A stretch of DNA of 19,357 bases from Bacteriovoracaceae bacterium. Lineage in GTDB: Bacteria; Bdellovibrionota; Bacteriovoracia; Bacteriovoracales; Bacteriovoracaceae. Below are positions 1-19,357 of this stretch, piece by piece. The stretch lies in the NCBI GenBank assembly GCA_041586955.1, contig JBFGZE010000068.1:1-19357 (forward strand). The letters are read 5' to 3'. Within the stretch, counting starts at the first letter, position 1. Each line of letters begins with the position of its first letter. The position numbers were made by a program, and so were the translations under genes. The notes below the pieces were generated by a model that saw nothing but the letters and a program-made list of their open reading frames with translations, did no database searches and was not told the DNA's origin.

Positions 1-763
1 AAGCATATTGCCCTAAATAACTGCGTATTTTTTCGCTTGGGTCTCGTTTATTAAGGGAGGAAAAACCTTTGCGGATAGATGAAGACTTAAGGCCAGTTTT
101 TTCAAGAGTTTTTATGATACCTGGTGACTTGGCCAGGGCATCAGGTCCGTGCTTAATCAACGCCTTCGCATTTCCCGGAGGAATCAGCATTGCCGATAAG
201 AAGCGACAGGTTGTGGCAACCTTAACCTCGTGTTTCATGCAATTAACGGAGGGTAACTTACGGGCCAAGAAGCTTGAAACCTTCTCCATTAAAAAATTTA
301 TTAAATTCTTCGTCACTTTTATTAAGGCGCGAACATTTTTAGGGGGACCTACCTCCCTCTTCGCTTTGACGAACTCCATTTCGAAAAAATTAGATATGGA
401 GTGAAAAAAGGCAGAGGATTGCTTAATTGTTGTATTTCGAGTGTCTTTATCAAAGACATTTTTAAAAAGCCCGACAAGGATATCTTTAAAGCTCCATATG
501 GTTTCACGGATATCATCCCAAATACTTGATACGCAACTTTGCCCCGAAAGAAGTGTCACCTTACCCAAGCTTTCGGCGACAGGTGGGCAAAGTTTGCGCT
601 GCTCTTCTTTTAATTCTGAACAATGTGCCACCTCTTCAAATAAGGGACAAATGGCCCCCAAATCCATTTTCGCCTGCGAACCAGAGCACATTGAATTTTG
701 TTCGGCAGCAATTGTGAAGGAGAAGAACAAGGAGAAGAATAGGGAGAATATGATAGACCTCAA
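1..763 (-). CDS. Secreted Cys-containing hypothetical protein, 3'-truncated by the window edge (not in the ORF track)
   Basis: Manual translation from TTG at 763-761: MRSIIFSLFFSLFFSFTIAAEQNSMCSGSQAKMDLGAICPLFEEVAHCSELKEEQRKLCPP..., open to base 1 (~254 codons). SD-like AAGGGGAG upstream, TTGA overlap with the upstream stop, signal-peptide-like N-terminus, 8 Cys. Confidence 0.85.
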   Translation of the reverse strand, partial: MRSIIFSLFFSLFFSFTIAAEQNSMCSGSQAKMDLGAICPLFEEVAHCSELKEEQRKLCPPVAESLGKVTLLSGQSCVSSIWDDIRETIWSFKDILVGLFKNVFDKDTRNTTIKQSSAFFHSISNFFEMEFVKAKREVGPPKNVRALIKVTKNLINFLMEKVSSFLARKLPSVNCMKHEVKVATTCRFLSAMLIPPGNAKALIKHGPDALAKSPGIIKTLEKTGLKSSSIRKGFSSLNKRDPSEKIRSYLGQYA

Positions 764-1275
764 CGCCTTCTCCCCTTGAACTTTCTAAATTTCTTAATTT
801 GCTCTTTTGTGACTTTAATAGAGTTTTTCGATTCTATTAATTTATTGAAAATACTTTTGGCGACCCTTAAATTATCTTTAAGATTAAGCGTCTCAGAATA
901 ATATAAGAAACTATACAATCTTCCTTTATCAAACTTAAACAACTCCACAAATTGACTTCTTTGATTATTTTTATGCAACTCACCGACTTGCCAAATATCA
1001 TTCTTATAAATCTTTTTCTTTTTAAATATAATTTTTTTCCGACTAAATATGTTCAATACTTTTTCTTTGGCCTTTTCTAAGGAGGAAAAATTCTCTTTTG
1101 TACTCAGCCAATCAATATGACTCATATCACTCACCGAAATTGTATAAGAGCGATTATTATTTTTATGAGTCCAAACCTTATGTCCACTAATTGTATTATC
1201 AACGATCCAAGTAGCATCTACTTTGGACAAAATCGACGGGAAGTAGAATAGAAATAAGATAAAAATAGTCTTCAT
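760..1275 (-). CDS. Secreted hypothetical protein (171 aa; start moved to ATG 1275)
   Basis: MKTIFILFLFYFPSILS... is a typical signal peptide. The extra 16 codons in the track are non-hydrophobic and contain an extended -10-like element. Stop overlaps the next gene's TTG. Confidence 0.75.
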   Translation of the reverse strand: MKTIFILFLFYFPSILSKVDATWIVDNTISGHKVWTHKNNNRSYTISVSDMSHIDWLSTKENFSSLEKAKEKVLNIFSRKKIIFKKKKIYKNDIWQVGELHKNNQRSQFVELFKFDKGRLYSFLYYSETLNLKDNLRVAKSIFNKLIESKNSIKVTKEQIKKFRKFKGRRR

Positions 1276-1361
1276 TATTCCATTATGACACAAGGAGTTG
1301 CGAGCGCTATTATTTTTTATCAAGAAAAGAATGCCTTAATATCAAAAGAATCGGCTCACCA

Positions 1362-1625
1362 TTAAAATAAGCTTTTCCATTTTTGCCAAAGTGACTTATT
1401 GGGAAATAGCCGGATCCAGGTTCTATCCCCCTCTATTTTTTTCATTTTAATGGATTTTTGGCGCACCAATTGGCCCAGAATTTCCTCCAAATGATCGCGC
1501 CCAAATTGAGGGTATCTGCTCAAGGATTCAGAATCAAGATCTAAAATGATCTTTTCAAGAGTCATCGGTTCATAAAAAGATAGTGTCGATAGAATTAATG
1601 CTATTAAATCCTCATCTTTATTCAT
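1362..1625 (-). CDS. Small hypothetical protein, possibly winged-helix fold
   Basis: 87 aa with SD GAGGT. Pattern EPMTLEKIILDL...HLEEILGQLVRQKSIKMKKIEGDRTW resembles a wHTH (inference). Confidence 0.7.
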   Translation of the reverse strand: MNKDEDLIALILSTLSFYEPMTLEKIILDLDSESLSRYPQFGRDHLEEILGQLVRQKSIKMKKIEGDRTWIRLFPNKSLWQKWKSLF

Positions 1626-1644
1626 CTAATAAACCTCAAGGCAG

Positions 1645-1673
1645 TTGATTTCTATAATCACTGCCCTTAATCT
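1645..1673 (+). promoter_or_regulatory. Putative sigma70 promoter of arfB (leaderless geometry)
   Basis: TTGATT(1645-1650)-N17-TAATCT(1668-1673)-N6-ATG(1680); no SD before the ATG. Confidence 0.5.
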
Positions 1674-1679
1674 TACCAT

Positions 1680-2087
1680 ATGAAACCGCTTAAAATCCCC
1701 ATTAAAGAATTCAATTTCTCCTTTAGTAGAAGTTCTGGATCTGGTGGGCAAAATGTTAATAAGGTGAACTCTAAGGTGACGCTTATCTGGAACCTTAAAT
1801 TATCTTCCATTTCTTTTCCAGGCCTAATTGCACGCTTTCAGGAAAAATATCCGCGTAAAATGCAACACGATGGGACCGTTAGTATCACTAGTCAGCGGTT
1901 TCGCAATCAGGGCCTTAATACCGCTGATTGTATTGAAAAGATTGAAGAAATGATTAACTCCGTGGCAATAGCACCTAAAAAGCGACGGCCGACGAAGCCT
2001 AAAAAGGGGGCCATTGAAAAGCGCCTCAAAAATAAAAAAGAACAAGGAGATAAGAAAAAGCGGAGGCAATCAAAACCCGACTATTAA
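1680..2087 (+). CDS. arfB: Alternative ribosome rescue factor ArfB (peptidyl-tRNA hydrolase, RF-1 domain)
   Basis: FSRSSGSGGQNVNKVNSKV GGQ motif, SQRFRNQGLN, and a basic C-terminal tail RRPTKP...RLKNKK...KKRRQ. Confidence 0.95.
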   Translation: MKPLKIPIKEFNFSFSRSSGSGGQNVNKVNSKVTLIWNLKLSSISFPGLIARFQEKYPRKMQHDGTVSITSQRFRNQGLNTADCIEKIEEMINSVAIAPKKRRPTKPKKGAIEKRLKNKKEQGDKKKRRQSKPDY

Positions 2088-2101
2088 TCATCATTTTAAG
2101 C

Positions 2102-2125
2102 AAAAAAACGGCCTTTAATGGCCGC
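2102..2125 (-). terminator. Intrinsic terminator of the Agl-Glt-like operon
   Basis: Minus strand reads GCGGCC-ATTAAA-GGCCGT-TTTTTT, ~15 nt after the vWA gene stop. Confidence 0.7.
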
Positions 2126-2139
2126 TACGCTCATTAATC

Positions 2140-3132
2140 TTACCTAGTGATTCCATCATCGATCTCAAAGTCAATATCAATAAAGTCATTATCAAAGTCT
2201 GGAGCGAAGTTTAAATTATAAAAACTAACAGAATTAAAATAATCATCGTAATACCAAAAGCCTCCGTCCTCAAGCTTCCCACCTGGTAATTCTTGACCAC
2301 GGTATAAAACCCGAATTGTTTCTATCTTCGGTTTAGACTTAAGAAGAATACGAGGCGATTTGACGAGCTTAACAATATCATCACCAATCGTTGCCAATTG
2401 AGTTCCGAAATCATTCACACAAGCTGAGATATGAAAACCCTTCGTCGCAGTAATGACTTCTGCAAAGGGACTCCCTTTATAGACCACTCTTTCGCGCCCA
2501 CACTCTCTAAGATCGTCCATTTCAAAAGCCCCGTAGAAACGCAATTGATGATCTGATCCGATACGCATTTTTATTCTCGATAGAAAATTTTGGGCATTAT
2601 AATCAACGCCAAATTCACCTTCACTTTGTTCATTTTCATCAGTCACCATAATAACTGCTAAATGAGAGTCTTCTCTGAGAAAGTGATTATTTTGCTCAAT
2701 CACACGCTCAATATTATAAAAAACAAATTCTTCGGGGTCACCATTAATCCCCAGAGACCCAATCGCCTTTTGAAAAACGGGAACCGGATCAATATGGCGC
2801 GCATCAAATGGGGCCTGAAACCCAAGGTAGGGTAAATCCCTTTGATCTGTAGAAATAAGTCCAATTTTCCAATCAAGAAAACGATTTTTCAAAAAAGCAT
2901 TCATAAATGTTTTTGAGTTGGCAATGATATTATTTTGAATGGACCCCATACTACCCGAATTATCGACGACCCAAAGAATATCCACCTTGGTATCATTCAT
3001 AATATTTTTAATTGGATAAGTTCCCCGGTGAGTTTCAGGCGCAGGGGGATCACTATAATAAAGATAAGAATCATCTTTTTTACAATTGGTTAAAACCAAA
3101 GTAATTGACAATAAACTAAGCCATTTAATCAT
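2140..3132 (-). CDS. vWA-domain lipoprotein with MIDAS motif (CglB-like putative adhesin)
   Basis: Start ATG 3132 in a TAATG overlap with the upstream stop. Lipobox LVLTNC, vWA beta-A strand plus DxSxS (VDILWVVDNSGSM), distal AVIMVTDENE, and a C-terminal beta-rich domain. Confidence 0.85.
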   Translation of the reverse strand: MIKWLSLLSITLVLTNCKKDDSYLYYSDPPAPETHRGTYPIKNIMNDTKVDILWVVDNSGSMGSIQNNIIANSKTFMNAFLKNRFLDWKIGLISTDQRDLPYLGFQAPFDARHIDPVPVFQKAIGSLGINGDPEEFVFYNIERVIEQNNHFLREDSHLAVIMVTDENEQSEGEFGVDYNAQNFLSRIKMRIGSDHQLRFYGAFEMDDLRECGRERVVYKGSPFAEVITATKGFHISACVNDFGTQLATIGDDIVKLVKSPRILLKSKPKIETIRVLYRGQELPGGKLEDGGFWYYDDYFNSVSFYNLNFAPDFDNDFIDIDFEIDDGITR

Positions 3133-4709
3133 TATTCTTTCCCAGCTAAACAAAGGCTTTTCACTTCTGCGGTGAGATGAAAAGGCTCATCTCCCCACGC
3201 CATACCATCAAAAGGAAACTCCAATTGGTTTTTCTTTGCGCTTGCAGCGGCAAAGGTTGTAACCTTATCAACTCCGCTTTTTTCCTCTAATTTTTGAGCA
3301 TACCTCCGCATTAGACTAATAAACTCTATTTTCACAAAGCGCATTTTACGGATGCTACTATCTAAAATCTTCTGCCTATTTTCCCAACGCTTGCGCAATT
3401 CAAATTGTTTTCTTTTTGCGGTCATACTCATCATGGTATTTAGATCCTGACGAGAAGTCAGCCAATGTTCTTGCACACCAATTGCGGGTACAGTCGCCTC
3501 AACACTGGCCTGAGCTAAACGATCCAATTGCTCTTTTTCGATCTTTTGACTTTTCATTCCCCGTAAAACGATATTGAGATAATAATCATACTCATTAATG
3601 AGTGCAGGAGATTCCTGCAGTCGATTTTTCCTGATTTGTGCGGCCCAATTCTTATTCACGCGAATATAAGAATCAAACGCCTTTTTCACATTTTGGAACT
3701 GGCACAGCTTTAAATGAGCAATGGAACTAACCAGATAAACTTCCGGTAAAAATTTATCGTCAAATAATTTTAAATCCAAAGAGGCCAACTCTCCTTTTAA
3801 ATGGGGCATATCGCCTTTTCTAAGAGATATCCATAACGCTTCAACTCGAGCTTGAAGAAATTGTTGAGATTTTTCTGGGATCAGTCGGTAATAATGTTCT
3901 GAGGCGTCCATCGCACCGGCCTGATAAAGTAGGCGAGCGAGGAGCATATAATAAGAGGATATTTTCTCCAAATCGTCCGAATTGTGTAATTTCGGTTCAT
4001 AAACTTGCTTTAATAATTTGGCCGCAGCGCCAAGCTTACGCTGACGAGCAAGATCCACCACAATGGTTTGCGCTAAGCGAAATCTTAAAGGGTCATCTTG
4101 TGCCAACTTTGGTAACCAATAAAGGGCCTCCTCACCTGTTCGCAGAGCAGACCATGACTGGGCAAGGATATTAAAACGATTATCATTTGTCCGTAAGCTT
4201 TTTAACTGCAGCTTCTGATCGGGCCCTATATGAATACCATTATTAATAAACCATAATGACGCATTTTTTGAAATAGTTTGATCTAAGGCAACACCTAGTT
4301 GAGATTTTAAAAAATTACTTTCGGCACTATGCCGTAACCAGGCATTAAAAAATGTTTGATTAAGATTTAATTTCCAATAGAGATAAAGACTTGCGGCCTC
4401 GACGACGCTTAGATAATTGCTTGGGGCCTTCTTTTTGATCACGCTAATAAGATGCGCTGCTTTTTCATATTTCTTATTAACAATAAGGTTCATCCACGAA
4501 TTAACTTCAAAATTGAGCTTACCGGCAGACTTCCAAGAACCGTATAATTGTACCAGGAAGGGGTCATCTAACTCTAATTGCTTATGAGACTTAAAACTTA
4601 TTTGTGTCGCTGTATTTCCATTTCCCGACTGCTCCAGTAAAAGATCCGCACCCGATTGAGCGTGAACTTGGAGGGGTAAAAAAAGGGCCAAAAGAAGAGT
4701 AGATTTCAT
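3132..4709 (-). CDS. Periplasmic TPR-like protein, GltC-like
   Basis: Signal peptide (VHA/Q), TPR-like helices (LLARLLYQAG..ASEHYYRLIP; ARVEALW), HLKLCQF, and C-terminal EFPFDGMAWGDE resembling the GltC WPFxGExWxDE tail; operon context. Confidence 0.75.
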   Translation of the reverse strand: MKSTLLLALFLPLQVHAQSGADLLLEQSGNGNTATQISFKSHKQLELDDPFLVQLYGSWKSAGKLNFEVNSWMNLIVNKKYEKAAHLISVIKKKAPSNYLSVVEAASLYLYWKLNLNQTFFNAWLRHSAESNFLKSQLGVALDQTISKNASLWFINNGIHIGPDQKLQLKSLRTNDNRFNILAQSWSALRTGEEALYWLPKLAQDDPLRFRLAQTIVVDLARQRKLGAAAKLLKQVYEPKLHNSDDLEKISSYYMLLARLLYQAGAMDASEHYYRLIPEKSQQFLQARVEALWISLRKGDMPHLKGELASLDLKLFDDKFLPEVYLVSSIAHLKLCQFQNVKKAFDSYIRVNKNWAAQIRKNRLQESPALINEYDYYLNIVLRGMKSQKIEKEQLDRLAQASVEATVPAIGVQEHWLTSRQDLNTMMSMTAKRKQFELRKRWENRQKILDSSIRKMRFVKIEFISLMRRYAQKLEEKSGVDKVTTFAAASAKKNQLEFPFDGMAWGDEPFHLTAEVKSLCLAGKE

Positions 4710-5389
4710 ATATTCATGCCTCCAAATAGAAGACCCATTTCCACATAGCCCATAACATTATGAATGAGTTTTTTATTGCCTCTTTGCTCTCTATTATACA
4801 ATTCATTATTAAGCCCAAAACGAGCACTAAAGTTTTTCCCTAGCCAAAATGAAAGGCCGAGGTCACCAACTAACATCAATTGATTACCAATGGCGGTTTC
4901 CATTCGACCAACACCTAAAGAAATAAATTGATCAAAATAAAGGACACTTTCCTTGGTCATTCTGACTTTTCCATAAACGGTATTATATGAGGTAAAAAGA
5001 GTCATACTGCTCACACTATAATCAGAATCAGGCAATAATGAGTATTCATTTAATAAGGTTTGGCCCGATTGGCTTAATTGATTAGAATAGCGGCCATAAC
5101 GGGCGCCAAGTTCCCATTTATCATTAAAATGATAACGGTAGGCCACTCCTCCTTGTTTCGTGACAAGGTGGCCATCGGCATTAAAATTATTGGCCCCAAA
5201 AAATGATACTTCATGCCTCTTAACAAGGCCTGAATAGCGTGTATTCACTACATAAAGCTTATCTTTACTAACGACAGGAGTCACTTTATGACTAGGTATA
5301 TTTAATTGCTCGAGTTTCTCCTCTAAAGAGTCCTTGGCGAGAAAAGAAGGAGACTGGAGAATTAGGAGACTTAAAATTATCTTTTTCAT
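4706..5389 (-). CDS. Outer-membrane beta-barrel protein, GltA/GltB/GltH-like
   Basis: Signal peptide, amphipathic strands (GGVAYRYHFNDKWELGARY; YNTVYGK; FDQFISLGVG; GLSFWLGKNFSARF), ATGA overlap with the gltC-like gene. Confidence 0.8.
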   Translation of the reverse strand: MKKIILSLLILQSPSFLAKDSLEEKLEQLNIPSHKVTPVVSKDKLYVVNTRYSGLVKRHEVSFFGANNFNADGHLVTKQGGVAYRYHFNDKWELGARYGRYSNQLSQSGQTLLNEYSLLPDSDYSVSSMTLFTSYNTVYGKVRMTKESVLYFDQFISLGVGRMETAIGNQLMLVGDLGLSFWLGKNFSARFGLNNELYNREQRGNKKLIHNVMGYVEMGLLFGGMNI

Positions 5390-5402
5390 TAACGGTACCC
5401 TC

Positions 5403-7430
5403 TTAATTTTTTAAATCTGTACTAATCATGGTTTTAAGCCATGTTCCTGGAATATTTCTATCTTGCCCTTGAACCTTTAAGTCGGCCCATTCTGTTCCAA
5501 GTAAGGCCAATCGACCACCATTCGGACGGTCACAAATAACCCCGATTTTAAAACGGACAAGACGCCTTTTATCGGCGATTTCAAAAACTGGCTCACAATT
5601 GGTGGTATCAACGCCGGTAGAAAAAAGAATGGGGTCATGAGACTCATCACTTGTATCAAGCTTTAATTGAACCGCAGCAGTGGCACGGGGAAAATCACCA
5701 CGACTCACAAATTCAATATCTGAAAGTTTTGGGGTGCGTGGTAACTCAGAATAACGACCCACAATCGAGACACGATAATCTTCCTTAATTTTATCAAGAA
5801 ATTTCGGTGGCAAATGATCCATCAATGGTGTGGCAATAACAATGTTTTTTATTTTAGTCATCGCCAGAGTCAACTTTTCATCGATACTTTGGTCTTTTAG
5901 AATGCTCGTTCCAATAATTAAGGTCTCTCTTCCTGAAGTATTGCGAAGATTTATTTCCTGGATAACGGGATTCATAATGTCTAATTTTTGATAAGCATTT
6001 TTATAAAATTTAACTTCTTTATCTTTTGTCGAGTCAGAAAAGTATAAAAGACGACTGCGGTTTTTGGGAAAAACTTCGACCAAAAAACTTTCCGCCGACT
6101 GCACATTATACTCCGAGGTGGCAATAATATTAAATTGATGAATCCCCTTTTTAGTGAAATTCATTTTTAATTGACCATTACTCCAAGAAACAAATTGGCG
6201 CATTTCTTTTGGAAAAACGTTGACTTTAGGTGAGAGCCCGCGATTTTCTTGATCTATAATAGGCAATTTAATAGCATTATTTTGACTATGCCCAAGGTAT
6301 TGAATTGTTCCAATTGGCCAATTTTGGCGCTCTATATTTGGCGCCTTTCTATCACGAACTTTAAAATTAACCGTAATTTCTCTATTCCGACAAAGGGTCG
6401 CTCTATTTTTGGCCTCCTGAATACAGACCTCAAAGACCAGCTTGTGGCCTTTACCATTTCGTGTGGGCGGAATGTCTTCCCAGTTGATATTAAGAACGCT
6501 GGTGTAATTTTTATCATTTCGGATTAGCTTACTGGAGAAATTACCAAAATTAGGCCTACTACTTTCTAACCTGATCCAAGGAGCGATCTCTTTGTTGGCA
6601 TCATAAGCACTCACTTGAAAACTAACATCGAGACCTTGTTCAATAGTCAAAGGCAAGGCAATTTCTGGCCAAAGGCGCTCATCAGTAACGGTAATATTCA
6701 TTTCTCGCTGGGCGACATGACCTGCGGGATTAAAAACCGTGACCTTACCAAAATACTTTTTGCAAGGTTCTTGCCATCTACTGCAATCACTCTTTTCGAC
6801 TTTTACCTCATCACTATTAGGTGTCCATATTAATTGATAATGAGTATTTGTGATCTTTTTAATTTGAGTGTTAACAGGTAACGACTCGGTCTGAATCTTA
6901 AAAGGACCATTGGGGTAGTCCGTATTTTCAATTTTAATATTCGACGTTAAAGTCTGGCCTTCCTTAACCTCTGAATTGCGCGTAACATTGACATTAATGC
7001 CTTGAGGTACATCATACACAAATAGATTGACTCTTTTTCGAATGGCCTGAACCGTGTCTTCACTGCTGCGAAGCCAAACTATAATTGGATAAATACGGCT
7101 TTTAATAGTCGGATCACCAGGGTTATTACCTGCAAAAATTCCCGGTTTCCAAGTCAGAGTCAATTTTTCAGGATCAAATGTAGCACCTTCTGGTAAATTA
7201 TCAACATGAACTAAAGGCCTACCGGGACTAGGAACAGATACTTTAAATCGATAGTCGCGGGGAAACCCTTCATGGTATTCAATAACATCTGGAAAATCAG
7301 CAGATAACGGCGGGCGAACGACGACACGCGGAGCAGGTTTATCTGCACTAATCTGGCCCTCATCAGGATAAGGGTTCTCCTGACAACCAAAGAGAGCGCC
7401 TAATAAGATCATTGATAATAAATAACGCAT
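5403..7430 (-). CDS. Lipoprotein with ~4 tandem Ig/cadherin-like repeats and a C-terminal alpha/beta domain
   Basis: Lipobox LFGC, SD GGAG. Putative-Ig signature NLPEGATFDPEKLTLTWKP, echoed by SLPVNTQI...LIWTP; repeat starts YHEG, VKEGQTL, IEQGLDVSFQVSAYD. Confidence 0.75.
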   Translation of the reverse strand: MRYLLSMILLGALFGCQENPYPDEGQISADKPAPRVVVRPPLSADFPDVIEYHEGFPRDYRFKVSVPSPGRPLVHVDNLPEGATFDPEKLTLTWKPGIFAGNNPGDPTIKSRIYPIIVWLRSSEDTVQAIRKRVNLFVYDVPQGINVNVTRNSEVKEGQTLTSNIKIENTDYPNGPFKIQTESLPVNTQIKKITNTHYQLIWTPNSDEVKVEKSDCSRWQEPCKKYFGKVTVFNPAGHVAQREMNITVTDERLWPEIALPLTIEQGLDVSFQVSAYDANKEIAPWIRLESSRPNFGNFSSKLIRNDKNYTSVLNINWEDIPPTRNGKGHKLVFEVCIQEAKNRATLCRNREITVNFKVRDRKAPNIERQNWPIGTIQYLGHSQNNAIKLPIIDQENRGLSPKVNVFPKEMRQFVSWSNGQLKMNFTKKGIHQFNIIATSEYNVQSAESFLVEVFPKNRSRLLYFSDSTKDKEVKFYKNAYQKLDIMNPVIQEINLRNTSGRETLIIGTSILKDQSIDEKLTLAMTKIKNIVIATPLMDHLPPKFLDKIKEDYRVSIVGRYSELPRTPKLSDIEFVSRGDFPRATAAVQLKLDTSDESHDPILFSTGVDTTNCEPVFEIADKRRLVRFKIGVICDRPNGGRLALLGTEWADLKVQGQDRNIPGTWLKTMISTDLKN

Positions 7431-7446
7431 TAAATTCTCCTAAAAC

Positions 7447-8643
7447 CTATACCCCGACAGGCCTTAACATAAATGGATAATCAACCTTCACATTTACGCC
7501 ACCCTTGGGTTTTGGGAATTTCCATCCCATCATTTTATTTGTTATACAACTCTCCACCTTTTTATTGCCAAGAGATGATTTTATTATATTTGAATAATTA
7601 AGCATTCCATTACCGCCAATTTCAAAACCAATAGTTACCAGGCCTTCAAGTGAAGGATTAGTTTTTAATTGATTTTCATAACAGCGGCGCACCTGATTAA
7701 TATATTTCGCAATAGTTGCATTAATCGCATAACGACTAAGGCCACCCTCTAAAACCATATCGCGACTAGAGACAGAAATAGCTGAAATTCCCTTTCCTTC
7801 CCCGGAGGCCACCAGAGTATTTCCATAACCACCTTTACCACCGCCAGCTCCTTTGGTACCAATACCTCCAAGACCTGCGACCCCGGTATTTCCGACAGTT
7901 GTTTTTTTAAGCCCTTTGCCTAGTCCTACTAATAATTCACCACCACTTCCTTGATCCCCACCCTTACCAGCTCCTGCAGTCGCCTTGGCCAATTTAGTGG
8001 GAACACCGCCAACAACCTTTTTCATATTCGCACTACCGACAAGGCCAAGAAAACCAAGGTTCCTTTTAACTGCCCGATGGGCCTTTTGTTGCTTGGTCAA
8101 CGGCTTAACTTTGATTGAGGGACTACGGCGAGAAATATTCACGGTATTTTTTTGTTGTATCACTTTAACAATAAGAGGTTCTTGTTTTTTTTCTTTCTCT
8201 TTTTCAGTTATCTCCATTTGACCAAAAGAAAGATAAATGCCCACAATAGTCATTAAAATTAAAATAACGATCGCAAGACGATTAATAAGCTTATTATCGA
8301 ACTCATTTTCAGTAGTGACGTTGGAGGGAATCGCGGCAATTTCATTATGTAAACGAAACGACCCGATAGGCGTTTCCAATTGCCATTTTTGGCCTTCTAA
8401 CCGAGAGGCCTGGCACTCTTTTGTATTGATTAGTTCCCAGGAGTCACCTGCTTTTTTTATTTCAAAAGAGCAGTGCCAAAAATCTCTGGTATGCTCAAAG
8501 CCTTGCCTTTTGCGAACTTCATTTCTTTTTTCTGCCTTGTCTTTACTGATCAAGCCAAATAATTGATGAATGCCAAATTCATGGTGATCAACATTATGAA
8601 GGACCTTAACCAATTCGCCGTCGAGAGTTTCTACTGAGATCAT
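7447..8643 (-). CDS. TonB-like energy transducer with AgmX/PglI C-terminal domain, GltG-like
   Basis: Single TM (LAIVILILMTIVGIYL), Gly-rich linker (GLGGIGTKGAGGGKGGYG), TonB-C domain with Cys pair (VRRCYENQL...VESCIT...WKFPKPKGG.V.V.YPF). Confidence 0.85.
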   Translation of the reverse strand: MISVETLDGELVKVLHNVDHHEFGIHQLFGLISKDKAEKRNEVRKRQGFEHTRDFWHCSFEIKKAGDSWELINTKECQASRLEGQKWQLETPIGSFRLHNEIAAIPSNVTTENEFDNKLINRLAIVILILMTIVGIYLSFGQMEITEKEKEKKQEPLIVKVIQQKNTVNISRRSPSIKVKPLTKQQKAHRAVKRNLGFLGLVGSANMKKVVGGVPTKLAKATAGAGKGGDQGSGGELLVGLGKGLKKTTVGNTGVAGLGGIGTKGAGGGKGGYGNTLVASGEGKGISAISVSSRDMVLEGGLSRYAINATIAKYINQVRRCYENQLKTNPSLEGLVTIGFEIGGNGMLNYSNIIKSSLGNKKVESCITNKMMGWKFPKPKGGVNVKVDYPFMLRPVGV

Positions 8644-8900
8644 TTAATCTCCTCCCCTGCATCATCTGCCATATAGTCGACAAAGTCCTCTCTCAATTTT
8701 AAAAGGCCTAAATCCTGCTGATTCAAATTCCCTGTAACGACAGCAAAGTCAGGTGTTTTATTTTCTCCTTCCACTAATAAGGATTCAAAATCAATTTTTT
8801 TACCATTTTTATAGCGAACATTTTTGGTATTAACCTTTTCAGCCTGAATAACACTAAAAAGCAGCATAAATGAGACTAATAAGACAAGATTCTTGAACAT
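8640..8900 (-). CDS. Small periplasmic protein, GltF/CglF-like
   Basis: Signal peptide plus KKIDFESLLVEGENKTP...LLKLREDF, matching the DFxxxxI/VxGxxxxP...LIxxRxxF pattern; lies directly before the gltG-like gene. Confidence 0.75.
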   Translation of the reverse strand: MFKNLVLLVSFMLLFSVIQAEKVNTKNVRYKNGKKIDFESLLVEGENKTPDFAVVTGNLNQQDLGLLKLREDFVDYMADDAGEEIK

Positions 8901-8911
8901 ACTTCTTTCTC

Positions 8912-11683
8912 CTAATCCTTTAAACTATTGAGACGCCCAGTAAAATAGGAGGCCACTCGCTCGGATTTTTGTTCTTTATAAAATTGTTCTAAAACTTGCA
9001 GGGTATTTCTATCGTCAGGTTTCGATTTTAATAAGTCTTTTTGAGACTTAATGGACTCATAATTAAAATTGGCGACATTAGTCGTTTCTAAGACGTTCAT
9101 TTTAATAAAAGAGCCATAATCAGGATTCTCAATCTCTAAATTGCTCATCACTTGAGTTTTTTCATCCTCATTAGTCATGGCGTTCAATTGTTCTTCTCTT
9201 AGTCGATTATAATCATCACGTACTTTTTCAAATGGTGCCGCCATTGTCGCAAGGTTAGCCTTGACTTGAACTAATGTTTCTTCAGGTAAATCACTTGGTA
9301 ATGGTGTGTTAACGATTTGATTGGCGAAATGATTATAGGCATTGCCCACGATATTTAAGAGATAAACTCGAGTAACAAGATCAGCTCCTTCTAAATATTC
9401 TTTTGCACCCTGGGCCAAACGTTCAATTGCCTTTGAGCGGCGTTGAAATAATCTTTTACTACGGCGCCCGTAAAATGAAATCTTTCTCTGTTTTTTGTCA
9501 AGATTTTGAACTTTTTCTAAAATTAATTTAGACCAAGCAGGGCCTATGGATTCTTTTTGTGAGAGCAATAATTTCTGAGTACTTTTTTTAGGGTTTGATA
9601 CTTCTAAACGATGAGCAATATCCAACTTAGTCGCCAAAGACCATGGTAAACTTAATAATTGATGATTAAAAAGGTTTGCCTCTGTAAAAGTGATCAAGAG
9701 CGCCTTTTCATATTTTTTATCTAAAGACTTTTCCCTTTTAATCTTACTTATTAATTTTTTCAATATTCGGTCACGATTTTTGAAATCATAATCTAATTCA
9801 AAAAGCAGGGATACTTTCAAATAGGTTTCAATACTTGATTTACGGTTGAGATTGAACTTTTCTTGTAATTTCGCAGCATCAGAAAAGCGCCCCATCAATT
9901 CATACTCACCCATCAAGGCCTTTTCGTCTTTGGACTTCTCCAATAATTGAATTAACTTGTTCTGATCCTTTAGTTTCACTGAAAGAACTTTGGCATTTTC
10001 ACAGGACTTAGCGCTATAAATACCTTCCATGCAATAACGAAAGAAAGTGTTTAAGGCTTCAGTCGATTCGCCCTGAGCTGCGGCCTTTTCAAAGTTGGCC
10101 TGTCTTGAAATCATAAGCATTTGCTTCATTTCTTTAGCTAATGATTTATCCGCGACCAAAGACTTGGAATTAGACCATAAGGCGACTTGCGCTATAATTC
10201 CATCAAAGTTTTTCTGAGCATTAAATATATCAAGGACCAAATTTTGCGACAGGATTGACCATTTATCGACCTTATCCATTGAGATCGCAGAATCGGCCAG
10301 GTTCTTAAATAAGGGTAAGGCCTTAGCATAATCTTTTTGACTATAATACTCACGGGCCGCAACGTAATTAAATTCTCTCTGCTCATCACTATCTTTTAAA
10401 ATTTTCGCAAGGGCCAAGGATTCTTCAATAATGATGGGCGATAATTTTTGTTTTTGTGCCAGCGATAAACGCGTTTGCCGTAATTTTCGGATTTCCTTAG
10501 GTGACACTCCTAAGGCCATATCCTCCGAAATCCAAATTTTCAAACGCTCTATTTTTTGTTGTGAGTTGCTTGTTACTTTAAGCCAACCCTCCTGCATTTT
10601 GCGGCGCATTTCATCATTGGGATAAAGCTTAAGAAATAAATCAATCGAACGCTTTAAATAAGGAACACTTTCACTATTATGTTGAACTTCTGAATCTAAT
10701 TGAACGATTAGGCGCTTCACAATCGCCTTCACCTCTTTTCTCTGCTCTTTATCCTTAGGTAAATTCGCAGAAGTCTGCTTTTCCAAAAAGCGCAGATGTT
10801 GGTCCACCTTATTCCAGCGGCGGAAACCATAATCTTCTTCTATCAAACGAACAGTAAAATAAAAATTAGGGGTTCTATTATTAATATGAGTTAAAGTATT
10901 GCCACCAGCAATTCTATTACCTGCAGCATAAAAAGCTTCGGCCAATGTTCGAATCAGATTCTGATCACCAATCTTTTTAGAGAGGGCCTCTATTTCTTTA
11001 AGTTCATTAATTCCATCAGTGGGTTTATTTGATAAAAAAAGAATAAAATCTCTTAGGGTTTGTTCGCGAATTTGTCCCTTTCCATCCCATAATGCCTGGC
11101 GAACCTCATTCACCGCTTCATCTAAGCGTGTATCTTTAAAGAGCAACCAGCCTCTTCTATAATGAGCATAATTACAAGAGTCAATCGTTGAACATAATCT
11201 AATCGCTGTTTGATAATAAGAATCTGCTTTTGTTGTTTCTGCCTTTTTTTCATGCCAATCCGCTAAACTAAAGGCCGACTCTCTTTTAAGGCGTTTAGGA
11301 CTGTCTTGATGGTCGTATATGTTTTTAAAAAAAACAATTGCCTTATCTTTTTCACCCAATTTATCTAATAAGCGGGCCATCTGGAATTGAATTTTTAATT
11401 TAGAAGCACCAACCGCTGGAGTCAGGCCCTCTTTTCCCTCTAATGAACTACGATAAAGATCCAGTGCCTTTTTTCTTTTAACGACAACAAGATCTCCTTT
11501 TTGTTCCTTAATAGAATCATTAAAATAAAGGTCTGCTAAACGTAGAGTAAGTTCTCCTCGCGCAGGGTCTCCAAAATCCAAGGATGCTCTTAGGGACTCT
11601 ATTTCCTGAATAAGGTATTCATCAGCAAAAACATATGGGCCATTAAGTAAGAGTAAACTTAAAAGAAAGACTGGTTTTTTCAT
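8912..11683 (-). CDS. Large periplasmic TPR protein, GltD/AgmU-like
   Basis: 923 aa, signal peptide, ELTLRLADLY, FQMARLL, YAHYRRGWLLF TPR motifs; TAATG overlap with the exbD-like gene. Confidence 0.8.
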   Translation of the reverse strand: MKKPVFLLSLLLLNGPYVFADEYLIQEIESLRASLDFGDPARGELTLRLADLYFNDSIKEQKGDLVVVKRKKALDLYRSSLEGKEGLTPAVGASKLKIQFQMARLLDKLGEKDKAIVFFKNIYDHQDSPKRLKRESAFSLADWHEKKAETTKADSYYQTAIRLCSTIDSCNYAHYRRGWLLFKDTRLDEAVNEVRQALWDGKGQIREQTLRDFILFLSNKPTDGINELKEIEALSKKIGDQNLIRTLAEAFYAAGNRIAGGNTLTHINNRTPNFYFTVRLIEEDYGFRRWNKVDQHLRFLEKQTSANLPKDKEQRKEVKAIVKRLIVQLDSEVQHNSESVPYLKRSIDLFLKLYPNDEMRRKMQEGWLKVTSNSQQKIERLKIWISEDMALGVSPKEIRKLRQTRLSLAQKQKLSPIIIEESLALAKILKDSDEQREFNYVAAREYYSQKDYAKALPLFKNLADSAISMDKVDKWSILSQNLVLDIFNAQKNFDGIIAQVALWSNSKSLVADKSLAKEMKQMLMISRQANFEKAAAQGESTEALNTFFRYCMEGIYSAKSCENAKVLSVKLKDQNKLIQLLEKSKDEKALMGEYELMGRFSDAAKLQEKFNLNRKSSIETYLKVSLLFELDYDFKNRDRILKKLISKIKREKSLDKKYEKALLITFTEANLFNHQLLSLPWSLATKLDIAHRLEVSNPKKSTQKLLLSQKESIGPAWSKLILEKVQNLDKKQRKISFYGRRSKRLFQRRSKAIERLAQGAKEYLEGADLVTRVYLLNIVGNAYNHFANQIVNTPLPSDLPEETLVQVKANLATMAAPFEKVRDDYNRLREEQLNAMTNEDEKTQVMSNLEIENPDYGSFIKMNVLETTNVANFNYESIKSQKDLLKSKPDDRNTLQVLEQFYKEQKSERVASYFTGRLNSLKD

Positions 11684-12201
11684 TATCTATTTCCTACCAC
11701 CGCCAATTGAATGGATTGAAACTGGCCACCTGTTAAAATACCCATAATTTGCGATACCACAGTACTTGAAACATCGCGGTCGGCCTGCATATTTATTTCG
11801 CCTGGAAATGGTTGGCCAGCATGAGATTCCGCCCACGCACTTTTAATTTTATTCAGCTTTTTTAAAAGTTTTTCAGGTCTACGGGCGACATTTTTAGTCT
11901 CACCGACCAAAACTTGGTCTAAGTATAAATTCCCATCTTTTGAAATCGCCAAAACAGGTGCTTCTTTAACAATTGATGGTGTCATCGAATTGGGAAGAGA
12001 GACCCCTTTAGTGATAAGAATTTCTGGAGAGCTTGAAAACGTTTGTAAAAGAAAGACCACCAACATACTGAACATATCAACCATCGAAGTCAGCATAAGG
12101 GCAAAAGCAGCGGCCTTCTTACCCCATGCCACTTTACGTTTACGATTAATGAGATGTTTTTCAAAGGCATCTGCTGCCACTAGGCTGTGGTTTAATATCA
12201 T
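11683..12201 (-). CDS. ExbD/TolR family protein (AglS-like)
   Basis: TM LMLTSMVDMFSMLVVFLL with conserved Asp; periplasmic INMQADRDVSSTVVSQIM. Confidence 0.9.
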   Translation of the reverse strand: MILNHSLVAADAFEKHLINRKRKVAWGKKAAAFALMLTSMVDMFSMLVVFLLQTFSSSPEILITKGVSLPNSMTPSIVKEAPVLAISKDGNLYLDQVLVGETKNVARRPEKLLKKLNKIKSAWAESHAGQPFPGEINMQADRDVSSTVVSQIMGILTGGQFQSIQLAVVGNR

Positions 12202-12684
12202 TTAGCGACTCCTCGAAGAAATAATGCCGATATTGACGATTTTGTTCTTCCGAAGAACATCTAGTGTCGATACCAAATCACCATAATTGACACCTGTTCT
12301 TGGAGTAACAGTCGCCGAGGCAACCTCAATGGCCTTATTTTTATAGCTTAAAATTTTAGACGTTAAATTGGTTTCAAGGTTGGCGAGAGCTTCCTCAAAG
12401 GTATTGGATTTAACATCCACTGCTTTGACTTTCTTTCCATTGCGTTTGAGATTAAGACGTATGGCCGTTGGAGAACGGAAAACGACATCAAGATCGTAAC
12501 TTATTTTTTTTGATGCAGCGGCTTCAGTACCGTGAGATTGCTTAATCTCCACCGAACCAATTTCGATCCACACCGCCGTCACTAATAGAAAACAAACGCA
12601 TGTTGAAAGTAAGTCAATAAAAGGAGTCAAGTTTAATTCTGCATTGAGTTCCTTCTTCTTACCTAATCCTATTTTCTTACTCAT
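12202..12684 (-). CDS. ExbD/TolR family protein (AglQ-like)
   Basis: ELNLTPFIDLLSTCVCFLL TM with conserved Asp; YGDLVSTLDVLR; SD GAGGT. Confidence 0.9.
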   Translation of the reverse strand: MSKKIGLGKKKELNAELNLTPFIDLLSTCVCFLLVTAVWIEIGSVEIKQSHGTEAAASKKISYDLDVVFRSPTAIRLNLKRNGKKVKAVDVKSNTFEEALANLETNLTSKILSYKNKAIEVASATVTPRTGVNYGDLVSTLDVLRKNKIVNIGIISSRSR

Positions 12685-12718
12685 TGATAAACCTCATGTC
12701 TAACATTTAGGATCAAGC

Positions 12719-13432
12719 TTAATTTCTGCTAATTACCGCATCAGTATGATCAGTACCAGTGGCGATAAAAGGAGCATCCGTCTCCTCTTTTTCGTTTTCA
12801 CTATAAAATAAAAAGTCATGGTAAAGCTCTGAAGCACCTTCAGTCACTTCAGTGACAATTGTTTCGGTTCTATTTTGAAAAACCGCATAAGCTACAAGTG
12901 CTGGAATGGCAGCGACAAGACCAAAGGCGGTTGAGTTAAGAGCTTCTGAAATCCCCTGGGAGAGAAGATTAGCTCTTTCTACAGGACTAGCAGCAGCAAC
13001 TCCTGCAAATGAACTAATCAAACCCGTTACTGTTCCGAGTAATCCAAAAAGCGTTGCAACGTTACCAAACATTGCTAAAAATCCTGTTCTTTTATCTAAC
13101 GAACTAATTTCCTTTGATAATTGTTCATCCATTCTTGCTTGAAGAGCTTCATCGCCCGCACCAATGGCGCGCATTTTACATCCAACATTGGCGACACGGC
13201 CAAGGCCTGTTGTTCCTGCGGTCATTTGAATATAATCTTGGGCCCCTTTAAAATCGCCTTTGGCAATAAAGGTCAAAATAGTTTTGCGAAAATCCTTCGG
13301 GACATTTTTATATTTGGCATACAAAACAATCGTTCTTTCCACGATGAGACCAATCGTTAAAAGGCCAAAAGCTAAAATGAAATACATGAAAAATCCGCCG
13401 GCGCGAAATTGTTCGATTAAACTCATAGACAT
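12719..13432 (-). CDS. MotA/TolQ/ExbB proton-channel protein (AglR-like)
   Basis: Three TMs; ATLFGLLGTVTGLI and GISEALNSTAFGL signature motifs; SD AGGAGG at 13440-13435. Confidence 0.93.
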   Translation of the reverse strand: MSMSLIEQFRAGGFFMYFILAFGLLTIGLIVERTIVLYAKYKNVPKDFRKTILTFIAKGDFKGAQDYIQMTAGTTGLGRVANVGCKMRAIGAGDEALQARMDEQLSKEISSLDKRTGFLAMFGNVATLFGLLGTVTGLISSFAGVAAASPVERANLLSQGISEALNSTAFGLVAAIPALVAYAVFQNRTETIVTEVTEGASELYHDFLFYSENEKEETDAPFIATGTDHTDAVISRN

Positions 13433-13665
13433 AACCTCCTGTTGGTCCCTAACGTCCTGTTGCTTAAATGCCCGGATAAATTGGACACAAATGTTTTATT
13501 AATCATACCGTGAAAAAGGAACTTTATCCTCGAAATGAAGCCTAAATGTAAGGAATTATTACAACACCTAAAAGGTCAAGTAATAATTAAATGCCTTACC
13601 TTGAGCAAGGCTTGAGCATTAGACTGACCAAAATCATCTTCTAAAAAGAGCATTGAGCTAAACGA

Positions 13666-13998
13666 TCAGCCCTTGACGATAAAACCTTTCTCCAAAAGGT
13701 AAGGCCGGAGTTTTTCCCGCTGGTCCCCTTGAATTTCGATCTGATTGTTTTTAAAACTACCGCCTGTGCCACAAAATGATTTGAGTGCCTTGCTCAGCTT
13801 TTTAAAATAAGGAGGGTTATTAGGTAGATTGTGGATAATAGTAACGGCCTTGCCGCCTCGCCCTTTCTTTTCCATCTGTAACTTCAAAGTTGTCTTGCCG
13901 GGATCAATATCAATGTACTGAACTTCTTTCTTTTTTTTCTTAGCAAGGTTAACCCCACTACCATCTGAGCTATAAATTATATCATCGTCATTAACCAT
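13666..13998 (-). CDS. yciH: Translation initiation factor SUI1/eIF1 family protein YciH
   Basis: EKKGRGGKAVT, LSKALKSFCGTGGSFK and IEIQGDQRE motifs; SD AGGGGG. Confidence 0.93.
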   Translation of the reverse strand: MVNDDDIIYSSDGSGVNLAKKKKKEVQYIDIDPGKTTLKLQMEKKGRGGKAVTIIHNLPNNPPYFKKLSKALKSFCGTGGSFKNNQIEIQGDQREKLRPYLLEKGFIVKG

Positions 13999-14598
13999 TA
14001 CGCCCCCTAAACCTGATGTTATCTAATACCAATAATAAGGATGGCAAGAAAAAGATTCCGTCACATATCCGACAGAGAAACTGAAAGTGCAGAAAAGGTC
14101 AAAGTCCTTATTTAAAGTAATGAGCTTTCTTCATCTTCACGCAAGGGAGGTAAAAAATCATCGTAACGAACATAGTCGCTAATAAGGATATACAGGAGTT
14201 AAACTTACCTTTCAAAAAATGAGCAAAGAGTATTTTATCGTCCGCCCCCGCGCCTCACGCCAACGCACAGAGCCACAAGTAATGACCCAGACCCCTTTAA
14301 AAAGGTTGGGCCGAGTAGAGCTTTATCTCAAATCCACCGTGATCATCGATTTAATAATTAAAGAAGGTCCATTTTTGACATATTTTTTTCATTTAGCGCT
14401 AACACATATAATAAAGTGGCCCTCACCCGGTACAAAAACCGATTTTTATCATTTTTCTTCCAGCGCAACTCCAGCCTAATTACAGGGGCTTAATTATTGT
14501 CATTGACCTTTTATAATAAAGAATTTAAGAACACCGCATTATGTTTTAGGTTATTAATGGTCTATGCTCAAAAAATTTAGTACAAAGGAGGCTGAATT

Positions 14599-14628
14599 AT
14601 TAATCACACTCAATTTGGCAAAACTTAA
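14599..14628 (+). CDS. Putative 9-codon AUU-initiated leader ORF (MNHTQFGKT) coupled to the helicase
   Basis: AGGAGG at 14586-14591, 7 nt, ATT 14599, TAA 14626-14628 overlapping the helicase ATG (TAATG). In-frame TGA at 14593-14595 bounds the frame. Confidence 0.5.
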   Translation: MNHTQFGKT

Positions 14629-16643
14629 TGGATACAACCACCAGCTTTAAGGATTTCGGCTTAAAAGAAAATCTACTTCACTCCCTCACAACAAATGGTT
14701 TCGAAAATGCTTCTCCTATCCAGGAGATGACAATCCCCCCAATTCTTGAAGGCAAGGATATTTTTGCTCAGGCGGAAACCGGCAGTGGCAAGACAGGATC
14801 TTTCGCTATTCCTATTATCGAATTATTATTACGCAATGGAGATCTAGATAAGAAAGAATCAACACCATCACTTTATGTGGTCTTAAGCCCCACCAGAGAG
14901 CTAGCGCAACAAACACATAAAGTATTTAATCAATTTGGCCTTCCTCTTGGTTTACGCTCCAGTTGTATTATTGGTGGCGAGAGCATGGACAAACAGAAAG
15001 AATCATTGACCAAAGGCGCTCATGTATTGATCGCCACCCCCGGCCGTCTTAAAGACTTCATCCGTCAAAGAGTTATTGATCTCAGTCAATGCCGCGGAGT
15101 TGTTTTTGATGAGGCCGATCGCTTATTTGATATGGGCTTTAAAAAGGAAATTGAAGGTATTCTAGCGACAGTCCCCAAGACCCGCCAATTAATCATGGTT
15201 TCCGCGACAAGTAACCTCGACGTCCTAAATACCGCTTATAAATTTCACTCCGACCCTCTTGAACTCAAGTTGAACGAAGATAGCTTACTTGTTGACCATA
15301 TCGACCATAAAGTGGCAATGATTTCCCAAGAAGAAAAAATGCCGCTCTTAGTGAGCTTATTGCGCAAGCAAGAAAATGCTTACGCCATTGTCTTTTGCAA
15401 CACTCAATTACAAACCCATTTGGTCGCAGAATGGTTGCGTAAGATGGACTTTAAGGCCAAACCCATTTCTGGCCGAATGCCTCAAAATAAAAGAACCCGC
15501 TTGATGGAAGAATTCCGCAGCAAAGTTGTCACGATACTCGTCTGTACTGATGTTGCCGCTCGTGGCCTAGACATCAAAGATATTAATTTTGTTGTCAATT
15601 ATGACCTTCCTCAAGACGCCGTTAATTATGTTCACCGTATAGGACGAACTGGGCGTGCTGGAAAATCAGGCCAGGCCATTAGTTTCTGTGCCTATGAAGA
15701 TTGCGAGCATTTCGATGGAATTAATGAACTCATTCAGATTCCAATTCCCAAACTTCATTTAACAGATGAAGACTTCGCCACCAATATATGCAAAAAGCCT
15801 TATCTTGACTTTAAGACCCTTCAAGTTGTGGAGCGTGATAATAGAGATCGCAAACCCAATAATAAAAATAAGGATCGCCAAGCTAGTCGGGATAATAGAG
15901 AAAGAAAACCTAGAGATAATCAACGAACTCAACGTTCTGAAATAAAGAAAACACCACAACCAAGGACAACTGAAACTATGAAAGCTGTTCAAATGACATC
16001 CGACACTCCTAAAGTCGATAGACGCTTTTTTGAAATCACCAGTACTCAACAAGCGAAGGCCGAAGAATTGGCCATCCAACATTTTGGCCTAAAAGACTCC
16101 GGCCTATTAGGTGTTGAGATCTTAGAAAAGGGGAAAAAGAAGTTTATTTTCTTTGGCCCAAGAAAAAATAAATACCGTTATTTTGTTAAACCGATTTATA
16201 AGAGAATCTTAACACCATTTCTTATTGAGCTCGTCAAAAAATCTCAATTAAACCTTAATTTTAGAGTCTCTTTTAAGGAGCCCTATATCCGTGTTAGCTT
16301 CAGTGGACGTGATGAAGGTCTTCTCTTAAAAAATAACAATGAATTGCTCTACTCCTTTGAGCATCTCATGCGAAAATACCTTAACCAAACAATTCGCATC
16401 CCACAGGGTGTGAAGTTCTCGGTTCGCTGTTATAAAAATTCAAAAAAACAAGAAAAGGACTTAATGGAGCTGATCAACCAAACTAAATCAAAGGTTGAAC
16501 GCGATAATAAGGCCGTTCTCCTAAAACCTTTAACGGCAGCAGATCGTCGAATAGTTCACCAATTTATCAGTGAAGATCCCAAATTCAAAACCACCTCCAT
16601 CGGAGATGGCCGTTTAAAGCGCATTGAAGTGTCATTAAAATAA
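14628..16643 (+). CDS. DEAD-box RNA helicase fused to a C-terminal Jag/KhpB(EloR)-like module (Jag_N, degenerate KH, R3H)
   Basis: Q motif (FKDFGL..SPIQ), AETGSGKT, PTRELA, TPGRL, DEAD, SAT, TDVAARGLDI, HRIGRTGRAG. Then an R/N/D-rich linker, Jag_N-like VEILEKGKKKFIFFG, and R3H LKPLTAADRRIVHQFI..TTSIGDG. Confidence 0.92.
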   Translation: MDTTTSFKDFGLKENLLHSLTTNGFENASPIQEMTIPPILEGKDIFAQAETGSGKTGSFAIPIIELLLRNGDLDKKESTPSLYVVLSPTRELAQQTHKVFNQFGLPLGLRSSCIIGGESMDKQKESLTKGAHVLIATPGRLKDFIRQRVIDLSQCRGVVFDEADRLFDMGFKKEIEGILATVPKTRQLIMVSATSNLDVLNTAYKFHSDPLELKLNEDSLLVDHIDHKVAMISQEEKMPLLVSLLRKQENAYAIVFCNTQLQTHLVAEWLRKMDFKAKPISGRMPQNKRTRLMEEFRSKVVTILVCTDVAARGLDIKDINFVVNYDLPQDAVNYVHRIGRTGRAGKSGQAISFCAYEDCEHFDGINELIQIPIPKLHLTDEDFATNICKKPYLDFKTLQVVERDNRDRKPNNKNKDRQASRDNRERKPRDNQRTQRSEIKKTPQPRTTETMKAVQMTSDTPKVDRRFFEITSTQQAKAEELAIQHFGLKDSGLLGVEILEKGKKKFIFFGPRKNKYRYFVKPIYKRILTPFLIELVKKSQLNLNFRVSFKEPYIRVSFSGRDEGLLLKNNNELLYSFEHLMRKYLNQTIRIPQGVKFSVRCYKNSKKQEKDLMELINQTKSKVERDNKAVLLKPLTAADRRIVHQFISEDPKFKTTSIGDGRLKRIEVSLK

Positions 16644-16650
16644 AGTCATC

Positions 16651-16682
16651 AAAAAAGGGCCATTTATTTGGCCCTTTTTTTT
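16651..16682. terminator. Bidirectional intrinsic terminator
   Basis: AAAAAAGGGCCA-TTTATT-TGGCCCTTTTTTTT between convergent genes. Confidence 0.9.
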
Positions 16683-16788
16683 GTATCAAGGATAGTCGCT
16701 CAAATGAAATATGCTTTTATTAAGTGAAATTATCTAATGTCAGGCTTTTGGCCCAAGATGTCGAAAAATATGAAGAGCACCGTAATGG

Positions 16789-16995
16789 TTATTTCTTTTC
16801 AATTAATAATGATTGAACCTTTTTAAGAAGACTTTGACAGGCATCTGCATCGAGACCGAAAAGCATATGACTTTTTTGTAACTCCTTAGCATTATCACCT
16901 TTTTCAGCAAAGGAGCGGATTCTATTATTGAGATTATTTCTTAACGTTCTCAATTTCTTAGGTGTCCAATCTTTTAAATCACTGAAATCTTTCAT
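16789..16995 (-). CDS. Small helical hypothetical protein (68 aa)
   Basis: SD AAGGA, protein-like composition (WTPKKLRTLRNNLNNRI), converges on the terminator. Confidence 0.75.
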   Translation of the reverse strand: MKDFSDLKDWTPKKLRTLRNNLNNRIRSFAEKGDNAKELQKSHMLFGLDADACQSLLKKVQSLLIEKK

Positions 16996-17016
16996 TCTAA
17001 TTCCTTATTTTATTGT

Positions 17017-17040
17017 AAAAAAGAGACTTTCGTCTCTCTC
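17017..17040 (-). terminator. Intrinsic terminator with GAAA tetraloop
   Basis: Minus strand GAGAGAGAC-GAAA-GTCTCTTTTTT, ~21 nt upstream of the 68-aa gene start. Confidence 0.7.
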
Positions 17041-17145
17041 ATTTATTAATTGAAAAAATACTGATCATTTCACCTTAAGTTCGCGAAGGGAAGAACCGCC
17101 ATAACTTTTAAATGTTAAGCACTTCTCCTCGCTTGAGCTTAGGGC
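17017..17145 (-). ncRNA. Candidate ~130-nt sRNA or attenuated leader
   Basis: Bounded by a TTGCCA-N18-TATGAT promoter and the GAAA terminator; the 5' ~75 nt form a long imperfect hairpin. No family recognised. Confidence 0.45.
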
Positions 17146-17151
17146 GGATTT

Positions 17152-17181
17152 ATCATATGGCCTAGCAACACGCAATGGCAA
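17152..17181 (-). promoter_or_regulatory. Putative sigma70 promoter
   Basis: TTGCCA (17181-17176)-N18-TATGAT (17157-17152); predicted +1 G near 17145. Confidence 0.55.
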
Positions 17182-17270
17182 AGGTTTATGAAGAGATTAC
17201 AAATACTTAAGTGGTGTATTTTTAATACAATAAAAATGACAAAGCCACTCCAAAACATTATAGATAAATC

Positions 17271-17648
17271 ATGGAAGAAAAATTTATTATTTTTGGTATA
17301 CAAAATGATGAACTTAACCAGAAGCTTCTTGGAATTCTAGAGGATGCTGAGGTCAATTTCGAGTTCCGAGATTATAGGAACTTCCCGCCCACTCCTCAAC
17401 AATTAAGCCGCTGGGCAGAATTTGAGGGCGAAGACTTTCCTATTAACGGGAGAAGTTCTTTTTTTAAAAAAAATAAAAAACATTTTATTAAACTTGATGA
17501 CGCTGAAAAATACCAATGGCTCAGTAAAAATTATCACGCGATCCTAAAACCAATTATTGAGGATGATAGTGAAAATGTTCTCTCCATTGGCGGACGGCCA
17601 GAACGCCTAGCGGTTCAAGTCTTCAACCTTGAAAAAGATTTATTTTAA
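17271..17648 (+). CDS. ArsC/Spx/YffB-family thioredoxin-fold protein lacking the catalytic Cys
   Basis: IFGIQND...FEFRDYRNFPPTPQQLSRW...INGRSSFFKK...AILKPII aligns by eye to YffB-type YGIxNC...F.DYR...N.R...IKRP. Confidence 0.75.
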   Translation: MEEKFIIFGIQNDELNQKLLGILEDAEVNFEFRDYRNFPPTPQQLSRWAEFEGEDFPINGRSSFFKKNKKHFIKLDDAEKYQWLSKNYHAILKPIIEDDSENVLSIGGRPERLAVQVFNLEKDLF

Positions 17649-17821
17649 AAATCCCCTCATCACTAAACAAAATCCAACTAACCACTCTCCTAAATGCTTT
17701 GAGTCTTATTATCCTGTAAAACCAAGAACTTAATAAAAAATGGATAGAAATACTGACATTAGGGCGGTGAAATGGTTCAATAAACCGCACACAAAATTTT
17801 GATTCATCAGCCGGAGTAAAA

Positions 17822-18784
17822 ATGGATTCTCTTTCCTTATCAGAATTAAAAATTGACAACCCTTACCTTAGGCCTAATACCGACGTATCCGAGCTCGAAA
17901 AAAGTATTCGTGCAATAGGACTTATCGCTCCCCTTGTGGTCGACCAAGACAATAAATTATTGGCCGGAGGACGTCGCTACCAGGCCCTCAAAAACCTCGG
18001 TTGGAGTGAAGCACCAATTTTGAGAGTCAGTGGTGATGATTATCAAAAAGAATTAATTTCTATCGATGAAAACCTGGTTCGAAAAGATCTCAATAAATTA
18101 GAACTCGAGGCCAACCTAAGAAGGGCCAAGGAGCTCTACACCACCATTCTTAACCAAGATAGTAAACAAAGAGAAGAAGTTGAGAAGGAATTGGAAGTAA
18201 CGCCATTAGAAGGCGAATTTGAAATGGAAGAAGAGGGCGGTAATGATTCTGTTGAAGTCATCGCTTCCCAGAAATTTGTAAAAGATATTAGTGAAAAAAC
18301 AGGTATGAGCCCCCGTCAAATTTACCAGGCGATCAAACGAGATGAGAAGGCCGCCGACGAAGTCAAAGATGCCCGTGGAAATGGTGAATTATCAATTTCT
18401 CAAACAAATGAAATTATCCGACTCGATAAAAAAGACCAGGAAAAGTTATTACCCTTGCTTAAGGATAAGACAGTAAGTGAAATTAAAAAGCTCATTAAAA
18501 CGACAAAGGCCTTAGGTGTCGATGCAGCAATAGAAGATGGACTTAACGAAGAACCCTCCGCCCGTGAATTTAAACAATTAATTCTCGTTGCGAAAAAGAT
18601 GACTAAATTAGCGTCCCGCCTGGAAATTGAAAATGTTTCTCTGCAAGGTGATTTGGCCAAAAAAGTTCAAACAGAATGGCTTCTTCTGCAGGAAACGATG
18701 GACAAGCTCCTCGGCATTAATAATAGCATGGCAATTGAGGACCTTCACTCAAACTCTCAGGAAATAGAGAACTCTTTTCAATAG
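17822..18784 (+). CDS. ParB/Srx N-terminal domain protein with HTH (orphan ParB-like)
   Basis: ELEKSIRAIGLIAPLVV..LLAGGRRYQAL, ENLVRKDLNKLE, HTH ISEKTGMSPRQIYQAI; SD GGAG. Confidence 0.85.
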   Translation: MDSLSLSELKIDNPYLRPNTDVSELEKSIRAIGLIAPLVVDQDNKLLAGGRRYQALKNLGWSEAPILRVSGDDYQKELISIDENLVRKDLNKLELEANLRRAKELYTTILNQDSKQREEVEKELEVTPLEGEFEMEEEGGNDSVEVIASQKFVKDISEKTGMSPRQIYQAIKRDEKAADEVKDARGNGELSISQTNEIIRLDKKDQEKLLPLLKDKTVSEIKKLIKTTKALGVDAAIEDGLNEEPSAREFKQLILVAKKMTKLASRLEIENVSLQGDLAKKVQTEWLLLQETMDKLLGINNSMAIEDLHSNSQEIENSFQ

Positions 18785-18810
18785 ATTTTTTTAGGGTATT
18801 TCTATTTCGT

Positions 18811-18844
18811 AAAAAAATGGCGACTTAATTAATAAGTCGCCATT
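18811..18844 (-). terminator. Intrinsic terminator (strongest on the minus strand, possibly bidirectional)
   Basis: AATGGCGACTTA-ATTAA-TAAGTCGCCATT perfect 12-bp stem with an A7 run on its left (U-tract on the minus strand). Confidence 0.85.
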
Positions 18845-18859
18845 CAAATTTCAATTCAA

Positions 18860-19357
18860 TTAATTTGCCATTCTATAGACTGAGAAATCAGCTACTCCCG
18901 TAGGACCCCAGCCTGGCTCTTTAGGAAACTTAAGGATACGCATATGCTCCCATGGGATTCCTTTGAGAGTATTCCAAGAGCTTGGAAACATCGTTTTTGG
19001 ATAGGGGTCTGTTGACCAACTCTGAGGATTTATAGCGTAAAGCGAAACGGCTCCACTATAGTCACCAACATAAGCACCGTATTGTTGTAATGCCTTAGCG
19101 ATGATACGCTCATAAGAAGTCATATTAAACTTACTCAAGTCTAGGTTGGGATCAAGTTGTAAATGGGCGCCCTCAGGAATCGCCCCAGGTGTCGTGACCC
19201 ATCCATCACTGGCCGTCGCAGGAGGTACAAACCCACCAGCGGCAGCTATCGGTAACGCCATAAAAAGAGCATGGTCAATACGGCCTTGCTTAAACTCTTC
19301 TGGCCAAATGATTCCTGCCATTGCGGCAAACCCTGATGCCTTAGCACCCGAGCCAGT
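18860..19357 (-). CDS. C-terminal part of an uncharacterised, probably secreted protein (5' end outside the window)
   Basis: Frame stays open to the window edge (TGSGAKASGFAAMAGIIWPEE...). Motifs G.IDHAL, PATASDG, IPEGAHLQL and ALQQYGAYVGD resemble a widespread hypothetical family. Confidence 0.8.
   Translation of the reverse strand, partial: TGSGAKASGFAAMAGIIWPEEFKQGRIDHALFMALPIAAAGGFVPPATASDGWVTTPGAIPEGAHLQLDPNLDLSKFNMTSYERIIAKALQQYGAYVGDYSGAVSLYAINPQSWSTDPYPKTMFPSSWNTLKGIPWEHMRILKFPKEPGWGPTGVADFSVYRMAN

Follow-up and report, generated by a model that had tools for sequence, protein, structure and literature searches.

Known systems of start-codon discrimination and coupling

The reading of AUU-type start codons by IF3 is textbook knowledge for infC, which is autoregulated in this way. 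To our knowledge, IF3-read starts of this type are known for very few genes besides infC.

Several described systems bear on a weak start codon placed next to an SD-less gene. UAAUG junctions without a Shine-Dalgarno (SD) sequence are reported to be translated by re-initiation in E. coli reporters, and the same report gives 6-8 times less product from AUU than from AUG (PMC3592434). Assembly-defective 30S subunits are described as initiating at non-canonical codons, an effect that extra IF3 reverses (PMC6868393), and according to a review, higher IF3 levels suppress the translation of leaderless mRNAs both in vitro and in vivo (PMC9031893). Rare start codons are also reported to hold single genes down. 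Expression of E. coli pcnB, which encodes poly(A) polymerase I, is limited by its AUU start (PMC2939334, PMC5499595), and that of Enterococcus faecalis ebpA is attenuated by an ATT start (PMC4447247). Control via a long 5' UTR is reported for E. coli deaD/csdA (PMC7430678, bioRxiv 10.1101/2021.03.08.434349).

The locus considered here lies in a 19,357-nt stretch of a Bacteriovoracaceae genome (the window), in which a putative AUU-started leader ORF overlaps the start of a DEAD-box helicase gene.

Anatomy of the leader and the helicase start

The helicase gene (14628-16643, + strand) encodes a DEAD-box RNA helicase of 671 aa that ends in a KH/R3H (Jag/EloR-like) RNA-binding tail. Its Pfam DEAD (8.9e-47, 159.4 bits) and Helicase_C (2e-31, 108.9 bits) matches are both above the Pfam thresholds, Pfam R3H matches at 8.3e-09, and residues 477-666 match NCBIfam Jag_EloR at 1.1e-17, below the cut-off of that model. 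The protein falls below the NCBIfam cut-offs for the CshA, RhlE, DbpA, RhlB, SrmB and CsdA/DeaD equivalogs; the best named equivalog is CshA, with 358.5 bits against a cut-off of 646.

A perfect SD hexamer, AGGAGG, lies at 14586-14591 (+ strand), 36 nt 5' of the helicase ATG. It is followed by a leader ORF (14596-14628, + strand) that can open in one frame at either of two ATT codons, 14596-14598 (spacer 4) or 14599-14601 (spacer 7). The codons after the ATT are AAT CAC ACT CAA TTT GGC AAA ACT TAA, which makes 9 or 10 sense codons and, read from 14596, the peptide IINHTQFGKT. The TAA (14626-14628) shares a base with the helicase ATG (14628-14630), forming the -1 overlap TAATG (14626-14630, + strand). 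An earlier note on this DNA had described the SD, the two ATT codons and the overlap, and all were found to be correctly placed. The same holds for the TAA that interrupts the helicase frame at 14601-14603 and for an out-of-frame ATG ORF of 28 aa at 14564-14650.

As the same note had observed, the helicase ATG lacks its own SD. Its duplex energy is -1.5 kcal/mol with the canonical anti-SD, which is assumed here, the assembly having yielded no 16S rRNA 3' end; the genome median is -4.9, with 50% of genes at -5 or below (first starts of 2831 long ORFs). A leaderless gene is taken to have a -10 box that ends roughly 4-9 nt upstream of the start codon and a -35 element at 16-19 nt, and no -10-like (TA) box lies 4-9 nt upstream of the helicase ATG in the window. 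Without an SD and without an adjacent -10 box, the AUG therefore needs another entry route.

The leader ORF has the features of such a route. AGGAGG followed after 4 or 7 nt by ATT has the form of an AUH-type start (AUU, AUC or AUA); in ten AUH-start orthologues inspected by eye the spacers are 4-6 nt, a range that the two spacers here fall within or exceed by 1 nt. The junction combines a stop/start overlap with an SD-less downstream start, the arrangement expected for translational coupling. The explanation that we tentatively prefer takes the leader ORF to be an IF3-sensitive ribosome entry site, particular to this lineage and coupled to the helicase AUG, where translation of the leader, the coupling and the dependence on IF3 are all predicted. 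The AGGAGG would catch 30S subunits, and initiation at the AUU would be inefficient, with IF3 rejecting near-cognate starts, so helicase synthesis would stay low. Ribosomes that do initiate would translate the 9-10 codons, terminate at UAAUG and start again at the SD-less AUG that overlaps the stop. More helicase would be made under weak IF3 proofreading, either with IF3 scarce relative to 30S subunits or with immature 30S subunits escaping IF3. The leader ORF of the window is accordingly a candidate regulator.

Start modes across helicase orthologues

Of 90 orthologues, 27, representing 14 of 36 genera, have an AUH start with a strong SD directly on the helicase ORF (ATT in 6, ATC in 17 and ATA in 4; median SD energy -5.8). 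In 23 of the 27, the stretch from the upstream stop to the conserved N-terminus contains no in-frame ATG, GTG or TTG. Close inspection of fourteen shows that a canonical codon first appears at codon 12-68, past the conserved F of the Q-motif region and, in five, past the GSGKT motif as well. Gene finders that accept only ATG, GTG and TTG would truncate all 27 proteins. A quick tree built from 40 full-length proteins unites 13 AUH-start sequences in a single deep group that includes no ATG start (SH-aLRT 85), and the orthologue L045, with AGGAGG-N5-ATT, is placed on a separate deep branch.

Of 62 canonical-start orthologues, 40 have a -10-like box at 4-9 nt upstream of the start, versus 1 of 27 AUH-start orthologues and 17% of 2903 genes in the window's genome. 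The full -35/-10 pattern is present in 16 of the 40, and judging from these upstream sequences the 40 orthologues look leaderless. An SD of -5 or stronger combined with a canonical start occurs in only 10 of the 90, and 52 of the 62 canonical-start orthologues have either a weak SD (energy above -5) or a -10 box next to the start. The helicase of Bacteriovoracaceae rarely has a standard start. A limited search of the literature brought up no DEAD-box helicase of these bacteria described as AUH-started or leaderless.

In 20 of 24 related genomes the infC gene starts with ATT, ATC or ATA preceded by an SD of about -10, and an AUH start on infC is seen in 15 of 16 Bacteriovoracaceae genomes; the window's own genome is included in both counts. 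Since the infC device is present in this genome and 19 relatives, discrimination of the IF3 type is plausibly active here.

Conservation and chance occurrence of the leader ORF

The earlier note had staked its proposal on conservation of the SD, the ATT and the overlap in relatives, and by that measure the comparison, which covers other genera only, speaks against it: the leader ORF is present in 1 of 90 orthologue start regions. The sister lineage L035/L098 lacks the arrangement. A scan of metagenome contigs for closer relatives gave 14 loci, with protein identities of no more than about 62%. The idea that a fidelity-sensing uORF controls the helicase draws support by analogy, from the AUH starts of the orthologues and of infC; it is the leader ORF as such that did not extend to the relatives compared.

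The SD and ATT could also be a former AUH start of the helicase that was displaced by a new ATG 27-30 nt downstream, although we consider this unlikely. The AUH start with SD is widespread and deep in the helicase family, including the separate deep branch of L045, and the module CAAAGGAGGC..ATTAAT of the window resembles CAAAAGAGGC..ATTAAT of the ATT-clade start site (p 0.007-0.014 by shuffling, uncorrected, or about 0.01), both of which would fit such an origin. However, any two SDs are expected to be alike, the ancestral state is a polytomy in the quick tree, and the coding part of the leader ORF resembles neither its own helicase N-terminus (p 0.54) nor those of the orthologues (0 of 41 at p<0.05). 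On the same figures, a decayed tandem copy of the helicase N-terminus was rejected as the source of the leader ORF. The likeness to the ATT clade also counts for a working entry site, although it comes from the SD and the ATTAAT. Displacement of a former start concerns the origin of the module, and is compatible with any reading of its function.

With the SD and TAATG taken as given, 100000 spacers were shuffled or generated by a Markov model, and 9-12% of them have an ATH codon 4-9 nt behind the SD whose frame runs open as far as the TAA. The genome contains 1277 AGGAGG sites, 74 of which are non-coding and followed by ATH as the sole start type, and about 3 of these 74, counting the window's own, lead to a frame whose stop overlaps the start of a long ORF. 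On its own, the SD-ATT-TAATG pattern is not beyond chance. It is distinctly possible, if short of probable, that the arrangement is a coincidence, with the helicase AUG used directly and the AGGAGG and ATT having no role in helicase expression. This conditional chance argues for coincidence, as does the uniqueness of the arrangement among the 90 orthologues, and by a rough estimate the number of orphan AGGAGG sites roughly fits the expectation from composition. SD-less starts are also normal for this gene, as the 52 canonical-start orthologues without a standard start indicate. What a coincidence leaves unexplained is that a perfect 6-nt SD should be correctly spaced from an AUH codon upstream of a gene that starts with just this combination in 27 of 90 relatives. 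It would also leave the helicase with an SD-less, non-leaderless AUG, which is a weak start by the standard of this genome.

Promoter readings and leader structure

A perfect TATAAT at 14512-14517 (+ strand) is a candidate -10 which, if used, would give a leader of about 100 nt that includes the SD and the leader ORF. The promoter scan instead gives TTGTCA-16-AAGAAT at 14497-14524 (9 of 12). The region has no more promoter-like sites than its shuffles (2 found, 2.4 expected). An alternative candidate, read by eye, consists of TTAGTA, a spacer of 15-16 nt and TATTAA or ATTAAT (14577-14604, + strand); it puts the AGGAGG in the spacer and the ATT inside the -10, with transcription starting near 14611. 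The scan omits this reading because neither of its -10 candidates has both of the best-conserved positions. The TATAAT and TTAGTA readings place the transcription start on opposite sides of the SD.

These readings bear directly on coincidence, which could come about by two routes, a 16-nt leader from TTAGTA-N15/16-TATTAAT or an unstructured A/U-rich leader. If TTAGTA-N15/16-TATTAAT is the promoter, the SD is left untranscribed. TTAGTA/TTAGTC is the -35-like element of the leaderless-type orthologues, and its use among them favours this route. The candidate -10 hexamers, each without a key position, and the spacer of 15-16 nt versus 17-18 nt in the relatives argue against it. A TTTAGTA motif is present in 14 of 90 start regions at -18 to -114 nt, with no consistent position.

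The leader (14530-14680) is less structured than its shuffles (z +1.6), with 193 of 200 shuffles folding at least as well, and the AUG is therefore accessible without the help of an upstream ribosome. The lack of structure is again in keeping with coincidence by direct use of the AUG. A model in which the AUG is buried and then opened by leader translation was rejected, the leader being less folded than shuffles. Leader-peptide attenuation was likewise discarded: the two ORFs overlap and the folding is weak, with no alternative hairpins or terminator between the leader ORF and the gene. A search of 13000-17500 with Rfam gave nothing at E <= 1 except two weak, sub-threshold matches, one SraG-like (16652-16743, - strand, E 0.12) and one to a snoRNA model (E 0.3), which were treated as chance.

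An accessible AUG 36 nt from a strong SD in an unstructured leader would also suit a standby or decoy site, where the SD holds a 30S subunit near the AUG, the AUU is rarely decoded, and neither termination nor re-initiation is needed. The SD may then feed 30S subunits to the AUG, or it may block the AUG, given that footprints at 14599 and 14628 overlap. AUU complexes are reported to be rejected by IF3 (PMC9723500), which is consistent with a rarely decoded AUU. A site of this kind would, however, turn the exact TAATG overlap and the open frame into irrelevant coincidences, and the other 89 orthologues have no comparable upstream SD. We regard it as quite improbable.

The divergent yciH gene

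The gene upstream of the helicase is yciH (13666-13998, - strand), encoding a SUI1/eIF1-like protein (Pfam SUI1 1.8e-16; NCBIfam YciH models 1e-24, below cut-off). The earlier note had joined the divergent yciH and the leader ORF into one unit that senses initiation fidelity. The two genes are indeed divergent, and yciH adjoins the helicase in the genome G003 too, but here they are 630 nt apart and separated by an 86-aa ORF (14219-14479, + strand) and a terminator-like hairpin after it (14473-14490). The status of this ORF is uncertain, and it belongs to no Pfam or NCBIfam family. Adjacency of yciH and the helicase was observed in 2 of 42 distinct loci (flanks of 0.5-1.5 kb), and in G003 yciH lies downstream and is convergent, which does not suggest a general link between them. 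A role for YciH in start-site fidelity, on which the circuit drew, is also in doubt, as the title of a 2015 RNA Biology paper describes the E. coli protein as unlikely to act there. A circuit of yciH and leader ORF is hence very improbable. The region between the two genes has no second copy in the genome or in the orthologue loci.

A possible IF3 regulon

The coupled entry site that we prefer for the window can be placed beside the start modes of its relatives. It is possible, if somewhat doubtful, that the KH/R3H-tailed helicase of Bacteriovoracaceae and infC constitute a small IF3 regulon, with mRNAs built for initiation modes that IF3 disfavours. These modes would perhaps be AUU, AUC or AUA behind a strong SD, the leaderless AUG and, in the window, a coupled AUU leader ORF, an assignment we hold with the same reserve. 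In the helicase family, the apparent alternatives to the AUH start are leaderless or leader-ORF designs. If the regulon is real, the supply of helicase would increase in any state where 30S subunits exceed IF3 in number or evade it, such as delayed ribosome assembly, and a feedback loop would be closed between ribosome maturation and an RNA-remodelling enzyme. The family would be a concrete, testable link from ribosome quality control to an RNA helicase, and a second AUH-start gene family over 14 genera would make start-codon discrimination a wider regulatory channel.

Comparison with known systems

E. coli deaD/csdA resembles the helicase of the window in being a DEAD-box helicase gene controlled post-transcriptionally through its leader. 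Its control acts on mRNA stability and Rho-dependent termination, and the cited passages on it mention no AUH start or leader ORF. The helicase in the window is also not the DeaD equivalog (265 bits vs a cut-off of 989). In ebpA a rare ATT start holds expression down as is proposed here, but the gene is unrelated and, as described in its report, the start is direct. As in pcnB, an RNA-metabolism enzyme would be held low by a rare start codon. Going by the cited pcnB accounts, the differences are that its start is direct, that it has no leader ORF, and that no alternation with leaderless forms in relatives is known for it.

Leaderless mRNAs, which are antagonised by excess IF3, resemble the 40 of 62 canonical-start orthologues in the -10-like box near the start, a likeness in sequence. 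The helicase gene of the window differs from them in having no such box. With UAAUG/AUGA coupling systems the window shares the -1 overlap and the SD-less downstream cistron; unlike those systems, its upstream cistron is not a full gene but a tiny putative AUU-started ORF.

The leader ORF also parallels infC autoregulation, where a near-cognate AUH start likewise stands behind a strong SD. Unlike in infC, the AUU of the window opens a leader ORF of 9-10 codons and not the regulated protein, and its dependence on IF3 is predicted. In 27 of the 90 orthologues, the AUH start is directly on the helicase ORF, as it is in infC.

Start codons in the helicase family

The DEAD-box gene at 14628-16643 (+) encodes a 671-aa protein with DEAD, Helicase_C and R3H domains by domain search. 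The tail (residues 477-666; 16056-16625) shows a below-cut-off likeness (1.1e-17) to the KH/R3H RNA-binding protein Jag/EloR, and among the models scanned the protein reaches no named helicase equivalog; these models do not match the fusion of a DEAD-box core with a Jag/EloR KH-R3H module. Among relatives (Bacteriovoracaceae or Halobacteriovorax MAGs), an orthologue is found in 92 of 237 family genomes, with 92 start regions obtained and 90 scorable. Counts by genus are also given because related species are not independent, and the start offsets of 19 loci were set by hand. A canonical anti-SD is assumed for all Shine-Dalgarno (SD) energies, since the 16S 3' end is absent from the assembly of the window's genome.

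In 27 of the 90 orthologues, spanning 14 of 36 genera, the codon homologous to Met1 is ATT (6), ATC (17) or ATA (4), with a good SD (median -5.8, best -10.2 kcal/mol). In 23 of these 27 the stretch from the upstream stop to the conserved N-terminus contains no in-frame ATG, GTG or TTG, and in several that stop is 0-9 nt ahead of the AUU, AUC or AUA (AUH) codon. The next canonical codon in the 14 examined first is codon 12-68, past the conserved phenylalanine of the Q-motif region in all of them and past GSGKT in five. With canonical codons only behind conserved motifs, these proteins must begin at the AUH codon. In a quick maximum-likelihood tree built from 40 full-length proteins, thirteen AUH sequences fall together in a single deep group that has weak support (85) and includes no ATG start; L045, an ATT locus with AGGAGG-N5-ATT, lies elsewhere on a long branch of its own. 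Genera g11, g16 and g42 have AUH starts in some species and canonical starts in others, which suggests replacement or repeated change of start type; two g11 members are far apart in the tree. Locus L127 (G252) has GTC at the Met1-homologous codon, and from the upstream stop to the conserved N-terminus it has neither an in-frame ATG, GTG or TTG nor a well-placed AUH codon.

The orthologues with canonical starts have a different signature. In 40 of 62, a -10-like box (beginning TA, with at least 4/6 consensus matches) ends 4-9 nt before the start. Such a box precedes 1 of the 27 AUH starts, and in the window's genome it occurs at 17% of 2903 genes. Of the 40 boxed orthologues, 16 (from 10 genera) show the full pattern, in which a -35-like TT hexamer, a spacer of 16-19 nt, the TA box and a gap of 4-9 nt follow one another (score at least 8). 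None of the 27 AUH-start and none of the 10 SD-type orthologues has it, and its frequency among the 936 SD-less genes of the window's genome is 9%. Across genera the boxes align as TTAGTA/TTAGTC/TTGGTC/TTGACT, 17-18 nt, TATAAN, 5-8 nt, ATG. The boxed orthologues are probably transcribed as leaderless or nearly leaderless mRNAs. A canonical start together with an SD at or below -5 kcal/mol occurs in only 10 of the 90, from four genera, and 12, including the window's gene, have neither SD nor box.

The leader ORF upstream of the helicase

The window's gene has a perfect AGGAGG at 14586-14591 (+), followed in one frame by ATT codons at 14596 (spacer 4 nt) and 14599 (spacer 7 nt). From 14596 this frame reads IINHTQFGKT to a TAA (14626-14628) that shares a base with the helicase ATG (TAATG); the helicase frame is closed upstream by a TAA at 14601, and an alternative 28-aa ATG ORF lies out of frame at 14564-14650 (+). 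The anatomy described in the earlier note is thus accurate throughout, including the claim that the helicase ATG has no SD of its own: its duplex energy on the same anti-SD assumption is -1.5 kcal/mol, against a first-start median of -4.9 for 2831 long ORFs of this genome (194 contigs, 39% G+C). Half of these starts reach -5 or below, and only 14% of internal control ATGs do. Ribosomes would load at the SD, translate the AUU leader ORF and pass to the overlapping, SD-less helicase AUG; a working leader ORF coupled in this manner is our tentative preference.

Coincidence is almost as likely. With the SD and TAATG given, 9-12% of 100000 randomised spacers place an AUH codon at spacer 4-9 in a frame open to the TAA. 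The genome contains 1277 AGGAGG sites: at 155 a canonical long-ORF start follows, and at another 74, all non-coding, only an AUH codon does. About three of these 74 lead into a frame whose stop overlaps the start codon of a long ORF. The SD-ATT-overlap pattern alone is within the chance output of a genome this size. The other two sites, both AGGAGG-ATC with an ATGA overlap, are a 13-codon frame before a 229-aa ORF (contig C2 (+) 9088) and a 38-codon frame before a 325-aa ORF (C40 (-) 26254, reverse-strand coordinate). The leader (14530-14680) is also less folded than shuffles (z +1.6), which leaves the helicase AUG open to direct initiation. Moreover, TTAGTA (14577), 15-16 nt and TATTAAT (14598-14604) can be taken for a promoter of the family's type; transcripts would then begin near 14611, and the AGGAGG would fall between the -35 and -10 elements. 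Such a promoter would be imperfect, however, with a short spacer and a key position missing from every -10 candidate. If a perfect TATAAT at 14512-14517 is the -10 instead, the leader would be about 100 nt long and would include the SD. That the SD serves instead as a standby or decoy site is improbable.

Graded separately from these readings, the SD and ATT may be a relic of an older AUH start of the helicase. The SD-to-ATTAAT module appears similar to the start of the ATT clade (p 0.007-0.014, uncorrected, targets related), but the leader ORF's coding part matches none of the helicase N-termini compared, so a relic is possible, though we consider it unlikely.

AUH starts are rare in the window's genome: a crude filter applied to 4004 long ORFs picks out 20 matches at about 17 loci, infC being one and most others doubtful. 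Candidate ATT starts with a good SD from this filter are C21 (-) 25495 (530 aa) and C22 (-) 10779 (704 aa), in script coordinates. The other DEAD-box paralogues (C53:4177-5262(-), C39:1820-2923(-), C53:6722-8026(-), C7:23437-24531(+) and C77:11471-12601(-)) have weak SDs, and two of the five, judged by eye, carry TATA-like boxes a few nt ahead of the ATG, so this helicase may not be the only one with non-standard initiation.

Conservation and the yciH neighbour

No relative in the collections searched exceeds about 62% identity (24 loci from genomes, 14 from metagenomes) and none is of the same genus. An upstream SD and start codon with an ORF overlapping the main start occurs in 1 of 90 orthologues, that of the window. 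Its sister in the tree, L035 (SH-aLRT 93), has neither SD nor leader ORF, so the arrangement is not conserved among these relatives. Locus L162 (G156) has AGGAG, 7 nt and ATT TAG, a one-codon start-stop frame, 16-31 nt before an SD-less helicase GTG.

The divergent SUI1/YciH homologue, identified by profile search at 13666-13998 (-), is separated from the helicase by 630 nt containing a terminator-like hairpin and an 86-aa ORF (14219-14479 (+)) with no family match by profile search; this region is unique in the genome and among the orthologue loci. The ORF has a G+C-rich patch at about 14240-14300 in the otherwise A+T-rich region. The earlier note joined yciH and the leader ORF in a circuit sensing initiation fidelity, which we grade separately and regard as very unlikely. 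Among 42 distinct loci (51 with duplicates counted; flanks 0.5-1.5 kb) the genes adjoin in only two: yciH is upstream and divergent in the window, and directly downstream and convergent in L003 of G003 (3473-3808, minus strand relative to the helicase). This distribution lends no backing to a yciH-helicase unit. A fidelity role for E. coli YciH is also reportedly disfavoured, going by the title of Osterman et al. 2015.

A possible link to IF3

Of 24 relatives, 20 start infC at ATT, ATC or ATA with an SD of about -10 kcal/mol; within this family the count is 15 of 16 genomes, the window's among them. In the window's genome infC (locus L093, C21, match 3910-4119 (-)) has an ATC/ATT start behind GGAGG (about -10 kcal/mol), and no canonical start precedes the conserved N-terminal domain.

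A limited literature search brought up no DEAD-box helicase gene of these bacteria described as AUH-started or leaderless. The earlier note's interpretation is borne out in part. The idea of an IF3-sensitive start gains real comparative backing for the gene family, through the 27 of 90 AUH starts; the specific leader ORF is unconserved and statistically unremarkable. The family-wide start pattern is the more valuable result. In published work, product from AUU is 6-8 times lower than from AUG, and re-initiation accounts for translation at SD-less UAAUG junctions (PMC3592434). 30S subunits defective in late assembly start at non-canonical codons, which extra IF3 reverses (PMC6868393), and leaderless mRNAs are translated less when IF3 is raised, both in vitro and in vivo (PMC9031893). 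Both unusual helicase designs are therefore of kinds that IF3 disfavours, and by analogy the window's SD, AUU leader ORF and overlapping SD-less AUG would be a third.
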